DNA from: Promethearchaeota archaeon
GTDB taxonomy: Archaea; Asgardarchaeota; Thorarchaeia; Thorarchaeales; Thorarchaeaceae
Length of the DNA: 64,000 nt
NCBI GenBank assembly: GCA_014728035.1
Contig: WJMJ01000059.1
Location: forward strand, 128,001-192,000
Direction of reading: 5' to 3'
How positions within the stretch are numbered: the first letter of the stretch is position 1; each line of letters opens with the position of its first letter. The notes under the pieces were generated by a model. The model made no database searches. It saw only the letters and a program-made list of their open reading frames with translations, and was not told where the DNA came from. Positions 1-64,000 of this stretch are shown one piece after another. The translations under genes were made by a program, and so were the position numbers.

Positions 1-303
1 CTCTAGATCAAAAATTCTCTGAGGTGCATCACGGACAAGAATCTCAGCCAAATGCTGGTTGTTGAGATAGTTGCCTCCAACAATAGTGTCCTTGAAATGT
101 GTTTCAGGACTATCATCTGGATCAACATTGCCTAGTGATACATTGTAACCTCCCTCAGCCATAGCTGTGTGAGCTTTGCCAAGGAGTTCTTTGCTAAGCA
201 TAATAACATCTAAGTTGTGTTTCGCGGCCTCTATTGCAGCCCGGCAGCCAGCACCGCCAGCGCCTACAACGAGCACATCGCACATAATCGTCTTGTACTC
301 CAA
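1..303 (-). CDS. Succinate dehydrogenase/fumarate reductase flavoprotein subunit (SdhA/FrdA/TfrA family), N-terminal part, runs off window
   Basis: Manual translation from TTG at 303: MEYKTIMCDVLVVGAGGAGCRAAIEAAK...SKELLGKAHTAMAEGGYN...DSPETHFKDTIVGGNYLNNQ; FAD-binding GxGxxG and HT.MAEGG motifs; next to fumarase genes; not in ORF track. Confidence 0.9.
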   Translation of the reverse strand, partial: MEYKTIMCDVLVVGAGGAGCRAAIEAAKHNLDVIMLSKELLGKAHTAMAEGGYNVSLGNVDPDDSPETHFKDTIVGGNYLNNQHLAEILVRDAPQRIFDLE

Positions 304-567
304 CTAGTAATCCTCCGATGGAGTGTTGTTTCCAACGTCTAACCGGTCGGACGATAGGAGGCGTTTATAGCTTGTGGTATGAAAAAGGACTGGAATTGAA
401 AATACAAATAATTGACCGCATACCTTGACGTCAAATAACTAGAAAAACTTAGAAATCACACATCACTGCGTTCAACGTCAGTTAAAAAAGCGTTGAAACG
501 CATTATATGTATGTCCCAATAACAATCAAAAGTTGGGATTCAAAGTGTTCATACTGGTAGTGGGAAC

Positions 568-669
568 ATGGATACAGAAGACATATTGATGATACTCGCA
601 ATTATTGTGATTTTCGTTGTTGCAATTTACGGAATGACTATTCCACTCATTCAATCTCTTGGAACATGA
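568..669 (+). CDS. Putative 33-aa single-pass membrane microprotein
   Basis: ATG at 568, MDTEDILMILAIIVIFVVAIYGMTIPLIQSLGT*; one hydrophobic helix; fills an otherwise empty intergenic space. Confidence 0.4.
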   Translation: MDTEDILMILAIIVIFVVAIYGMTIPLIQSLGT

Positions 670-678
670 GCATCTGAT

Positions 679-706
679 AAAAAAGAAGGCAGGGAAAGAA
701 CCTGCC
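679..706 (-). terminator. Hairpin plus U-rich tract after fumarase operon
   Basis: GGCAGG/CCTGCC inverted repeat (688-693/701-706) followed on the minus strand by a T-rich run. Confidence 0.5.
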
Positions 707-726
707 AGTATTGAGAGAATACTATA

Positions 727-1332
727 TCATTCAATACCAATTTTCGAGTAAATCTCATCCTTACGAGATTCTACTAATTTATCCATATCGGCATGAAGAC
801 TATTTCCATGAGAGTCCATGGTAACAAGTAGTGGACCAAATTCTTCTGCGGTGATTACCCAGAGTGCCTCTGGCATACCAAGGTCGGACCATTCGTAAGC
901 ACGCACCTCTTTCAGGCCTTTGGCTGCCAAAGCTCCGCACCCACCAGTGAAGCTACAATATACAGCTCCTACATCCTTCAGAGCTGCAAGGGTTCGTTCA
1001 CCCATACCCCCTTTTCCAATAATGACACGAGCTTTGTACTTTTTCAGGAATTCATCCTCGAAAATTTCCATTCGTGCACTAGTAGTTGGACCTGCTGATA
1101 CGATCTGCCACTTTCCGGCTTTTTGCCAAGCGACTGGGCCTACATGATATACAACACTACCCTCGAAATCCACTGGAGGCTTCTCGCCTTTCTCAAACAT
1201 TTCCAGTGCACGTTCGTGTGCTTCATCTCTTGCAGTGTAAACGTGCTCGCCAGTAACGTAAATGACATCACCAGCTTTCAGTTTTCGCGCATCTTCTTCA
1301 GAAATTGGGGTTGTAAGATGATATTCTGTCAT
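727..1332 (-). CDS. Class I fumarate hydratase/tartrate dehydratase, beta subunit
   Basis: TARDEAH, GPTTSARM, IGKGGM, LGMPEALW, MDSHGNSL motifs. Confidence 0.93.
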   Translation of the reverse strand: MTEYHLTTPISEEDARKLKAGDVIYVTGEHVYTARDEAHERALEMFEKGEKPPVDFEGSVVYHVGPVAWQKAGKWQIVSAGPTTSARMEIFEDEFLKKYKARVIIGKGGMGERTLAALKDVGAVYCSFTGGCGALAAKGLKEVRAYEWSDLGMPEALWVITAEEFGPLLVTMDSHGNSLHADMDKLVESRKDEIYSKIGIE

Positions 1333-1335
1333 TTA

Positions 1336-2220
1336 TTATTCCTCCAAGGGGTGGGTTATGTATTTGACATCAAGGTCTTTCGTTATTATTGCCGTACTAC
1401 GGCGAGCAGCCCAACATTGAACTGCTACTCCAACAGGTAGACTTGCAGGGTGACGCATTGCGTAGTCTACTTTAACAGCTAGAACTGTGGTTTTTCCACC
1501 TAGCCCCATCGGTCCAATTCCCGCAGAGTTAATTGCATCCATAATCTCACTCTCAATCTTCGCTACCTCTGGTTCAGAGTGTTCATCATCAAGAGGTCTT
1601 TGAAGTTGTTGCTTTGCAATCTTAATGGCAATATCTGCACCACCTCCAATTCCAACACCGATGATATTTGGTGCACATGCTTTACCCATATAGTTTAGTG
1701 CATTATCAACCACTAGTTTCTTTACTCCTTTGAGGCCAAGACCAGGTTTTAGCATTCCCACAATGGATACATTTTCACTACCACCGCCTTTTGGAAAAGC
1801 AGTGATTTCAAGTGAATCGCCTTCAACGATTTCCCAATTGAACCAAGGAATCTTAACACCTGTATTATCACCAGAATTCCCTCCCACGATAGGATTTACT
1901 GCATTTGGACGCAGTGGAACTTCCTTAGTTGCTTTACGGGTGCCTTTGGTGATTGCCTCCTTTATTTCATCAATGAATGGGAATTTGCTTCCAACTCTAA
2001 CATAAAATATCATTATACCAGTATCTTGGCACATTGGTATTCCATCTTTAGCTATCTCAATGTTGTCAAGTATTGCTGACAACTGAGTCTTTGCAGTTGG
2101 ATTTTCTTCCTGTTCATGGGCCGCCCTAAGAGCGTCTTCAACGTCTTTGGGGAGCTTTGTCGCCGCCATCTTTAGTAGGCGGTATGTAGTATCATGAATT
2201 ACTTGAGCTGGGTCTTTCAT
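1336..2220 (-). CDS. Class I fumarate hydratase/tartrate dehydratase, alpha (Fe-S) subunit
   Basis: PMCQDTG, KGGGSEN, ACAP, GIGPMGLGG, QCWAAR motifs. Confidence 0.93.
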   Translation of the reverse strand: MKDPAQVIHDTTYRLLKMAATKLPKDVEDALRAAHEQEENPTAKTQLSAILDNIEIAKDGIPMCQDTGIMIFYVRVGSKFPFIDEIKEAITKGTRKATKEVPLRPNAVNPIVGGNSGDNTGVKIPWFNWEIVEGDSLEITAFPKGGGSENVSIVGMLKPGLGLKGVKKLVVDNALNYMGKACAPNIIGVGIGGGADIAIKIAKQQLQRPLDDEHSEPEVAKIESEIMDAINSAGIGPMGLGGKTTVLAVKVDYAMRHPASLPVGVAVQCWAARRSTAIITKDLDVKYITHPLEE

Positions 2221-2364
2221 TTGATCAGCTTCTCAGATATCGTTGGATATGAACTGTATCTTCAGTTCACTTCTGTATCCGCGAATTAAGATGCCCCTTA
2301 ATCTGTGTTACCATACATGAAATAGCATTGCAATGAGTATATACCTTAAAGCCTGTACAAAACA

Positions 2365-2865
2365 GTGAAAATCATGACGGTCATACTAACCTTTGATGGG
2401 ATTGCTAGCTTAATTGTGACAATACTAATGTTGATTATCTTTAGTTGGAGTGATTTGTTAACCAGACGAGTTCCGAACAAACTCGTTCTGGCTGGTGCAG
2501 TTTTTGCTATTATAGTTACATTAAGTACGGGTCATCTTGCAAACAACTTGATCAACCATATTGTTGCATTTGTATTCGTTATTCCCGTTTCTATTTTGTT
2601 ATTTAGACTCGGTGCAATTGGTGGAGCTGATGCAAAAGTATTATGGATTATCACAATATCAAGTCCCGGAATAGAATTAGGTTTTTGCTTAGAGCCTGTT
2701 CTTGAAACAATTTTTTGTTTTGGTTTCCAAATATTCACGATGTTGGGTTTAGGAACGCTATATTGGAATCATTTGAAAAAAAGAAGACTTGATGATATTC
2801 CCCCTCTACTTCCTTTCTTATTGGTTGGATATATACTGACTCAGCTATTTGGGATATTATGTTAG
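2365..2865 (+). CDS. A24-family prepilin/preflagellin peptidase-like membrane protein
   Basis: Multi-TM; the two aspartate motifs SDLLTRRVPN and GAIGGADAK; C-terminal PLLPF. Confidence 0.75.
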   Translation: MKIMTVILTFDGIASLIVTILMLIIFSWSDLLTRRVPNKLVLAGAVFAIIVTLSTGHLANNLINHIVAFVFVIPVSILLFRLGAIGGADAKVLWIITISSPGIELGFCLEPVLETIFCFGFQIFTMLGLGTLYWNHLKKRRLDDIPPLLPFLLVGYILTQLFGILC

Positions 2866-2869
2866 AAAA

Positions 2870-3577
2870 CTAACTAACTCGAATACCAGTATCATCAATC
2901 TGAAGCTTATGACACTTCAAACTATGGGCACTCCCACGCATTTTCCATATAGTAAGACTACGTTCTAAGGAGTTGTTATTTTGAAGAAGATTCAGTGTAA
3001 TCAAGCCTTGTGCAATATATTGTTCAACACCTGCTAGACTCAATGCATCTCTGTGAACAATTTCACTTACAAACAGAGCAGTAATTTCTAGCTCGCGGAG
3101 TAAGGCACTGATTGTAAAGACCGCGTTTCTTACTTCTACAGGTTGGTCAAAACGAATACCCAGGCCTGAGATACTATCTAGAACTAGTCTTTTCGCACTG
3201 ATATCATGGACTGCACGATAAATCTCTTCGGCTAAGGCACTTACATCAAAGCCACGCCGCAAAGTATACGACTCGGATGTAGGTAATCCCGCTTTGCTAG
3301 AAGCTGCATCAATTAGTATCAACTTCTTTTCTTTCTCTAACTCCTCTAAATTCCATCCAAATTGCAAAGCTTCTTGACGAATCTCATTGGGACGCGACTC
3401 CAATGTGACAAAAACTCCTGCTTCGTCTAATTCAGTTGCACCATGATGTAAGAACTGTAAGCCAAATATGGTCTTTCCAGAACCACTGCATCCAGAAAGA
3501 AGAATAGTACTACCTTGAACAAAACCTCCATTTAGCAGGGAGTCCAGACCGTGGATGCCAGTCGTTGTTCGGTTCAT
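2870..3577 (-). CDS. Single-domain KaiC/RAD55-like RecA-superfamily ATPase
   Basis: TTGIHGLDSLLNGG, Walker A GCSGSGKT, RLVLDS, KMRGSAH. Confidence 0.88.
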   Translation of the reverse strand: MNRTTTGIHGLDSLLNGGFVQGSTILLSGCSGSGKTIFGLQFLHHGATELDEAGVFVTLESRPNEIRQEALQFGWNLEELEKEKKLILIDAASSKAGLPTSESYTLRRGFDVSALAEEIYRAVHDISAKRLVLDSISGLGIRFDQPVEVRNAVFTISALLRELEITALFVSEIVHRDALSLAGVEQYIAQGLITLNLLQNNNSLERSLTIWKMRGSAHSLKCHKLQIDDTGIRVS

Positions 3578-4063
3578 TTATTCCTCATCCCTTTGAATGG
3601 GTTTTCCACTAAGCTCCCAGCCCTTTACTACCGATTTCAGCAGGTTCAGAGATACCCTGACCACATCAGGAGATTTCCTTAGATTTTCCACTCGATTCTC
3701 TAGCGATTTCTCATCTTTGGCAAGTATAAGTGCATAAATTGTCATAGGTTCAGTATCTACAGCAACCCAGAGGCAATGTTCTTCTTGTGCGAGTTCTTCT
3801 GCGAATGAATCGGTTCTATTTTTGCTGATATCGGGTAGAATATGTCCCCCAATTTCAATCTTAGCAAGTCCCGATATATTATAGCCCATCGCTTCAGGGC
3901 GGACTAATGCACTAAAACGAGTAACTACATTTGACGACTTTAGACGTTTCGTTCTAAAATGGATGGTTGTATCTGGCTTTCCAAGTTCTTCTGCAATATC
4001 GGTGAAAGAAGTTCTTGCGTCTTTTTGAAGCAATTTTATAAGATCTCGGTCAAGTTGGTCCAT
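3578..4063 (-). CDS. Lrp/AsnC family transcriptional regulator
   Basis: MDQLDRDLIKLLQKDARTSFTDIAEELG HTH; stop abuts the KaiC-like start. Confidence 0.9.
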   Translation of the reverse strand: MDQLDRDLIKLLQKDARTSFTDIAEELGKPDTTIHFRTKRLKSSNVVTRFSALVRPEAMGYNISGLAKIEIGGHILPDISKNRTDSFAEELAQEEHCLWVAVDTEPMTIYALILAKDEKSLENRVENLRKSPDVVRVSLNLLKSVVKGWELSGKPIQRDEE

Positions 4064-4251
4064 CCTTGAACACCTTCAAGTTTGCTTACCTTTTGTGCTA
4101 TGATTCAAAGTGACTATTGGTTATTAAGCATTGTGTGATTCGCAATACTAATGAGCATATTTGAGATATGCTCTATAAATGGCTGATTGAGGGGTAACTC
4201 CCATCTCTAATATGAGAATTTCTCAATCTCTTGATTACGTCTTTGTGATTC

Positions 4252-4608
4252 CTATGGTGATATACTTTCAAGGATTGGCGGTGGAATCAAAAATGCAAAG
4301 AATAGTGTCCAGAGAAGCACCCACAATAGTAAGTATGAAGGTAGTGAATTTGTGATGAGCTTGGTTCTACCACCCAGCACTTCAGGATCAATCTCCAATA
4401 GGTAGACAATGATATAGAGTGTAAGAATATAGACAAACACGCCGAACATTAATCCACGTATTCCTGCAAAAGGAATACCCCCAAGTGCACATAGAATTGC
4501 ACTGATAACTGCAAATAAAATCTTTACATAGAATTGTTGGTCATTGGGGGAATCCTCCCAGCGACTGAACATCTTTTTGAAGATACCTTGAAGAGAACTT
4601 GTAACCAT
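4252..4608 (-). CDS. Three-TM membrane protein, EMC6/RAB5IF-like
   Basis: Three hydrophobic segments; last helix YLLLWVLLWTLFF resembles the EMC6 FVLFWT motif. Confidence 0.55.
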   Translation of the reverse strand: MVTSSLQGIFKKMFSRWEDSPNDQQFYVKILFAVISAILCALGGIPFAGIRGLMFGVFVYILTLYIIVYLLEIDPEVLGGRTKLITNSLPSYLLLWVLLWTLFFAFLIPPPILESISP

Positions 4609-4682
4609 TTTTCACACCAGTTATCCTTTGATTTCAACAATCGACTGAGTTAAAAAATGCTCGGTCTGTTTGTATTAATGCA

Positions 4683-6692
4683 ATGAAGCAGTCAATGAGC
4701 AACTCGGATATCAGATTGATACTACCAGAAATTACTCGGATAGCTAATGGTGCGTTTATCAAAAATGTATATCAGTATTCAGAAGTATTTGTACTGAAAC
4801 TCTATCAGCCTGGTTTGGGAACATATCAACTTTTAATTGAACCAGGAAAAAGGGTACATTTGACAGAGTTTCGAAGAAAGGCACCAAGGATACCTCCACA
4901 ATTCTGTACGGTATTGCGAAAATATGTCCGAGACCGACGTATTCTTTCAATTCAACAGCATGAACTTGATCGAATTATCACTATTGAAATTGGAGATGAA
5001 GACGAATCCCACAAGCTTGTTGCAGAATTATTTGGACGGGGGAATCTTTTGCTACTTGATAACGATGATATCATCTTTACTGCTCTCCACTACAAGAAGA
5101 TGAGAGACCGTGATATAATTCCAAAGGCCAAATATGAATTTCCACCGCAACGAGGACTGGATATATTGGACTTGGATACAGAGGATTTGGAATCTATAAT
5201 TCTGGATTCTAATGCTAATCTCGTGAGAACTCTTGCAAGCAGACTTAATCTGGACTCTCTTAGTTGTGAAGAGATTTGCAAATTGGCTGACATCGAGTCA
5301 AAAACTAAGGCATCTAGTCTTAATGAAGAAAAAGTGAATGATCTTCGGATTGGGCTTGAACGATTCATCGACAAGCTTCGTGCAGGAATATCCGATCCAC
5401 GAGTAATTATAGATGATGAAGATGACGAGTCAATTTACTTGTCATTCGTGCCTTTTGAATACGAGATATATGACGACATGCCTTCAGAAACGTTTGAAAC
5501 CTACAGTCAAGCACTCGATGAATATTTCGGGTTATCTGGAGTTGAAGAAGAACAAGAAGAGATACTGGATGCTGCGGAAAAAGAGCGAAAACGTCTGCAA
5601 AGAATTATTGAAAAACAACAAGAAAGTATCGAACGTCTTGAGAGAAGAGCGGAGGTCTTACGAAGTGAGGGTGAGATGATATACAGTCATTTTCAAATAA
5701 TTCAAGAAATACTATCAACAATTGCTAAAGCACGCTCAGATGGAATAAGCTGGAACGAAATTTTATCAAGAATAGAAAAGGGCAAAAAACAGGGTATTGA
5801 ATCTACACAGCTGATCAAGGAGATAATTCCCTCACAAGCTAAGATTGTCCTTGAAATTAATGGGACAATGATAGAATTAGACATCAGAAAGTCTGTTCAA
5901 GATAATGCTGCATTAGCTTACGAGGCGGCAAAAAAAGCTGAACATAAAACGAAAGGGGCTAAAAAACAGATTGAGAAAACAAAAACAAAACTCGAAGAAA
6001 TTGATATTGATGAGCTTGAGCTGGAAACAGAGGTAAGAGCAGTTAAAATTAGAAAGAAGAAATGGTATGAAAAGTTTCGGTGGTTCAAATCATCTGAAGG
6101 GTATCTTGTTTTAGGCGGAAGAGATGCTAGAACAAATGAGCAGCTCGCAAAGAGACACATGACAGCTAACGACATATTTCTTCATGCTGCACTTCATGGG
6201 GCTCCTTATACTATTATCAAAGTTCTTGATGATCCTCCAAGTGATATAACATTGAGAGAAGCAGCTCAATTTGCAGTCACCTTTTCACGAGCATGGCAAG
6301 AAGGATTGACTAGTGGAGAGGCTTATTGGGTGAATCCTGAACAAGTTAGCTTTTCACCTCCAACTGGAGAATATCTCCCTTCTGGAGCGGTCATGATATA
6401 TGGAGAAAAGAATTACATTACAAGGTTGCCTCTTGAACTATGTGTAGGAGTAACTCTTGAAGAGGAATATGCAATCCCAATATCTGGACCTCCTTCTGCT
6501 GTTTCATCAAATACTGACTACTATGTAGGAGTGTTTCCAGGACAAATCAAAAAAGGACAACTCGTAAAAGATATCCGAAACGCGCTAATCAAGAAGATTC
6601 CAGAAGAATTTGGATATCTTGTAGCTCAAATTCCTCAAGAGGATATAATGAGATTATTACCTTCTGGGGGAGGAAGAATTGGTGAATTATAA
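4683..6692 (+). CDS. rqcH: Ribosome quality-control factor RqcH/NEMF (NFACT family)
   Basis: DRII.I, ELFGRGNLLL, coiled coil, WYEKFRWF, GGRDARTNE, FLHAALHGAP, GEYLPSGAVMIYG. Confidence 0.93.
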   Translation: MKQSMSNSDIRLILPEITRIANGAFIKNVYQYSEVFVLKLYQPGLGTYQLLIEPGKRVHLTEFRRKAPRIPPQFCTVLRKYVRDRRILSIQQHELDRIITIEIGDEDESHKLVAELFGRGNLLLLDNDDIIFTALHYKKMRDRDIIPKAKYEFPPQRGLDILDLDTEDLESIILDSNANLVRTLASRLNLDSLSCEEICKLADIESKTKASSLNEEKVNDLRIGLERFIDKLRAGISDPRVIIDDEDDESIYLSFVPFEYEIYDDMPSETFETYSQALDEYFGLSGVEEEQEEILDAAEKERKRLQRIIEKQQESIERLERRAEVLRSEGEMIYSHFQIIQEILSTIAKARSDGISWNEILSRIEKGKKQGIESTQLIKEIIPSQAKIVLEINGTMIELDIRKSVQDNAALAYEAAKKAEHKTKGAKKQIEKTKTKLEEIDIDELELETEVRAVKIRKKKWYEKFRWFKSSEGYLVLGGRDARTNEQLAKRHMTANDIFLHAALHGAPYTIIKVLDDPPSDITLREAAQFAVTFSRAWQEGLTSGEAYWVNPEQVSFSPPTGEYLPSGAVMIYGEKNYITRLPLELCVGVTLEEEYAIPISGPPSAVSSNTDYYVGVFPGQIKKGQLVKDIRNALIKKIPEEFGYLVAQIPQEDIMRLLPSGGGRIGEL

Positions 6693-6826
6693 CGTATGTA
6701 GTGAACTGATGCGCAACTTCCCAGCACAGACACATTTAAGAATGTACAAACGATTTCTTGATTTGGAAACGCTCCCTATTATTGAGGAGCGAATTACCAA
6801 TTTCTCTAATATTTGAGGAAAATCCC

Positions 6827-7393
6827 ATGTCCGACGCTTCACATTCCATGTCTATTCGAGACATCATGACGGTCAAAGTAATAACCACACCACCTGATGC
6901 AACAGCATTCAAAGTTGCAGAGCTGATGGACAAAGTTGACATCGGATCAATTGTAATAGTCGATAACGGCCGTCCTGTTGGAATTGTTACAGAATCGGAT
7001 ATTGTAAGAAGAGTTATTGCAAAAGAAAAAGACCCCAAGACCGTAACTGCTAAGGAAATCATGACTTCTCCTTTGGTACATGTTGAACCTTCAACTGGAC
7101 TAACCACTGCAATGAGAGTGATGGCAAAGAGTAATATCCGAAGAGTAGCAGTACTAAAGAATGATAGTCTTGCAGGAATAGTGACATCAAGAGACATCTT
7201 AAAATGGTCACCTGAGCTAATTGACATTCTTGTCGAGTCGCTAAGACTTAGGAATGAACAAGCGACTAGAAGTCAAGAGGAAGAAGACGAGCTTGTTGCA
7301 TATGGTGGAGTCTGCGATAACTGTGGGGAATACTCAACAGATCTAGCGATGGATGATGGCAGATACCTTTGTTATGTATGTAGAGAGAAATGA
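6827..7393 (+). CDS. CBS-pair protein with C-terminal zinc ribbon
   Basis: Two CBS domains (GIVTESD, GIVTSRD) then CDNC...CYVC; ATG at 6827 with GAGG upstream is the likely start (ORF opens at 6758). Confidence 0.88.
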   Translation: MSDASHSMSIRDIMTVKVITTPPDATAFKVAELMDKVDIGSIVIVDNGRPVGIVTESDIVRRVIAKEKDPKTVTAKEIMTSPLVHVEPSTGLTTAMRVMAKSNIRRVAVLKNDSLAGIVTSRDILKWSPELIDILVESLRLRNEQATRSQEEEDELVAYGGVCDNCGEYSTDLAMDDGRYLCYVCREK

Positions 7394-7446
7394 TTAGATT
7401 ATGATGAAAGTACGCTGTTCAGCGTACAAAATTCGGAGGCCTGAAT

Positions 7447-8262
7447 TTGGAAGTAAGCGCGATAATGTCAGAACCAGTTACAATCGATAAAGACCAGAGA
7501 CTATCCTATGCTTTAGACCTTCTTGACAAGAAAGGTGCGGACAGATTGATTGTCACTGAAGATAATGAGCTCAAGGGCATTCTTACCTATGCAGATATAG
7601 CTGACCGTTTGGGTGTAAGCAAAGTAGTTGCAGTATCCATTGGGCGACTGCACGTTTCAAGTGCAATGACAGATACCGTGATAACAGTATCACCTGATGA
7701 TGACATCACTGATGTTGCTCAATTGATGATAAACCGAGGAATGAGTGGATGTCCAGTCGTTGATAATAGTGGAGAACTAGTTGGAGTAATTACCAAGCGA
7801 GAGCTAAGTGTTTTAGTTAAAAAGTTCGACAAAGTAAAAGTGTCCGAACTTATGACTGATGAAGGACTAATTGTTGTCAGCCCAGTAGAACGGCTCATCA
7901 AAGCAAGGGCAGAACTTCTTGATGCTGGAGTGTCTGGGTTACCAGTCACTGATGGTGGAAGGGTATTAGGACTGCTCACTGAGAGAATGGTGGCTGAAGC
8001 AATGGCAAGATTTAGCGTCGAAGTACCAGATAAACATAGAGCGAATCAAGTCAGACAAATACGGGTGGTAGATGCTATGTTACAACAACCACCACTCACA
8101 AAACCCGATGAATCCCTTGCAGATGCAGTCGAAAAGATGCTTGAAGCAAATCTCAATATTCTACCAGTTGTTGCTGAAGGAAATAGATTGGTGGGCATAA
8201 TCAGCGCTACGGACCTTACTCGATTTGTAGCTAACAAATTCAAAGTTCTGAGTGAAGAGTAG
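7447..8262 (+). CDS. Four-CBS-domain protein
   Basis: Repeated GILT/GVIT/GLLT/GIIS CBS motifs. Confidence 0.88.
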   Translation: MEVSAIMSEPVTIDKDQRLSYALDLLDKKGADRLIVTEDNELKGILTYADIADRLGVSKVVAVSIGRLHVSSAMTDTVITVSPDDDITDVAQLMINRGMSGCPVVDNSGELVGVITKRELSVLVKKFDKVKVSELMTDEGLIVVSPVERLIKARAELLDAGVSGLPVTDGGRVLGLLTERMVAEAMARFSVEVPDKHRANQVRQIRVVDAMLQQPPLTKPDESLADAVEKMLEANLNILPVVAEGNRLVGIISATDLTRFVANKFKVLSEE

Positions 8263-8307
8263 TATGTATATGTGATTGTGACTAACATCAGACTAGGTGT
8301 TGGTCAC

Positions 8308-9621
8308 ATGTCCGCTGATTTAGTCCTCAAAAATGGACTTGTAATAGTTGAAGGAAAACCAGTGGTTCGTTCTGTTGCTATTTCCTCAGGAAAGATAGAT
8401 GGCATCTTCATTGGAAATGATGTGCCTTCAGGAAAAGAAACAATTGATTGTGATGGCAACTATATTCTTCCTGGTGCTATAGATATCCATGTTCATCTAC
8501 GGGACTTGTCTAGAGAAGATAAAGAGGATTTCTCCACGGGAACGAAAGCTGCCGCTGCTGGAGGAGTAACAACAGTACTTGATATGCCAAACTCTCAACC
8601 ACCAACATTGAGCTGGAACGCATTAAGAGAAAAAATCTCTAGAGCTAGAGAGCGTCGATATGTGAATATCGGATTCTATGGAGGAATCCCTTTCTCTATT
8701 GAAGATTTTGATACAGAAATGGTACCTCATATCCATGGTCTAAAGGTATATCCACATTCACCCCTTTTAGCTGAAGTGAAATTCACATCAAATCGTATTC
8801 GGGAATCAATGAAGCTTGCTAAGACTCATCGAATACCTCTTTTGTTTCATCCAGATGTTGCATCAACGGAAGATCAACCTGTTACTCATGATGAATTCTT
8901 CAAGCGGCATAGCTGTGAGAATGAAGTAGAATCAATTAGGAACTTTATTAGAATTAGAGAGCAAGTTGATTGTAGGCTTCATGTGTGTCATGTAAGCTGT
9001 GCAAAGTCAGCAGAATTAATTGCGGCAAATAGGGCGGAAAGCAGTCTAACTGCAGAAGTTACACCACATCATCTTTTACTTCAACGTGATAGCTTTAGTC
9101 ACCATAATGGGGTTGCTAAGATGCTTCCACCATTACGGACAAAAAACGACAATAATGAATTGTGGCAATATCTTCAAAGATGTGCTATTGACTGTGTTGC
9201 AACAGATCATGCACCTCATACTTGGGGCGAGAAATCAGCAAAGTTCAAGTATGCTCCATCGGGAATTTCCGGACTTGAAACAATGGTTCCGATACTTCTT
9301 ACGGAAGTATTTGATGGAAATCTTTCATGGGTCGAATATTTACGATATTGTTGCTCGGGCCCTGCTAGAATAATGCATCTTCGTGAAAAAGGAGTACTCA
9401 CAAAGGGGTATGATGCAGACATAGTTGTTATTGAGAAGGGAGAATGGAGAATTGAGGGGAAAGATTTCTACTCAAAATCCAAACTTACTCCTTTTGAGGG
9501 CAGAATTATAAAAGCGAAACCAATTCACACCATTGTACGTGGAGATGTTGTATATTCGCATGGAAACTTTCCGATTGGCCCCGGATATGCAGGTCATGTA
9601 CCTGTTGCTTCGATAATTTGA
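8308..9621 (+). CDS. pyrC: Dihydroorotase (amidohydrolase family)
   Basis: PGAIDIHVHLRD, AAAGGVTTVLDMPN, EVTPHHL, KMLPPLR, ATDHAPH; likely start at ATG 8308. Confidence 0.85.
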   Translation: MSADLVLKNGLVIVEGKPVVRSVAISSGKIDGIFIGNDVPSGKETIDCDGNYILPGAIDIHVHLRDLSREDKEDFSTGTKAAAAGGVTTVLDMPNSQPPTLSWNALREKISRARERRYVNIGFYGGIPFSIEDFDTEMVPHIHGLKVYPHSPLLAEVKFTSNRIRESMKLAKTHRIPLLFHPDVASTEDQPVTHDEFFKRHSCENEVESIRNFIRIREQVDCRLHVCHVSCAKSAELIAANRAESSLTAEVTPHHLLLQRDSFSHHNGVAKMLPPLRTKNDNNELWQYLQRCAIDCVATDHAPHTWGEKSAKFKYAPSGISGLETMVPILLTEVFDGNLSWVEYLRYCCSGPARIMHLREKGVLTKGYDADIVVIEKGEWRIEGKDFYSKSKLTPFEGRIIKAKPIHTIVRGDVVYSHGNFPIGPGYAGHVPVASII

Positions 9622-9681
9622 AAAGACATGTCCGAAAGACATAATCGATTTCGAGTGTCTGAGTAAGTGAGTTGATGTATT

Positions 9682-10311
9682 GTGTATCATAAATACTCTG
9701 ATGAAGAAGGAAAATTTCTTGTTCAGTTAGCAAGAGAAACCATCGAGAAATATGTACGGGAAAGAAAAAAACTAGATGTTCCTAATACTGTTTCTGACAA
9801 ATTAAGAAGGCACTCTGGAGTATTTGTCACAATCAATAAACTCCAAGATAGCAAAGTAGCACTAAGAGGATGTATTGGAAGACCTTATCCGTCTGATCCC
9901 CTTGTGAGAGCCACCATTGACTCCGCGGTGGATGCGTCATCACGTGATCCTCGATTTAATCCGGTTTCAGAAAAAGAATTGGACTCGATAGTAGTAGAAT
10001 TATCAGTTTTAACACCACCTAAGAAGATTGACTACTCAAATCCGGATGATTTACCTGAGAAAATTGAGATTGGACGAGATGGCCTTATCGTAAGCAAAGG
10101 AATGCAAAAGGGATTGCTGTTACCTCAGGTTCCTGTTGAATATGGCTGGACCACAAAAGAATTCATTATTCATACTTGTCAAAAAGCAAGGCTCAGGCTA
10201 GATGCATGGAAGGACCCAAATGTAGAGTTCCATGCTTTTCAAGCTGAAATATTTGGTGAAAAATCCCCTAATGGCCCAATAATAAGAAACCCAGAACATC
10301 CTCGATGTTGA
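9682..10311 (+). CDS. AMMECR1/AmmA domain protein
   Basis: GVFVT, LRGCIG, DPRF, GLLLPQV motifs. Confidence 0.92.
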   Translation: MYHKYSDEEGKFLVQLARETIEKYVRERKKLDVPNTVSDKLRRHSGVFVTINKLQDSKVALRGCIGRPYPSDPLVRATIDSAVDASSRDPRFNPVSEKELDSIVVELSVLTPPKKIDYSNPDDLPEKIEIGRDGLIVSKGMQKGLLLPQVPVEYGWTTKEFIIHTCQKARLRLDAWKDPNVEFHAFQAEIFGEKSPNGPIIRNPEHPRC

Positions 10312-10317
10312 GGAGGA

Positions 10318-11178
10318 ATGAATATGAAGTTACCACCATCAGTAATTAAAAGTTTGAAAGCCTTTTTAGAAGAAGACATTAGATCTGGAGACCTAACTAC
10401 GCAGTCAATGGGTCCTTTAAATGCTCCTGCTATCGGCACGATTCTTGCAAAAAGCAAAGCGATTCTTGCTGGAACAAAAGAGATTGCAGCAATTGCAGAT
10501 ATTTTTGATGTCAAGCACGAGATTCTCATATTCGAGGGGAATTGGGTTAGTGCAATCCAACCAGTCATGAGGCTTAGAGGTCATGCGGATACCCTTCTCT
10601 CCATTGAAAGAGTCTGTTTGAATATCATTCAGAGGATGAGTGGTATTGCCACAAAAGCTTATAGAATGTCTTCAGCGGCAAAAAAGGCGAATCCAAAAGT
10701 GCGAGTGGCGGCAACTAGAAAAACAACTCCTGGATTTCGATATTTTGAGAAGCGAGCTGTACAAATTGGTGGGGCTGACCCACATCGTTATGCATTAGAT
10801 GATATGGTTCTCATAAAAAACAACCATATTGCAGTTATGGGTGGTGTTTCGCAAGCTATCCGTGCTGCAAAGGAATATGTATCATTCTCAAAGAAAATTT
10901 CGTGTGAGGTGCGAAGCATTCAGGAAGTCTTGAGTGCTGTACAAACGGGAGCTGATATTATCCTTCTTGATAACTTTGAGCCAGAACAAGTTGAGGAAGC
11001 TCACGAAATGCTTTCAGAGAAAGGGCTTCGAAGTAGAATTATCTTAGAGGCATCTGGTGGCATAAATGAATCTAACGTTGCAGATTATGCATCTGCGGGG
11101 GTTGATATAATATCATCAGGAGCTTTGACTCACTCATATGATTCTGCAGATTTCAGCATGAGTATTGCGTTAGAGTAA
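10318..11178 (+). CDS. nadC: Quinolinate phosphoribosyltransferase
   Basis: ATRKTTPG, LIKNNH, ILLDN, EASGGI. Confidence 0.95.
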   Translation: MNMKLPPSVIKSLKAFLEEDIRSGDLTTQSMGPLNAPAIGTILAKSKAILAGTKEIAAIADIFDVKHEILIFEGNWVSAIQPVMRLRGHADTLLSIERVCLNIIQRMSGIATKAYRMSSAAKKANPKVRVAATRKTTPGFRYFEKRAVQIGGADPHRYALDDMVLIKNNHIAVMGGVSQAIRAAKEYVSFSKKISCEVRSIQEVLSAVQTGADIILLDNFEPEQVEEAHEMLSEKGLRSRIILEASGGINESNVADYASAGVDIISSGALTHSYDSADFSMSIALE

Positions 11179-11200
11179 CTACCAAAATTGGTGTTATACT

Positions 11201-11359
11201 TTGAATGAAATTATCTGTCCAAAATGCAAAGAAAAAGACGTTAGAACAGATATGTATCTCAAAAAGACAGTGTCATATGAAGGAGAAACTCCAATATATT
11301 CCATTCCTTGTGTTTGTAGAAGTTGTGGACATGAATGGGATCAGGAGTTTAGAGAATAA
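11201..11359 (+). CDS. 52-aa zinc-ribbon protein (below ORF-track cutoff)
   Basis: TTG start after GGTG; MNEIICPKCKEKDVRTDMYLKKTVSYEGETPIYSIPCVCRSCGHEWDQEFRE*; CxxC...CxxCGHEW. Confidence 0.7.
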   Translation: MNEIICPKCKEKDVRTDMYLKKTVSYEGETPIYSIPCVCRSCGHEWDQEFRE

Positions 11360-11562
11360 GTATTCAGGAACGTTATTCTAAAATAGCAAAAATCGGAAAA
11401 TAGGATTGTGAGCGTGCCATTAATATCGATAATGGATATATCCCATTGATGATTATTTATCAAAAATATCCCTCTCTCTCATGGTATCGCTTCACAAATT
11501 TTTTAACTTGATATTCGATACTTGCTAAATGCGCGTTGATAACCTCGTTGGCGGTTTCTAAA

Positions 11563-12963
11563 ATGGTAAGAGAATCTTCTATTGTATATCGAACTGTAAC
11601 GGATGTGCGTGGTCCATTAGTCATTGTAGATAGCACACATAACGTGGCCTATAATGAAGTTGTTAAGATTCGAGCCCCTAATGAGGAACTTCTCACTGGT
11701 ACAGTTTTAGAAACTGGACGCGGCAGAGCAGTTATTCAGGTTTTTGAAGGTACAAGTGGATTAGATACAGACCTTACAGCTGTACGGTTTACTGGGGAAA
11801 CAATGAAACTTCCAGTATCAACAGAAATTCTTGGGCGTATTTTGGATGGCTCTGGGAATCCTTTAGATAAAGGTCCACCCTTAACAGCCGAAGACCACTG
11901 GGATATCTATGGGTCTCCAATAAATCCCTATGCACGACAATATCCTCGACAACCCATTCAAACTGGTTTATCTGTTATTGATGGTTTGAATACTCTGGTG
12001 CGAGGCCAAAAACTACCAATATTCTCTGGATCTGGTCTTCCCCATAACCGAGTTGCAGCTCAAATAGTACGACAAGCAAAGATTCCAGGAGAAGAAGGCG
12101 ATTTTGCTATTGTTTTTGCTGCAATGGGTATAACTGCCACCGAGGCTCAGTATTTTATGGAATCTTTTGAAGAAACTGGTGCACTTGAACACACTGCATT
12201 GTTTCTGAATCTTGCAAATGATCCTGCCATCGAACGGATTATCACACCTCGTGCAGCTTTGACTGCTGCTGAATATCTTGCATATGAATCAGATATGCAC
12301 GTGCTTGTCATTCTGACCGATATGACCAATTATGCAGAGGCACTTCGTGAGATAAGCGCTGCTCGGTCCGAAGTCCCTGGAAGGCGAGGTTATCCTGGCT
12401 ATCTATATACTGACCTGAGTCTTATCTATGAACGGGCTGGCAGAATCAATGGTAGAAAAGGAACCATTACACAGATGCCAATTCTATCTATGCCTCAGGA
12501 TGACATGACCCATCCAATTCCAGACCTTTCTGGATATATCACTGAAGGGCAGATGATTGTGAGTCGACCAATACACCGAAAAGGCATTTATCCTCCAATT
12601 GATCCAGGACCATCTCTAAGCCGACTTATGAAAGAAGGAATTGGTGAGGGTATGACTCGTTTCGATCACAAAGAAATTCAAGCTCAACTATACTATGGCT
12701 ATTCTGAAGGTCGAGACCTTCGAGACCTTGTAGCTGTTGTGGGATCTGAAGCACTAACCGATCGGGATCAAAAATATTTGCGATTTGCAGATCGATTCGA
12801 AAGCGAGTTCATAAACCAGGGCGAATTTGAAGATAGATCATTCGAGACTACTCTTGATATCGGATGGAACCTCCTAAGTGAGTTTCCTGAACGTGAGCTT
12901 AAACGATGTGACCCTTCTACCATACAATGGGCAAAAGAACGTGGTGTCTACAAGATTCTCTAA
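11563..12963 (+). CDS. atpB: A/V-type ATP synthase subunit B
   Basis: [43 protein letters not shown]; likely ATG at 11563. Confidence 0.95.
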
Positions 12964-13484
12964 CCGCTCTGATTAAGTGACTCCTCCAATTTTTGGATGA
13001 AAAACCATCGAGTAGCTTGTGAGTAAGCATACCCATCTAGATTAACTAGATTACCAAAGACCTTTTTCCAAGCTTTCCAGAGAATCAGAAGGTGGTGATG
13101 GGGCAGCATGAAATAACAATTCAATTCATTTAGTCTTTTTAGTGAAAGAAACTGGCCTAGTCTTGCTGTAAATTTATCTGCTTCACCTTCAATTTTCCAT
13201 AGCGCCATAGGTGGATAGTCGTAATGTGGATAATCAAATCTGTCATAGGGAATTATGGTCATTGGTTCTGAGATTATGAGAATCTGCGCTTTTTCCTCAA
13301 ACCTGTGAAACATTTGCTTATGGCTGTGTGATTGCTGTATTGGCTTCTTTTTCGAACATGGGACAAAGAGAATTGGTTTTCCATTTGGTTTCCATGTTTC
13401 AAGAACCGATTGTGTGAATTCAGTTACTTCAGCGTTATCAAATCGATGCGTCACTCTACTAACAACTGATGTTTGAACTCTCAT
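12960..13484 (-). CDS. Stand-alone ArcS catalytic-core-like (DUF5591-like) protein
   Basis: [16 protein letters not shown] and [10 protein letters not shown]...YPHYDYPP match the PCSxxKPYxxSxSH / SxP...P...YD signature of the archaeosine synthase core; same strand and just downstream of dpdA. Confidence 0.7.
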
Positions 13485-13524
13485 ATCTGTAATTTATGCC
13501 AATGATATCTTATGTATTGTGTGA

Positions 13525-14742
13525 TTAAAATTCACCAAGAGTTGTTTGCTTTACTGGGTCTGGCTCGTCAAGGATTTTTTGAAGTTGCTTATAGAATACC
13601 CACGTATTGTGAAATCCTCTTCTTCGATTTCTATTGTTCCCTCTAAATATAATCACTTCAACTCCCACCCTTTTACAAATAGCACAATCACATAACTCCC
13701 ACGGTCGATCTTTCAATGTCTTTAGATATTCATCAGCATGGCTTTTCTTTGCATCAATAATAGAATCGTACCATAAAATTGCTTCAAGGACTTCATCTAG
13801 GTCTGCCTTGTTCCTTCCATACATTCGCATGAGTCCCATGCAACCTTCTTCCATTGCCTCAAGCTCTTCGAGCTCGATGTTTCCTGTTCCAAGAATTTTT
13901 TTGGCTTTCGGGCTTCTATCACTTTGAGGTATTCGTATGGCGGCATAGTTGTTCCCATCTGGTAGCATGTAATTGCTTCTAGATCCTAACCATGCTCTTC
14001 TCAGGTGTGATGCAGAATCGAATGAGGTTATACCCAATTTTTGCATTTCTCTCATTGCGCTCAATCGAGCAACGCCAAAGAGATGAACACCTACTCTTTC
14101 ATGCTCACTCAGCACTTCGTGTATCGCACGTAGCATGTCTAGAACTGTTGAAGTAGGTGATCTGGTAAGTCCGCCAATAGCAATGTATTGATATCCTATA
14201 TCCAACAATTCCTTGACTGATTCTTTGTAAGATGTTGCATCCCATCCCTGAGCAGCACCTACCGGAACATAATCAAATCCTTTTGAATCATGAACCTGTA
14301 GAAACTTCTCGGCATTTTTTATAGTGATATCATATCGGTTGTGTTTTTGTTCTTCAAATTGCTTAACAATAAGATGGTCAACGCTTACCCCATAATCAAA
14401 ACCTAATTTGTGATAGTATTCTGCAGTTTCCTTGGTTTTATACGGTGGCACATCTTCTTTGATGTATCCATATGCCCCACAATCTCCAAATACAGGTCCA
14501 TCAAATCCCAGATATTCATGTATTCCTACATTCGTTATACGTTTCATGTTTTTCTTGTTTTCTTCAATTTTAGCTTTTGAAACCAGTATGCCATCATATG
14601 GTGGTGAGCTATAAATCTCATGGGCTGTAACCTTGATTCCATCAGTTGGTTCATCTTCGATAAAATCGTAATTCAAATCAACACGATCATCCCACCAAGG
14701 AATATAGTAGTTCATTCTATTAGGAATCCCAAATCTTGACAC
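13525..14742 (-). CDS. dpdA: DpdA-type tRNA-guanine-transglycosylase-like enzyme (7-deazaguanine DNA insertion family)
   Basis: HEIY..PPYDGILVSK, GDCGAYGY, FDYGVSVDH, AQGW, YIAIGG, HLFG, SFDS, AIRIPQ, Zn site CDCAIC, IFRGNNRNRRRGFHN; no PUA domain. Confidence 0.85.
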   Translation of the reverse strand: MSRFGIPNRMNYYIPWWDDRVDLNYDFIEDEPTDGIKVTAHEIYSSPPYDGILVSKAKIEENKKNMKRITNVGIHEYLGFDGPVFGDCGAYGYIKEDVPPYKTKETAEYYHKLGFDYGVSVDHLIVKQFEEQKHNRYDITIKNAEKFLQVHDSKGFDYVPVGAAQGWDATSYKESVKELLDIGYQYIAIGGLTRSPTSTVLDMLRAIHEVLSEHERVGVHLFGVARLSAMREMQKLGITSFDSASHLRRAWLGSRSNYMLPDGNNYAAIRIPQSDRSPKAKKILGTGNIELEELEAMEEGCMGLMRMYGRNKADLDEVLEAILWYDSIIDAKKSHADEYLKTLKDRPWELCDCAICKRVGVEVIIFRGNNRNRRRGFHNTWVFYKQLQKILDEPDPVKQTTLGEF

Positions 14743-14844
14743 GTATTTCTACACCTTTTTTTGTCCATGAATTATTTAATGAGTAATGTACTTATACTCG
14801 CCAGAAAGTGACCTTAAAAGAGTTCTACATTGTATGTGATTGTT

Positions 14845-15546
14845 ATGGATATTTGTGTTATTGGAAGCTGTGGAAAAAAGAAACAGACATCTAGCCCAGA
14901 AGCTCCTACTTGTAATCAATTACAGTCGAAAGAAGATCTTGCTATTTGGAGAGAAAGACTTCAGGATTTAGTTGTTCCAGCACGTGATATGTACGTTGGT
15001 AATCAAAGCAGAGAACTAGGGAAGGGTGTGGACCTTTTAAGAACAATTGATAATGTTTCAGTTGAGTATTTCATCATTTCCGCAGGATTTGGACTTCTTG
15101 CAGAAAAATCTCTTGTACCACCATATGAATGTAGTTTTTCTACGATGGGGTCAAAGGCAATCAAGAAACGGGCCAGTAATCTATCAATCGATTCAGATTT
15201 CCTATCAATATGTGAAAAGAAGTACGATTTGCTCTATCTCGCGCTTGGTAAGAAGTATCTATATTCCCTAGGGTCTTCTTGGCAATCCGTGTTCGATGGA
15301 ATATTAGTCGCATTTGATTCGAAATTGGACTCTCCAGATGCAATTATTATTCCCGCAGGCAATTCGACTGTTAAAGCATTTTCCCGCCATGGGCACAAGG
15401 TCCATGGAGCCGCTGGATTCAAAGGTGATTTGTTGAGAATTCTTGCTGACTATGCATTGAAGCAAGAAGACAGCTACAATGAAGTTTCCGCTTGGGTTGA
15501 ACCTTTCTACCTAAAGCAGACTATATTCTCTTTTGCTGGTTTATAG
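14845..15546 (+). CDS. DpdC-like protein (YaaA/DUF328-related fold)
   Basis: CGKKK, PARDMYVG, IISAGFGLL, PPYECSF motifs of YaaA-like proteins; divergent from dpdA; ATG at 14845 (ORF opens at 14830). Confidence 0.65.
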   Translation: MDICVIGSCGKKKQTSSPEAPTCNQLQSKEDLAIWRERLQDLVVPARDMYVGNQSRELGKGVDLLRTIDNVSVEYFIISAGFGLLAEKSLVPPYECSFSTMGSKAIKKRASNLSIDSDFLSICEKKYDLLYLALGKKYLYSLGSSWQSVFDGILVAFDSKLDSPDAIIIPAGNSTVKAFSRHGHKVHGAAGFKGDLLRILADYALKQEDSYNEVSAWVEPFYLKQTIFSFAGL

Positions 15547-16410
15547 TTATGAAACTTTGACATTGTGTTTTTGTGAATCTGCAGTTTCTCGAATCCCTGA
15601 GTCACAGTTGTCATAGGATACTTTCGTTTCAATTGAGTATGCTTTAGATTCCTTTCCTATCTTGAATTCTAATAGAATTTCAACCTCATAGGGCTCAAGT
15701 TGTAATGAAGTCTTAAGAAAATCGACAACCAATACCCCTTCTACGACTTTGTACCCTTTTGCTTTTTTCAATTCAATTTCAGGTGTACTTTCAAAGGTTA
15801 CTGATATATTCTGATATGGATGAATGAATCTATTAACAAGCTTACCTGTTACTTGAAGTATTTCATCAGGCTTTAGTTCACCTTTAGAATCAAGGACTAT
15901 CTGTGGAGGCAGTGGTGTTCCCTTTTCCTTCTTTCTACCTCGTCTATATGATCTTGTTGACCTTACATCTTTTGGAAGCTCTTCTTTCCCCTCGTAAAGT
16001 CCTTCTTCGAGTTTCTCGGGTTCTTCATCGAATGTAATTAATGTACTAAATGTAGCTATCTTGACACTATTAATCTTGTTAGATGTGATGCCGGCATCTT
16101 CTTGAGCTTCTCGGATGAGCTCTATCATATAATCGGTACAAACCTTGAGTTTGTACTCTTTTAGCTTCTCGTCTTTTTTCATGATTGATTTATATTTATC
16201 ATGAAACTTCAAAATCTCTCTACCGACAGGTACTTTTTCTTTGTTTTTTTCAAACCATGCTTTTCTTGTAGTTTGTTTGTAACTGAACGGTCCAAATGAT
16301 TTACACGCCTTTGACCAAGCTTCAAGATCAAGTTTTTTGATTTCTGGCATCAGCATGTCTCTGATGTATTTTTTCATTTCTTTAGTCAGAACATCTTTTT
16401 TTGTTGGCAC
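15547..16410 (-). CDS. Hypothetical protein, Lys-rich helical N-terminus and probable beta-sandwich C-terminus
   Basis: 287-aa ORF with GGAG upstream of GTG; no family recognised. Confidence 0.6.
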   Translation of the reverse strand: MPTKKDVLTKEMKKYIRDMLMPEIKKLDLEAWSKACKSFGPFSYKQTTRKAWFEKNKEKVPVGREILKFHDKYKSIMKKDEKLKEYKLKVCTDYMIELIREAQEDAGITSNKINSVKIATFSTLITFDEEPEKLEEGLYEGKEELPKDVRSTRSYRRGRKKEKGTPLPPQIVLDSKGELKPDEILQVTGKLVNRFIHPYQNISVTFESTPEIELKKAKGYKVVEGVLVVDFLKTSLQLEPYEVEILLEFKIGKESKAYSIETKVSYDNCDSGIRETADSQKHNVKVS

Positions 16411-16489
16411 GGGATATCAACTCCCCACTTTTTACGACACACCTACCCTTATTAATTTACCCGCGCCAATTTCCGGCGGTATTGATGAA

Positions 16490-16508
16490 TAATGTGTGCT
16501 ACACATTA
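16490..16508. promoter_or_regulatory. Perfect 8-bp inverted repeat, candidate operator
   Basis: TAATGTGT-gct-ACACATTA upstream of the 287-aa gene. Confidence 0.35.
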
Positions 16509-16569
16509 GTACTTCATGGAACTATATAAAATACAATTTTTGACTTAAACAATATAAGGTGAATTGTAT

Positions 16570-16911
16570 CTATTCCAATCCGTGTTGCATATAATGGCCA
16601 GCTTTTTTCTTCTCCCCAAAACTACGAAGCCCTTCTGATTTCAGTTGGCTCCTTATTGCTCTTGCCTCAGATTGACTGATCTCTCCACGTTTTAAAAGGT
16701 ACTTCACTATCTCTTCAGCTTGGTTTACCGTGTCACAACGGCGGAGATAATCAACGACATCTGGTGTAAATCTGTATTGTTCAGTTTCCTCCTCTTCCGA
16801 CATCGTACGAACCCCATCAATCTTATGTGTTTGAGTTTTTCCCGACCGCATCTCCTCACTAATTGCAGGAAATGATTTCATGAATTCGTTGTCTCGATTC
16901 ATAATTATCAC
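16570..16911 (-). CDS. DUF2095-family archaeal protein
   Basis: PDVVDYLRRC...EIVKYLLKRGEIS...GLRSFGEKKKAGHY. Confidence 0.75.
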   Translation of the reverse strand: MIIMNRDNEFMKSFPAISEEMRSGKTQTHKIDGVRTMSEEEETEQYRFTPDVVDYLRRCDTVNQAEEIVKYLLKRGEISQSEARAIRSQLKSEGLRSFGEKKKAGHYMQHGLE

Positions 16912-16990
16912 TTTTTGAGACTAAATGCGTTCTATATTAGAAAGCTTGGAAATTGAACTTATAATCTTAGGGCTATCGTATCAACATTGA

Positions 16991-18517
16991 CTATTGAATA
17001 AATTTCCATGGCAACGGACCTTTCAGCCTCTCTCGATTATTGGCAATCGCAAAGAATGGAAGCCCTGTTTCCTTTTCTGCCCTTCTCCAACCTCCTAATC
17101 CTCCATACGATGCTGCAATCTTAATTATTTCCCCCATTTTTTTGTCACCCAAAGAAAGTGATGCCTGTATTCTTGCATGTCTCGGATCCAGTGTTTCAAC
17201 GGTAACCCTAGGAATATTGTTAATTCCTTGTTCTAGTGTCCGTATTTTTTCTCGTATGATGTAGATTGGTGATTGAGCATTACGTTCGAATCTTGTATTA
17301 GCTTTTGGAACAAAAGGATTAGCACTAATAGTAATTTTACCTGGAAAGATTTCTGCAATTTGTTTTGATAAATTGGTGATTGCAAGTATATCCTTTTCAT
17401 CTTCGTATGGAAGTCCAATGATGAAATATAGCTTGATTGAATACCACTTTGCGTCCGCTGCAAGTTTTACTGCCTTGAGAATAGCTTCATCCGTTAAACC
17501 TTTTCCCAAAATATTTCTTAGACGACTTGATCCGGTTTCAGGAGCTATTGTTAGAGTTCTTTGCCCCCCTTGCATCAACAAATCTAGAGATTTTCTGGAT
17601 ATTGAATCAGCTCGGAGTGACGGAGCTGATATTTCCAAATCTCGTTCTATACACCATTCAACTAGTTGTTCAAACTCTGGCAAGTCGCCCAAAGTTGGAG
17701 CAATGAAAGCTACTTTTCTTACTGGTGTTTCATTGATTCCTTTTGTGATAATCTCTTTCAATTTTTCAAACGAACGAAGTCTTCTGGGCCTGCATATATG
17801 TCCAACAAGACAAAATTTGCATGAATGCCCACAACCTCTCCCCACTTCTACAAGTAGTGCTTTTCCAAATACAGGTTCTAACTTTGCGCCCTCTGGAACA
17901 TCTGGGATAATCTGTTTTGTAGGATGGAACAGCTCATCTAAGTTTTGCATAATTTGCCGTTTGATTGGTTGTTTCTTTATACTTGGCACATATACACCTT
18001 GCAATTCTGCCATCTTGCCTAAAGCATCTTGTCTACTTTCAGAATTCAGTATACAATCAGCTATGCTATGAAATACCAAGTCCCCTTCTCCAATTACGAA
18101 AGCATCAATGAATAGCTCGTATGGACATGGGTTTGCACTTACTACGGGACCCCCCATAATCACAATTGGGTCTTCATTCATTCGATTGGCAGCTATATGT
18201 GGAATGTTTGCTTCAGATAGCATTTGTACAACATGAAGAATATCTTCTTCAAACGAAAGAGAAAACCCAATTAAATGATTATCTTTCAAATGTCTTTTTG
18301 TTTCAACAGATCTGATGGGAGAGTATGTATCATACCTAAAATATCGTTCACACGATATGTTCTTTCTTCTGTTCAAGCTTGAGTAGAAAAGATGTGTTGC
18401 TAAGCTTGTCATACCCGCACGATAGGTTGATGGATAACAATACCCAATCAGAACATCAACATCTCGGATGTCTTTAACTACGGTATTGATCTCGGTCAAA
18501 GATAGTTTTCCCAACAC
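16991..18517 (-). CDS. Radical SAM protein with B12-binding-like N-terminal domain
   Basis: YPSTYRAGMTSL, GGPVVSANP, GEGD, EVGRGCGHSCKFC (CxxxCxxC), APETGS, KLYFIIGLP. Confidence 0.88.
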   Translation of the reverse strand: MLGKLSLTEINTVVKDIRDVDVLIGYCYPSTYRAGMTSLATHLFYSSLNRRKNISCERYFRYDTYSPIRSVETKRHLKDNHLIGFSLSFEEDILHVVQMLSEANIPHIAANRMNEDPIVIMGGPVVSANPCPYELFIDAFVIGEGDLVFHSIADCILNSESRQDALGKMAELQGVYVPSIKKQPIKRQIMQNLDELFHPTKQIIPDVPEGAKLEPVFGKALLVEVGRGCGHSCKFCLVGHICRPRRLRSFEKLKEIITKGINETPVRKVAFIAPTLGDLPEFEQLVEWCIERDLEISAPSLRADSISRKSLDLLMQGGQRTLTIAPETGSSRLRNILGKGLTDEAILKAVKLAADAKWYSIKLYFIIGLPYEDEKDILAITNLSKQIAEIFPGKITISANPFVPKANTRFERNAQSPIYIIREKIRTLEQGINNIPRVTVETLDPRHARIQASLSLGDKKMGEIIKIAASYGGLGGWRRAEKETGLPFFAIANNRERLKGPLPWKFIQ

Positions 18518-18523
18518 CTTCCC

Positions 18524-19807
18524 TCATTCAATTGATGTACTCTTCAATTCTCTCTTTTCTTGTTTTGCAACAATAAGCTTCCCCTCTTGGATATCTCTGT
18601 CTACAATTACTCCTATTCCTGTCTGTGCGTGGGGATGCAATACTGCTCCTGGGTAGATTAATGTGCCAATTCCGGTTTTTACGTGGTCTCCAATAATTGT
18701 TCCAAGTTTTCGTCGTCCAGAGTCAAGTCTCTCTCCTTTGATTGTCACATTAACTGATTTGTTGTCGTGTCTTAGATTTGCGGTTGTTGTCCCAGCACCA
18801 AAATTGACTTTTCTCCCAATAATCGAATCTCCCACATATGAAAGATGGCCGATACTAGATTCTTCCATGATTAGTGAATTTTTAACCTCACATGCGTTAC
18901 CAACTTTGACTCCACTCATCAGACTAGTATATGGTCGAATATAACAATTTGGTCCGATTTTGCAATCTTTTCCAATAAATACAGGACCTTGAATATAAGC
19001 TCCACTTCTTATTATTGCCCCCTCTTCCACAATTACGTTCTTTTTCAATACGGCTCCTTCTTCAATCGTCCCGTTCATCTTGCTCTCTGCTGTACTTAGA
19101 ATCTGTTTATTCGCTTCAAGTAGATCCCATGGTTTTCCTACATCCACCCACCATGATGGTAAGGTGTATGCTCCTACTGTTTCATTTGATGCTAACATCA
19201 TTATAGAATCAGTGATTTCATACTCTCCCCTTGAAGACAACTCAGTTTTATCAATTGCATCCCATAGATCTGGATTGACTCCGAATATTCCTGCATTTAT
19301 TAGGTTACTATCTACATCTCCTAATTTTGGCTTCTCAGAGATATCTGTAACTTTCTTATCCTTGACTACCACTACTCCATATGCTGAAATGTCTTCTACA
19401 GGATATACTGCCATTGTTAGGCTGTTCTTATGCTTATGATGAAAATCAATCAGGCCACTGAAACTGTTATGTTCTACCATTATGTCTCCATACATCAGAA
19501 GTATTTCGTCATCACCCGCAAATTCTCTGGCATATCCTGCAGCATGTGCCGTTCCCATCCTTTTTTCTTGGAGTGTGTACTCGATAATCATTTCACCCCA
19601 ATCTTGATTATCTATTGCTTTTCGTAGCTCGTCCCCCCTATACCCATAAACAACGAGTGTTTCTCTAATTCCAGCATCCTGCAAGGCTTTTAGGGTGTGG
19701 AATATCAATGGTTTTCCAGCTACAGGCAGAAGGTGTTTTGGAATGTTTGCTGAGAGTGGCATCATTCGTGTAGAATCTCCTGCTGCAAGTATTGCTGCTT
19801 TCTTCAT
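18524..19807 (-). CDS. glmU: Bifunctional sugar-1-phosphate nucleotidyltransferase/acetyltransferase (archaeal GlmU)
   Basis: ILAAG..TRMMPL...PK, EKP, SSRGEYEITD, hexapeptide repeats, HLSYVGDS, ANLRHD. Confidence 0.9.
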   Translation of the reverse strand: MKKAAILAAGDSTRMMPLSANIPKHLLPVAGKPLIFHTLKALQDAGIRETLVVYGYRGDELRKAIDNQDWGEMIIEYTLQEKRMGTAHAAGYAREFAGDDEILLMYGDIMVEHNSFSGLIDFHHKHKNSLTMAVYPVEDISAYGVVVVKDKKVTDISEKPKLGDVDSNLINAGIFGVNPDLWDAIDKTELSSRGEYEITDSIMMLASNETVGAYTLPSWWVDVGKPWDLLEANKQILSTAESKMNGTIEEGAVLKKNVIVEEGAIIRSGAYIQGPVFIGKDCKIGPNCYIRPYTSLMSGVKVGNACEVKNSLIMEESSIGHLSYVGDSIIGRKVNFGAGTTTANLRHDNKSVNVTIKGERLDSGRRKLGTIIGDHVKTGIGTLIYPGAVLHPHAQTGIGVIVDRDIQEGKLIVAKQEKRELKSTSIE

Positions 19808-19893
19808 TTTTCCTCGTGATAGTGCAGTAACATATGATTAAAGAGTCTGACGCTGTAATTACTTAAATTATCATCAATAATATAAAACAACTA

Positions 19894-19928
19894 ATTAATA
19901 CCGCGGTGTTAAACCGCGTTACATTAAT
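19894..19928. promoter_or_regulatory. Imperfect palindrome in divergent promoter region (candidate operator)
   Basis: ATTAATAC-CGCGGT-gttaa-ACCGCG-TTACATTAAT between glmU and a wHTH gene. Confidence 0.4.
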
Positions 19929-20034
19929 CTGCCCTGCGATAGATTAATAAGGGTTTTCGTATATACAAGACATGTCGTGTGGTCAGTATCAGTGAGCTGC
20001 ATCCACATGGAAAATATAGAGGTGAAATTACAAA

Positions 20035-20280
20035 ATGATGAGCGATGAAGAATTAGCCGCTGAACTCAAGGACCTCAAACTCACTAAGAGTCAAAAGATT
20101 GTTCTTGATATCCTTCGTAGTACTGGAAGAGACGGCGTTACTCCTAAGCAGCTCCTGGACAAAGTTTCCTTTGCACCAAGAACTGTCCGATACGCCCTTC
20201 GCAAACTACTGAAGAAGAAGCTAATCAAACGTGTGCCTTGTTTACAGGACATGCGTCAATGGATATATGTACCTGCATAA
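20035..20280 (+). CDS. Small winged-helix (MarR-like) DNA-binding protein
   Basis: LTKSQKIVLDIL, RTVRYALRKL, PCLQDMRQWIY. Confidence 0.8.
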   Translation: MMSDEELAAELKDLKLTKSQKIVLDILRSTGRDGVTPKQLLDKVSFAPRTVRYALRKLLKKKLIKRVPCLQDMRQWIYVPA

Positions 20281-20417
20281 TCAGGTTCAGAATAGAGGCC
20301 GTTTTTATGGTCTTATTCGGTTTTGGAACTGTTTTCAAAACCATTTGAATTGCTAACTAGTGATAGTTAGGCAATATTATCAATTGGTGAGCAATCACCA
20401 ACAGCTGGGGTGACAAT

Positions 20418-21086
20418 ATGGATACGGTAAAAATTCTGACTGGAGAAGCAGTAAGTGCTGCAGTGCATGCGCTTAATGATCAAACACGAAGACAGATCTT
20501 GCATGCATTGCGTGCACGAAGAATGTCAACCAGCGACTTGTGTGAATTCTTAGCAGAACGTGATCCTGAAAAGAAAATCAAGCCCCAAACTGTGAGATAT
20601 CACTTGAAAGAACTTGAGAGTGCAGGTCTTGTCGAACAAGATGGTTATGCTCCAGCTGGAAATGGTGATTCTCATATTCAAAAGAAAATTTGGAGAGCTA
20701 CTGCTGAAAACATATTCATTGCAACTGGTGATATGGACGGACTTCCAGAAAGGGCAAATCCTTCCTTAGAAAAGACCTTGGACCTTGTTGCAATAATGAA
20801 GCAAATTGGTTTTCATATTCCCGATGATGAAGTCTTAGCAAAACTAGCAAATGATTTTGTTGAAAGGGACAAGCTTCTGAAAAAAGGACGAACTCGTGCC
20901 AAAGCTACACTTAGTGATATTCCTGCAATTGATCCTGGTGTCTATCTTTCCCTACGAAGGATTCTAAGTATTATTCAACTTGGAGAGCATGAATACGACC
21001 TTTATTGGGAATTGACTAATCGTGTTTGCAGTATCCTTCGTGATGCATACAAAAATGGCGTTGGCAAGAATCCTGAGGTTTACTAA
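20418..21086 (+). CDS. ArsR-family winged-helix regulator with C-terminal helical domain
   Basis: ALNDQTRRQILHAL, QTVRYHLKELESAGLV. Confidence 0.82.
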   Translation: MDTVKILTGEAVSAAVHALNDQTRRQILHALRARRMSTSDLCEFLAERDPEKKIKPQTVRYHLKELESAGLVEQDGYAPAGNGDSHIQKKIWRATAENIFIATGDMDGLPERANPSLEKTLDLVAIMKQIGFHIPDDEVLAKLANDFVERDKLLKKGRTRAKATLSDIPAIDPGVYLSLRRILSIIQLGEHEYDLYWELTNRVCSILRDAYKNGVGKNPEVY

Positions 21087-21089
21087 TTT

Positions 21090-23381
21090 CTATTTCTTAT
21101 ATTGTGAGGTAAGCAATCGTCTTATTGTTCCTGCGATTTTAGGCCCAACACCTTTCACTCGTTGAAGTTCTTTTTTATCCGCATTGAAAATGTATTCAAG
21201 AGTACCAAATTCTGAAAGAATTGCCCTAGAGGTTACTGTATCTACTCCTGGGAATCCGGATAAAATGTATTCAAGAGTTTCTGAATCACTACTTCCCATT
21301 TCACCCGTTCTTGTTCTGAGAGTTTTCTTTTCACTTATTTGTTCAAGGTGTGCTAATCTGTACAGTACTTGAGCTGTTTCTTCTGGGTTTCTAGTCCAGA
21401 GAATTGGAATTTGTATCCTTATTGCAATGGATGCCAGTGCGCCATATATTGAGGCAGGATTTACTCCACGGAGTCCGATTATCTGCTCACCTTCAATGAT
21501 AAGAACTGGTCTTTGATAAGCTGATCTGAGTGAACTCAACTGAGAAAACAATCGACCATCTATCATTGATTGGATGAAATCGTTACTCTCTTTTCTTTCA
21601 ATGGCTACATCCTCTGAAGCAATGTAATCTCCAATCTCAAGTGCTTCTCCCTGGATGATTACTCCTAGTCTTGCGAGTTCTCGTGCAACACCTGTAGATA
21701 ATTCTCGTGAATCAACTATCATTGTAATTTTATCGTTCCCTTTTTCTGAACTAAGCGGAGTGTCTCCTGGAGAAATAGCGTCTTCTTTTTCTTCTACAAA
21801 GTCCTCCAAACTTGTTTGGCTATCATCTGTTTCTTTTGCATCTTCTAGAGCTGCTGGCATCTTTTTCAGTTTCCGAATCACACTCCAATGATAAAACTCG
21901 TCATGGGTATCTTTTGCAACAAAAATGATTACTTGTCCTGGTGAGTGTCTCCCTGTTCTTCCTCTCCTCTGAATATATGGAACCACTGATGGTACACAAT
22001 CATAGAAAACAACTAAATTGCATTCTGGAATATCAAGACCCTCCTCTCCTACTTGAGTTGCAACTAAAATATTGAACTCATTATTCCTGAATCCTTGTAG
22101 TACCTCTACTTGCTTCTTTTGAGTGAATCCCTTGTCCGATCCTTTTGAGCTCTGTCCTACAAATCTACTGACACGAGCATCTTCAAGTTGTTCTAGGGTT
22201 TCTGTAACTTCTGCTGCAGTGTCTCTGAATCTTGTGAACACCAAGATTCGTGAATCTAAATCATTTGAAAGCTGCTCACTTACTATTTCAAGAATCGTAT
22301 CCGCTTTTGGATGACGATATCCCTTTGATACCAAAGCGTCCAATAAGTTCTCAAATTGATGGAATTCAGCTCGGGAAACTAAATCTTGAACTCCCTTTGA
22401 GCTTCTCTTATTCCTTATTTCTTCATACATTCCCTGAATATATCTCAATGTTGGTGTAAGCCCTTGTGTGCCTACAAACTCGAGCAAGTGTACAATTCGA
22501 AGTGATGCTGTTAATTTCTTAATCAATAGAAACAGATGTTTTGGTGGTTTCGTATATGTTCCAATCTCCTTGCGAATCTGAGCTTGAGTTTTTAGAATGT
22601 CTTTTTTGCTTATCCGACGGCTTGACCCTACGGAATATCCATAATTTCTAATGGGTGATGTATATGATTCTAGCAAATCATACAGAATATCTCGAAGAAC
22701 TTCCACCTCTGGTGGGAGTATTATGTATCTGATATCACTATCGATTGATACTATGTATTTTTTCACATCTTCACTTTCTGCAGTTCGGACCTCTACTTTA
22801 TTCAATCGCAAGTTTTTGCGTACTTGTCTTATTTGATCTGCTTCATGTCCAGGAGATGCTGTAAGCCCGAGCGAAAGCTGGTTTCTGCCTTGTTGCTCAT
22901 AGAGTTCTGCGATAAATGTATATGCATAATTCCCAACACCTCTATGAGCTTCATCAAAAACAATTAGTGATACATCATTCAAATTATAGCTATTTTGAAC
23001 TAAATCATTTTGGAGCGATTGTGGTGTCATCACAGCTATTTTGACTGTATTCCACGAAGCTCTTCTATTTTCAGGACCTTCTTGACCCGTAAGACATACA
23101 ATCTCTTCGTTTCCAAGTGTAAGCACTCTTTGTAAGAATCTCGCTTGCTGGTCTACTAAAGGTCTAGAAGGAGCGAGAATTAGCACTTTTGAGTCTGGGT
23201 ATTCTACAAGTCTTTTAGCTGCTAACAGTGCGGCAATGACAGTTTTTCCTAGACCCGTACTGAGAACAATGAGAGTGCTCTCTTTAGCAGCACTTTCTGC
23301 TAAATTCATCTGATACTCTCTATACTCTATACTCTTTGGTTTGATCAAGCCCATTTCGACATAGTGTACTGGTTTTACCAT
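21090..23381 (-). CDS. hef: Hef helicase-nuclease (FANCM/XPF-like)
   Basis: TGLGKT, DEAH, TASPG, QRRGRTGR, ERCC4 nuclease VDSRE/ERKE, HhH; internal PIP-like QTSLEDFV. Confidence 0.93.
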   Translation of the reverse strand: MVKPVHYVEMGLIKPKSIEYREYQMNLAESAAKESTLIVLSTGLGKTVIAALLAAKRLVEYPDSKVLILAPSRPLVDQQARFLQRVLTLGNEEIVCLTGQEGPENRRASWNTVKIAVMTPQSLQNDLVQNSYNLNDVSLIVFDEAHRGVGNYAYTFIAELYEQQGRNQLSLGLTASPGHEADQIRQVRKNLRLNKVEVRTAESEDVKKYIVSIDSDIRYIILPPEVEVLRDILYDLLESYTSPIRNYGYSVGSSRRISKKDILKTQAQIRKEIGTYTKPPKHLFLLIKKLTASLRIVHLLEFVGTQGLTPTLRYIQGMYEEIRNKRSSKGVQDLVSRAEFHQFENLLDALVSKGYRHPKADTILEIVSEQLSNDLDSRILVFTRFRDTAAEVTETLEQLEDARVSRFVGQSSKGSDKGFTQKKQVEVLQGFRNNEFNILVATQVGEEGLDIPECNLVVFYDCVPSVVPYIQRRGRTGRHSPGQVIIFVAKDTHDEFYHWSVIRKLKKMPAALEDAKETDDSQTSLEDFVEEKEDAISPGDTPLSSEKGNDKITMIVDSRELSTGVARELARLGVIIQGEALEIGDYIASEDVAIERKESNDFIQSMIDGRLFSQLSSLRSAYQRPVLIIEGEQIIGLRGVNPASIYGALASIAIRIQIPILWTRNPEETAQVLYRLAHLEQISEKKTLRTRTGEMGSSDSETLEYILSGFPGVDTVTSRAILSEFGTLEYIFNADKKELQRVKGVGPKIAGTIRRLLTSQYKK

Positions 23382-23527
23382 TTTTCATTCTCACACCAAG
23401 GTCTGTATTATTTTATATCGTTATCAGTAAAAAGCCTCCTACTATTTGCAATTCCGTTCTATTTCAACCGTATAATACTCGCTCTAAAAAAGTAACAATT
23501 CAATCCTTGATATAGGAGTCTAGAATT

Positions 23528-23863
23528 ATGACAAGTAGTGATTCAGTTCCAACTATTGAAGCTGAGCTATACGAACTTAGTATGCCAGGTAGATTACTTG
23601 GCAAGGAAGTACTAGATAGTAGAGCTCGTCGTATAGGAATCGTCCGGAGCATTCGAATTGCACTACATCCAACTCGTTCGGAATTAATCGTTAAGGGTGC
23701 TGAAGTAGAATTCCCGATTGATTTTAGCAAAGTTGAAACAGTTGGGACTGTTGTTCAGCTCAATTCATTAGTGAAAGATGCTGAAGAAATTGAAGTTCAT
23801 GATGTAATTCGTTTACAAAAAGAAGTTCTAGATGATATTCGAAGTTATCTTGGTGGTAGATAA
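23528..23863 (+). CDS. PRC-barrel domain protein
   Basis: LLGKEVLDSRARRIGIVRSI...IDFSKVETVGTVVQL. Confidence 0.75.
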   Translation: MTSSDSVPTIEAELYELSMPGRLLGKEVLDSRARRIGIVRSIRIALHPTRSELIVKGAEVEFPIDFSKVETVGTVVQLNSLVKDAEEIEVHDVIRLQKEVLDDIRSYLGGR

Positions 23864-23931
23864 ACCTCGTCTTGCCCCTTCGAAGATGTTAATAGCAATC
23901 TTGAACCATCATCATCTTCGGAGCTAATCTT

Positions 23932-24597
23932 ATGGAGCTAACAATCGAACAACTTGCCAAAATGATTGATCATACTGAGCTCAAACCAAATGCATCTCGA
24001 AAAAAAATCGAGAAAATTTGTGAAGAAGCTAGGCATCATAATTTTGCAGCTGTCTGTATCAATCCTGTACATGTTCAATATGTTTCAGATTTACTGAAAG
24101 GGTCAAGTGTGCAGGTATGCTGTGTGGTTGGATTTCCACTCGGTTCAAATTTGTCTGAAATAAAGGCAAAAGAAGCTGAACTTGCAGTTTCTCAAGGTGC
24201 TCATGAAATTGATATGGTTCTAAATGTGGGTGCATTGCTAGACAAGGATTACGACTATGTCAAGTCAGACATTCATAGTGTCGTAATGGCATCAGGCTCT
24301 GCGTCCGTAAAGGTAATTCTCGAAACTGGTTTCCTTTCTGATGAAGAGATTCGCAAAGCATGTCTTTTAGCTAAAGAAGCTGGTGCTGACTATGTCAAAA
24401 CCTCGACAGGATTTGGCCCTCGTGGAGCTTCAGTTCATGATGTTGAAATAATGCAGGATGTAGTTGGTGAGGATTTGAAAATTAAGGCTGCTGGTGGTAT
24501 TCGTAACTTCGAGACCGCTTTAGAATTGATTAAAGCGGGTGCAGACAGGTTAGGTGCTAGTGCAGGTGTTGCAATAATCAAAGGATTTCCGAAGTAG
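23932..24597 (+). CDS. deoC: Deoxyribose-phosphate aldolase
   Basis: IDHTELKP, VVGFPLG, EIDMV, KTSTGF, KAAGGIR. Confidence 0.95.
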   Translation: MELTIEQLAKMIDHTELKPNASRKKIEKICEEARHHNFAAVCINPVHVQYVSDLLKGSSVQVCCVVGFPLGSNLSEIKAKEAELAVSQGAHEIDMVLNVGALLDKDYDYVKSDIHSVVMASGSASVKVILETGFLSDEEIRKACLLAKEAGADYVKTSTGFGPRGASVHDVEIMQDVVGEDLKIKAAGGIRNFETALELIKAGADRLGASAGVAIIKGFPK

Positions 24598-24646
24598 ATG
24601 GAAACGCTATATTTGTTTTAAGTCACCATTTGGAGTGTAGAACTAG

Positions 24647-26593
24647 TTGGCAAGAAAAAGGCGAAGAAAATTCCGACGCGGTCATGCTCCATATCTTGGA
24701 AAAATACGTTTCAATTGGTGTGATTCATGTAATGTTCCTCTAGTAGGCAAAAACCAATGCAGCATTTGTGGCGAGAAACCTCGCAAAGTAAAGATTTCTC
24801 CTCCTGGTGATCCCTTTCCTGCAATGGAGGGTCATCTTGAAAGGGCAATTTCAACAATCGATGAACACTTTGGCACTGATGTCGGAAAGAAAGTTCTTCC
24901 CTCAAACAAAACTATTGTGATGAACAAGGTGTCTGCTCTTGATGCCATGTACGAAATTATTGTTGATGGATATGTTATTGGTCGTCTACGTTTTGATATT
25001 CCCAAAAAAGGCTATTCTCTACTTCTATCAATAGAAGGAGGACGTCGTATCGGTGCAGTTAGCAAGAAGAAATGGGTTTCTTGTTATGATGATGTTATTC
25101 CCTACCTCCGAAAAGGAGCTAATCTGATGGTTCCTGGAATTATTGGATGTGATAGTGGTATTGAGATTGGAGACGAAGTTTGGCTAATTGATCAGAGTGG
25201 CTCTGTAATTGCAGTAGGAACTGCTAGAATGAGTGGTACTGAAATGGCTGAATCAAACAAGGGTTATGCAATTAAAATCCGCACATTCTCTGAGCATCCA
25301 TACCCTCGCATCAATAGCAAAACCTCTACTTGGGACGATGCGGTTTTAGCAAATAGCGTTCATCTTGAAAAAATCGAATCTGAGGCAATATCATTTATTC
25401 GCAAGATTGCTGATAGGTATGACTATCCTAAAGTAGTTGGATTTAGTGGAGGAAAAGACTCGCTTGTAACTTACCTTTTGGTCGAACATGCTTTGAAAAA
25501 GAGTCCTCCCCTTTTTTTCATGGATACTGGTTTAGAACTTCCCGAAACAATTCAATATATCAATGATTTTGCATCTCGCCATAACACAACTATTGTTGGG
25601 CAAGATGTGGGTAACCGATTCTGGAGTTCAGTTGATGTTTTCGGTCCTCCTGCACGAGACTTTCGATGGTGTTGTAAGGTTCTTAAACTTGGTCCTGCAG
25701 CAAAAGCTATATCTGAAGAGATGGGTGGCAATACTGTTTCTTTTATGGGCCAGAGAAAACTAGAATCTTTTCAGAGGTCCATTGAACCTAGAGTAACATC
25801 CAATCCTTGGGTGCCTGGACAAACATCTGCTAATCCTATTCAGCGGTGGAATGCACTAGAGGTTTGGCTATACATTTTCAGAGAACAAGAGCCTTTCAAT
25901 ATGCTTTACAATAAGGGATATCATCGTATGGGCTGTTACTTGTGTCCAGCTTCTCCTTTAGCTGAAATATATAGTCTTAGTGAAACTCATCCAGAGCTTT
26001 ACAGAAAATGGCGGGATAAGTTACTGGAATGGGCAGACAAATTTGGCTTTCCTAAAGCCTGGGCGGATTACGGATTCTGGAGATGGAAAACTTTACCCAA
26101 AGGCCAAATGAACTTGATTCGTAAAATGGATTTAGAAATCAGAAAAGATCGTCCTAGCCCCAAACAGAAGCTAGAACTTAATGTTGTAAAGGGGGTTTCT
26201 CCTTGTGTGTTAGCTGGTTATAGTCTAGAAGGCCAATTTTCAGAGGGAATTGATTTAGAACGGATTGCCAACATTGCACCAATTTTTGGAAAAACCAATT
26301 TATCTGAGGAGTTAGGTGCGCTTCGTATTGTATCGGGTGGTACTACCATCAATTTGTTTTCTTCAGGATCCCTTGTTATTCGAGGAAATGATGAAAATGA
26401 GATTGAAAATCTTACTAAGCAGTTTGAAAGGGCAACAACACGTGCAATCTTTTGCCAATCTTGTGAATCATGTATTCCCCAATGTAAACATGAAGCACTG
26501 ATAATTCGTGATGGAAGAATAGCTGTTGATACATCAATGTGTGTTCAGTGTTTGGAGTGTGATAATTGGCCTTGTCCAACCTATCTTGCGTAA
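24647..26593 (+). CDS. PAPS-reductase-family protein with PUA and ferredoxin-like domains
   Basis: N-terminal CxxC ribbon, PUA-like GANLMVPGI, FSGGKDS, RWCCKVLK, RMGCYLCP, C-terminal Cys clusters. Confidence 0.85.
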   Translation: MARKRRRKFRRGHAPYLGKIRFNWCDSCNVPLVGKNQCSICGEKPRKVKISPPGDPFPAMEGHLERAISTIDEHFGTDVGKKVLPSNKTIVMNKVSALDAMYEIIVDGYVIGRLRFDIPKKGYSLLLSIEGGRRIGAVSKKKWVSCYDDVIPYLRKGANLMVPGIIGCDSGIEIGDEVWLIDQSGSVIAVGTARMSGTEMAESNKGYAIKIRTFSEHPYPRINSKTSTWDDAVLANSVHLEKIESEAISFIRKIADRYDYPKVVGFSGGKDSLVTYLLVEHALKKSPPLFFMDTGLELPETIQYINDFASRHNTTIVGQDVGNRFWSSVDVFGPPARDFRWCCKVLKLGPAAKAISEEMGGNTVSFMGQRKLESFQRSIEPRVTSNPWVPGQTSANPIQRWNALEVWLYIFREQEPFNMLYNKGYHRMGCYLCPASPLAEIYSLSETHPELYRKWRDKLLEWADKFGFPKAWADYGFWRWKTLPKGQMNLIRKMDLEIRKDRPSPKQKLELNVVKGVSPCVLAGYSLEGQFSEGIDLERIANIAPIFGKTNLSEELGALRIVSGGTTINLFSSGSLVIRGNDENEIENLTKQFERATTRAIFCQSCESCIPQCKHEALIIRDGRIAVDTSMCVQCLECDNWPCPTYLA

Positions 26594-26688
26594 GAACTTG
26601 TTCAAATAAATTCTGTTTCTTCAGTCAAGTTTAATTGTCTGTTCTGAACTCACACTACTAGGTCGTAAATACAAAAGGAAGGATTAGA

Positions 26689-28029
26689 ATGCTTCGAGCA
26701 ATTAGTTTCAAAATCTATGAATTACGACGCTATCTTGTATTGAGTCTTGTTATTTCAATGATGGCTATTCCCATAGCAAATTCTATTGTAATTGAACGCG
26801 ATAGAAATCGAAATGAGATGTATGGAGAGGCTTTTTGGATTTACGGATTTGGTGTCTACAATATGACAGATACCGAGGTAGCAGAAGCATTAGATCCTAC
26901 TTTTGGTTATGATGATGGGCTTCATACCTTGCCAGAATATCTTGGAAATGTTAAGTATGAATATCCTGTTTTCGGTCTCATATTCTTTGCAATAGCGACT
27001 TGGATATTTCCTGGGGGCGGACCACTACAGCCCTTATGGTTGAATTTTCTGATGACTCTTGTATTTCACCTTAATCTTGTTCTCATTGCGATTCTTCTCA
27101 AGGAACGATTGTATGAACAAGAGTGGGCACGACTATTTGTAGGCGGCTATTACGTCTATGGGCTTATCATGTCCGCAGGTGGTGGTAAATTAGAACCATT
27201 AGTGGACTGTCTATTTCTAATGGCACTAGTTCTACACCAAGAAAAACAATATGGGAAGTCCATGTTCACACTGGGTCTCGCATTTCAAACAAAAATTTAC
27301 CCCGCAGTTGCATTTCCTGTATTCTTTTTGGTAAATCCTTTGTCTTCTGTATGGTTCTTCATATCAATGATTATTACTGTGGTTCCTCTAACAATGTTTG
27401 GTGTTGGATTTGACTCGTTAATCAAACATTTCTTGAATACATCAGAATACTCGCAACAGATAGTCAATCCTACATTTCCGGGGTTAGTGCAATCTCCGAT
27501 ACTTCCTGATGCCACCTCTTCTTATCTTTGGCTTCCTGCACTAATTCCTGTAATCCTCTACATAGCTTTTGTATTATACACCTTCCCCTTGTATCTTCCT
27601 GAGAAGAAAGAATTCTTTGATGCATCTTTATATGACAAATTTAAGAAATTGATTCCTCTATACGTCTATTTACTCCCTGGTATACTATTTGTATTTCGCT
27701 GGGTTATGCCTTGGTATCTGATGTGGTTATCATCAATGATATTTGTCTTCAAATCTGAACGGCATTCACATGGTTACATTAAACATCTGACGATTGTCGG
27801 ATTGGTATACGCCTATGGTGTATTAGTTAATCTGCCCTATTTCCTCTCCGGCCCACTACCAGATTTTCTCGGCCATTTTCCATTAGGTTGGCTTACGCTA
27901 CTTGGAATGGCACTGTTGGTAGTTCTCTCGGTGATAGCTTTTGTTATCTGGAGTAAAGAAATGAAGAAACGCGAGTATCATGATAAATTAGTTCAAGAAG
28001 CTGAAGCTCGTGGAGAGTTGGTGATTTAA
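26689..28029 (+). CDS. Multi-pass membrane protein, GT-C (GT87-like) glycosyltransferase
   Basis: EYPV loop motif, AFQTKIYP, PWYLMW; about 10 TM segments. Confidence 0.55.
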   Translation: MLRAISFKIYELRRYLVLSLVISMMAIPIANSIVIERDRNRNEMYGEAFWIYGFGVYNMTDTEVAEALDPTFGYDDGLHTLPEYLGNVKYEYPVFGLIFFAIATWIFPGGGPLQPLWLNFLMTLVFHLNLVLIAILLKERLYEQEWARLFVGGYYVYGLIMSAGGGKLEPLVDCLFLMALVLHQEKQYGKSMFTLGLAFQTKIYPAVAFPVFFLVNPLSSVWFFISMIITVVPLTMFGVGFDSLIKHFLNTSEYSQQIVNPTFPGLVQSPILPDATSSYLWLPALIPVILYIAFVLYTFPLYLPEKKEFFDASLYDKFKKLIPLYVYLLPGILFVFRWVMPWYLMWLSSMIFVFKSERHSHGYIKHLTIVGLVYAYGVLVNLPYFLSGPLPDFLGHFPLGWLTLLGMALLVVLSVIAFVIWSKEMKKREYHDKLVQEAEARGELVI

Positions 28030-28502
28030 TCACGTACTCTCCCATTCTCAGCGTAGTACTTGATAATACGCTCTCGGATAAGCGTTGAAGAACAAAGACC
28101 GTCTGCTTTTTGTTTTTTCAACCTTACAATTTGTGTTGATACTCCTCTTGAAGCAAAACTGTTTTGTAGTGCATCAATGTCAGTTTTTTGATCATATCCA
28201 AGAGCAATGATGTCAGGACTCAGATCTCTAACAATTTTCGTATGGTCTGTGGTTTCATATCCAACAATTGCTTTATCTACAATTTGCAGGGACTCGACTA
28301 ATTTTCTTCGTTGCTCTTGGGGAAAGACTGGAGGTGCTCCCCTCTCTCTTTCGATGGTGTCATCTCTTGCAATAACTACTACAAGTATACCCTCCTTACC
28401 AGCAAGCTCTCTTGCTTGATTTAGGTAAGCTAGATGTCCTAGATGAAGGATATCGAATTTTCCTGCTGCAAGAACCTTCTTGCCTGACATAGTCGTCTTC
28501 AA
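28026..28502 (-). CDS. ribL: Archaeal FAD synthase (cytidylyltransferase family)
   Basis: GKFDILHLGH, VVIARD, PDIIALGYDQ, CSSTLIR. Confidence 0.85.
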   Translation of the reverse strand: MKTTMSGKKVLAAGKFDILHLGHLAYLNQARELAGKEGILVVVIARDDTIERERGAPPVFPQEQRRKLVESLQIVDKAIVGYETTDHTKIVRDLSPDIIALGYDQKTDIDALQNSFASRGVSTQIVRLKKQKADGLCSSTLIRERIIKYYAENGRVRD

Positions 28503-28519
28503 CCTCTGCTGTGGTTTCT

Positions 28520-28780
28520 CTAATCTTCATCCACAGCAAGGAATTCGTGACCTTCACCTATTACTTCAATCCTTCGCTTTGTTTTGGTGATTTGACTAAC
28601 ATGAACTAATCCATTGATTTCAAGCTCAAGTAATGCGGCATTGAGCTCTCCTTCACTAGGAACTCCTCCAGTTTCTTTTTTGAGAGCTCTACCAAGTTCA
28701 TCATCAAGTATTATCCCATGACGTTTTGAGAGGATTTTCATAATGCTGTTTCTAAGTGGCATTGGATTCCATGTTGTCAT
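28520..28780 (-). CDS. Small winged-helix-like hypothetical protein
   Basis: ELNAALLELEINGLVHV; co-oriented between cdc48 and ribL. Confidence 0.6.
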   Translation of the reverse strand: MTTWNPMPLRNSIMKILSKRHGIILDDELGRALKKETGGVPSEGELNAALLELEINGLVHVSQITKTKRRIEVIGEGHEFLAVDED

Positions 28781-28798
28781 TTCTCAATATCTCCTTGT

Positions 28799-31054
28799 TT
28801 AGATTACCCCTGGTGGTCCTGCAGAAGTAACACCTGCAGTTTTTCTTAGTTCTCGTTCAAGTTTGACATAGCGGTCAAGATCTTCTTTACTAACCGATGG
28901 ATGCATACTCTTGAGAGCTGATTCAAAATGCTTCCACGAAACTATTTCGATATCTATATCCTCTCTAAGAGCTCTCATTCCTGCTTCACGGCAGAGTGCT
29001 TCAATATCCCCGCCAACAAAATTCTCTGTTTCTGCAACCAATCTTGCAATGTCAACATCATCCGCAGTTGGCATTTCTGAGGTGTAGATATCGAAGATTT
29101 CTTTTCGACTCTCTGCGTCTGGAGCACCTATGTATACAAATCTATCAAATCGGCCGGTTCTCCTCAAAGCTGGATCGATTAGGTCCGGACGATTTGTTGC
29201 AGCAAGAATAATTATGTCTTTCATCGATTCCAGTCCATCCATTTCTGTTAAGAGCTGGCTTATCACTCTCTCAGTAACATGACTGTCACCTGCAGACCTC
29301 CCTCTTGTGGGTGCAATGGCATCAATCTCATCAAAGAAGATGATTGCAGGAGCTGCGGTTCTTGCTTTCCTAAATACTTCTCGAATAGCTTTTTCGCTTT
29401 CTCCGACCCATTTGGATAAGAGCTCTGGGCCTTTAACACTGATGAAGTTGGCTTGGCTTTCAGTTGCCACAGCTCGTGCTAGTAGCGTTTTGCCGCATCC
29501 TGGTGGTCCAAATATCAAGACACCTTTTGGAGCAGTGATGCCTATTCGTTTGAATGCTTCTGGTCTCTTCAAAGGCCATTCAACCACTTCAATCAGCTCC
29601 TGTTTTTCGCTCTGAAGACCTCCGATTTTATCCCATGTCACATCTGGTACTTCTACAAAGACCTCTCTTACTGCTGATGGTTGTATTTCTCTAAGTGCAC
29701 CAACAAAATCATCACTGGTAACTTCAAGTTGGTCCAAAACATCTTGAGGTATTTCTTCATCATCAAGGTTGATTTTGGGAAGGTATCTTCGTAAGGCTTT
29801 CATTGCTGCTTCACGACAAAGGGCCTGTAAATCAGCACCAACAAATCCGTGAGTAATCTTTGCCAAGTCTTCAAGGTCTACTTTACTTTTACCTTCTTCA
29901 GATAATGGCATACCTCTTGAATGGATATGCAATACCTCTAGCCGACCTGTTTCATCAGGAACCCCTATCTCAATCTCTCTATCAAATCGACCTGGCCTTC
30001 TAAGAGCTGGGTCCAAGGCATTTACTCTGTTTGTCGCACCTATTACAACTACTTGCCCTCTGGCCTTTAGTCCATCCATTGTAGCTAGCAACTGTGCCAC
30101 AACTCGTCTCTCAACTTCTCCTTGAACATCTTCTCTTTTTGGTGCGATAGCGTCTAGCTCGTCTATGAAAATAATACTTGGCGCATTTTCTTCAGCATCT
30201 TCGAATATTTTTCTAAGTTTTTGTTCCGACTCACCATAGAATTTGGACATAATTTCGGGTCCATTGATATGGATGAAATTAGCTTCAGATTCTGATGCTA
30301 CTGCCTTAGCTAATAGTGTTTTTCCGGTGCCTGGAGGGCCATGTAAAATCAAACCTCGTGGTGGATCTATACCCAATCGCTTGAATATTTCGGGGTGCTT
30401 CATGGGTAGTTCTACCATCTCTCGAATTCTTTGTATAGGTTCTGAAAGACCCCCAATCTCTTCATATGTCACCTGTGATGTCCCGACAGTATCTCCAGCA
30501 GGTTTTTCTGCAATTGTCAATATAGTGGAGTGTTGTACAACTACTGTTCCAGCAGGTTTAACCGATGTTACTTTGAACGGAATTGCACGTCCAAGAATTG
30601 GAATGAACACAGTGTCTTGAGTTGTGACAGGACAATTCAAAAGTTTGCGCTTCACGAATTCCTCGAATCTTGGTTCAGGACGTATTGGTACTGAAGTTGG
30701 AGCTAATGTGATATTTCGTGCTGATTCTTCATTTGCCCTTGAAACTTTTACTTTTTCACTTAGACTTACTCCAGCGTTCCGTCTAATCCTGCCATCCATT
30801 CGAATGATTTCGCGCCCTTTATCGCCTTGATATGCTGGCCAAGCTATAGCTGCTGTTGTCCTTTTTCCCTTAATTTGAATAATATCGCCAGTTCTGACAC
30901 CCAGTTTGTCCATTGAAACTGAATCAATACGGACGATGAATCTACCAATGTCTCTATGTTCCGCTTCTGATACTTTCAGCACGATTTCAACCAATTCTAA
31001 ATCCTCCGTGCTCAGTAATTGAGAGCTATTAACAATACCATCATTGTATTGCAA
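28799..31054 (-). CDS. cdc48: CDC48/VAT AAA+ ATPase
   Basis: N-domain plus two AAA modules ([31 protein letters not shown]); true start may be a few codons downstream. Confidence 0.95.
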
Positions 31055-31199
31055 ATCTCAATTCTGCATCGGATAGTTTTGATATCACAATTTAATGTGA
31101 TACAAATCTTCTACATAACGCCTAACGCGAGATATTTTAAATTATTAGCTCGATGAGCTTTAAAAAAAGGTCTTGGAAGGTATATTTTCCTTCCCCTTT

Positions 31200-31466
31200 T
31201 TACATCCTGGAAACTATCTCCACTTCTACTTGGGCAACTCCTTCGATTGAGCTGATGGCATTTTCAATGTCCTCTGTGCCCCCCATTGCTTCGTCTCTAC
31301 CGATTCGAAGCTTCAGAGCTTTCAACCCAAATGCTACTGGTACAATCTCGGAAGCACGCACATCTGTTCCATCTGGAACAACCTCTTTTATTTGATCTGT
31401 TAGTGCGTTAAGGTCTACATCAACGTCTTCAGGCATCACTTTCATGGTAATTATTACTCTAGCCAT
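31200..31466 (-). CDS. ef1b: Elongation factor 1-beta
   Basis: KVMPEDVDVDL, PVAFGLKAL, GGTEDIE. Confidence 0.92.
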   Translation of the reverse strand: MARVIITMKVMPEDVDVDLNALTDQIKEVVPDGTDVRASEIVPVAFGLKALKLRIGRDEAMGGTEDIENAISSIEGVAQVEVEIVSRM

Positions 31467-31486
31467 TTTTTTTCACCTGTTTACAT

Positions 31487-31654
31487 TTATGGGCCTTCAA
31501 AACCACAGCTTGGGCATTTGTAATTGTTTGAAAATAATCTACATGACTGACATCGCCAAATCATAAAACTGCCACAAGATGGGCATTTGAATTTGACACT
31601 GTCTTCGTCAGGAGATACTGAACCGTGGCACGAAGTGCATCTTATTGCTTTCAT
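31487..31654 (-). CDS. Small zinc-finger protein (DUF1610 type) upstream of EF-1beta
   Basis: MKAIRCTSCHGSVSPDEDSVKFKCPSCGSFMIWRCQSCRLFSNNYKCPSCGFEGP*; conserved archaeal gene order; not in ORF track. Confidence 0.9.
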   Translation of the reverse strand: MKAIRCTSCHGSVSPDEDSVKFKCPSCGSFMIWRCQSCRLFSNNYKCPSCGFEGP

Positions 31655-31829
31655 TGATTAATTCCACCAGAGGGAAGTTGTAATGTTGGCTTTTTTGACC
31701 GTCTTGTGCAGTTATTATAAACCTACCTAAATCACCACATTCGGCTCTTGTATCTATTTTCCATGATACTAAAATATCTCAATTCATATATGTAATGAGA
31801 CCAGTTGCCATTATTGTAGAGTGATTCAT

Positions 31830-32864
31830 ATGGGCACGTCACTGAGCGATATAATCAAGGCCGATACAGTTTCTCTGAATGATCTCTCTGGCCGGAAGAT
31901 AGCTATTGATGCATTTAATACGCTCTATCAGTTTCTGTCTTCAATTCGTCAACCAGATGGTACTCCATTGATGGACCGAAAAGGTCGTATTACAAGCCAT
32001 CTATCTGGCTTGTTCTACCGTAGCCTTAATCTATTAGAAAAAGGCATTTTTCCCATTTATGTCTTTGATGGAACATCTCCTGAATTAAAAGAAGATGAAA
32101 TTGAACGCAGACGAGAAATTCGCAAGACCGCAAAAGAGGAGTGGGAAACTGCAAAAGCAGAAGGCAGAATTGAGGATGCGCGGAAGGCGGCACAGGCCAG
32201 TTCCAGCCTGACATCTGATATGGTTGATGAGAGTAAAGATTTGGTCCGTGCACTTGGCATTCCTGTCATCCAGGCACCTTCGGAAGGAGAGGCGTTAGCA
32301 GCCCAGATGACACAGGCAGATATGGTGTGGGCAAGTGCAAGTCAAGATTATGATTCACTTCTCTATAAGTGTCCTCGTACTATTCGAAATCTTTCTATCT
32401 CTGGCAGAAGAAGAATTTCCCGAACTAAGTCTTACAAGACAATAAGTCCTGAAGTAATTGATTTAGACTTGAATTTGCGCCTTCTAGAAATATCTCGTGA
32501 ACAATTAATTGATATTGCTATTCTTGTTGGAACTGACTATAATGATGGGGTTCGCGGGGTTGGTCCAAAAACAGCACTCAGGCTCATAAAGAAACATGAC
32601 TCGATTGATAAAATAGTTTCAGAGGGCATTAAAGAGATTGATTTTCCCTATGAGGAAATTAGAAATATCTTTCTGAACCCTCCTACAGCAGATATAAGTG
32701 AACCAGAGTGGACCAATCCTAATTATGAGCGAATCAAAGAGTTATTGGTGGAGCAACATGATTTCAGTGAGAACAGAATCAATAGTTCATTGGAACGATT
32801 AAGAGATGCACAACAAGAATTAGCTGATAAAGCTTCACAAAGTTCTCTGACCGATTTCTTCTAA
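31830..32864 (+). CDS. fen: Flap endonuclease 1
   Basis: AIDAFNTLYQFL, APSEGEA, SQDYD, GTDYN, C-terminal PIP box QSSLTDFF. Confidence 0.96.
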   Translation: MGTSLSDIIKADTVSLNDLSGRKIAIDAFNTLYQFLSSIRQPDGTPLMDRKGRITSHLSGLFYRSLNLLEKGIFPIYVFDGTSPELKEDEIERRREIRKTAKEEWETAKAEGRIEDARKAAQASSSLTSDMVDESKDLVRALGIPVIQAPSEGEALAAQMTQADMVWASASQDYDSLLYKCPRTIRNLSISGRRRISRTKSYKTISPEVIDLDLNLRLLEISREQLIDIAILVGTDYNDGVRGVGPKTALRLIKKHDSIDKIVSEGIKEIDFPYEEIRNIFLNPPTADISEPEWTNPNYERIKELLVEQHDFSENRINSSLERLRDAQQELADKASQSSLTDFF

Positions 32865-32923
32865 TTAGCGAGAACTCTAAATAGCACTGTAAGAACGAAA
32901 TATCACTTGAAAGGTGGTCTTGA

Positions 32924-33580
32924 ATGAAAGAACGTATGACCGCGATTAGAGCCTCTATGGCTGATGTTGTTAATGGTACCTATGATGATGATGGTGGTCC
33001 TCGTGTTGTATCACCAAAAGGCGTTGAGCTTAGACGTGTTTTGCTGGTAGGGCATGTTATTGATCAGTATATTGGTAAAGATAACTACTCAGTAGTTACA
33101 CTAGATGATGGTACTGCGACAGTACGAATAAAGGCATGGGGTTCTGAAGCTAGCTTATTAGAACCAGTTCGGTTAGGATCTCTCGTCATTGTTATGGGCA
33201 AAGTACGGGAGTACAACGAAGAAATTTATCTCACTCCAGAAATTATTCGTGAAGTATCTGATCCCAACTATATGACTCTCCATCTAATGGAACGCCATCG
33301 TACTGTATTGCTTAGTGGTGGATCTGCAACCATGATGCAATCCGTATCAGCATCCCCCTCTAAACCAAAACCCGTTTCATCAGAAACTGGCTCTCTGGGG
33401 GGTAAAATTCTGGAATATGTCAAATCCAATGCAGATGCCTCAGGGATTTCTAACCAAGACATCGTACACTTTTTTGAAGCAAGAGGATTTGAAAAATCTG
33501 AAATTCACCTACAACTCATTGAATTGCAGGAAAAAGAGCTTCTTACAGAAATCGCTGTGGGAAAATATATACTAACCTAA
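32924..33580 (+). CDS. RPA32-like OB-fold ssDNA-binding protein with C-terminal winged helix
   Basis: LDDGTATVRIKAW, GKVREYNEEIYLTPE; linker and helical C-terminus. Confidence 0.8.
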   Translation: MKERMTAIRASMADVVNGTYDDDGGPRVVSPKGVELRRVLLVGHVIDQYIGKDNYSVVTLDDGTATVRIKAWGSEASLLEPVRLGSLVIVMGKVREYNEEIYLTPEIIREVSDPNYMTLHLMERHRTVLLSGGSATMMQSVSASPSKPKPVSSETGSLGGKILEYVKSNADASGISNQDIVHFFEARGFEKSEIHLQLIELQEKELLTEIAVGKYILT

Positions 33581-33640
33581 CCATCTTCGTACTATGCGAA
33601 ATGACAAGCTTCAATAACACAAATGATGTGATTTCTAAAT

Positions 33641-34054
33641 ATGGACGACTATGATAGTTTACTCGACCGGGCTAGATCCAAGATTCCCGAAGATGCATTC
33701 AAAAGATCTGGAGAGCGCTTTCAAGTTCCTTCTGTCCAATTGATAGTTCAAGGAAATCGAAGTATTTGGCAGAACTTTCAGGAAATCATTACAGTTCTTA
33801 ACCGTCCTGGAAAGGAAGTTATGAAATTTGTTTCAGGACAACTTGCTACCGCTGGAAACTTTGAAGGAAGTACCGCCATATTCAATGGCAAATTCTCCGC
33901 TGAACAGGTTGAATCTGTTCTAGGCCAATATATTGAATCATATGTGCTTTGCCCAGTATGCACTCGTCCGGATACAAGTATTGAAAAAGAAGGCAATGCA
34001 TATTATTTGTCCTGTTCCGCTTGTGGTGCTCTTACCTCTATTCGCCCAGTCTAA
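33641..34054 (+). CDS. eif2b: Translation initiation factor 2 beta subunit
   Basis: YDSLLDRA, ERFQVP, CPVC..PDT...CSACGA. Confidence 0.93.
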   Translation: MDDYDSLLDRARSKIPEDAFKRSGERFQVPSVQLIVQGNRSIWQNFQEIITVLNRPGKEVMKFVSGQLATAGNFEGSTAIFNGKFSAEQVESVLGQYIESYVLCPVCTRPDTSIEKEGNAYYLSCSACGALTSIRPV

Positions 34055-34068
34055 AAGGAGAATTCACA

Positions 34069-34368
34069 ATGGTCCAAGTCTATATGCGGATTCATGAGCG
34101 GGTTGATCATTATCTCGTAAGTATCTGTGATATGGAGCTACTTGGAAAGACTCTTACTGATGGTAAGATTAAATTCAAAGTCAGTGAAGAGTTCTATGGT
34201 GGGGATTTGGTAGATCTAGAAACGTGTATGACCCACCTCAAGAAAGCAACAATTGCAAACATGGTAGGAAAATCTACTGTGGATGCCGCGGTCAATGCAG
34301 GATTAGTTCATGAACAGGCTATCTTATACATTGAAGGACATCCACATGCTCAGTGGGTGAAACTTTAG
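34069..34368 (+). CDS. DUF424-family protein
   Basis: ICDMELLGK, EEFYGG, ATIANMVG; SD GGAG before ATG 34069. Confidence 0.85.
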   Translation: MVQVYMRIHERVDHYLVSICDMELLGKTLTDGKIKFKVSEEFYGGDLVDLETCMTHLKKATIANMVGKSTVDAAVNAGLVHEQAILYIEGHPHAQWVKL

Positions 34369-34372
34369 AATA

Positions 34373-34747
34373 CTAGTGTTGTTTACCTCCACCACAGAGT
34401 GATTCATCACCGAACAGGGTACCATTTCCTTTCAAATAGTTATCAATAACTTCACGAACGGTTGAACCCACTGCTTTCATAACAGATATTCCTACTTGTT
34501 GACTTATCATATATGGTCTACCTCCCATTCCTGTGGCTAGAAGGACTTTCACTCCTCTATCGGCAAGCAACATCACTGGTTCCGCACAACTCCTGTGACT
34601 ACTATTTTCAATTGTTTCAACATCCACTATCTTGCCGTCTTCGATTGTTGAAACAACGAAGGCTGGGCAATGACCAAAATGGCTGCTGACTTGGCTATCA
34701 AGTCCCGTTAATTCACTTGCTGGTACTGCAACTTTTTCACTCTGCAT
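34373..34747 (-). CDS. NifB/NifX-family (FeMo-cofactor-binding-like) protein
   Basis: VSSHFGHCPAF, GMGGRP; likely ATG at 34747. Confidence 0.85.
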   Translation of the reverse strand: MQSEKVAVPASELTGLDSQVSSHFGHCPAFVVSTIEDGKIVDVETIENSSHRSCAEPVMLLADRGVKVLLATGMGGRPYMISQQVGISVMKAVGSTVREVIDNYLKGNGTLFGDESLCGGGKQH

Positions 34748-34752
34748 TATGT

Positions 34753-35172
34753 TCACCGTAATCGTAGTAGACTTGTTGAGCCACACTCAGGACAAGTCTT
34801 CCTTATGACATCTGTCATATTCAAAGATGTTTTACAATCCTCGCATTCAAGGATTAAATCCTGATCAGCTATGATGTAAACCCCTCCCTCTATTCTCAAT
34901 ACTAGACCTCGAACTAAAGCTTTTGCTACTTTTTCTCTAGCTGATGCTAAAATTCTGTTAAGGGTGGGCTGACTAACATCCATTTCAAGACTAGCTTCTC
35001 TCTGATTCAAGCCTAAGTAATCTGTTAGTTTTAACGCCTCAAATTCATCAACACTAATTCTAATCTCGTCTAGCTCTTTTGCTGGGATTCCTGCAGGTTT
35101 ATACACGGAAACTTTGGGTTCCCATGAGACCTTTCGTTGACGTTTTCTACGAGGCATGGTCATTTCATGCAT
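34753..35172 (-). CDS. DUF134 HTH protein with C-terminal zinc ribbon
   Basis: MPRRKRQRKV, YKPAGIP, EFEALKLTD, RIEGG, CEDC...CPECGS. Confidence 0.88.
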   Translation of the reverse strand: MHEMTMPRRKRQRKVSWEPKVSVYKPAGIPAKELDEIRISVDEFEALKLTDYLGLNQREASLEMDVSQPTLNRILASAREKVAKALVRGLVLRIEGGVYIIADQDLILECEDCKTSLNMTDVIRKTCPECGSTSLLRLR

Positions 35173-35245
35173 TATGATTCACAAAAGTCTTCTGATAGCT
35201 GCTGTCCATTCCATTACATTATTAGTGAATTCTACTTTTTTTTAG

Positions 35246-36331
35246 ATGATTAGAGTGACTCTACCATGCTATCAATGTGGCGAAGAAGCTATCCTGGAAG
35301 GACTTTGTCCAACCTGCTACCGCAAAAAATACCCTCTTGTGGAAGTTCGAACCCCCATCAAAATCACTGCTTGTAAGCGATGTGGGTCAATAAAGATTCC
35401 AGGTGGCTGGAAGACAATTCCAGGAAACATTGATGATTCAGAAGAATTAATGAATACTCAAGCCTCGTATGCTATCGGTCTTGAGGTTGGACTTCTAAAC
35501 CCAGCTGTAGAGTTGACAATAGATATTGAAAATCGCCTTGATCGAGTTTTACATGTCGATTTGATTGCATATGGAATGTCGCATAAAAAACTTGAACCCC
35601 ATGAAGAACACTATCCTGTTGAATTGAGGTTTCATTATGCTACATGTGGTACTTGTGGAATGATGAGTGGAGGATATCATGAAGCTATATTGCAGATACG
35701 TGCTGATGAACGTGAAGTATCTCAAGAAGAAATAACTGAAATCTTACGTATTGTGACAGATAAAACTGTCAGCAAATATGGTCAAGATACTAAAGCATTT
35801 GTAACGGAAGTAACTGAAAATAAATTTGGGATGGATTTGCGAATCGGATCTGAGCATCTCGCTAAGAGAATTGCTGACCAGCTTGAATCTCAATACCTTG
35901 CGGAGCGAAAAGACAATTACAAACTAATTGGTCAAGAAAAGGGTGGAAAGGAAAAATACCGTATCACTATTCTTATTCGACTACCTCGATTTCAGATAGG
36001 TGACTTTGTTAAAGTGAATAACTCTCCGTGTCAAGTGATTTCTTTGGGTAAAGGGGGACTCGGATGTTTTGATTTGCAAACTAGAGAGTCCTTCACTATT
36101 AATCCTAAGAGTGCAAAATGGAGAACTCTTGAGTTTCTGGACAAAGAAACCGTAACTCGTGAATACATGGTTACAATGAGGGCGTTTGACCAACCAATTC
36201 AGATAATGGATTCGAAAACCTTCGAAATATTAGAAATAGACCCCTCTCGTTTTGACAGTCCAGCTGAAACAGGAGGTACGGTACATGGTGTATTCCTTGA
36301 AGGAACCTTCTATCTCCTACCTATGAATTGA
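35246..36331 (+). CDS. nmd3: NMD3 ribosome export/biogenesis protein
   Basis: Four CxxC pairs, GYHEAILQIR, YRITILIRLP. Confidence 0.88.
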   Translation: MIRVTLPCYQCGEEAILEGLCPTCYRKKYPLVEVRTPIKITACKRCGSIKIPGGWKTIPGNIDDSEELMNTQASYAIGLEVGLLNPAVELTIDIENRLDRVLHVDLIAYGMSHKKLEPHEEHYPVELRFHYATCGTCGMMSGGYHEAILQIRADEREVSQEEITEILRIVTDKTVSKYGQDTKAFVTEVTENKFGMDLRIGSEHLAKRIADQLESQYLAERKDNYKLIGQEKGGKEKYRITILIRLPRFQIGDFVKVNNSPCQVISLGKGGLGCFDLQTRESFTINPKSAKWRTLEFLDKETVTREYMVTMRAFDQPIQIMDSKTFEILEIDPSRFDSPAETGGTVHGVFLEGTFYLLPMN

Positions 36332-36419
36332 TGGTAAATCTCTTCCGAGTTCGGTACTCTTAAATGGCTTATTATCACTTTTTAAAAAGACTAACAAGGT
36401 CCTTTATTGGAGGTATATT

Positions 36420-36734
36420 TTGTCACCCAGAAAAGATTCATCCGAAACCGAAACCTTTCGAGTACGAACACCAAGACGCCAAGATGGTGAAATATTTGGT
36501 ATAATAATTCAGATGCTTGGCCATGATAGAGTTCGTGTAAGGTGTGAAGATGAAGAAATCAGAGTAGGTAGAATTCCCGGAAGAATGAAGAAAAGAGTTT
36601 GGATGAGAGTCGGGGATACTGTACTAGTTGTACCTTGGGATTTTCAAAGCGATGAAAAATGCGATGTAGTTTGGCGTTACCGAAATAATGAGATTGATTG
36701 GTTAAAGAATCGCGGAATCCTTAAGATGTTCTAA
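36420..36734 (+). CDS. eif1a: Translation initiation factor 1A
   Basis: RIPGRMKKRVW, GDTVLVVPWDFQ. Confidence 0.95.
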   Translation: MSPRKDSSETETFRVRTPRRQDGEIFGIIIQMLGHDRVRVRCEDEEIRVGRIPGRMKKRVWMRVGDTVLVVPWDFQSDEKCDVVWRYRNNEIDWLKNRGILKMF

Positions 36735-36796
36735 TCTCAATATTTTCATTATGCAATGTTTAGTTAAAGGGAACTCTTCTCTTTTTTTCTTTTTAG

Positions 36797-37597
36797 ATGG
36801 TGTATAGTATGAAAAAGGCAGACTCTGAGTATGATCGTATTATTTCAGAGCTGGATCGCCGAAAAATGAAAAGGCGAAAAGATGTTGACGAATTCAAGGT
36901 AGTTGAGGGTGTTATTGATATCCCCACACTGAAGGCTCTTTATAGATTGTTCAATCGTAGCACTCTGAATGCTCTTCATGGAGTAGTAAGTACAGGAAAG
37001 GAGGCAAATGTTTATCGTGGTGAAGATGCAGATGGAAAGGCGGTTGCTGTAAAGATTTATCGTGTCAGCACTGCAGAAACTGACTTCATGCTGGAATATA
37101 TCATGGGTGACCCGCGATTTAAGAGGGTTAAGAAAAGGAGTCGTTCTTTGATACCTATTTGGGCTCTTAAAGAATTCAAAAATCTCACTCGATTTGATGA
37201 AGCTGGAATCCGTGTTCCCAAACCAATTGATATCGAAAGAAATGTTTTAGTAATGGAGTTTATTGGTGATGATGAAAAGTTTATCCCTGCTCCCTTATTA
37301 AAAGACGTAGTGTTGGATTCTCCAATTGATGTATTTGATGAAATAATATCAATGATTGAAATTGCATATACTGATGCAGATCTTGTTCATGCCGATTTGA
37401 GTGAGTTTAATATCCTTTGGTGGAACGGTCCTGTTATCATTGATGTTTCACAGGCGGTATTGTATAAACATGACTACGCAAAAAAATACCTTCGTCGGGA
37501 CATTGATAATATCTCAAAGTATTTCGGCCGATTAGGTGTCGAATCTGCAGACTCTGAAGAGATAGCTAGATACATTATATCTTCTGGTGAAAAATAA
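36797..37597 (+). CDS. rio1: RIO1 kinase
   Basis: STGKEANVY, KIYR, LVHADLSEFNIL, IIDVSQAV. Confidence 0.93.
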   Translation: MVYSMKKADSEYDRIISELDRRKMKRRKDVDEFKVVEGVIDIPTLKALYRLFNRSTLNALHGVVSTGKEANVYRGEDADGKAVAVKIYRVSTAETDFMLEYIMGDPRFKRVKKRSRSLIPIWALKEFKNLTRFDEAGIRVPKPIDIERNVLVMEFIGDDEKFIPAPLLKDVVLDSPIDVFDEIISMIEIAYTDADLVHADLSEFNILWWNGPVIIDVSQAVLYKHDYAKKYLRRDIDNISKYFGRLGVESADSEEIARYIISSGEK

Positions 37598-37599
37598 CG

Positions 37600-38166
37600 A
37601 TGTTATATCATGAAACTATTCGAATTCCGCAAGAACGTGTTGGCGTGTTAGTTGGCCGTGATGGTAGAGTAAAAAGAAGAATCGAAAAACTAACAAACAC
37701 AGATTTGGAAATTGACTCTGAAGGTACTGTAACGATTACGAATCCTGAAAAATCAGAAAATCCTGTTTTAGCATGGAAGGCACGAAATATTGTTCGTGCC
37801 ATAGCTCGTGGATTTAGTCCTAAACGTGCACTCTCATTAATAGATGATGATGCTCAACTGGTCATAGTTTCTTTGAAAGATGCAGTTGGATCATCGCCAA
37901 GTCAAATTCAACGAGTTGCTGGAAGAATAATTGGAGAACGTGGAAGAACACGACGTGTTATTGAAGAGATAACTGAAACAAAAGTATCAGTCTATGGCAA
38001 GACCGTATCGATAATTGGTGTTCCCCCAGGATTAGATTTTGCTCGAAGAGCCATCGATATGCTGATTACAGGGGCTCCACACAGTGCGGTATACACTCGT
38101 CTTGAAAGTATGCGAAGAGAAATGAATCGCATGAGAGCTGAACTATGGGAAGAGCATCCAGAATAG
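37600..38166 (+). CDS. KH-domain rRNA processing protein (Dim2/Pno1)
   Basis: GVLVGRDG, AIARGFSP, GRIIGERGRT, GAPHSAVY. Confidence 0.9.
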   Translation: MLYHETIRIPQERVGVLVGRDGRVKRRIEKLTNTDLEIDSEGTVTITNPEKSENPVLAWKARNIVRAIARGFSPKRALSLIDDDAQLVIVSLKDAVGSSPSQIQRVAGRIIGERGRTRRVIEEITETKVSVYGKTVSIIGVPPGLDFARRAIDMLITGAPHSAVYTRLESMRREMNRMRAELWEEHPE

Positions 38167-38214
38167 TAATACGGAATTTGATAAGCGAATAATCAATAAT
38201 TTTGATGATATAGT

Positions 38215-39726
38215 ATGAAATCCGGTTCAGAAGACAATTTCAGCAGTATTTCACCTGCTGAGTTCTTCTATCGTAATAAGCAGATGGCTGGCTTTGGAAA
38301 TCCTACTCAAGCTGTTTATTCTACGGTGCGTGAACTAGTTGAAAATGCTCTTGATGCATGTGAAGAAAAAAAAGTATTTCCTGAAATTCAAGTTATCATC
38401 AAGTCTATTGATACCAACACGCTATCAATAACCGTTTCAGATAATGGAACTGGCCTACCTCACAATCAAATACCCCGTGCGTTCGGTCGAATCTTATATG
38501 GTAGTAAATATGATGCAAGACAGCGTAGAGGGACTTTTGGACTTGGAGTTACTATGGCTGTTCTCTATGGTCAGATTACAACTGATACTCCAGTAATAAT
38601 TCACACACAACAAGAGAATTCCCCTGGAGTTTTCATAACTTTGACAATTGACATAGAAAAAAATCAACCGGTTGTTATCTCTGAAGATACCAGAAAGCGT
38701 AAACCGCCAGGAACTACTGTTACTATTCATCTTCAAGGAGATTTGACACGTTCAAGGGATAGGATTATCGAATACCTTACCCTTTCTACCATCGGCTCTC
38801 CTCACGCAAAAATAAAGCTAGAAATTGATGATTCTACATCTATGGCATGGGGTGCTTTCAGTGATGAGTATCCTGCATCAACAATATCTTGCAAACCCCA
38901 TCCTAGGTCTGCAGATTTCGAAATTTTACGTCGCCTTCTTAGAGCCAACCCAAATCTGAGCATTCACCAGTTTCTTGTTGAAAGCTTCCAACAGGTTGGA
39001 GATCGTACAGCTTCAAAGTTCCTCACGTTTATGGGGTTCGATTCTGAAATGAAGGTGACCGATTTGTCAAGAAAATTAATAGTTCGATTAAGTAATGCAT
39101 TGCAAAAATATGATGAATTTAATCGTCCTGATGCACGTTGTCTGAGTGCAATTGGTAAAGCCCCCATGATAGACTCCATTGAATCACTTTTCAGTCCCGA
39201 TTTCGTTGCATACGAATTCCAGAACCCTTCCGAGTGGAATGGACATCCCTTCATCCTTGAGGGTATTTTAGCTATCGGACCGGATTTTCGCCCAGTATCT
39301 ATACCCACTCTCTACCGTTTTGCAAATCGCGTTCCTCTCCTATATGATGCAAGTGAAGATATTCTTACAAAGGTTCTCCGGCAACTTCGATGGAGTCGCT
39401 ATGGATTAAAGTCTCCTCGCCCAGTAGCGATTTTCATAAATTTATGTTCTACTAGGGTTCCTTACAAGGCTGCTGGAAAGCAGTCAATTGCTGCTATTCC
39501 ACAGCTTGAATCGGCAGCGGACCTATTGTTTAAAGCACTTGGACGAAAACTAAACTCTGCAGTAAGAATGTCTGAACGATCTAGTCGTTACAAGCAACAG
39601 ATTAGAAAATTCACGAAATATTTCAAGCATATCGTCCAATTCAGTGCCGAGCTAGCTGACAGTAGCTCAATTCCCCCTGTTGATTCAATGATTCAAGATT
39701 TGTTTGAGGTGGATGTAGATGAATAA
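38215..39726 (+). CDS. top6B: DNA topoisomerase VI subunit B
   Basis: SPAEFF, ELVENALDA, DNGTG, RFANRVPL. Confidence 0.93.
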   Translation: MKSGSEDNFSSISPAEFFYRNKQMAGFGNPTQAVYSTVRELVENALDACEEKKVFPEIQVIIKSIDTNTLSITVSDNGTGLPHNQIPRAFGRILYGSKYDARQRRGTFGLGVTMAVLYGQITTDTPVIIHTQQENSPGVFITLTIDIEKNQPVVISEDTRKRKPPGTTVTIHLQGDLTRSRDRIIEYLTLSTIGSPHAKIKLEIDDSTSMAWGAFSDEYPASTISCKPHPRSADFEILRRLLRANPNLSIHQFLVESFQQVGDRTASKFLTFMGFDSEMKVTDLSRKLIVRLSNALQKYDEFNRPDARCLSAIGKAPMIDSIESLFSPDFVAYEFQNPSEWNGHPFILEGILAIGPDFRPVSIPTLYRFANRVPLLYDASEDILTKVLRQLRWSRYGLKSPRPVAIFINLCSTRVPYKAAGKQSIAAIPQLESAADLLFKALGRKLNSAVRMSERSSRYKQQIRKFTKYFKHIVQFSAELADSSSIPPVDSMIQDLFEVDVDE

Positions 39727-40780
39727 GAAAAAAGAGGATTCCCCTCTTGATGTGCTGAAAGACTTCGGTTCTAGACTTATGGTTGAAATCCAACGGGGTG
39801 TTTTCCCATCTATTTCCTTTCCAGATCGTGGTACTGATAATATTAGATTTGATTCGGATCTTGGGCGATTTACTCTTGGAAATGCCACTATTACCCGCGA
39901 CTCTAGTAATTTAAAACACATCAGAAGTTTTGCTCAACTTGTTTGGGTTGCCTCTTTTGTAAAGCAACTCCTTGAATCTGGTAGAACAAGCTCACTTAGG
40001 GACTTGTATTATTCTGCAGAAGCCTACGATGTAGAGTTTAAGAATCAAGCGGAATCGGACCGTATTATTACTGACTTAGAATGTGTGACAGGACTTGCAC
40101 GTGAAGACTTCGCTATCTATTCGGAAGAGCATTCCTCTATCTTTGGTCAACTTGTGATGAGATATACCGTGCCTGGATATGAGGACAAAACAGTAAATCT
40201 CACAATGAGTCCCGATGGTCTTCCTATTGGACCTGCACTTATGACTGCAGAACCTGTATCATCAGATGCAAGATGTATTCTTGCTGTTGAGTCGGGAGGT
40301 ATTTTTTCAAGATTGATTGAAACTCGTGCATGGGATCGCTTTGGCTGTATACTTGTTCATCTAGGTGGACAACCTCCACGCTCAACACGTCGGCTTATGC
40401 GAAAATTATGTGTACATTTGGACTTACCACTTTTTATCTTCACAGATGGTGACCCATGGGGTATGCATATTGCTCAAGTAATTATCAGTGGAAGTGCAAA
40501 TGCTGCTCACATCTCTGAACTGACAGTTCCTTCAGCAAAGTGGATTGGTATCACTCCCGAGGATATAACTCATTATAGTTTACCCTCTGAAGATATGAAA
40601 AACGTAGACCTAAAACGACTTGATGAGCTAACTCGTGATATTCGTTACGCTGATGAAACTTGGCAGAAACATATCCATCGTTTCAGGGAACTCAGAAAGA
40701 AAGCTGAACAGCAATCTTTCAGTAAATATGGTGTTGACTTTGTAGTGGATACATACCTGCCTGATAAACTGAATATTTGA
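39719..40780 (+). CDS. top6A: DNA topoisomerase VI subunit A
   Basis: LRDLYY catalytic Tyr, TOPRIM FTDGDPWG, KAEQQ. Confidence 0.93.
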   Translation: MNKKKEDSPLDVLKDFGSRLMVEIQRGVFPSISFPDRGTDNIRFDSDLGRFTLGNATITRDSSNLKHIRSFAQLVWVASFVKQLLESGRTSSLRDLYYSAEAYDVEFKNQAESDRIITDLECVTGLAREDFAIYSEEHSSIFGQLVMRYTVPGYEDKTVNLTMSPDGLPIGPALMTAEPVSSDARCILAVESGGIFSRLIETRAWDRFGCILVHLGGQPPRSTRRLMRKLCVHLDLPLFIFTDGDPWGMHIAQVIISGSANAAHISELTVPSAKWIGITPEDITHYSLPSEDMKNVDLKRLDELTRDIRYADETWQKHIHRFRELRKKAEQQSFSKYGVDFVVDTYLPDKLNI

Positions 40781-40786
40781 CCTCTC

Positions 40787-41815
40787 TCAAAGATACGTAA
40801 GAAGAAGAAATACTACGGTTCCATATGCAAGTACTGCTTGAATAAGCATAAGCAGCCGAACGTTCTTCTTTTCTGTTATCTTATTTGATAAGTGTGGAAA
40901 CAACCAATACATTGTGAATGGTCCAGTTACTTCAAGTGTGCCATCATTTCTCACATTTGCAAATTTTGCATATTCAATTCCTGTCTTTTTAACATATAAT
41001 CTATAAAACAGATACATTACAAAATTTAGTAGAAATGGCATGTAGAGCATTATAGCGAGTCTATCCATGTTTCCTATTATCAGTGCCGCTGCTAGCGTTG
41101 CACCAATAGGCAAACGACCAACATCACCCGGAAGTATTTTCGCGGGAAACCGATTGAAAACAAAAAAAGCGCTAACAGCTCCAAAGAGAGCAGCTGCAAC
41201 TATTCCCGAGTCCATTAGTATACTTGTTGACTCATCAGTAAGCACTTGTGTCATTATACTATAAATGATGACTGCAGAAGAGTTGATAGCAGCTAATCCC
41301 GATTCGAGTCCATTCATTCCTCCATACATATTTGTTGAATCAATGATGAAAGTCATCATTAATGGCACAACTGCTAAAGGATATAGTATACCCAAATCTA
41401 TTGTACCGATTAACGGTATATTCATAGTTCTCGTACCAACTTGTAGTGCTATCATTGGGATTGAAGCCACGAGTGGAAGAACTACTTTTGTTCTATTTCG
41501 AAAATCTAAGTTATCATCGAGTATTCCAATCATGCTTGCCATTAAAATTGAAACAAGTGCTGCAAGCAGAGCTGGATTGACAGTTTCAGATTGCTCCAGA
41601 AACGAGGTCATCCCGATCACAATAAGGAGTCCCGTAACAATTGCAAAAAGAATCACAAATCCTCCACCCTTTGGGACTTTTGGACGGTCAATTTTATGAA
41701 CGTCTTCTCCGTAAATTCCTTTTTCTTCCAGCATCTGAATTGTTCCGGGTGTGAATATGATTACAATCAGAAAAGATGTGATTGCAGCTACAAGAATCGA
41801 TAACACGGTTGACAC
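40787..41815 (-). CDS. UDP-GlcNAc:dolichyl-phosphate GlcNAc-1-P transferase (AglH/Alg7, MraY family)
   Basis: DVHK...PKGGG, GILDD, NMYGGMNGLE, FNRFPAKILPGDVG; multi-TM. Confidence 0.85.
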   Translation of the reverse strand: MSTVLSILVAAITSFLIVIIFTPGTIQMLEEKGIYGEDVHKIDRPKVPKGGGFVILFAIVTGLLIVIGMTSFLEQSETVNPALLAALVSILMASMIGILDDNLDFRNRTKVVLPLVASIPMIALQVGTRTMNIPLIGTIDLGILYPLAVVPLMMTFIIDSTNMYGGMNGLESGLAAINSSAVIIYSIMTQVLTDESTSILMDSGIVAAALFGAVSAFFVFNRFPAKILPGDVGRLPIGATLAAALIIGNMDRLAIMLYMPFLLNFVMYLFYRLYVKKTGIEYAKFANVRNDGTLEVTGPFTMYWLFPHLSNKITEKKNVRLLMLIQAVLAYGTVVFLLLTYL

Positions 41816-42042
41816 TCCTTAATATTTTGGTTTACTAACCTTTTTTCAATCTTTGGTAGTCGTGAAAGTTGTACAAATTCCTCATTAGATATGAAAAGAA
41901 TCATTCAGACTATACCAAAATTTTGTTACAATCACTATTCTAACGCAAACTATTTTAACTAACTATCAGCTCGACGCCATTGCACATGGTCGGTTGAATG
42001 AGACCATAGACTATCGACCAAACAGATAACCGGTGATTCATA

Positions 42043-45003
42043 TTGAGCCTGTTGCATAGAAGACTATTCACAATCGTGCTGCTAACACTTTTCGTTTCAA
42101 GTAGTGTTATGACCATGGTTCCTCTTTCGAGTACCCAAAAGATGAATACCGTGACTCACAACACGGGACAGCAAGAAGTTGCGACTATCACTCCGCAAAA
42201 TCTGTCTATCCCCTATGTTGACGAGCATTACGGTCATGCTGATGGAATAATCGATCCAATGGAATATTCATTTCAATATACTGACCCAGTTACAGGAATC
42301 TCCGTTTATCTTGAACATGATTCTGATAATCTATATGTTGGTCTTCTTGCGCCAACAGAAAATTGGGTTGCATTTGGCTGGAAGAACTACAATGAATCCT
42401 TTGAATCTGGTGGGCTTAACGGGAGTGACTTGATTTACGGATATGCTCCTGGCAACCCTCATACTTCGATTCCACGAGTAGTACCCACTGATATAGTGAC
42501 TGTTCACTACGAACTACGTGTCCGAAATGGCACACTTCTTCAAGAAGGGGATGTTCCAGGTATTGATTCTGATACCCCTCTTCAAAACGAGTCCCTCTTA
42601 CAAGGATACAAAGATATGATTGTAGGAATGCGAATTGGTGAGGTTCGCCACTTTATTCTTCCTGCAGAAGAAGCATACAATCGTCCTGGACATCCACTTT
42701 ATGGTAATGATTTGGAATATGTTATTACTCTCTCCCGGATTGGTAGCAATGTAGATAATCCTGCTGATGCTGGAGATATCTATTATCGTGATGCATACGG
42801 TACAGGTACATTCCAATATGCATTCGACTCTAATCAATCTAGGATACTTGAAGCTGGTGGGTCTGATAATGCATCATATACACAATTGGAATACTTCATT
42901 AAAATGAACAGTACTGATTCAAATGATATTCCACTTCTGAATGGGACGGATTTCTCGTATCCATTTGTATTGATGTCCGGACCATCCGAGGATTTGTCCG
43001 ACCTGCCTGATATTCACAGTGATTGGTCAAGCGGAATAAGAATGCAATTTGTTTCTAACACAGCTCCAATGATTGATCCACAAGAGATATCCAACGATGA
43101 TGTGTTAGGGTTTGTGAAGACTATCAAGCTAAATGTGACTGATAATAGCTATGTGCGTCAAGCTTTCTTCAGAGTTGATGATGAAAACTGGACTTCAATG
43201 ACATATAATTTCAAATCTGATTTCTTTGAATATGAAGTAGACCTTTCAACATATGATCTTGGGGAACATACTATGAGTTTCAAAGCTGTTGACCCCTCAA
43301 ACACCAGCAGTTATCTCAGCTATAATGTCACGTTTGATTGGCCTTTCATTCCTTTGTTGGGAATGAAATTGTCTGTTGTACGTACACTGGTCGCTGATGC
43401 ACACCAGCTTATGCGAACTGAAGATGTATTTACTATTCTAAATAATGGATCCGCCCCCATAAATGCAATTGAAATTCTCTTACCCAAAAAGTGGGAATCC
43501 AAGTTACTATCAGTAATGGCTATTGATGGTTCAGGCAGAGAATTGGTTGTTACAAGGCTTGATGATGTTAACAACATGTTCCATTGGCGAGTAGCATTCT
43601 TTGAACCAATAGGGTTTGAAGAAAGCAAATCGTTCACATTCAAGACATATTTGCATTCAATTCATGAGCTTGTAAACTTCGATGAGCGAATCTATGATTT
43701 GCGCTATCTTGGCATTCCTGTCGTACCTTACATTCTAACAGAGGCAAAATTCGACATCCAATTACACGATAGTGATGAACTACAAGATGCCAGTCCTAAG
43801 TTTACAATGCGTGCAGTTGAGCCAATGTATATCAGAGAGGTTGAATTCTCCTTCTATTCTATTATACCCCTTCTCAAAGCTGATCGCAAAACAACTGTTT
43901 CTGTAGGTGCTTGGGGCTGGATGCATTACGCAGAGGAGATTACCATTGTCAACATCGGCTCATCCAAAGAAAACTCGTTGAATTTCCAAGTTCCTGCCTA
44001 TGCTGATGGAATAAAGATATACGACCAAGTAGGAATTCTTAGAGCATCTCAGTGGTCATTCTCTGAAACTTATGAGTTTAACAGGTCAACATCTATTAAC
44101 ATCAATCTAAACTCTGACCGATTTGGTTCTAATGGATTGATGCCTGGATACAGATATACCTTTTATCTCGATTATGCGGTCCAGACAATGAATTATGAAG
44201 ACATTATTCCCACTGGATCACAATTAGAAATCCCAATGGGAACCCTTGGAAATGTACTTGTTCATAAACATGTTGTTGATGTGAAATTGCCCATTGGCAT
44301 CAATATTCTGCAAGCTACTGATGGTTATCGTTTGTTATTTGGTGTATTTGATTTCACCTTAAGATACTCCACATACAATACAACCCGTTACAATCCAGCT
44401 ACAATTTGGGTACTGCAGCAATCTGGTGTCAGTATTCTGGCTCGTCCAATCCTCTTCGCATTAATTTTTGGAATGGTTGCTGCAATATATGTTGCAGGTA
44501 GACGGTATCAGCTAGCTAATAGAGACCTATCTGACCTAGATGAGGAAGAAGCATCCACTGTTGGATATACCGGTCCACCAACCAGTCTGATTCGTGATTA
44601 TGCAAATCTATTTTCACGAAAAACAGCACTAGATATGGATCTTGAAAAACTTGAATCATCTCGGCGTCGTGGAAAAGTCACGAAGAAGGAATATCTTCTA
44701 AGAGAGAAGGATATCAAAAGCCAATTGCGAGACATTGCTTCCGAATTGCCTGAGCTTCGAGACAAACTGGTTTCCTACGGTGGACGCTATCGCGAGATGG
44801 TTTCTACGTTAGAACTGGAGGAAGAAAAGATTCAGGGCGCAAAAGCTGGGCTTAGACAGCTTCTCATTCGCCGTAAGAAACAGAGAGTAAGTCGAGTCGC
44901 TTTTGAAAGATCGCGTCAAGATTATCTGAAGACTATTTCAAAGTCTACTACCACAATTGACCGGATACTCTTGAATCTCCAAGAAGAAGCTGGGGAGGAC
45001 TAA
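42043..45003 (+). CDS. Large secreted/membrane protein: DOMON-like domain with inserted FKBP-like domain, Ig-like domain, ribophorin-I-like region, TM, cytosolic coiled coil
   Basis: Signal-like N-terminus; WVAFGW/GSDLIYG (DOMON); VTVHY...GMRIGE...PAEEAY (FKBP); RKTTVSVGAWGWMHYAEEITI (ribophorin I-like); TM ILFALIFGMVAAIYV. Confidence 0.65.
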   Translation: MSLLHRRLFTIVLLTLFVSSSVMTMVPLSSTQKMNTVTHNTGQQEVATITPQNLSIPYVDEHYGHADGIIDPMEYSFQYTDPVTGISVYLEHDSDNLYVGLLAPTENWVAFGWKNYNESFESGGLNGSDLIYGYAPGNPHTSIPRVVPTDIVTVHYELRVRNGTLLQEGDVPGIDSDTPLQNESLLQGYKDMIVGMRIGEVRHFILPAEEAYNRPGHPLYGNDLEYVITLSRIGSNVDNPADAGDIYYRDAYGTGTFQYAFDSNQSRILEAGGSDNASYTQLEYFIKMNSTDSNDIPLLNGTDFSYPFVLMSGPSEDLSDLPDIHSDWSSGIRMQFVSNTAPMIDPQEISNDDVLGFVKTIKLNVTDNSYVRQAFFRVDDENWTSMTYNFKSDFFEYEVDLSTYDLGEHTMSFKAVDPSNTSSYLSYNVTFDWPFIPLLGMKLSVVRTLVADAHQLMRTEDVFTILNNGSAPINAIEILLPKKWESKLLSVMAIDGSGRELVVTRLDDVNNMFHWRVAFFEPIGFEESKSFTFKTYLHSIHELVNFDERIYDLRYLGIPVVPYILTEAKFDIQLHDSDELQDASPKFTMRAVEPMYIREVEFSFYSIIPLLKADRKTTVSVGAWGWMHYAEEITIVNIGSSKENSLNFQVPAYADGIKIYDQVGILRASQWSFSETYEFNRSTSININLNSDRFGSNGLMPGYRYTFYLDYAVQTMNYEDIIPTGSQLEIPMGTLGNVLVHKHVVDVKLPIGINILQATDGYRLLFGVFDFTLRYSTYNTTRYNPATIWVLQQSGVSILARPILFALIFGMVAAIYVAGRRYQLANRDLSDLDEEEASTVGYTGPPTSLIRDYANLFSRKTALDMDLEKLESSRRRGKVTKKEYLLREKDIKSQLRDIASELPELRDKLVSYGGRYREMVSTLELEEEKIQGAKAGLRQLLIRRKKQRVSRVAFERSRQDYLKTISKSTTTIDRILLNLQEEAGED

Positions 45004-45080
45004 AACCTCCTCAATTTCCTCCTTAGGAATCCTTATCAAATCTTAAGTCATGATGTCTGTCCCCTTTGGGGGGCATTATC

Positions 45081-45950
45081 ATGACTACAATCCCTTCTTT
45101 GAAGCGTAACCAAATCAGTGCGCGCGAAATGTTAGAGCCTGATACTAAAGCTCTTGAGCTGTATCAATACCTTACTGCTTCTCCTAAAGTACAATCCTAT
45201 TTGCGAACTGCAAATAGAATGGCTGTTTCACGATTGGGTTATACTGACCATGGACCAGTACATGCCCAAGTTGCAACTTGGAATGCATTGAAGGTATTTG
45301 AAATCTTGGAGAAGACATTCAAACCAAATATTGTTGCTGAGGGGATTGGAGATATAGATGATGCCAAACTGATCATCCTCGCATCTACCTATCTGCATGA
45401 TATAGGCATGGTAATTCACAGAACTGAACATAATCAAGCCGCTGTTTACCTTGCATCACAAATTCTTGAGCCTAAACTTGTAGAAATTTATGATGATCCA
45501 GGTATGGCCACTGATATTTTGTCATTTATTCTCCATGGTATCTATTCTCATGATGATGATACTCAATGCCTTACTTTTGAAGCTGGAATAACCAAACTTG
45601 GTGATGGAGCTGATTTAACAAAAGGGCGTACCATCGTACCATATCAAAAAGGAAAAGTGGATATCCATTCGGTAAGTGCACTAGCAATCAATAATGTTTT
45701 GTTCGATCATGGTAAAAATCATCCGTTACAGATTACTGTTGCAATGGACAATCCTGCAGGTGTTTTCCAAGTACAAGCTGTACTAGAGAAAAAAATTTCC
45801 ACATCTGGTTTAGGCGATCATATTTCTATTGATGTGCTTGTTAATGGGGATCGATTAATTCTTTCACAGGTTAAGAGACTCTTTCGTGTTCAATTAGAAG
45901 ATTCTGTTGAATCAATTGGCATGAAAAGAGGAAACAAGACTGAAGAATAG
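45081..45950 (+). CDS. HD-domain phosphohydrolase
   Basis: LGYTDHGPVH, YLHDIG, DGADLTKGR, DIHSVSALAI. Confidence 0.85.
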   Translation: MTTIPSLKRNQISAREMLEPDTKALELYQYLTASPKVQSYLRTANRMAVSRLGYTDHGPVHAQVATWNALKVFEILEKTFKPNIVAEGIGDIDDAKLIILASTYLHDIGMVIHRTEHNQAAVYLASQILEPKLVEIYDDPGMATDILSFILHGIYSHDDDTQCLTFEAGITKLGDGADLTKGRTIVPYQKGKVDIHSVSALAINNVLFDHGKNHPLQITVAMDNPAGVFQVQAVLEKKISTSGLGDHISIDVLVNGDRLILSQVKRLFRVQLEDSVESIGMKRGNKTEE

Positions 45951-45970
45951 AACGAATCCATTGTGAATGA

Positions 45971-46078
45971 TGGTAGCCCCGCCAGGACTCGAACCTGGGT
46001 CGTCGGGAGCTTTCATCGGGCAGTACGGAACTAGCCGATACCAAAACCCGATATGATGGACCGCTACACCACGGGGCT
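45971..46078 (-). tRNA. tRNA-Gln(TTG) with 32-nt intron at 37/38 (46009-46040), CCA encoded
   Basis: AGCCCCG/CGGGGCT acceptor with A1-U72; TCGGG/CCCGA anticodon stem; bulge-helix-bulge TTTT:GAAA with 3-nt bulges GGT and GCT; GGTTCGAGTCC. Confidence 0.95.
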
Positions 46079-46394
46079 ATTCTTCTTGGATTCCGAAAGG
46101 CTTTCCACCCTTAAGAATTTCTGTTGGAATTCTTCCTTTCCATTTCTCAAGGAATTTAGTCTCTTCAATGCGTTGCTTTCCTTCCAGCCTTTGTTCATCA
46201 GGAAGCATACAGACAATCCCATCTATTACAGGATACCATCTGCCGCATTTTGGACAGGTTACCAATGCCTCATCAATTTCTGTGACTGAGTCATTGTCTA
46301 TTTTAATCTCGTGCTGTGTATATATTTCAAGATTAAGTTTACTTCGACAATCTTCAGCAGGACATGCTAATATATCCATCAGCCACATTTTCAA
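46077..46394 (-). CDS. trm112: Trm112-family methyltransferase activator
   Basis: MKMWLMDILACP...CPKCGRWYPVIDGIVCMLPD; TTG start at 46394 after AGGTGA. Confidence 0.85.
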   Translation of the reverse strand: MKMWLMDILACPAEDCRSKLNLEIYTQHEIKIDNDSVTEIDEALVTCPKCGRWYPVIDGIVCMLPDEQRLEGKQRIEETKFLEKWKGRIPTEILKGGKPFGIQEE

Positions 46395-46534
46395 CTTGGT
46401 CACCTGTGATTCGTATAGCGTCACGTAGGGATTTAAAAACTATTCTGGCGGTTACGAACTCAGTAACAAAATCAAAGGAGTTAGCTAAGAACTCTTCAAT
46501 CTTATCAACTCAAAATGATTTGGTGGTTTTCGAT

Positions 46535-47935
46535 ATGGAATGGACGCATCCTTGGTTACCTATCACATATGAAACACAGAATCAAATGCTAGAGGCAATC
46601 TCAAAGGAAAAGTTAGACGATTTGTTCTGTAATATTCCTGATAAATTCAGACTAAAGCGCGACTTGAAATTACCCACTTCCCATTCTGAATATGAAGTAG
46701 CAAAACGATTGCAGGAACTTGCATCAAAAAACCATCCTGCTGATAATGGTCGAGTGTTCATAGGTTCTGGTGTTTATCCTCATTATATCCCTCACGTTGT
46801 TCCAGCTCTTGCAGGCCGCTCTGAATTCGTCACGTCCTATACGAGTTACCAACCTGAAATTAGCCAAGGCATGCTTCAAACTCTGTTCGAGTATCAAAGC
46901 ATGTTAGCGGAGATACTCCAAATAGAAGTAGTGAATTCTTCAATGTATGATATGGCCACGGCACTTGGTGAAGCGGCAAGAATGACTGCACGAGTGAATA
47001 AAAAACGTGATCGATTCTTGATTCCCAGTAGTATGAATCCAGAGTTCTGCAAGGTTCTTCAAACATATACTGAACCAGCAGATATTGAGGTTGAACAGAT
47101 TGACTACGACAAAAATACTGGTCTTATGGATCTCTCTGATTTGGAATCACGTCTAAATGAAGACGTTGCTGGAGTATACTTAGAAAACCCAAGCTATCTT
47201 GGCTTTATTGAAACTCAAGTTGATGCTATCAGCAAAATGGCTCATGATGCAGGTGCTCTATTGGTAGCTGGAGTCGATATTCTCTCACTGGGTCTCTTAC
47301 GACCTCCTGGTGAGTATGGTGCCGATATAGTAATTGCCGAAGGTCAACCCCTCGGTTCTCCCATGTCTTATGGTGGGCCCCTTCTTGGTATATTTGGATG
47401 TAAAATGGAAAGAAAACTGGTATACCAAATGCCTGGCCGATTGGTTGGACTGACTAGAACTGAAGAGGAACCCTATGAACGTGGATATGTGCTAACTCTT
47501 AGTCCCCGAGAGCAACATATTCGTCGTGAGAAAGCAACAAGCAATATTTGTTCCAATCAAGCTTTGGCAGCGGTAACTGCTGCAGTTTATTTATCCACTA
47601 TTGGCCCAACTGGCTTATATGAACTAAGTAAAAGTATAGCATACAAGTCTAATTATGTTGCTAAGAAATTGAATGAAATTTCTGGTGTAGTTTCACCTGC
47701 CATTGGTGATTCAATATGGCGGGAATTTGTTGTACAATTCAATGATGGAGTATCTGCTGAAGACGTGCATGATGCCCTACTCGCTAATAATTTACATGGT
47801 GGTAAGATTCTATCTACCGTATTTCCAGAACTAGGTGAGTCTATGCTCCTTTGTGTAACAGAATTGCACGATTTACAGACGATTGAAGAATTAATAGAAA
47901 CAATATCTGGTATATTTCAAAATGGAGGTGCTTAG
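46535..47935 (+). CDS. gcvPA: Glycine cleavage system P protein subunit 1
   Basis: TSYTSYQPEISQG, REQHIRREKATSNICSNQ; ATG at 46535. Confidence 0.95.
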   Translation: MEWTHPWLPITYETQNQMLEAISKEKLDDLFCNIPDKFRLKRDLKLPTSHSEYEVAKRLQELASKNHPADNGRVFIGSGVYPHYIPHVVPALAGRSEFVTSYTSYQPEISQGMLQTLFEYQSMLAEILQIEVVNSSMYDMATALGEAARMTARVNKKRDRFLIPSSMNPEFCKVLQTYTEPADIEVEQIDYDKNTGLMDLSDLESRLNEDVAGVYLENPSYLGFIETQVDAISKMAHDAGALLVAGVDILSLGLLRPPGEYGADIVIAEGQPLGSPMSYGGPLLGIFGCKMERKLVYQMPGRLVGLTRTEEEPYERGYVLTLSPREQHIRREKATSNICSNQALAAVTAAVYLSTIGPTGLYELSKSIAYKSNYVAKKLNEISGVVSPAIGDSIWREFVVQFNDGVSAEDVHDALLANNLHGGKILSTVFPELGESMLLCVTELHDLQTIEELIETISGIFQNGGA

Positions 47936-47937
47936 AA

Positions 47938-49494
47938 TTGAAGAACGAATATCTACTGGACAGAAAGGTTCGTCAAGCAAGATGGGATGAACCACTATTA
48001 TTTGAACGTTCAAATCCTGGCGTGTTAGCTCATCAAGTTCCGAAACTTGAACAAGAGATTCAGGATGCCTTTGGATCCTTGGACTCGATTATTCCAAAAT
48101 CAATGAAACGAGAGTCAGCTCCCAATCTTCCCGAGGTTTCTGAGTTACAGGTTGTCCGTCATTTCACTCGTTTATCACAAATGAATTTCTCAGTTAGTCT
48201 TGGCACTTATCCTTTGGGAAGTTGTACAATGAAATACAACCCTTTAATCAATGAATCCGCAGCATCCCTATCTGGATTCGCTTGGTTACATCCACATCAA
48301 GATTTACGTCAATGTCAAGGTGCTTTAGAATTAATGTGGGAGCTGGAGCAATGGCTAGCTGAAATTACTGGTATGGATGCAGTAACGCTCCAACCAGCAG
48401 CCGGTGCACAAGGTGAGTTTACTGGTGTTATGATAATGCGAGAATACCATCGTTGCATTACTAAAGAGTGTGAACAAAGACATGAGATGCTTATTCCAGA
48501 CGCTGCTCATGGAACAAACCCAGCTTCTGCTGCAATGGCTGGATATAACGTAGTAGTTGTTCCTTCAAGTGATGAAGGACTTGTTGATTTAGACGCACTC
48601 AAGGAATCTGCAGGCCCTAACACAGCTGGGCTCATGCTTACAAATCCCAACACTATCGGTGTATTTGAGAAAGACATTGCTGAGATTGCAGGAATCGTAC
48701 ACGATGCTGGAGGTTTACTATATTATGATGGAGCTAATTTCAATGCAATAATGGGTGTTGTCAGGCCTGGTGATATGGGCTTTGATGTCGTACATCTCAA
48801 TCTTCACAAGACAATGTCGACACCTCATGGCGGGGGTGGGCCTGGGTCTGGACCTGTAGGAGTAAACGAAGAACTTGCCGAGTTTCTCCCAGTCCCTCGT
48901 ATCATTAAAGAGGAGGATGGAACCTTTGGTCTTGACTATGACCTTCCTCGCTCCATTGGAAAAGTTAAGGGATTCTTTGGTAATTTTGGAATGCTGGTCC
49001 GTGCGTATTCCTACATCTATTCACTAGGTTATCAGGGTCTCCATCGTGCATCTGAGGTAGCTGTACTTAATGCAAATTATGTGGCCTATCATATCCGTAA
49101 GATTCGTGGATTCTCTCTCCCTTATTCTCAAGATGATCCTCGAATGCACGAGTGTGTCATTTCAGCGGAAAAGTTGAAAGATGATACTGGAATTACTGCA
49201 ATGGATGTTGCCAAACGTCTACTAGATTTTGGAATCCATTCCCCCACCGTGTATTTTCCACTCATCGTTCCTGAAGCTTTGATGATAGAGCCCACAGAAA
49301 CTGAATCAAAACAGGATTTAGATAGGTTAATTTCAGCTTTCCAAACCATATCTGACGAGGCATATTCTACCCCTGATATTGTGAAAAATGCACCCACATC
49401 AACTGCTCTTCGTAAGCTTGATGAATATCGTGCAGCTCACCCAAAAACTCTTACATTATCTTGGAAGATGCATTTGGAGAAAAATGAGGAGTAA
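47938..49494 (+). CDS. gcvPB: Glycine cleavage system P protein subunit 2
   Basis: PLGSCTMKYNP, HLNLHKT..TPHGGGGPG, EPTETE. Confidence 0.95.
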   Translation: MKNEYLLDRKVRQARWDEPLLFERSNPGVLAHQVPKLEQEIQDAFGSLDSIIPKSMKRESAPNLPEVSELQVVRHFTRLSQMNFSVSLGTYPLGSCTMKYNPLINESAASLSGFAWLHPHQDLRQCQGALELMWELEQWLAEITGMDAVTLQPAAGAQGEFTGVMIMREYHRCITKECEQRHEMLIPDAAHGTNPASAAMAGYNVVVVPSSDEGLVDLDALKESAGPNTAGLMLTNPNTIGVFEKDIAEIAGIVHDAGGLLYYDGANFNAIMGVVRPGDMGFDVVHLNLHKTMSTPHGGGGPGSGPVGVNEELAEFLPVPRIIKEEDGTFGLDYDLPRSIGKVKGFFGNFGMLVRAYSYIYSLGYQGLHRASEVAVLNANYVAYHIRKIRGFSLPYSQDDPRMHECVISAEKLKDDTGITAMDVAKRLLDFGIHSPTVYFPLIVPEALMIEPTETESKQDLDRLISAFQTISDEAYSTPDIVKNAPTSTALRKLDEYRAAHPKTLTLSWKMHLEKNEE

Positions 49495-49548
49495 CTTTTC
49501 TTCTCCAAACCGAAAAAAATACGAATATCTGTTGGTACGGTTATCAAT

Positions 49549-49920
49549 ATGAAATTAGAAAGAATAGTGGATACTCACAAACTCATACTGGATTTTGATT
49601 ATATTGGAAATGACATTCGCGTTTTGATTTATGGAGGCGACCAACATCATATTGGTGGTATTGCGGTTGCTTATTCCACACCAAGTCATTATCGTGATGC
49701 ACTTACAACAAGTGTGAACACTTTAACATTACCTGGGCACAAAGACTACGTCGTTGCTAACTCGGCAGCGGAAAAAATAGCGAGTGCCCTAGAGCAAACC
49801 GTTGTAGTATTGGTTGGAATACATGTTGACAACGCGACCTCTGACCAAATCACTTCAATTGTTTCTGCAGTTGACGATATGGTAGATGAAGTAATTAACC
49901 ACAATCAAAATGCTGAATAA
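49549..49920 (+). CDS. LpdD/proteasome-assembly-chaperone-4-like small protein
   Basis: GGDQHHIGG, LPGHKD, GIHVDNAT motifs. Confidence 0.65.
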   Translation: MKLERIVDTHKLILDFDYIGNDIRVLIYGGDQHHIGGIAVAYSTPSHYRDALTTSVNTLTLPGHKDYVVANSAAEKIASALEQTVVVLVGIHVDNATSDQITSIVSAVDDMVDEVINHNQNAE

Positions 49921-49928
49921 TCTACAAG

Positions 49929-50234
49929 ATGTCACAAAGCTTGGTTTTCAATTTGCGAGTACGTTTCAAATCATTTGGCCCCCTAAAACGATTACTTCCT
50001 TCTTCTGAAATGTATCTAGATATCCCTCTCGATTCAACAGTCAATGACGTAATTGATAGAGTTCTTGAAATTGGGGGAAAAGAATTTGAACGGCTTATTA
50101 TGAATAATGGAAAGCTGAGTGGAAATTTGATTGTGCTTGTTAACAAAACCGATATTGACCGACTTGATGGATTAGACACCCGATTATCTTCAGGTGATTT
50201 GGTGACAATTCTACCTCATGTACAAGGAGGTTAG
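49929..50234 (+). CDS. MoaD/ThiS-family ubiquitin-like protein (SAMP)
   Basis: beta-grasp pattern, IVLVN, C-terminal PHVQGG. Confidence 0.88.
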   Translation: MSQSLVFNLRVRFKSFGPLKRLLPSSEMYLDIPLDSTVNDVIDRVLEIGGKEFERLIMNNGKLSGNLIVLVNKTDIDRLDGLDTRLSSGDLVTILPHVQGG

Positions 50235-50238
50235 AGAA

Positions 50239-51525
50239 TTGGCACAATTTTATCTTGAAACTTATGGGTGTGCTTTAAACAAATCCGACTCGGATATAAT
50301 TGTCGGTCGTCTTGGTAAGCTTGGAGTTTCCAGAACCTTCGATTTACAAAAGGCTGATGTGGTAATTATTAACTCGTGTGGGGTGAAAGAACCTACCGAG
50401 GATCGTATTATCCATAGAATCCGAGAACTTCGAAAAATTGGACAACCTATGATTATCACAGGATGTCTCTCGAAAATTGCATTTGATAGAGTACGTCGTG
50501 CTTTAGATTCCGGTGGTGCCATACTCGGCCCACAAACAATTGATTCTCTTGGCCCCATCTTTTTTCGCGTTCTTGAAGGAGAAAAAAACATCGTCAATCT
50601 TGAATCTGATTCAAGCTCCAAGCTGCGATTCTTTTTGGGCCCGCCTAACTCAGTAATATGTACCATTCCCATCTGTGAGGGATGTTTAGGTAATTGTGCA
50701 TATTGTGCTGTCAAATTTGCTCGCAGTGACGTATGCAGCTATTCTATCGCTGAACTATACGCTATTACAAAACAGTGTGTACATCAAGGATATCAGGAAA
50801 TAAGGCTTACTTCACAAGATGCAGGTGCATTTGGATACGACACTGGGGAAAGTCTTGTTGACCTTTTGAGGAGATTGGATTCGATTTCTGGACAACATCG
50901 TTTTCGTATTGGAATGTTCAATCCTAATCTTGTAATTGACAATTTACTCGATATTCTTAATGTGATGAAATCCAATCATTTCTTCAAATTTTTCCATGTG
51001 CCTTTACAATCGGGAAGTAATCATATTTTGGAATTAATGAATCGTAGATATTGTGTTGAGGATTGGGGAAAAGTAATCCGCACAATTCGCGAACATTTTC
51101 CTTCCGCCACAATTGCAACCGACATAATAGTTGGCTTTCCGGGAGAATCTGATGATGACTTTGAAAATACCCTGCGAATCTTGAAAGAATTTTCCCCCAC
51201 ATTAGTAAATATCTCAAAGTATGGAGACCGTCCTGGGACTATTGCATCTCAGTCACAAGAGAAGGTTGATACGCTTTTGAAGAAGAATCGGAGTAGACAA
51301 CTCTCTCGATTTGTCTCATCACTTACTCGGGCTGAAAATAAGAGCTGGATTGGATGGTCGGGTCCAGCTATAGTTACTGAATGTGCTCCTAAAGGAGGAT
51401 ATGTTTGTAGGAACTCTTCATACAAGTACATTGTCGTGAATAAGTCGCTTTCCCTTGGTGATGTGATAAAAGTCCGTATAGTTGACTCTCATAAGACGTA
51501 TCTTTCTGCAATCACAATTCCCTAG
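50239..51525 (+). CDS. MiaB/MtaB-like tRNA methylthiotransferase (archaeal CDKAL1 type)
   Basis: ETYGCALN, NSCGVK, GCL, EGCLGNCAYC, TDIIVGFPGES, TRAM-like end; TTG at 50239. Confidence 0.9.
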   Translation: MAQFYLETYGCALNKSDSDIIVGRLGKLGVSRTFDLQKADVVIINSCGVKEPTEDRIIHRIRELRKIGQPMIITGCLSKIAFDRVRRALDSGGAILGPQTIDSLGPIFFRVLEGEKNIVNLESDSSSKLRFFLGPPNSVICTIPICEGCLGNCAYCAVKFARSDVCSYSIAELYAITKQCVHQGYQEIRLTSQDAGAFGYDTGESLVDLLRRLDSISGQHRFRIGMFNPNLVIDNLLDILNVMKSNHFFKFFHVPLQSGSNHILELMNRRYCVEDWGKVIRTIREHFPSATIATDIIVGFPGESDDDFENTLRILKEFSPTLVNISKYGDRPGTIASQSQEKVDTLLKKNRSRQLSRFVSSLTRAENKSWIGWSGPAIVTECAPKGGYVCRNSSYKYIVVNKSLSLGDVIKVRIVDSHKTYLSAITIP

Positions 51526-52516
51526 ACCTGATTGAAATATCAACAGCTTTTCCGACCTGAGCACTTCGCCTAGCTGCTTCTACAACTTGAAGCGCTGCAA
51601 TTCCATCATCAAGTGTTACTTTTGGATTTTTACCAGTACGTAGACAATCTATGAAGTCTGTTAGGGCTTCTCTGACTGGTTCACCATATACCTTAATTGT
51701 AGCTCCTCTCTCGGGAAGGTTGATTGCTCTGCTATCAGCAGAAGGCTCTTGATCTAAGTCTTGCACTTTGATTATTTGCCCAAATAAATCCAGTACGAGT
51801 GTTCCCTTCGTACCTGAAACATCCATGTTTCGTTTTCTGCCTGCGTATTGTCTTGAGAGATGGAAAAAGTGCTCGGTCCCATTGGCAAACTTAACCATTA
51901 CCGCTCCTGCATTCAGGATACCTTCATTCATTTGACATTGTGCATAAAGTTTTGCAGCCCCAGTACTGATTCTAGTCATAATATCGAAGTCATGCACTCC
52001 AATATCTTCAAAGACATCTCCAAGTGATGGAATTCGTTTTGGTTGAACAAATCCTCTTCTATCATGAATTACTGCAGTAGGTTTTCCTATTACTCCTTTT
52101 TTAATTAGATGAATAGCTCTTTCCACAATCGGATTGTAGATCTCAGTATGCGAAACAAGTCCAATTTTATTTTCTTTCTTTAGAGTTTTGACTACCTCTT
52201 TGGCATCCGAAAGATTACTGGACAATGGTTTCTCGATCATAATCCCTTTAATACCCGCAAATCTTTTTGCAACATCTTTTGCTATATCTGCGTGGGTAGG
52301 AGTTGGGGTTGCAATAATAACTGCGTCTAGATTACATGTTTCAATCATCTTTTCATAGTCATCAAAAGCTTTTACTCCATAATTTTCAGCTTCTTTCTTA
52401 GCTAATGATATATCAAGGTCTGAAACCGCACTTAGAGCATGCATACTTGCAAGAATTCTTGCATGGATTCTTCCCATATTTCCAGTTCCGATAATACCTA
52501 TTTTTGGTATCTTCAT
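51512..52516 (-). CDS. Gfo/Idh/MocA family NAD(P)-dependent oxidoreductase
   Basis: GIIGTGNMG, EKP, DIGVHDFD. Confidence 0.9.
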   Translation of the reverse strand: MKIPKIGIIGTGNMGRIHARILASMHALSAVSDLDISLAKKEAENYGVKAFDDYEKMIETCNLDAVIIATPTPTHADIAKDVAKRFAGIKGIMIEKPLSSNLSDAKEVVKTLKKENKIGLVSHTEIYNPIVERAIHLIKKGVIGKPTAVIHDRRGFVQPKRIPSLGDVFEDIGVHDFDIMTRISTGAAKLYAQCQMNEGILNAGAVMVKFANGTEHFFHLSRQYAGRKRNMDVSGTKGTLVLDLFGQIIKVQDLDQEPSADSRAINLPERGATIKVYGEPVREALTDFIDCLRTGKNPKVTLDDGIAALQVVEAARRSAQVGKAVDISIRSREL

Positions 52517-52675
52517 AAAATATCATCTCTCAAGATATCCAAAAGGCCGACTGTTTGACCTTTATACCTTCCCACATAGTTCAAAATTATAGCTTCATGC
52601 ACTTCTGCATCAGTGTATTTCACTGTTCTTTGATGATGCCCTTAAATTGCTTAATCTCTATCTATTAACAGAAAT

Positions 52676-52845
52676 GTTGTGATATGGGCTGAATCGAATT
52701 GGCCTAAGCATAAGATAATCATCGCTCATTAGACCTCCTTACTCTTATGCTTCAATTGCTCCACGCCCACTATCAAGGCCTAATCAGCTCCCAGTCACAT
52801 ATTATTCCCCGTGGCTCGTCTGTTCTGGATGAGCCACTCACAATC
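52676..52845 (+). ncRNA. Candidate structured non-coding RNA
   Basis: Nested stems GGGCTGA/TCAGCTC, GGCCT/AGGCC, AAGCATAAGA/TCTTATGCTT, then hairpin GTGGCTCGTC/GATGAGCCAC; G-U pairs favour the + strand. Confidence 0.4.
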
Positions 52846-52884
52846 ATGACATTTTCTGGACAATTCGTTCTGTTATAATGAAAA

Positions 52885-52972
52885 TGGTGCGGAGGGCGTG
52901 ATTTGAACACGCGAACCCCTACGGGACTAGGCCCTCAACCTAGCGCCTTTGGCCTGGCTTGGCAACCTCCGC
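52885..52972 (-). tRNA. tRNA-Leu(GAG), CCA encoded
   Basis: GCGGAGG acceptor, CTAGG-TTGAGGG-CCTAG anticodon arm, long variable arm, GTTCAAATC. Confidence 0.95.
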
Positions 52973-53111
52973 AAAATGATGCGAGGCCAAGTAAGGGGTT
53001 GATTACTGTTCGTTGATAATTCAGTGATAAGGATTTCTATCAATCGATAGAATTTCATAATCTGAGGATGAGAGTTCTGGTATTTCCAGATCTCATTAAA
53101 AATCAGCTGTA

Positions 53112-53204
53112 TTATCTGGTTGCAGCTGCAAACCACTCAAAAGGAGGGAGTGATCTCTTATTATCTCGTTTCTTCTTTTCTTTTTCTGTATCATCTTTTT
53201 TCAT
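53112..53204 (-). CDS. Putative 30-aa microprotein between tRNA-Thr and tRNA-Leu
   Basis: MKKDDTEKEKKKRDNKRSLPPFEWFAAATR*; AGGTGA SD and TTTATA box upstream. Confidence 0.4.
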   Translation of the reverse strand: MKKDDTEKEKKKRDNKRSLPPFEWFAAATR

Positions 53205-53305
53205 TTTTTCACCTTCTGCCTATAAACTTCCTTTTTGAACACGAATAAATCTAATGGCTTCTGCACAATTAAACTGCTTGAAAACCATCTCTTTAAAGAA
53301 AAAGG

Positions 53306-53378
53306 AGCCCCGGGCGGGATTTGAACCCGCGACATTCTGCTTACGAAGCAGACGCTATAGCCACTAAGCCACCGAGGC
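53306..53378 (-). tRNA. tRNA-Thr(CGT)
   Basis: GCCTCGG/CCGGGGC acceptor, TCTGC-TTCGTAA-GCAGA anticodon arm, GGTTCAAATCC. Confidence 0.95.
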
Positions 53379-53452
53379 AATATATCCGCGAGTTTCAGTA
53401 TTCCAGTTATAAAACTTTATCATGGAACTACAAGGATACTTCTTGAGGCTTT

Positions 53453-54448
53453 TTGATGAAATTAAAAGAGCTTGGTGAGCGATCTTTCCTGAAAGACATA
53501 AGTCATTTGGTCAGAAAAATGTCTGGGGCAAGATTAGGATTTGATGATGATGCATCTGATATTCCCCTTTCCGATGATAAAAATTTGGTAATAAATGTGG
53601 ATACTTTTGTTGCAAAGACAGATTGGTTGCCTGGAATGACCGAGGCTCAAGTTGGTCGGAAAGTTGCAGTAATGGCTCTTAGTGATATTGTAGTAAAGGG
53701 GGCAAAGCCAGTCGCGACATTACTTTCGTTATGTGTACCAGATGATTATGATGTTTCAAAAGCTAAAGAACTAGTCCGTGGTTACTCTCAATACTGCTTG
53801 AAGAATAGCTTACTTCTAGTTGGTGGTGATTTGGGGACTAGTGATGATATCATTCTAACAGGTATTGCTTTAGGAATTGCCCCTCCACTTGGTATTGTGC
53901 CTAGAACTGGTGCAAAACCTGGTGATATCGTTGCCGTCACAGGACGTTTCGGTCTGACATCAGTAGCTTATGAAATTCTACTCAACAAGCTTGAAGCTAA
54001 AGAAACCTTACGAAAACGAGCTTTGACAGCAGCATTCAAACCTGAACTTGATTTTCAATTTGTACGCAAACTTGCAGAAATTGGTGCGATTACATCTTCT
54101 ATGGATAGTAGTGATGGACTTGCCATCACTCTTCACACGTTAGCACAACAAAGTGGATGTGGATTAATTATTGATGATATTCCAGATGCAGTTGGCGTCC
54201 TGGAATTTTCTCGCCAACATAATCTTGATACGAATAAGATGATTTTCGGTGGTGGAGAAGAATTTATTCATGTATTGACCATCCCTTCTGATTGTTGGGA
54301 AGACTCTCTGAATCTAGCGAGATTGAGTAATATACCCTTACAGCCGATTGGAAAAGTTGTTGCTAATGAAGGAATAATTCTCGAAACCGCAAAAGCATCT
54401 ATTAAATTACCTGTTTATGGTTATGACACCTTCTTGGAGTGGACCTAA
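53453..54448 (+). CDS. thiL: Thiamine-monophosphate kinase
   Basis: LGE, DDA, ALSDIVVKGAKP, VGGD, MDSSDGL, GGEEF. Confidence 0.92.
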   Translation: MMKLKELGERSFLKDISHLVRKMSGARLGFDDDASDIPLSDDKNLVINVDTFVAKTDWLPGMTEAQVGRKVAVMALSDIVVKGAKPVATLLSLCVPDDYDVSKAKELVRGYSQYCLKNSLLLVGGDLGTSDDIILTGIALGIAPPLGIVPRTGAKPGDIVAVTGRFGLTSVAYEILLNKLEAKETLRKRALTAAFKPELDFQFVRKLAEIGAITSSMDSSDGLAITLHTLAQQSGCGLIIDDIPDAVGVLEFSRQHNLDTNKMIFGGGEEFIHVLTIPSDCWEDSLNLARLSNIPLQPIGKVVANEGIILETAKASIKLPVYGYDTFLEWT

Positions 54449-56165
54449 TCTGGAGCGGATAATCCTTGTTGATGGATACGTAGATGAACCTACATGTTTG
54501 GGTGTACCTCCCTATCTTAGCATCTACCCCAGATATATTGCTGGTGCTATTTGGACCCATTCACCTACCACCGAGATACACTATGTGACAATAGATCAGG
54601 TGCGAAAAAGTTTCGAAAAAGCTCACACGTCATGGACTTCCGCAGATCTGATTATTCTTATCGCGGGCATGATTGTTCCTGGAAAATATCTTGGAGGTAC
54701 TCCTATTTCTCTAAGAGAAGCAAAAGAGATATTCTCTGCAGAATCCTTATCGACTATTCCCAAAATACTAGCTGGCCCATGGGGCCGATTCGGCTGCGGT
54801 CTTCAAGGTGGTCAGCTAGCAAAAAGTGCTGATCTTCTTAGTCCTCCTTTTGATATCATCATTGATGGGGATTCAGAGGTTGTAATTGGCAATCTGGCTC
54901 GTGACTGGAAGTTAAATAACCTTGACCCATCTATCACTAGAACGAGTGCAGATGAAATTGAAGAATATATTCGCCGAGGAAGTAGCATTGTTACACAATA
55001 TTTTGGACATTCTATTGGCTATCTTATCTGTGAAATTGAAACCTATCGTGGTTGCCCACGATTTGTAAGTGGTGGATGCTCCTTCTGTATCGAACCTCTA
55101 TATGGAGTTCCACAACAACGTTCGGCCAAAAACATCATTAAGGAGGTTGAATGCCTGTATCAGCAAGGAGTTAGGGCTTTTAGAATTGGTCGTCAAGCTG
55201 ATCTTTTCACCTATGGGTCTCCAGAAATAGGTGTTGAGGAGTTTCCAACTCCTAATCCTCAATTAATAGAGGAGTTATTTTCAGGGATACGTAGAGTAGC
55301 TCCTGAACTTAGTGTATTGCATATAGATAACGTAAACCCCGGAACTGTTGCTCGACATCCTTTTGAGAGTAAACAAGTAGCTAAAATAATTATCAAGTAT
55401 CATACAGCTGGTGACGTTGCAGCTTTTGGTGTTGAGTCATTTGATTCTGAAGTAATCAAACGAAATAATCTAAAAGCCACTCCAGAGGAATCACTTAGAG
55501 CTATCCGTTTACTTAATGAGGTTGGTGGCATGAGGCCAAGTTGGGGTCTACCTCATCTTTTGCCTGGAATTAATCTACTCTATGGACTACCAGGTGAGAG
55601 TAAAAAAACCCTTTCTCACAACATCGAATTCCTCAAAAAACTGCTTGAAGAAGAGCTTGTTATTCGAAGAATAAATGTTCGTCAGATAATTGGTTTCTCT
55701 GGTACAAGTGTCGGTGAACAGAAAGGGAAACGTATCAAACCAAATAGATTCCATCATCATAAAAAACAGATTCGTGATAGCATTGATAGAGTTATGATTA
55801 AGCGAGTTGCACCTGCTGGAACAATCATCACGTCTGCTTTTCTTGAACGTGTTGATGGGAAAATGGGTGTATTTCGCTCGCTTGGAACTTATCCTCTTCA
55901 GTGCCATTCTCCTATTGATGTGTCATCAAAAAGTCCTGTGGACCTTTTTGTAGTTGATCATGGACCTCGGTCTTTGACAACATTACCATATCCTCTAAAT
56001 GTGTCAGAGGCATCACTGGCTCACTGGAAGAAGATACCTGGTTTTGGTGCAAAACGTGCAGCTCGAATAAAAAGCTCTCAGAACATCCAATCTTTAGAAG
56101 ATCTTCAGTCACAATTGGATGTGGACATACCTAGTTGGCTACAGCATGCCTTAACTTTTGACTAG
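54417..56165 (+). CDS. Radical SAM protein with C-terminal helix-hairpin-helix
   Basis: DGYVDEPTCLGVPPY, ETYRGCPR...CSFC, HIDNVNP, RRINVRQ, IPGFGAKRA; exact start uncertain. Confidence 0.85.
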   Translation: MVMTPSWSGPNLERIILVDGYVDEPTCLGVPPYLSIYPRYIAGAIWTHSPTTEIHYVTIDQVRKSFEKAHTSWTSADLIILIAGMIVPGKYLGGTPISLREAKEIFSAESLSTIPKILAGPWGRFGCGLQGGQLAKSADLLSPPFDIIIDGDSEVVIGNLARDWKLNNLDPSITRTSADEIEEYIRRGSSIVTQYFGHSIGYLICEIETYRGCPRFVSGGCSFCIEPLYGVPQQRSAKNIIKEVECLYQQGVRAFRIGRQADLFTYGSPEIGVEEFPTPNPQLIEELFSGIRRVAPELSVLHIDNVNPGTVARHPFESKQVAKIIIKYHTAGDVAAFGVESFDSEVIKRNNLKATPEESLRAIRLLNEVGGMRPSWGLPHLLPGINLLYGLPGESKKTLSHNIEFLKKLLEEELVIRRINVRQIIGFSGTSVGEQKGKRIKPNRFHHHKKQIRDSIDRVMIKRVAPAGTIITSAFLERVDGKMGVFRSLGTYPLQCHSPIDVSSKSPVDLFVVDHGPRSLTTLPYPLNVSEASLAHWKKIPGFGAKRAARIKSSQNIQSLEDLQSQLDVDIPSWLQHALTFD

Positions 56166-56171
56166 AATTAA

Positions 56172-56249
56172 TGGCGGGCCCGGCCGGATTCGAACCGGCG
56201 ACCTCTAACTTAGAAGGCTAGCGCCCTATCCAGACTAGGCAACGGGCCC
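56172..56249 (-). tRNA. tRNA-Arg(TCT), CCA encoded
   Basis: GGGCCCG acceptor, CTAGC-CTTCTAA-GTTAG anticodon arm, GGTTCGAATCC. Confidence 0.95.
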
Positions 56250-56365
56250 TGTCTGTTGCACAGAAATGTTTAGTCATAAAGCTTTCCGATTGGTGCCTTT
56301 TTTGGATACTGTTTTCTGAAAATGTTAGTTTTAGTTTTGTTCAAGAAACTCTATAGAGTTTATCT

Positions 56366-56617
56366 TCACGATATGATGAAATCGGGTGGAAACAGCACGA
56401 AGTACTCTACAACAATGCAAAGAAGAATACCGCTAAAAACAAGACTCCGGCCCCAAGACACATTGGCTGATGTAAACCAGAGTATGCCTCCTGCTAAGAC
56501 TATCATTACTCCTCCAACAGCTCCTATGAATATCAGAAAGTCCCAAATCTCAATGAAATATCCTGTAATCAAGCTCAGAAAATCGGATATAGGGCTCAAT
56601 AATTCTACATGAAACAT
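56366..56617 (-). CDS. Small two-TM membrane protein
   Basis: AGGTG SD; two hydrophobic helices separated by WFTSANVSWGRSL. Confidence 0.6.
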   Translation of the reverse strand: MFHVELLSPISDFLSLITGYFIEIWDFLIFIGAVGGVMIVLAGGILWFTSANVSWGRSLVFSGILLCIVVEYFVLFPPDFIIS

Positions 56618-56673
56618 TTAGACACCTGCAGTAGTGTCCAGCTGATCCAATATAAACTCGTGAAGAAAGACAA

Positions 56674-57516
56674 TCACATGTTGCCTGCTAGCCCCTCACA
56701 AAAGGCTAGTACATTCTTTCCTAAATCTTCATGATTGTACCCGCCCTCTAGAATTCCATACCTTTTTCCATCACAGTTGTCTTCTGCAAATTCGTACATC
56801 AAGAAGCCGATTTTCTGAAATGTTTCTGTGGCTAGATTTGATCCCCAACATTTGATATATTGGTCAAAACCTGCAGATGCTGCAATTATATCAACATCAG
56901 GGCTAGATGAAAGAGCATCTTTTATTTCTCTCAGATATGCTGCATCACCATTGCTGCGCGGATTGCAGATTACAAAGCATGAATCCTGTTCAAGGATATT
57001 GATATTTCCATCTCCCGTATGAAGATCAAAATCAAGAATGAATGCGCTAGAAATCAGATTTTTTCTTTTTAATTCTAGAACGCTAATCGCCATATTGTTA
57101 AAATAACAGAATCCCCAGTAACTATTACGAGATGCATGATGTCCTGGTGGTCGAATAAGCCCAAAAGAACTACCCTCTTTCATTGCAATTTCGGCAGTAA
57201 GTATAGCTCCCCCCGCTGCTAATAGTGCAGTTTCATATAGGTTAGCACGAGTCGTTGATTCGCTCTCACGCTTAACACTTCTTATGATTTTCTCATCATG
57301 TGCCAATAGAATCTGATTTTCTGTAGCAGGATCTGGAATGACAAAGTCATAATTTGGATTTTCTTTTAGGATTTCAATTGCACTATCAAGTCTTCCAGGA
57401 GCTCCCGCAGGAGTATGGTCGTATGATTCTTTCATGAGTGGATGGTAGACGATTTTCACACCTACTAGATTATCATTATCACTTTTCTTTTTGTTGATTC
57501 TATTGAAAAAAGTCAA
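56674..57516 (-). CDS. Histone deacetylase/acetylpolyamine amidohydrolase family protein
   Basis: RPPGHHA, GFCYFNN, DFDLHTGDG, SAGFD, LEGGY. Confidence 0.92.
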   Translation of the reverse strand: MTFFNRINKKKSDNDNLVGVKIVYHPLMKESYDHTPAGAPGRLDSAIEILKENPNYDFVIPDPATENQILLAHDEKIIRSVKRESESTTRANLYETALLAAGGAILTAEIAMKEGSSFGLIRPPGHHASRNSYWGFCYFNNMAISVLELKRKNLISSAFILDFDLHTGDGNINILEQDSCFVICNPRSNGDAAYLREIKDALSSSPDVDIIAASAGFDQYIKCWGSNLATETFQKIGFLMYEFAEDNCDGKRYGILEGGYNHEDLGKNVLAFCEGLAGNM

Positions 57517-57578
57517 TCCTGCAAGGAGAGATTAATTGATTCCTAATTAAATTGAGAATAACTAAAAATAATGAGAAT

Positions 57579-57605
57579 GGGAGACAGGATGCTTCCTGCA
57601 CTCCC
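57579..57605 (-). terminator. Hairpin after rpl12
   Basis: GGGAG..CAGGA/TCCTG..CTCCC inverted repeat followed by T-rich sequence on the minus strand. Confidence 0.45.
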
Positions 57606-57642
57606 TTAATAAACTAGAGAGTATTTCTGAAGTAGAGTTCAA

Positions 57643-57948
57643 CTAACCGAATAAGCTACCCATTCCGGCTGTAAATTCCTCTTCTTCTTCGTCCTCGTCT
57701 TCTTCCTTCTTCTCCTCGGCTTCAGCTTCAGTACCGCCGCTTGCAGCTGGTGCTGCGGCTGCGACTGGCATGGCTGCAGCGCTCTTCAAGGCATCATCAA
57801 TATCGACACCATCAAGTGCTGCGAGCAGAGCTTTAATTCTACCTTTATCTGGTTTAAGACCAGCAGCTGTAAGAACCGCGTCCATGCTTTTATCGTCAAC
57901 TGATTGACCTGCTTTGTGGAGCAGAAGTGCTGCGTATACGTACTCCAT
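57643..57948 (-). CDS. rpl12: Ribosomal protein P1 (archaeal L12)
   Basis: [11 protein letters not shown], acidic hinge, GMGSLFG. Confidence 0.96.
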
Positions 57949-57966
57949 TTCTATTACCTCTTTTTC

Positions 57967-58983
57967 TTAGCCGAATAGGCTACCCATTCCGGCTGTTGCT
58001 TCTTCTTCTTCCTCTTCTTCCTCCTCCTCTGGTTCATCTGTTGGCTCATCAGAGACGGCCGGTGTGGGTGCTGCGGCTGCAGCACTTTGAACCTGGCTGA
58101 GGACTTCAGCGGGGATTGCATCTGGGTCTTTTTCAGCAAGAGCACTTGCCAGAGCAAATGCTTGTGAATTTGCCTTTGATAAGAACTCACCAAGCATATC
58201 GGGTTCGAAGAAACCAACCTCTAGGGCTAGTACTTTTGCGTCCGAATTGGCTTTTGCGAGTATCAGTGGAATTGTGTCTGTGGTTGGATAACCACTATTT
58301 ACTGACAGATTTACAGCATACTGGTGTCCCAGTAAGACTTGTTCAAATAGACTTTCTAGGTCGATTTCAAAGTCTTCTGCAGTTAGAACTGCACCATCTG
58401 TATAGGCTGCCACGAGCTTCAGCTGAAGCTCCATTGGTTCTATTCCAAGTCTTCCAAGCATCTGAGCCATTGCGTTAGACACCACTTCACCTGCTTCTAC
58501 TGCAACAGTATCTTCAGTGATGTGAATAACACCACCTTTAACCCGGGAGGGTATATCAAGACCTGCAAGTTCTGTAATGAACGGTCCTGGTGCAACACCA
58601 GTGTTCATTGCAGGGACAATGATGTCTTTTGGGGTTGTTTGCCCTCCTTTTGCAGGAGCAGCTGCTTTATTCTCAGCAAGAAACTTACTTAGAATGAAAG
58701 GATCTTGGTCACTGAACACAAAGGCTACTGGGCCTTTTACAAAGTCAGATAATCCTTTGATACCCTTGGCTTTTGCATCCTCGATTGCTCTTCGCATGAG
58801 GGTGTTACGAGCCATTTTGATTTTTGCAGAGCCTCTGAGGCTTTCTCTGATACCCTGCAACTGTTTTGCCCCAACACCTTCAACATTGACAAGACCAACC
58901 ATTTTGCTCTCTTGGATTGCAGACGTGAGTTCTTTGACAGCATCCCGCTTCCATTGAGGTATTACACGTTCTTCTAATGCCAT
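57967..58983 (-). CDS. rpl10: Ribosomal protein uL10/P0
   Basis: IPQWK, MARNTLM, APAKGG, TGVAPGP, GMGSLFG. Confidence 0.96.
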   Translation of the reverse strand: MALEERVIPQWKRDAVKELTSAIQESKMVGLVNVEGVGAKQLQGIRESLRGSAKIKMARNTLMRRAIEDAKAKGIKGLSDFVKGPVAFVFSDQDPFILSKFLAENKAAAPAKGGQTTPKDIIVPAMNTGVAPGPFITELAGLDIPSRVKGGVIHITEDTVAVEAGEVVSNAMAQMLGRLGIEPMELQLKLVAAYTDGAVLTAEDFEIDLESLFEQVLLGHQYAVNLSVNSGYPTTDTIPLILAKANSDAKVLALEVGFFEPDMLGEFLSKANSQAFALASALAEKDPDAIPAEVLSQVQSAAAAAPTPAVSDEPTDEPEEEEEEEEEEATAGMGSLFG

Positions 58984-58996
58984 TCATGTACACCTC

Positions 58997-59650
58997 TCAT
59001 TGTATTTCGATTGCAGGACCCATGGTGGTCTTAACATATACCGAATCAACACGTTCGGACAGTCCCTTGTTCTCAACAAAATTGAGAACGGCCTGTATGT
59101 TTTCTGCAATCTCTTCATCACTCATCTTAACATGGCCTACCTTAACATGAAATGTGGGAGTATTTCTCATTACTATTCGAACAGTTTTGTGGTACTGTTC
59201 AACCACACCTGTCAATTCGGCCTGGGGTGGGAATGGTTTGGGCATTTTTCCTCGGGAACCCAAGACCTGTCCAAGATATCTGCCAACAAGTGGCATTGCA
59301 TCTGTAACAGCTATGAAGAAATCATAGCTTTTAGCTAGGCTCTTACGTGTCTTCTTGTCTTCACCTATCTTGGATATCTCATCTTTTGATACCACTCTTG
59401 ATACTCCAGCTGCTTCTGCATTAGTGGCAAACTCACCGTCTCCAAACGCGCATATTTGAGCTGGAGGATATAATGCTTGAGGCAATACAAGTTCATCTTT
59501 GAATCGGTTCTCATTTTTTGAGAGGTCCATTTCTTTTCGTCTGAAATTGACTGCAATGTCGATACTCTGGTCGAAATTGATTCCTCTTTCAAGACCTTTC
59601 TCCCGTGCTTGTGCTACGGCAGTTTTTATCTCGTCAGTACTATATGACAT
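58997..59650 (-). CDS. rpl1: Ribosomal protein uL1
   Basis: NFDQSIDI, LGSRGKMPKP, VKTTMGP. Confidence 0.96.
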   Translation of the reverse strand: MSYSTDEIKTAVAQAREKGLERGINFDQSIDIAVNFRRKEMDLSKNENRFKDELVLPQALYPPAQICAFGDGEFATNAEAAGVSRVVSKDEISKIGEDKKTRKSLAKSYDFFIAVTDAMPLVGRYLGQVLGSRGKMPKPFPPQAELTGVVEQYHKTVRIVMRNTPTFHVKVGHVKMSDEEIAENIQAVLNFVENKGLSERVDSVYVKTTMGPAIEIQ

Positions 59651-59654
59651 GTAT

Positions 59655-60167
59655 TCATGCCTCCCTAAGTGGCTCGTCTAGTTGTTCATCCCATTTACCA
59701 TCTCGGACCTCTTGTTGAAACTCTTTTGCCATTTTGCCTTCAATTGTAACACCCATTGAAACACAGGTGCCTGAAACAATCATAACAGCAGTTTTCATAG
59801 TCAGAGCTGATATATCCGAAGCTTTTCCCTTTGCTACATTTTTCAGTTGGTCAATGGTAAGGTCTCCAATTATTACCTCGTTTGGTTCGCCTGATCCACC
59901 TGATTGCCCGATCTCTTTCAAAATCAGTGCACTGGTTGGTGGTGTTCCGACATCTACCTCAAAGCTTTTAGTGGCTGGGTCTACAGTGATTGTTACTGGT
60001 ACTTTCAACCCCACAAAGGGTTGAGTTACCTCATTTATCTTTGTAACCACTTGGAAAATGTTAACACCTGTAGGACCTAAAGCCGGACCAATTGGTGGTC
60101 CTCCGGAGGCTTTGCCTCCTTCTACCATTGCCTCTACTACTATTGGTTTTTCACTCACAATAATCAC
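59655..60167 (-). CDS. rpl11: Ribosomal protein uL11
   Basis: GGKASGGPPIGPALGP, PPTSALI, GTCVSMGV. Confidence 0.96.
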   Translation of the reverse strand: MIIVSEKPIVVEAMVEGGKASGGPPIGPALGPTGVNIFQVVTKINEVTQPFVGLKVPVTITVDPATKSFEVDVGTPPTSALILKEIGQSGGSGEPNEVIIGDLTIDQLKNVAKGKASDISALTMKTAVMIVSGTCVSMGVTIEGKMAKEFQQEVRDGKWDEQLDEPLREA

Positions 60168-60390
60168 GACTCCTGCTGCAGTATCTTAGGTGATTTTGAA
60201 GCTCACCATATAGGTCGACCTTCCATGTAAAACAAGTGTTGAATTCATTCAGGTCTACTGCATACATTGTCACTTTTCTTCACCCCGGACATGATTTCTA
60301 ATTCATGTCGAATTAAGGAGTTAATGAAAGCGAGAGAACTCTCGTTTTAAGAGTTACGGACTGTCCATCATTCTGCGTATATTCTATTTT

Positions 60391-60424
60391 AAAAAATAAG
60401 AAAAAGAAGGAGTTTTTTACTCCT
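60391..60424 (-). terminator. Hairpin plus U-tract after spt5
   Basis: AGGAGT/ACTCCT (60408-60413/60419-60424) followed by a long T-rich run on the minus strand. Confidence 0.5.
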
Positions 60425-60458
60425 GTCTTTTAGTTGAAGTTTATAGTATATTTATTAT

Positions 60459-61130
60459 CTAGTCTCGTGCCCAGAATGAATCATCATCGAGAGAGTCATC
60501 TTCTACTTTGTCATCATCACTCTCTTCTGTATCTTCATCCTTTGGTTCCGATTTTGCTTTTTCAACAAGTTTTGCAAAATCTGCATGAACACGAACTGGA
60601 ATTGTATACGGGCTATCTAATAGCTCTAGGATTAGCTCCTCTTTAGCACTATCTACACGAGATACTTTGGCACGTTCTCCATTGAATGGTCCTGAAATGA
60701 TTTCCACAACATCATCAATGGAAATGCCTTCTGCAGCTGGCTTTGGAACAAGAAACTTATCGATTTCTTCAAGCGTTACCTTTCCGCCAACTCTTCCTCG
60801 TACATGAGGAACTCCAGATATTGCAATCTCTACATCTCTAAACTCTTGTGTTTCGATGAATACATACCCTCTGAGAGTTTCGGGGACTAAGATAGCTTTC
60901 ACTCTTCCCAGAAGCTGATTCTGAGAAACTAAATTTGGTTCTCCATCTTTTCCCTTTTTACATTTCTTCATGTGGGTTTTAGTATCTTTTTTAGTGGAGA
61001 ATTGTTCTTTACAGAAGGGGCACTCCCATACATCGGTTTCACCAATAACTGCTGTTGTGATGAGATCAGTTACTCCTTTCTCTTGACCGATTGTTGTTCG
61101 TACAGCGTAGATACTTGTTCTCGGTGGCAA
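60459..61130 (-). CDS. spt5: Transcription elongation factor Spt5 with inserted CCHC zinc finger
   Basis: IYAVRTTIGQE, LRGYVFIE, KOW VEIISGPFNGERAKV; insert CPFC-x12-H-x3-C. Confidence 0.93.
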   Translation of the reverse strand: MPPRTSIYAVRTTIGQEKGVTDLITTAVIGETDVWECPFCKEQFSTKKDTKTHMKKCKKGKDGEPNLVSQNQLLGRVKAILVPETLRGYVFIETQEFRDVEIAISGVPHVRGRVGGKVTLEEIDKFLVPKPAAEGISIDDVVEIISGPFNGERAKVSRVDSAKEELILELLDSPYTIPVRVHADFAKLVEKAKSEPKDEDTEESDDDKVEDDSLDDDSFWARD

Positions 61131-61181
61131 TTCTTTGCCTCCTATTTTATTATATAGTTGTTAGACTCACTTCGAGTCCTA

Positions 61182-61370
61182 TTATCCTGGAAGCTGACCC
61201 CATTCTGATGTTAGTAGGGTCATTAAGATTTGTATAATGAAGCTGAGCATTCCTACCAGGACCATTGCAAGAAGACTAATCTTAGTGCTTGTCCAAATCT
61301 CTTCTCTGGATGGTTTCTGAGCTAGTTTCAGAATACGTCTGCTGTCATTTATGAAATCGCCAATTCCCAA
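61182..61370 (-). CDS. secE: Protein translocase SecE/Sec61 gamma
   Basis: RILKLAQKPSREE plus one TM; position between ftsZ and spt5. Confidence 0.92.
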   Translation of the reverse strand: MGIGDFINDSRRILKLAQKPSREEIWTSTKISLLAMVLVGMLSFIIQILMTLLTSEWGQLPG

Positions 61371-61459
61371 TATGGTTTCACATCCTAGGTACTACCGACT
61401 CAGTAGTGCCGGAATCATCTTCCATCTTTTCTAGTATGCTTTTAATACTTGCTGAGTGT

Positions 61460-62608
61460 CTATGTCAGTCTTGATAGGCCAAAGTCTGACTCCAAATCCT
61501 CAGCTAATGGGGGGACGGGTTCTGTGCCAGAGTCGAAAACATAGGGAGAATTGACTCCAGAGGCAATTATTGTGACTCGGAGACGGTCTTCTAGTTCTGG
61601 TACTATCAGTGCCCCATATATCACTTCAGCTCCTGGATTTGCCTGCTCTGTAACCAACTCCACCACGCGTTTAGCTTCCATCAGCTGAAGATCAGTACTA
61701 CCACTAACATTCACGAGAATATTTCTTGCATTTTCAATAGATACATCGATGAGAGGATTGCGTAATGCATTGTAGACTGCTTCTTCAGCACGTTCTGGAC
61801 CTTGTCCTTCACCAAGAGCAATAATCGAAACACCTCCGTTCTTCATAGTGGTTCGCACATCTGCAAAATCTAGATTGACCAACCCAGGTTTTGAAATCAA
61901 TTCTGCAATACCCTTCACAGCTCTAACTAAGACTTCATCTGCTACCATGAATGCTTCTGGCATAGAGAGATCTGGAGCAATTTCAAGCAGTTTCTCATTG
62001 GGAATAGCTATTAATGTGTCTACATAGTCCATTAATGAGTTTAGTCCTTTTGTGGCATTTCTTTTTCGAGTCGAACCTTCCACCTCAAAAGGCAAACAAA
62101 CTATAGCTACTGTTAAGGCACCGTTCTCTTTCGCTGCTTTTGCAATTTGTGGTGCAGCTCCTGTTCCGGTTCCTCCTCCCATACCTGCAGCAATGAATAC
62201 AAGGTCCCCTCTAACAATATCTTTGATTACTTCGTAAGTTTCAATTGCTGCTGCTTCGCCAATTTCTGGATTATTTCCTGCACCAAGTCCTCCACACTTT
62301 TCTTTACCTAAGAGCAACTTGTGATGAGCATGACAGAAGTAGAGGTCTTGTGCATCAGTGTTTACTGCAAGAGTTTCAGCACCCTCTACACCTACTTCCA
62401 TCAATCTTGTTATTGCATTATTGCCAGCTCCTCCAACACCAACCACAAGAATTCTCGCACTTACATTTTCTAGCAAGTCAGCAAGTTCTTCATCTGTTGT
62501 CTGTTGACGTGATGTCCTTCTAGTTGGGGTTGATCTAGAAGGGATAGTATCACGTCTGGCACTTGATCCGTTGAGTACTTCTTCGAGTAATGGATGCATT
62601 TGTGTCAC
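61460..62608 (-). CDS. ftsZ: Cell division protein FtsZ
   Basis: GVGGAGNN, NTDAQDL, GMGGGTGTG, NLDFADV. Confidence 0.96.
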   Translation of the reverse strand: MTQMHPLLEEVLNGSSARRDTIPSRSTPTRRTSRQQTTDEELADLLENVSARILVVGVGGAGNNAITRLMEVGVEGAETLAVNTDAQDLYFCHAHHKLLLGKEKCGGLGAGNNPEIGEAAAIETYEVIKDIVRGDLVFIAAGMGGGTGTGAAPQIAKAAKENGALTVAIVCLPFEVEGSTRKRNATKGLNSLMDYVDTLIAIPNEKLLEIAPDLSMPEAFMVADEVLVRAVKGIAELISKPGLVNLDFADVRTTMKNGGVSIIALGEGQGPERAEEAVYNALRNPLIDVSIENARNILVNVSGSTDLQLMEAKRVVELVTEQANPGAEVIYGALIVPELEDRLRVTIIASGVNSPYVFDSGTEPVPPLAEDLESDFGLSRLT

Positions 62609-62697
62609 TCACACCTAAACGTCTGATTTGTTGATGTATTATGCTAACAAAAAGTAGTGTAGTCTTCTGGTTAGTATGTGGGTAATACATGGTCAAA

Positions 62698-63648
62698 TTA
62701 TCGTCTTTTTGAGCCAAAGGTTCTAAGAATTGCTCCAATATCCACATCGAATTTTTTGAGAAGACTAGCGGTTTGATTTAAGGAAGGCTGCCCTCTTTGT
62801 GCACCTGACTCCGTAATAGTAAGAGCAGCCACAGCATTTGCCATATGAAGGGCTTTTTCGATATTCTCTGCACGTGTCCAGGCCGTCACGAACCCAGCTG
62901 CAAATGCATCTCCCGCTCCTAATGTGTCTTTTACGGGCACTTCGAACACTGGCGAAGTATAATATTCAAAACCATCTGTTGCTATAGCACCTTCAGCACC
63001 CAACTTGATAATCACAATACCTGGAAATGATCTAGCTAGAGATATCAAATCAGATTGCTTTGGTTCTAATTTGAAATGCTGTTTGAGTTCACTTCTATTG
63101 AGGAATAAAAGGTCTGTATGTGGTAAGACCTTTGAAAAATCAATTCGGTCCCCTGTTCTGCCGGGGTCAAGCGAAAACACAATACCATTAGTGGTTGCTA
63201 TTTTCATTGCTTGATTTGCCATTTGTTGAAATCCTCCAGCAACATGGATTACTCGAGCTCGAATAATTGAGTCCATGTCAAGAATACTTTGATTCAGAAA
63301 TCTGTTAGCACCCGGTTGACTGATTACAAAAGACTCGTTCTGTTTGGACCGAACCAACATAAAGACTCCTGTTGGTTGGTTTTCTAATACTAGAATTGAT
63401 TTGGTTTCAATACCCATCTTGGCTATTTCTTTGAGTGCTATTTGTCCGTAGACATCATCACCAATACAACTTACCAAACCTGACTTTATTCCAAGTTTTG
63501 CTAACTGCATTACAAAATTTGCGGCTGATCCTCCAAATGAGATTTGGCCATCATGTCCTATTATGTGGTCGGATTTTTTGGGTAGTTTTTCAATATCTAT
63601 TGTTATATCAATATTGATTCTGCCTATCCCAATTACTTCTACGGACAA
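62698..63648 (-). CDS. PfkB-family carbohydrate kinase
   Basis: GGSAAN, GDDVYG, NRSE, DTLGAGDAFAAG. Confidence 0.92.
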   Translation of the reverse strand: MSVEVIGIGRINIDITIDIEKLPKKSDHIIGHDGQISFGGSAANFVMQLAKLGIKSGLVSCIGDDVYGQIALKEIAKMGIETKSILVLENQPTGVFMLVRSKQNESFVISQPGANRFLNQSILDMDSIIRARVIHVAGGFQQMANQAMKIATTNGIVFSLDPGRTGDRIDFSKVLPHTDLLFLNRSELKQHFKLEPKQSDLISLARSFPGIVIIKLGAEGAIATDGFEYYTSPVFEVPVKDTLGAGDAFAAGFVTAWTRAENIEKALHMANAVAALTITESGAQRGQPSLNQTASLLKKFDVDIGAILRTFGSKRR

Positions 63649-63660
63649 ACTATGCGCCTC

Positions 63661-64000
63661 TTAGATTGTAAGAACCATTATCGCTTTTTGAGCATGGAGC
63701 CGGTTCTCAGCCTCATCAAATACCACACTATGTTTGCCATCCATCACACTATCTGTTATCTCTTCATTTCTGTGAGCAGGTAAGCAATGCATCACAATCA
63801 CATCTTGTTTTGCCGATGCAACTAATTGGTCATTTACTTGAAATGGCATCAATGCATCTTCTTTTTTCTCATCTCTTTCTTGACCCATACTGAAGAAGGT
63901 ATCCGTATAGATTACATCCGCATCCGCAACAGCAGCATGTGGGTCGTTCTCAATAGCAATTGTGGTGTTATACCTTTCACTGAGCTCGTTGGCCTTTTTC
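63661..64000 (-). CDS. argF: Ornithine carbamoyltransferase, C-terminal part (runs off window)
   Basis: DVIYTDTFFSMGQE, MHCLPAHRNEEIT, EAENRLHAQKA. Confidence 0.93.
   Translation of the reverse strand, partial: KKANELSERYNTTIAIENDPHAAVADADVIYTDTFFSMGQERDEKKEDALMPFQVNDQLVASAKQDVIVMHCLPAHRNEEITDSVMDGKHSVVFDEAENRLHAQKAIMVLTI

Follow-up and report, generated by a model that had tools for sequence, protein, structure and literature searches.

What is a predicted DNA-guanine transglycosylase of the bacterial type doing on the chromosome of an archaeon, side by side with a stand-alone ArcS core and in a genome with no recognizable gene for its partner DpdB? 7-Deazaguanines in DNA are known to date from bacteria (Dpd islands) and from viruses. 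The locus considered here lies in a 64,000-nucleotide stretch of DNA (the window) from a member of the Thorarchaeota, in keeping with the Asgard origin surmised in a preliminary description of this DNA. The answer that we favour, and that we regard as reasonably probable, is that a four-gene block on this chromosome encodes machinery for placing 7-deazaguanine in DNA without DpdB.

A four-gene block at a variable site

Four genes make up the accessory block, an insertion with atpB on one side and a DUF2095 gene on the other (Table 1). The preliminary description had recognized three of them, and all three open reading frames are there, as are the convergent 4-bp overlap between the ends of atpB and the ArcS2 gene (12960-12963) and the abutting ends of the DUF6884 gene and its neighbour (15546/15547). 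The unit, however, is really one of four genes rather than three, as that neighbour, encoding a 287-aa protein, varies together with the DUF6884 gene. The ArcS2 gene lies 40 bp downstream of dpdA on the same strand. All four frames are intact in the source genome (G000), with the catalytic residues retained, and the base composition of the block shows no anomaly. In the intergenic region between dpdA and the DUF6884 gene, a sigma-70 promoter scan returned no more sites than shuffled sequence, the sigma-70 model not being applicable to archaea. Genes for defence or mobility are absent from the flanks of the block, in agreement with the earlier remark that neither dpdD-K genes nor an integrase lie nearby; atpB, DUF2095, a B12-radical-SAM gene and an NTP-transferase are the neighbours in every state of the locus, and no dpdD-K restriction genes (helicases, PLD etc.) are linked to dpdA there in any of these states.

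Table 1. Features of the block and its boundaries (positions counted from the first letter of the window)
Feature	Position	Strand	Remarks
atpB (A-type ATP synthase subunit B), left boundary of variable site	11536..12963	+	Pfam ATP-synt_ab
ArcS2, stand-alone ArcS core (DUF5591, C1 domain only)	12960..13484	-	174 aa; Pfam DUF5591 52 bits
DpdA, putative DNA-guanine transglycosylase, bacterial (bDpdA) type	13525..14742	-	405 aa; NF041059 424 bits
PIP-box-like C-terminal tail QTTLGEF of DpdA	13528..13548	-	follows acidic/Pro linker reaching past 7UI4 fold
AT-rich divergent intergenic region, dpdA (-) / DUF6884 gene (+)	14743..14844	.	presumed promoters, from sequence
DUF6884 / YaaA-fold, DpdC-like protein	14830..15546	+	238 aa as ORF; probable start ATG 14845, 233 aa
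287-aa protein without known family	15547..16410	-	co-occurs with DUF6884 gene
DUF2095 archaeal protein, right boundary of variable site	16570..16911	-	Pfam DUF2095 71 bits

Relatives, in all of which atpB is 84-98% identical, present this site in three states: empty, with atpB adjoining DUF2095 at a distance of 39-60 bp (G003, G005 and G010); occupied by the DUF6884 and 287-aa genes; or occupied by all four genes. The trio that was originally noticed does co-occur in relatives: five other genomes, from four genera, have it with unchanged gene order and position (G001, G035, G026, G009 and G008). It was also thought to be a 'settled' module, an impression at odds with the variability of the site and with a frameshifted ArcS2 gene in G008 and a DpdA fragment in G017. 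DpdA and ArcS2 come and go together, with a patchy distribution (6 of 37 genomes), and DUF6884 can remain without both: its gene is present in 20 of the 61 family genomes, as against about 7 for dpdA at the same locus. The 287-aa gene always accompanies the DUF6884 gene, in the two-gene as in the four-gene state, and is not found in the empty one. Where the block is retained its genes appear constrained, dN/dS for all four ranging from 0.035 to 0.13 in the G035/G026 pair (0.035 for dpdA, 0.058 for the ArcS2 gene), on a par with the low values of the housekeeping genes on either side; the value for the 287-aa gene is 0.08. The site also shows presence/absence polymorphism, and alleles have been exchanged between lineages. 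A single acquisition in the family, at a recombination-prone site, followed by many losses, whole or partial, is the probable history of the block.

The proteins and their relatives

The sequence of the 405-aa protein identifies it as a DNA-guanine transglycosylase of the DpdA type, its active site and Zn site intact. That this TGT-fold gene is dpdA and not arcTGT, as had been proposed, follows from a score of 424 bits with NCBIfam NF041059 (cut-off 200) against 52 with the arcTGT model (TgtA); the Tgt model gave 24 and the PADLOC DpdA model 390 bits. Every signature motif claimed for it was found (GDCGAYGY at residues 86-93, SVDH at 120-123, SFDS at 240-243, CDCAIC at 351-356 and FRGNNRNRRRGFHN at 366-379), and the claimed lack of a PUA domain holds as well, Pfam detecting the TGT domain alone with no PUA, C1/C2 or other extra domain. 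The protein aligns with DpdA of Salmonella Montevideo (PDB 7UI4) across residues 8-391 (E 3.6e-75) and shares its fold, catalytic Asp pair and Zn site, the last formed by C351-x-C353-x2-C356 plus H378. Asp87, Asp122 and Asp242 align with Salmonella Asp95 (the acid/base), Asp130 and Asp256 (the nucleophile). In all six Thorarchaeota copies, which are part of a monophyletic group (SH-aLRT 99), the residues found essential in the Salmonella enzyme (PMC10164549) are kept, as are the catalytic Asp residues (Asp87 in GDCGAY and Asp242 in SFDS) and the Zn residues; a single phage record matches this DpdA, at 32% identity. In contrast to the Salmonella DpdA/DpdB/DpdC system (PMC10164549), the thorarchaeal block has no DpdB and no dpdD-K neighbours, possesses ArcS2 in addition, and carries Gln165 in DpdA where Salmonella has His181.

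The pairing of a DNA transglycosylase gene with a stand-alone DUF5591 core is known from viruses, namely from Vibrio phage nt-1 (DpdA2/ArcS2) and Sulfolobus virus STSV2 (PMC10516641, PMC6884629), and phage nt-1 DpdA2 and ArcS2 together produce dG+ in E. coli plasmid DNA (PMC10516641). The assignment of a stand-alone ArcS-core gene downstream of dpdA stands: the match to DUF5591 (GA 26) comes without Nt, C2 or PUA domains, the NCBIfam ArcS model is matched only partially (model positions 266-356), and the catalytic motif is present at residues 42-55 as PC-x3-KP(I)-x2-S-x2-H, with Ile in place of the Tyr of the published PC-X3-KPY-X2-S-X2-H. Viral and thorarchaeal ArcS2 share the PC-x3-KP-x2-S-x2-H motif, which is retained in five of the six Thorarchaeota copies and missing in that of G008; the ArcS2 genes of Sulfolobus viruses STSV1/2/4 were matched by tblastn, and PDB 2q07 (AF0587) at E 1e-6. 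Unlike the viral pairs, the thorarchaeal one is chromosomal and cellular, occupies a fixed site in several genera, has a DpdA of the bDpdA type with a PIP-like tail, and is accompanied by the DUF6884 and 287-aa genes.

Does the DUF6884 gene belong to the same pathway? From its probable start the protein has the same length as database copy P0004. It falls just below the Pfam gathering threshold for DUF6884 (28.5 bits; GA 30), matches YaaA at E 0.039 and has no match in NCBIfam. The YaaA fold proposed for this divergent YaaA/DUF328-like gene is nevertheless borne out by its AF2 model (pLDDT 96), to which E. coli YaaA (5CAJ) was the sole PDB match at E<0.001 (E 1.5e-4, TM 0.45). Salmonella DpdC, of the YaaA/DUF328 superfamily, is related to it, and the PADLOC DpdC model is matched at E 6.5e-9; this likeness, however, covers only the first third of such models (residues 5-117 against positions 4-115 of 312), the thorarchaeal protein having 233-238 aa and DpdC about 310. 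Viral DUF6884 proteins are matched at E 7e-6, and the conserved motifs are SCGKKK, SAG[FY]G, PY and GxKG.

In bacteria, to go by gene fusion and adjacency, DUF6884 is linked to DpdA, and numerous Dpd-like islands encode the two as one fused protein. The DpdA clusters nearest to those of Thorarchaeota are mostly DUF6884-DpdA fusions, and the closest non-Asgard relatives (46-52% identity) are fusions in bacterial Dpd-like islands (Desulfosporosinus fructosivorans, Paenibacillus tyrfis), whose N-domains align with the thorarchaeal DUF6884 protein along its whole length (residues 10-226; E 6e-22 and 1e-27). One fusion adjoins DndB, a helicase and a PLD protein, another FolE2-QueC-QueD-QueE and HerA/UvrD/nuclease genes, and a compact arrangement of QueD, DpdA and DUF6884 also occurs. 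Whereas these bacterial proteins are fused and accompanied by preQ0-synthesis genes and helicase/nuclease effectors, the thorarchaeal genes are separate and divergent. Moreover, in at least 10 relatives without DpdA and ArcS2 the DUF6884 and 287-aa genes are retained, both under purifying selection. Because of this retention, the role of a DpdA-dependent tailoring enzyme, which the preliminary description had given to the DpdC-like gene, is not secure; its function may be unrelated to DNA, and the proposed tailoring in two ways, to dADG and to dG+, is purely conjectural. The 287-aa protein, without a match in Pfam, NCBIfam, PADLOC or PHROG, combines a conserved helical N-domain, a basic linker (RRGRKKEKG) and an Ig-like beta-sandwich; its AF2 model (pLDDT 88) matches generic Ig-like folds only.

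How DpdA might work without DpdB

In vitro, bDpdA requires DpdB and ATP (PMC10164549). How, then, could such an enzyme act in a cell that seems to lack DpdB? No match to DndB/DpdB (PF14072) was found in the 97.9%-complete genome, nor in any of the six four-gene loci. A concrete possible answer is offered by the C-terminus of DpdA, which resembles a PIP box. Twelve of 17 Thorarchaeota DpdA clusters end in Q-[TA]-x-L-x-[DE]-F, and Q..L is kept in all 17; Heimdall DpdAs end in QxxLxxFF or QxxIxxFF, and such tails are rare in the other, mostly bacterial, DpdA relatives. The archaeal PCNA clients FEN1, PolD DP2, PolB and Nre likewise end in Qxx[LI]x[DE][FY] after a flexible linker. Under the strict C-terminal definition only 7 of 3023 long ORFs of G000 (0.23%) carry the motif, and four of the six other than DpdA are PolD DP2, PolB, FEN1 and Nre; to judge from this list, the motif specifically marks replisome clients in this genome.

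Prediction of a complex with PCNA scored 0.46 (best control 0.00), which lends weak support. Of the solved complexes, 58 of 80 attained the mark applied, as did 2 of 110 mismatched pairs; with scores of 0.60 or less, however, only 7 of the 80 attained it, along with both mismatches. Agreement between runs was at least 97% of contacts, with a partner pLDDT of at least 50. As PIP-PCNA complexes have already been solved, the pass may reflect structures familiar to the predictor. The candidate PIP-box reading is based on a short motif and a weak model score. The literature searched contained no description of a base-exchanging or DNA-modifying transglycosylase as a PCNA client. We entertain as possible, though doubtful, that DpdA of Thorarchaeota and Heimdall archaea has swapped DpdB for this tail, PCNA carrying the enzyme along DNA so that dPreQ0/dG+ would mark the chromosome in the wake of the replication fork or where DNA is repaired.

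The most likely function, as far as it can be read from the sequence, would be a DpdB-independent, possibly PCNA-tethered dPreQ0/dG+ modification of DNA without linked restriction genes. DpdA would swap guanine in duplex DNA for preQ0, reaching its substrate via the tail docked on PCNA in place of the ATPase DpdB; ArcS2 would convert dPreQ0 to dG+ (or a lysine adduct); and the DUF6884 enzyme might act on the nitrile like DpdC, giving dADG, or on a related 7-deazaguanine substrate independently of DpdA. As no restriction partner is linked, the mark would be an orphan protective or epigenetic modification. Where would the preQ0 come from? As for synthesis genes elsewhere in the genome, QueC was not found there, and 58 of the 61 genomes of the family lack it; de novo supply is therefore not evident, and no YhhQ-type transporter was found in the genome either. 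The tRNA pathway of the family (arcTGT/ArcS) needs the same precursor, however, and some supply must therefore exist. The T. kodakarensis ArcS depends on a radical-SAM partner, RaSEA (PMC11298593), for which no counterpart was identified here.

Competing readings and implications

Could the block instead be the self-marking half of a defence system, shielding the host's DNA against a restriction or effector part encoded elsewhere or against viral nucleases? Every characterised cellular DpdA system belongs to a Dpd restriction-modification island, and the site, with its polymorphism and exchanged alleles, resembles a variable hotspot; yet at none of the six four-gene loci does a helicase, nuclease, HerA or PLD gene adjoin the block, and the housekeeping flanks are identical in all three states, so that we hold this reading to be unlikely. 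Somewhat less probable still is a non-functional or fading relic, in which DpdA would be inactive on DNA without DpdB and a preQ0 source, and the block would be on its way out. Such a fate would suit the patchy distribution, the damaged genes of G008 and G017 and the failure to find DpdB, QueC or YhhQ, but it sits uneasily with four intact frames and catalytic residues in G000, with dN/dS values as low as those of the flanking genes, with a DpdA tail conserved across genera, and with the precursor supply that the tRNA pathway presupposes.

A further possibility is a second, specialised archaeosine-type pathway whose enzymes act on RNA (tRNA or some other), or on 7-deazaguanine as free base or nucleoside, rather than on DNA. 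The ancestral function of the TGT and ArcS families lies in tRNA, ArcS can use substrates at the nucleoside level, even the bare preQ0 nucleoside (PMC11298593), and a base- or nucleoside-level substrate would fit the retention of DUF6884 without DpdA. Against this, the genome contains complete tRNA enzymes elsewhere, in the form of a separate arcTGT with PUA (TIGR00432, 504 bits) and a separate ArcS with PUA; DpdA scores far better with its own model than with that of arcTGT, lacks the tRNA-binding C1/C2/PUA domains, aligns with the DNA enzyme 7UI4 over its full length, and ends in a tail common to DNA replication and repair proteins. We consider this third reading very improbable.

If modification of DNA without DpdB is indeed what the block does, what would follow? 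The enzymes are of known kinds; new here would be a DpdB-less version ending in a PCNA docking-like motif. The cassette predicts a 7-deazaguanine DNA mark in Asgard archaea, a cellular archaeal case, and names the minimal set of parts with which to reconstitute it (DpdA and ArcS2, with or without DUF6884). Since some related populations carry DpdA/ArcS2 and others do not, the three states of the locus supply built-in controls when metagenomic long reads are examined for the mark. The apparent absence of QueC across a family that keeps arcTGT and ArcS points to preQ0 from some other source. PCNA tethering, if correct, would be the first link of base-exchange DNA modification to the sliding clamp, and it would imply a replication-coupled, restriction-free 7-deazaguanine mark, epigenetic or protective, in the closest prokaryotic relatives of eukaryotes.

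A four-gene unit at a variable chromosomal site

The three ORFs claimed in the preliminary description, P0001, P0002 and P0003, are all present in the window, and they recur together, with gene order and location unchanged, in the five relatives of G000 (the genome studied) that share the four-gene state, representing four genera of one family. The unit, however, is not a trio but four genes at a variable site between atpB and the DUF2095 gene, because the familyless 287-aa gene is present in both the two- and the four-gene states and absent in the empty one. Across the family loci, DpdA and ArcS2 are gained or lost as a pair; in G008, ArcS2 is frameshifted and its PC motif lost, and in G017 (another relative) DpdA remains as a fragment only.

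Genes of the insert and states of the atpB-DUF2095 site
Feature	Position or extent	Strand	Remarks
ArcS2	12960-13484	-	P0001, 174 aa, DUF5591 protein
DpdA	13525-14742	-	P0002; profile scores, 7UI4 alignment, Zn site
DUF6884 protein	14830-15546 (probable start 14845)	+	P0003; weak DpdC and YaaA matches
287-aa protein	15547-16410	-	no family; belongs to insert
Empty state	atpB-DUF2095 gap of 39-60 bp		G003, G005, G010
Two-gene state	DUF6884 and 287-aa genes		ten genomes of g6, g7, g8, g11, g15
Four-gene state	ArcS2, DpdA, DUF6884 and 287-aa genes		G000, G001, G035, G026, G009, G008

A tree built from a concatenation of four flanking proteins puts genomes of the four-gene state in three separate places, although the Thorarchaeota (Thor) DpdAs are monophyletic (SH-aLRT 99). 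A single acquisition followed by several losses is therefore favoured, though not proven; the backbones of the DpdA, DUF6884 and flank trees are not resolved. For the G035/G026 pair, dN/dS of 0.035-0.13 for all four genes indicates strong purifying selection; dN/dS is unusable for G000/G001 and most two-gene-state pairs, where dS is saturated. Between G035 and G026, dS is 0.48-0.88 from atpB through the 287-aa gene, as opposed to 0.08-0.18 from DUF2095 onward, and in the same-genus pair G008/G074 two cassette genes are only 47% and 37% identical, compared with 72-98% in the flanks. Divergence changes abruptly at the cassette's right-hand border, a hallmark of recombinational allele exchange. 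Because cassette and flanks diverge so differently in both pairs, we conclude that cassette alleles pass between lineages in this way. With three locus states, decay and allele exchange, the earlier description as a 'settled orphan module' does not fit.

To the right of DUF2095, a B12-binding radical-SAM protein (16991-18517, -; TIGR03960, an uncharacterised family; 281 bits, below cut-off) adjoins DUF2095 in all three states and so lies outside the cassette. A promoter and terminator scan with sigma-70 models returned no more sites than shuffled sequence; these bacterial models are uninformative for an archaeon.

In the 287-aa protein a basic linker joins a conserved helical N-domain to an Ig-like sandwich; the protein has no match in Pfam, NCBIfam or PADLOC. 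Its look-alikes in the Atlas are solely DUF11/CARDB-like Ig domains with scores at chance level, and Foldseek matched its C-domain to generic beta-sandwiches only and its helical N-domain to nothing. Throughout four loci of genus g6 (L029, L035, L036, L038) the gene is shortened to the helical N-domain (145-159 aa), with neither basic linker nor Ig-like domain. A 294-aa gene following a DUF6884-DpdA fusion elsewhere (L042) was considered as a homologue, but is not similar.

DpdA, ArcS2 and the supply of preQ0

G000, in which the window covers C25:128001-192000, is a 4.3-Mb MAG, 97.9% complete; the names carried by near-identical proteins assign it to Thorarchaeota, with 'BAJATHORv1' as its genus-mate. 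Against NCBIfam NF041059 (cut-off 200) P0002 reaches 424 bits, against the arcTGT model only 52 bits and against the PADLOC profile for DpdA 390 bits; its alignment with the solved DNA-guanine transglycosylase of Salmonella Montevideo runs end to end (7UI4; E 3.6e-75). Its Asp87, Asp122 and Asp242 are the counterparts of Asp95, Asp130 and Asp256, shown or proposed to be essential in the Salmonella enzyme (PMC10164549), and the zinc site CxCxxC...H is kept; Salmonella His181 is replaced by Gln165. P0002 is thus a DpdA, the name that the NCBI annotation pipeline already gives to these Thorarchaeota proteins. Since G000 encodes a separate arcTGT (a 697-aa ORF on contig C44; TIGR00432, 504 bits; PUA at 621-694) and a separate PUA-bearing ArcS (a 636-aa ORF on C28; 382 bits), P0002 is neither the sole TGT nor the tRNA enzyme of this genome, in agreement with the earlier claim of a DNA-type TGT. 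C84 carries yet another TGT-like ORF, the third in G000 (L003:1204-2334, +; 376 aa), which is highly divergent, with 20 bits on PF01702, 19 bits on the model for DpdA and no match to any PDB sequence.

P0001, which carries a 14-residue motif, is the C1 core of ArcS in isolated form. The name ArcS2 comes from Cui, Hutinet and colleagues, in whose work it yielded dG+ with the nt-1 DpdA2 in E. coli (PMC10516641), and tblastn with P0001 matched the ArcS2 genes of STSV1, STSV2 and STSV4. The end product of this route could be either dG+ or a lysine adduct, because the ArcS of T. kodakarensis requires RaSEA, being active only in its presence (PMC11298593).

How are these enzymes supplied with preQ0? 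QueC was found neither in G000 nor in 58 of the 61 family genomes, and G000 likewise showed no transporter of the YhhQ type (YhhQ/Vut_1); it does encode a QueD/PTPS homologue. An ORF on C95 with weak QueC matches turned out to be a generic PP-loop ATPase. Some kind of preQ0 supply must nevertheless exist, because arcTGT and ArcS, the enzymes for archaeosine in tRNA, need preQ0 too.

The DUF6884 protein and its link to DpdA

The AF2 model of P0003 (pLDDT 96.3) has a sole significant PDB neighbour, E. coli YaaA (5CAJ). Its viral structural neighbours are phage DUF6884 proteins; tblastn of P0003 against phage genomes gave no match, and neither P0003 nor the 287-aa protein matched any PHROG. The nearest non-Asgard relatives of P0002 (46-52% identity) are mostly proteins of 660-710 aa bearing a DUF6884 domain at their N-terminus, with which residues 10-226 of P0003 align (E 6e-22 and 1e-27). 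One such fusion has as neighbours DndB, a helicase of 1651 aa and a protein of the PLD type, and another contig has the order QueD, DpdA, DUF6884 gene. In Desulfosporosinus fructosivorans (SPQQ01000005.1; L083), the fusion is first in an operon with FolE2, QueC, QueD and QueE, then a 400-aa gene, HerA-like, UvrD and the nuclease genes (PD-(D/E)xK, GmrSD), a Dpd-like island without DpdB.

These fusions and neighbours led us to conclude that P0003 is probably a DpdC-like enzyme of 7-deazaguanine chemistry. The earlier claim that it is the DpdC-like partner of DpdA stands only in part, however: the bacterial arrangements speak for it, whereas in the family the gene is retained without DpdA. It occurs in 20 of the 61 genomes, compared with about 7 with DpdA-type matches, and where DpdA is missing it remains at this site and evolves under purifying selection (dN/dS 0.15, G021/G077). 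DpdA-made dPreQ0 need not, then, be the substrate of the enzyme in Thorarchaeota.

A common origin of DUF6884 and DUF5591, suggested by 'SCGKKK' and 'PCSKKKP', was unsupported (hhalign probability 1.3% over 15 columns); Foldseek gave E 0.018 for P0003 against the nt-1 ArcS2. The gene lying upstream of a Heimdall DpdA (L084:1-786) was ruled out as a DUF6884 homologue.

A PIP-like tail and the place of the cassette among known systems

No DndB/DpdB-family gene was found in the 97.9%-complete G000. The last seven residues of P0002, QTTLGEF, are PIP-box-like and lie outside the 7UI4-aligned part. Twelve of the 17 Thor DpdA clusters carry Q-[TA]-x-L-x-[DE]-F no more than two residues from the C-terminus, and Q..L is retained throughout the 17; the Heimdall DpdAs have QxxLxxFF or QxxIxxFF as their last residues. 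Among other relatives even a loose match occurs in only 14 of 251, several of these being Heimdall or unnamed sequences. The strict C-end motif is found in 7 of 3023 long ORFs of G000: PolD DP2, PolB, FEN1, Nre, DpdA, a DUF2797 protein (C103:27350-28249, -; NQTGLSEFV) and a C39-peptidase-like protein of 174 aa (C16:9990-10514, +; LQPKITEFID). The last two may be PCNA clients that have so far gone unrecognised, or may match by chance. The PolD large subunit (C25:40040-44980) and PolB (C161:23412-28400) both contain intein splicing domains, PolB also a LAGLIDADG domain.

Complex prediction of PCNA with the last 50 residues of DpdA scored 0.46 (best control 0.00), with at least 97% contact agreement between runs and a partner pLDDT of at least 50. 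This is weak support: 58 of the 80 solved complexes reached the mark, as did 2 of the 110 mismatches, but passing scores of 0.60 or less comprised only 7 of the 80 and both mismatches, and the pass may reflect memory because PIP-PCNA structures are already solved. Taken together, the four tests of the tail (conservation, position, specificity and complex prediction) provide good independent evidence that P0002 would work on DNA, and make the tail a reasonable candidate for a DpdB replacement.

The cassette proteins are members of the known families bDpdA, ArcS2 and DUF6884/DpdC-like, and the closest known combinations are the viral DpdA-ArcS2 pairs and the bacterial DpdA/DpdC machinery. Five features set the cassette apart: it is cellular and archaeal, has neither DpdB nor linked restriction genes, combines its DpdA with a putative clamp-docking tail, and sits at a three-state chromosomal hotspot. 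A literature search retrieved no paper tying DpdA to PCNA and none on an Asgard DpdA cassette; what the present analysis adds is the three-state anatomy of the locus, the evidence from fusions and the tested pattern of the PIP-like tail.

Follow-up and report, generated by a model that had tools for sequence, protein, structure and literature searches.

Base exchange by DpdA enzymes has been described chiefly in phages and in a single bacterial restriction-modification system, in which it requires a poorly understood ParB-like ATPase. In the DpdA of Salmonella enterica Montevideo (PDB 7UI4), Asp95 acts as acid/base, Asp130 recognises the base and Asp256 is the nucleophile (PMC10164549). This enzyme exchanges guanine for preQ0 in double-stranded DNA, ends 8 residues past its core with no tail and depends on the ParB-fold ATPase DpdB. 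Among viruses, pairs of DpdA and ArcS, such as those of Vibrio phage nt-1 and the haloviruses, correlate with the presence of dPreQ0, dG+ or dADG in DNA (PMC6884629).

Sliding clamps recruit their clients through short peptides. The archaeal clients of PCNA that have been reviewed are polymerases, RFC, Fen1, RNase H2, NucS, Nre and TIP, with no DNA-modifying transglycosylase among them, and PDB 1RXM captures PCNA in complex with KTTQSTLDSFFK, the consensus peptide for archaeal PIP boxes (PMC4929162). Several of these clients (FEN1, PolB, PolD DP2, RFC-L, RNase HII, NucS and NreA) share a Q-x-x-L-x-x-F motif which is carried at the extreme C-terminus on a flexible linker. Clients of the bacterial beta clamp, including Pol II, Pol IV, Hda, MutS and transposases, use QL[SD]LF or QLxLxL instead (PMC12309361, PMC4549789); DpdA is not named among them in the literature that we searched. 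Our search also yielded no paper connecting DpdA or 7-deazaguanine to PCNA, to a sliding clamp or to a clamp-binding motif. In eukaryotes, the DNA-modifying enzyme DNMT1 is brought to PCNA by its own PIP box, and newly replicated DNA is thereby re-marked.

Here we describe a DpdA from the Thorarchaeota which ends in a PIP-type motif. Both the enzyme family and the class of docking peptide are known, while their combination is not described in the literature searched.

Results

We analysed a window of 64,000 nucleotides from a Thorarchaeota genome, in which dpdA occupies positions 13525..14742 of the minus strand, starts with GTG and encodes a DNA-guanine transglycosylase homologue of 405 amino acids. 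The protein scored 424.1 bits against the DpdA equivalog of NCBIfam (NF041059, cut-off 200) and 389.8 bits against the PADLOC DpdA profile, and its alignment to PDB 7UI4 covers residues 8–391 (E = 3.6e−75). As in the S. Montevideo enzyme, which belongs to the same family, an Asp triad and a zinc site are present: D87, D122 and D242, the counterparts of Asp95, Asp130 and Asp256, are invariant in both of our alignments (A1 and A2), as are C351, C353, C356 and H378 of the TGT-type zinc site (CxCxxC...H). Gln165 stands where the Salmonella protein has His181. The gene is a chromosomal DpdA of the TIM-barrel transglycosylase family with an intact active site, and the same exchange of guanine for preQ0 in double-stranded DNA is presumed for its product.

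The best matches of the protein were found in Thorarchaeota MAGs, at 84% identity. The contig is chromosomal, with a subunit of the A-type ATPase adjoining, a uniform GC content of ~40% and tRNAs present. We considered an origin in a provirus or genomic island and rejected it on the basis of the uniform GC, the synteny by the ATPase operon across Thorarchaeota and the fact that a single viral contig carries a relative. This contig was the only one in IMG/VR with a relative of the DpdA subfamily, and the tail of that relative is of the bacterial beta-clamp type. The tRNA enzymes TgtA (504 bits) and ArcS are encoded elsewhere in the same genome.

Directly downstream of dpdA lies a gene for a stand-alone DUF5591 protein of 174 amino acids (12960..13484, minus strand), which we call mini-ArcS and which was identified by the Pfam DUF5591 family and a partial match to the NCBIfam ArcS family. 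It aligns with the genome's own ArcS (E = 3e−9) around PCSxxKPxxxSxSHK, which we take to be the ArcS signature motif. Mini-ArcS co-occurs with DpdA, being found in 7 of 86 Thorarchaeota genomes as against 6 for DpdA, with the extra one at a contig edge. Pairing with an ArcS-type protein is thus common to this locus and to the viral DpdA and ArcS pairs, whereas the position on a chromosome, by the A-type ATPase operon and in synteny across Thorarchaeota, is not viral.

Divergent from dpdA is a gene for a DUF6884 protein of 238 amino acids (14830..15546, plus strand), which scored 28.5 bits against Pfam PF21818, under the cut-off of 30, and showed a weak similarity (E = 6e−9) to the N-terminus of the PADLOC DpdC. 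DUF6884 is akin to YaaA and has been put forward as a flipper of bases in DNA (PMC11701544). It is followed by a gene for an unnamed protein of 287 amino acids (15547..16410, minus strand), a constant partner of the DUF6884 gene by adjacency. Other neighbours encode the ATPase subunit, a DUF2095 protein, a radical SAM protein and an NTP transferase. None of the restriction genes dpdD–K was found nearby, and DpdC is represented only by the weak N-terminal similarity of the DUF6884 protein. Compared with the S. Montevideo system, this locus has a PIP tail, no dpdD–K nearby, and mini-ArcS and DUF6884 proteins as partners, and its genome yielded no DpdB or other ParB-fold protein.

The C-terminus of DpdA reads ...LDEPDPVKQTTLGEF, with the stop codon at 13525–13527. 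The initial annotation had read the protein as ending in QTTLGEF after the linker DEPDPVK, and the codons at 13528..13548 (minus strand) give exactly QTTLGEF as residues 399–405. The linker (residues 392–398; 13549..13569, minus strand) is short, rich in acidic residues and proline, and unconserved in alignment A2. An AF2 model made from this alignment (pLDDT 88, pTM 0.85) has its last helix at residues 369–392 and places residues 393–405 in a coil whose pLDDT drops from 72 to 56, so that in the model the tail trails loosely from the end of the last helix. The motif has Q399, L402 and F405, but the chain stops at this first aromatic residue and lacks the further aromatic found in the canonical form Qxx[LIM]xx[FY][FY]. 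QTTLGEF is, by its sequence, a truncated PIP.

Two further proteins of the window had been put forward as parallels, and both were found as described. The FEN1 gene (31821..32864, plus strand; XPG_N and XPG_I domains) ends in the PIP box QSSLTDFF (32838..32861, plus strand), which serves as the reference client in the window. The Hef gene (21090..23381, minus strand) encodes the internal PIP-like sequence QTSLEDFV at residues 522–529 (21795..21818, minus strand), within the acidic linker that joins its helicase domain to its ERCC4 domain.

We examined how specific the motif is within this genome (4.33 Mb, 3801 crude genes, 97.9% complete). In the window, FEN1 and DpdA were the only ORFs of at least 100 amino acids with Qxx[LIMV]xx[FYWH] at the C-terminus. 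The loose form Qxx[LIMV]xx[FYW] is frequent, occurring 923 times in the proteome. A stricter pattern, Q[STAMP]x[LI]x[DEQ][FYW], occurs 36 times over 1.24 million positions genome-wide, and in 9 proteins it lies no more than 3 residues from the C-terminus, against 0.44 expected (Poisson P ~1e−9 for 3801 genes, with the form of the motif having been set after the hits were known). These nine are a Y-family polymerase, PolD DP2, FEN1, Nre, PolB, DpdA, a DUF72 protein, a DUF2797 protein and a C39 peptidase, of which the first five are classic PCNA clients. Neither TgtA nor ArcS, which act on tRNA, is among the nine. In this genome, then, a strict motif at the C-terminus comes close to identifying a PCNA client. 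The DpdA tail shares the QTxLxDF flavour of the FEN1, PolD and Nre tails of its own genome. The cognate PCNA is also encoded, as a 251-amino acid ORF on contig C9 with a PCNA_N match.

The motif is retained by archaeal orthologues from Thorarchaeota and Heimdall-like genomes (43–84% identity), in which Q, L and the final aromatic residue are kept while the linker is scrambled. Among 17 Thorarchaeota-type sequences (60–84% identity), Q and L were kept in all 17 and the last motif position was hydrophobic in 16 (F in 12, L in 3 and I in 1); L, I or S thus replaces F at the end of 5 of these close orthologues. The 7–8 linker residues ahead of the motif could not be aligned among the same sequences, and across the relatives in alignment A2 the linker ranges from 7 to about 100 amino acids, with unconserved columns.

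DpdA is patchily distributed, being found in 25 genomes of a 400-genome sample of the phylum. In this sample, families f1, f8 and f10 keep PIP-type ends (QTxLxDF, QKLLSDFL, KQTKIxNF[FI], EQLTLDDFF and VKLDQYF), with the motif of the Heimdall-like families f8 and f10 placed behind linkers of 30–100 amino acids. The full PIP form is present in Heimdall-like relatives, as QFLLDDFF and QLTLDDFF. The FEN1 tails in the genomes of the PIP-ended families (QQRRLDSFF and QT[SA]LDDFF) are similar to the DpdA tails. An Aenigmatarchaeota DpdA with an extra C-terminal region of 185 amino acids has QPTLERFI at its new end, and two metagenomic proteins (P0073 and P0100) carry tandem copies of the motif. The tail is not universal in Asgard archaea: f22, a distant paralogue at 26% identity, and f28, of the fusion type, are tail-less, and f30 ends in QQLKLV or QQLKLI, unlike the FEN1 tails of its own genomes (QKTLFDWV) and closer to the bacterial motif. 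The expected conservation in archaea was therefore borne out in Thorarchaeota-type sequences and in f8 and f10, with f22, f28 and f30 lacking a clear PIP.

The nearest bacterial homologues are fusions of 670–730 amino acids, with DUF6884 at the N-terminus followed by DpdA. Many of these end in QLSLF, QLDLF, QLTLF, QLPLF, QMSLF or QLxLxL (also QLELSLL). Penta- and hexapeptides of the QLSLF type are established bacterial clamp-binding motifs (PMC12309361; bioRxiv 10.64898/2026.05.27.728225). We searched for both kinds of motif in the last 20 residues of 200 unique tails, each reaching at least 20 amino acids past the core. Q[LM]x[LMI]F was found 29 times in the forward direction and 0 times in the reversed sequences (shuffle mean 0.14, maximum 2), and the PIP pattern 27 times forward and 2 times reversed (shuffle mean 2.1). 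A loose PIP-like expression gave false positives in the last core helix of cyanobacterial proteins, and these were ignored.

The two motifs divide by domain. Taking in 80 of 508 GTDB relatives, we found the PIP motif in 5/6 archaeal and 1/71 bacterial proteins from named species representatives (Fisher P = 2e−6, kinship ignored), and the beta-type QLxL[F..] in 15/71 bacterial and 0/6 archaeal proteins. Since related sequences are not independent, these tail counts overstate significance. Cyanobacterial and Bacillota DUF6884-DpdA fusions have no tail. The initial annotation had proposed that the tail would be absent from bacterial DpdA proteins; this was right for the PIP motif itself, but the bacterial sister clade carries QLxLF at the same terminus.

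Phylogenetic trees were restricted to the columns of the core, the tail having been cut away (IQ-TREE, LG+C20, 51 rows); this run left out family f22 and many cyanobacterial rows that were near-duplicates. The Asgard PIP clade (99/98) was sister to a bacterial clade (100/98), with moderate support (90/85) for the sister relation of the two tailed clades. Within the bacterial clade, 15–16 rows of a 17-row subclade (100/100) are beta-tailed; this subclade spans Pseudomonadota, Myxococcota, Planctomycetota, Chloroflexota, Acidobacteriota, Verrucomicrobiota and Bacteroidota.

We also looked for DpdB and other ParB-fold proteins. In this genome, the DpdB family PDLC02811 gave no match (in a search with no positive control), ParB_N (PF02195) gave no match (the control was positive in 10/14 genomes) and no in-frame DGQ[QH]R motif, which we used as a proxy for DpdB, was found. 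DGQQR proteins which lie beside tail-less cyanobacterial fusions are DndB-like and of the ParB fold (112–135 bits). Such DndB-like neighbours were found at 13/56 tail-less and 0/15 beta-tailed bacterial loci (one-sided Fisher P = 0.03, phylogeny ignored), and the remaining 43 tail-less loci have neither a clamp motif nor a DndB-like neighbour within 6 kb. A further DGQQR match, in locus L057, was found not to be DndB.

Discussion

The best explanation for these comparative observations is that the last seven residues of DpdA dock on PCNA, to which we give a probability of roughly three in four. The strongest argument is the pairing of two sister clades, one archaeal and one bacterial, whose proteins bear at the same terminus the clamp-binding peptide used in their own domain. 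The beta-clamp motif of the bacterial sister clade gives stronger support to clamp docking than the mere lack of a tail in bacteria would have done. The window protein has the archaeal and eukaryotic PIP type rather than the beta type. It differs from the described archaeal PCNA clients in being a base-exchanging DNA-modification enzyme and in having no second aromatic residue. The initial proposal that PCNA recruits the transglycosylase to DNA is thus favoured by a conserved PIP-type tail that matches the clients of its own genome and suggests a DNA-bound, clamp-associated enzyme, and is qualified by the truncation of the motif and by its patchy presence. As tail-less relatives exist in Asgard archaea, Cyanobacteria and Bacillota, clamp docking would be a feature of a subfamily and not obligatory for DpdA. 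From the family and the clamp motif, we infer that DpdA exchanges its base on DNA and not on tRNA, and modification by the Thorarchaeota DpdA is probably tied to the replication clamp.

The mechanism that we infer takes in PCNA binding, coupling to replication, the nature of the base that is inserted and a possible replacement of DpdB, and would run as follows. DpdA would replace guanine with a 7-deazaguanine base in double-stranded DNA. The tail would place Q399, L402 and F405 in the PIP-binding pocket on the archaeon's single PCNA, tethering the enzyme to DNA-loaded clamps at forks, Okazaki-fragment ends or repair patches. Tethering would concentrate base exchange on newly made DNA, with the enzyme scanning along it. 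Mini-ArcS and the DUF6884 protein would probably process the inserted base further.

The first alternative is that the tail docks on a different partner, either mini-ArcS, the DUF6884 protein, the 287-amino acid protein or a hub such as RPA. DpdA always adjoins DUF6884, and in Thorarchaeota also DUF5591, and short hydrophobic terminal peptides would suit many interfaces. However, Heimdall-like and Aenigmatarchaeota proteins with no DUF5591 neighbour keep the tail, while the cyanobacterial fusions have the DUF6884 partner domain and no tail. We sought a conserved PIP tail in mini-ArcS, the DUF6884 protein and the 287-amino acid protein and found none. The likeness of the motif to the FEN1, PolB, PolD and Nre tails of the same genome, and its replacement by a beta-clamp motif in bacteria, also point away from such a partner, and we consider this reading unlikely.

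Alternatively, the tail could be an intramolecular or oligomerisation element, such as an autoinhibitory peptide or a dimer contact, whose likeness to a PIP box is coincidental. TGT-family enzymes do oligomerise, and the confidence of the model in the tail is moderate rather than very low (pLDDT 56–72). A contact of this kind is hard to reconcile with a linker that varies more than tenfold in length, a motif that is found at the new end of a protein which has gained a domain, and the tandem copies in P0073 and P0100, and it leaves the domain-specific switch to QLxLF unexplained; we regard it as quite improbable. Chance resemblance in a neutral sequence, to which the 923 loose matches in the proteome might have pointed, is effectively ruled out by the invariant Q and L beside an unconserved linker, by the far lower counts in the reversed-motif and shuffle controls, and by the genome-wide terminal enrichment.

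It had been suggested that loading on the clamp takes over the role of a missing DpdB. The lack of DpdB agrees with our searches, which found no ParB-fold protein in the genome; that the clamp replaces DpdB is weakly supported, by the distribution of DndB-like neighbours between tail-less and beta-tailed loci. It should be noted that, because 43 loci have neither feature, the substitution stays a hypothesis.

If the clamp-tail reading is correct, a host-matched tail would explain how DpdA proteins that have no DpdB find DNA, a non-methyl DNA modification would be tied to replication in both archaea and bacteria, and a new class of enzyme would join the PCNA and beta-clamp interactomes. This reading also predicts that 7-deazaguanine bases are present in Asgard chromosomal DNA. 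A wider and more speculative proposal, which we offer tentatively and think rather doubtful as a whole, is that a DpdA subfamily lacking the ParB-type DpdB or DndB helper uses the clamp as its platform for loading on and scanning DNA, that its docking peptide was rewritten from QLxLF to PIP, or the reverse, on crossing between domains, and that the outcome in Asgard chromosomes is a replication-coupled, maintenance-type marking with 7-deazaguanine. This, if true, would give prokaryotes a base-exchanging counterpart to the PCNA-coupled DNMT1, although DNMT1 has an unrelated fold, transfers a methyl group instead of exchanging a base and carries its motif at the N-terminus rather than the C-terminus.

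Some observations bear on the supply of the base and on the remaining neighbours. A QueD-like protein is present in the genome alongside TgtA and ArcS. No true QueC was found in this 97.9%-complete genome, and two weak QueC matches proved to be asparagine synthase (AsnB) and LarE; preQ0 may come from salvage, or QueC may be encoded in the 2% of the genome that the assembly lacks. We considered the radical SAM gene at 16991–18517 as a candidate for the archaeosine enzyme RaSEA and rejected this, as it belongs to the TIGR03960 family, whose role is unassigned; because of this family membership and its seemingly vertical synteny, we left it outside the module. The 287-amino acid protein matched no family, and a protein-atlas search gave low-confidence leads to Ig-like and DUF11 domains. 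Its gene and that for DUF6884 occur as a pair in 31/86 Thorarchaeota genomes, mostly in the absence of DpdA, and the two proteins are fused in Heimdall-like loci (for example L074, 4389–5993).

Candidate genes for preQ0 supply and modification

Beside dpdA, the gene for the predicted DNA-guanine transglycosylase, we found a stand-alone DUF5591 protein ("mini-ArcS"; window 12960-13484, minus strand), in which the block PCSxxKPxxxSxSHK of the ArcS encoded elsewhere in this genome is preserved. Among 86 Thorarchaeota-family genomes this protein was restricted to those bearing DpdA (seven genomes against six, the extra mini-ArcS lying at a contig edge). Its retention of the ArcS block and its occurrence only with DpdA suggest that preQ0, once inserted by DpdA, is further modified while in DNA; an archaeosine-like base would be one possible product. 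The genome that contains the window (G000) encodes TgtA as well as proteins resembling ArcS and QueD, and no true QueC was found across the whole genome (97.9% complete). Two weak PP-loop matches considered as QueC were in fact asparagine synthase (contig C65) and LarE (C95).

Neighbouring genes and decay of dpdA

The DUF6884 protein (window 14830-15546, plus strand) is paired with an unnamed 287-aa protein (15547-16410, minus strand), and this pair was constant in 31 of the 86 related genomes, mostly without DpdA. The two are a single fused protein in Heimdall-like loci (L074, 4389-5993), and in bacterial DpdA the DUF6884 domain is fused at the N-terminus. In a related genus (genome G385) dpdA is undergoing decay, since a 162-aa remnant (L035, 1288-1773) covers only the C-terminal ~95 residues of DpdA, still keeps the terminal ...GQTFLGYFGQ and adjoins a homologue of the 287-aa protein.

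The cyanobacterial DUF6884-DpdA fusions of L054, L063, L083, L098 and L101 are tail-less, and ~1-2.5 kb downstream of each lies a DndB-like DGQQR protein (PADLOC DndB score 112-135 bits), which may act as a ParB-fold helper instead of a clamp tail.

C-terminal tails of DpdA relatives

Asgard DpdAs of family f30 (L023-L025) have the C-termini QQLKLV, KQSKLV or QQLKLI, which are closer to the bacterial QLxL[FV] motif than to the FEN1 PIP tails of the same genomes (QKTLFDWV). The sole IMG/VR relative (L130) ends in QLKLF. Two metagenomic Heimdall-like DpdAs (P0073 and P0100) carry two tandem C-terminal PIP-like motifs ~20 residues apart, K[SN]ILSF[LI] and K[DK]L[LI]EFL.

Other PIP-type motifs in the genome

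A DUF72 protein (C44:58021-58884, plus strand) ends in QTRLDQF and a DUF2797 protein (C103:27350-28249, minus strand) in QTGLSEFV. As these tails match the terminal PIP type of FEN1, PolB and PolD, both proteins are candidates for PCNA clients not yet described. PolD DP2 (PIP-type tail QTALTDYF) and PolB (PIP-type tail QPQLTEFME), encoded at C25:40040-44980 and C161:23412-28400, both contain inteins, with Intein_splicing and LAGLIDADG matches. Strict PIP-type motifs also occur ≤ 12 residues from the N-terminus of several proteins, including those at C140:2638-6699, C147:798-2417 and C65:30393-31688, and these are possible PCNA-binding motifs.
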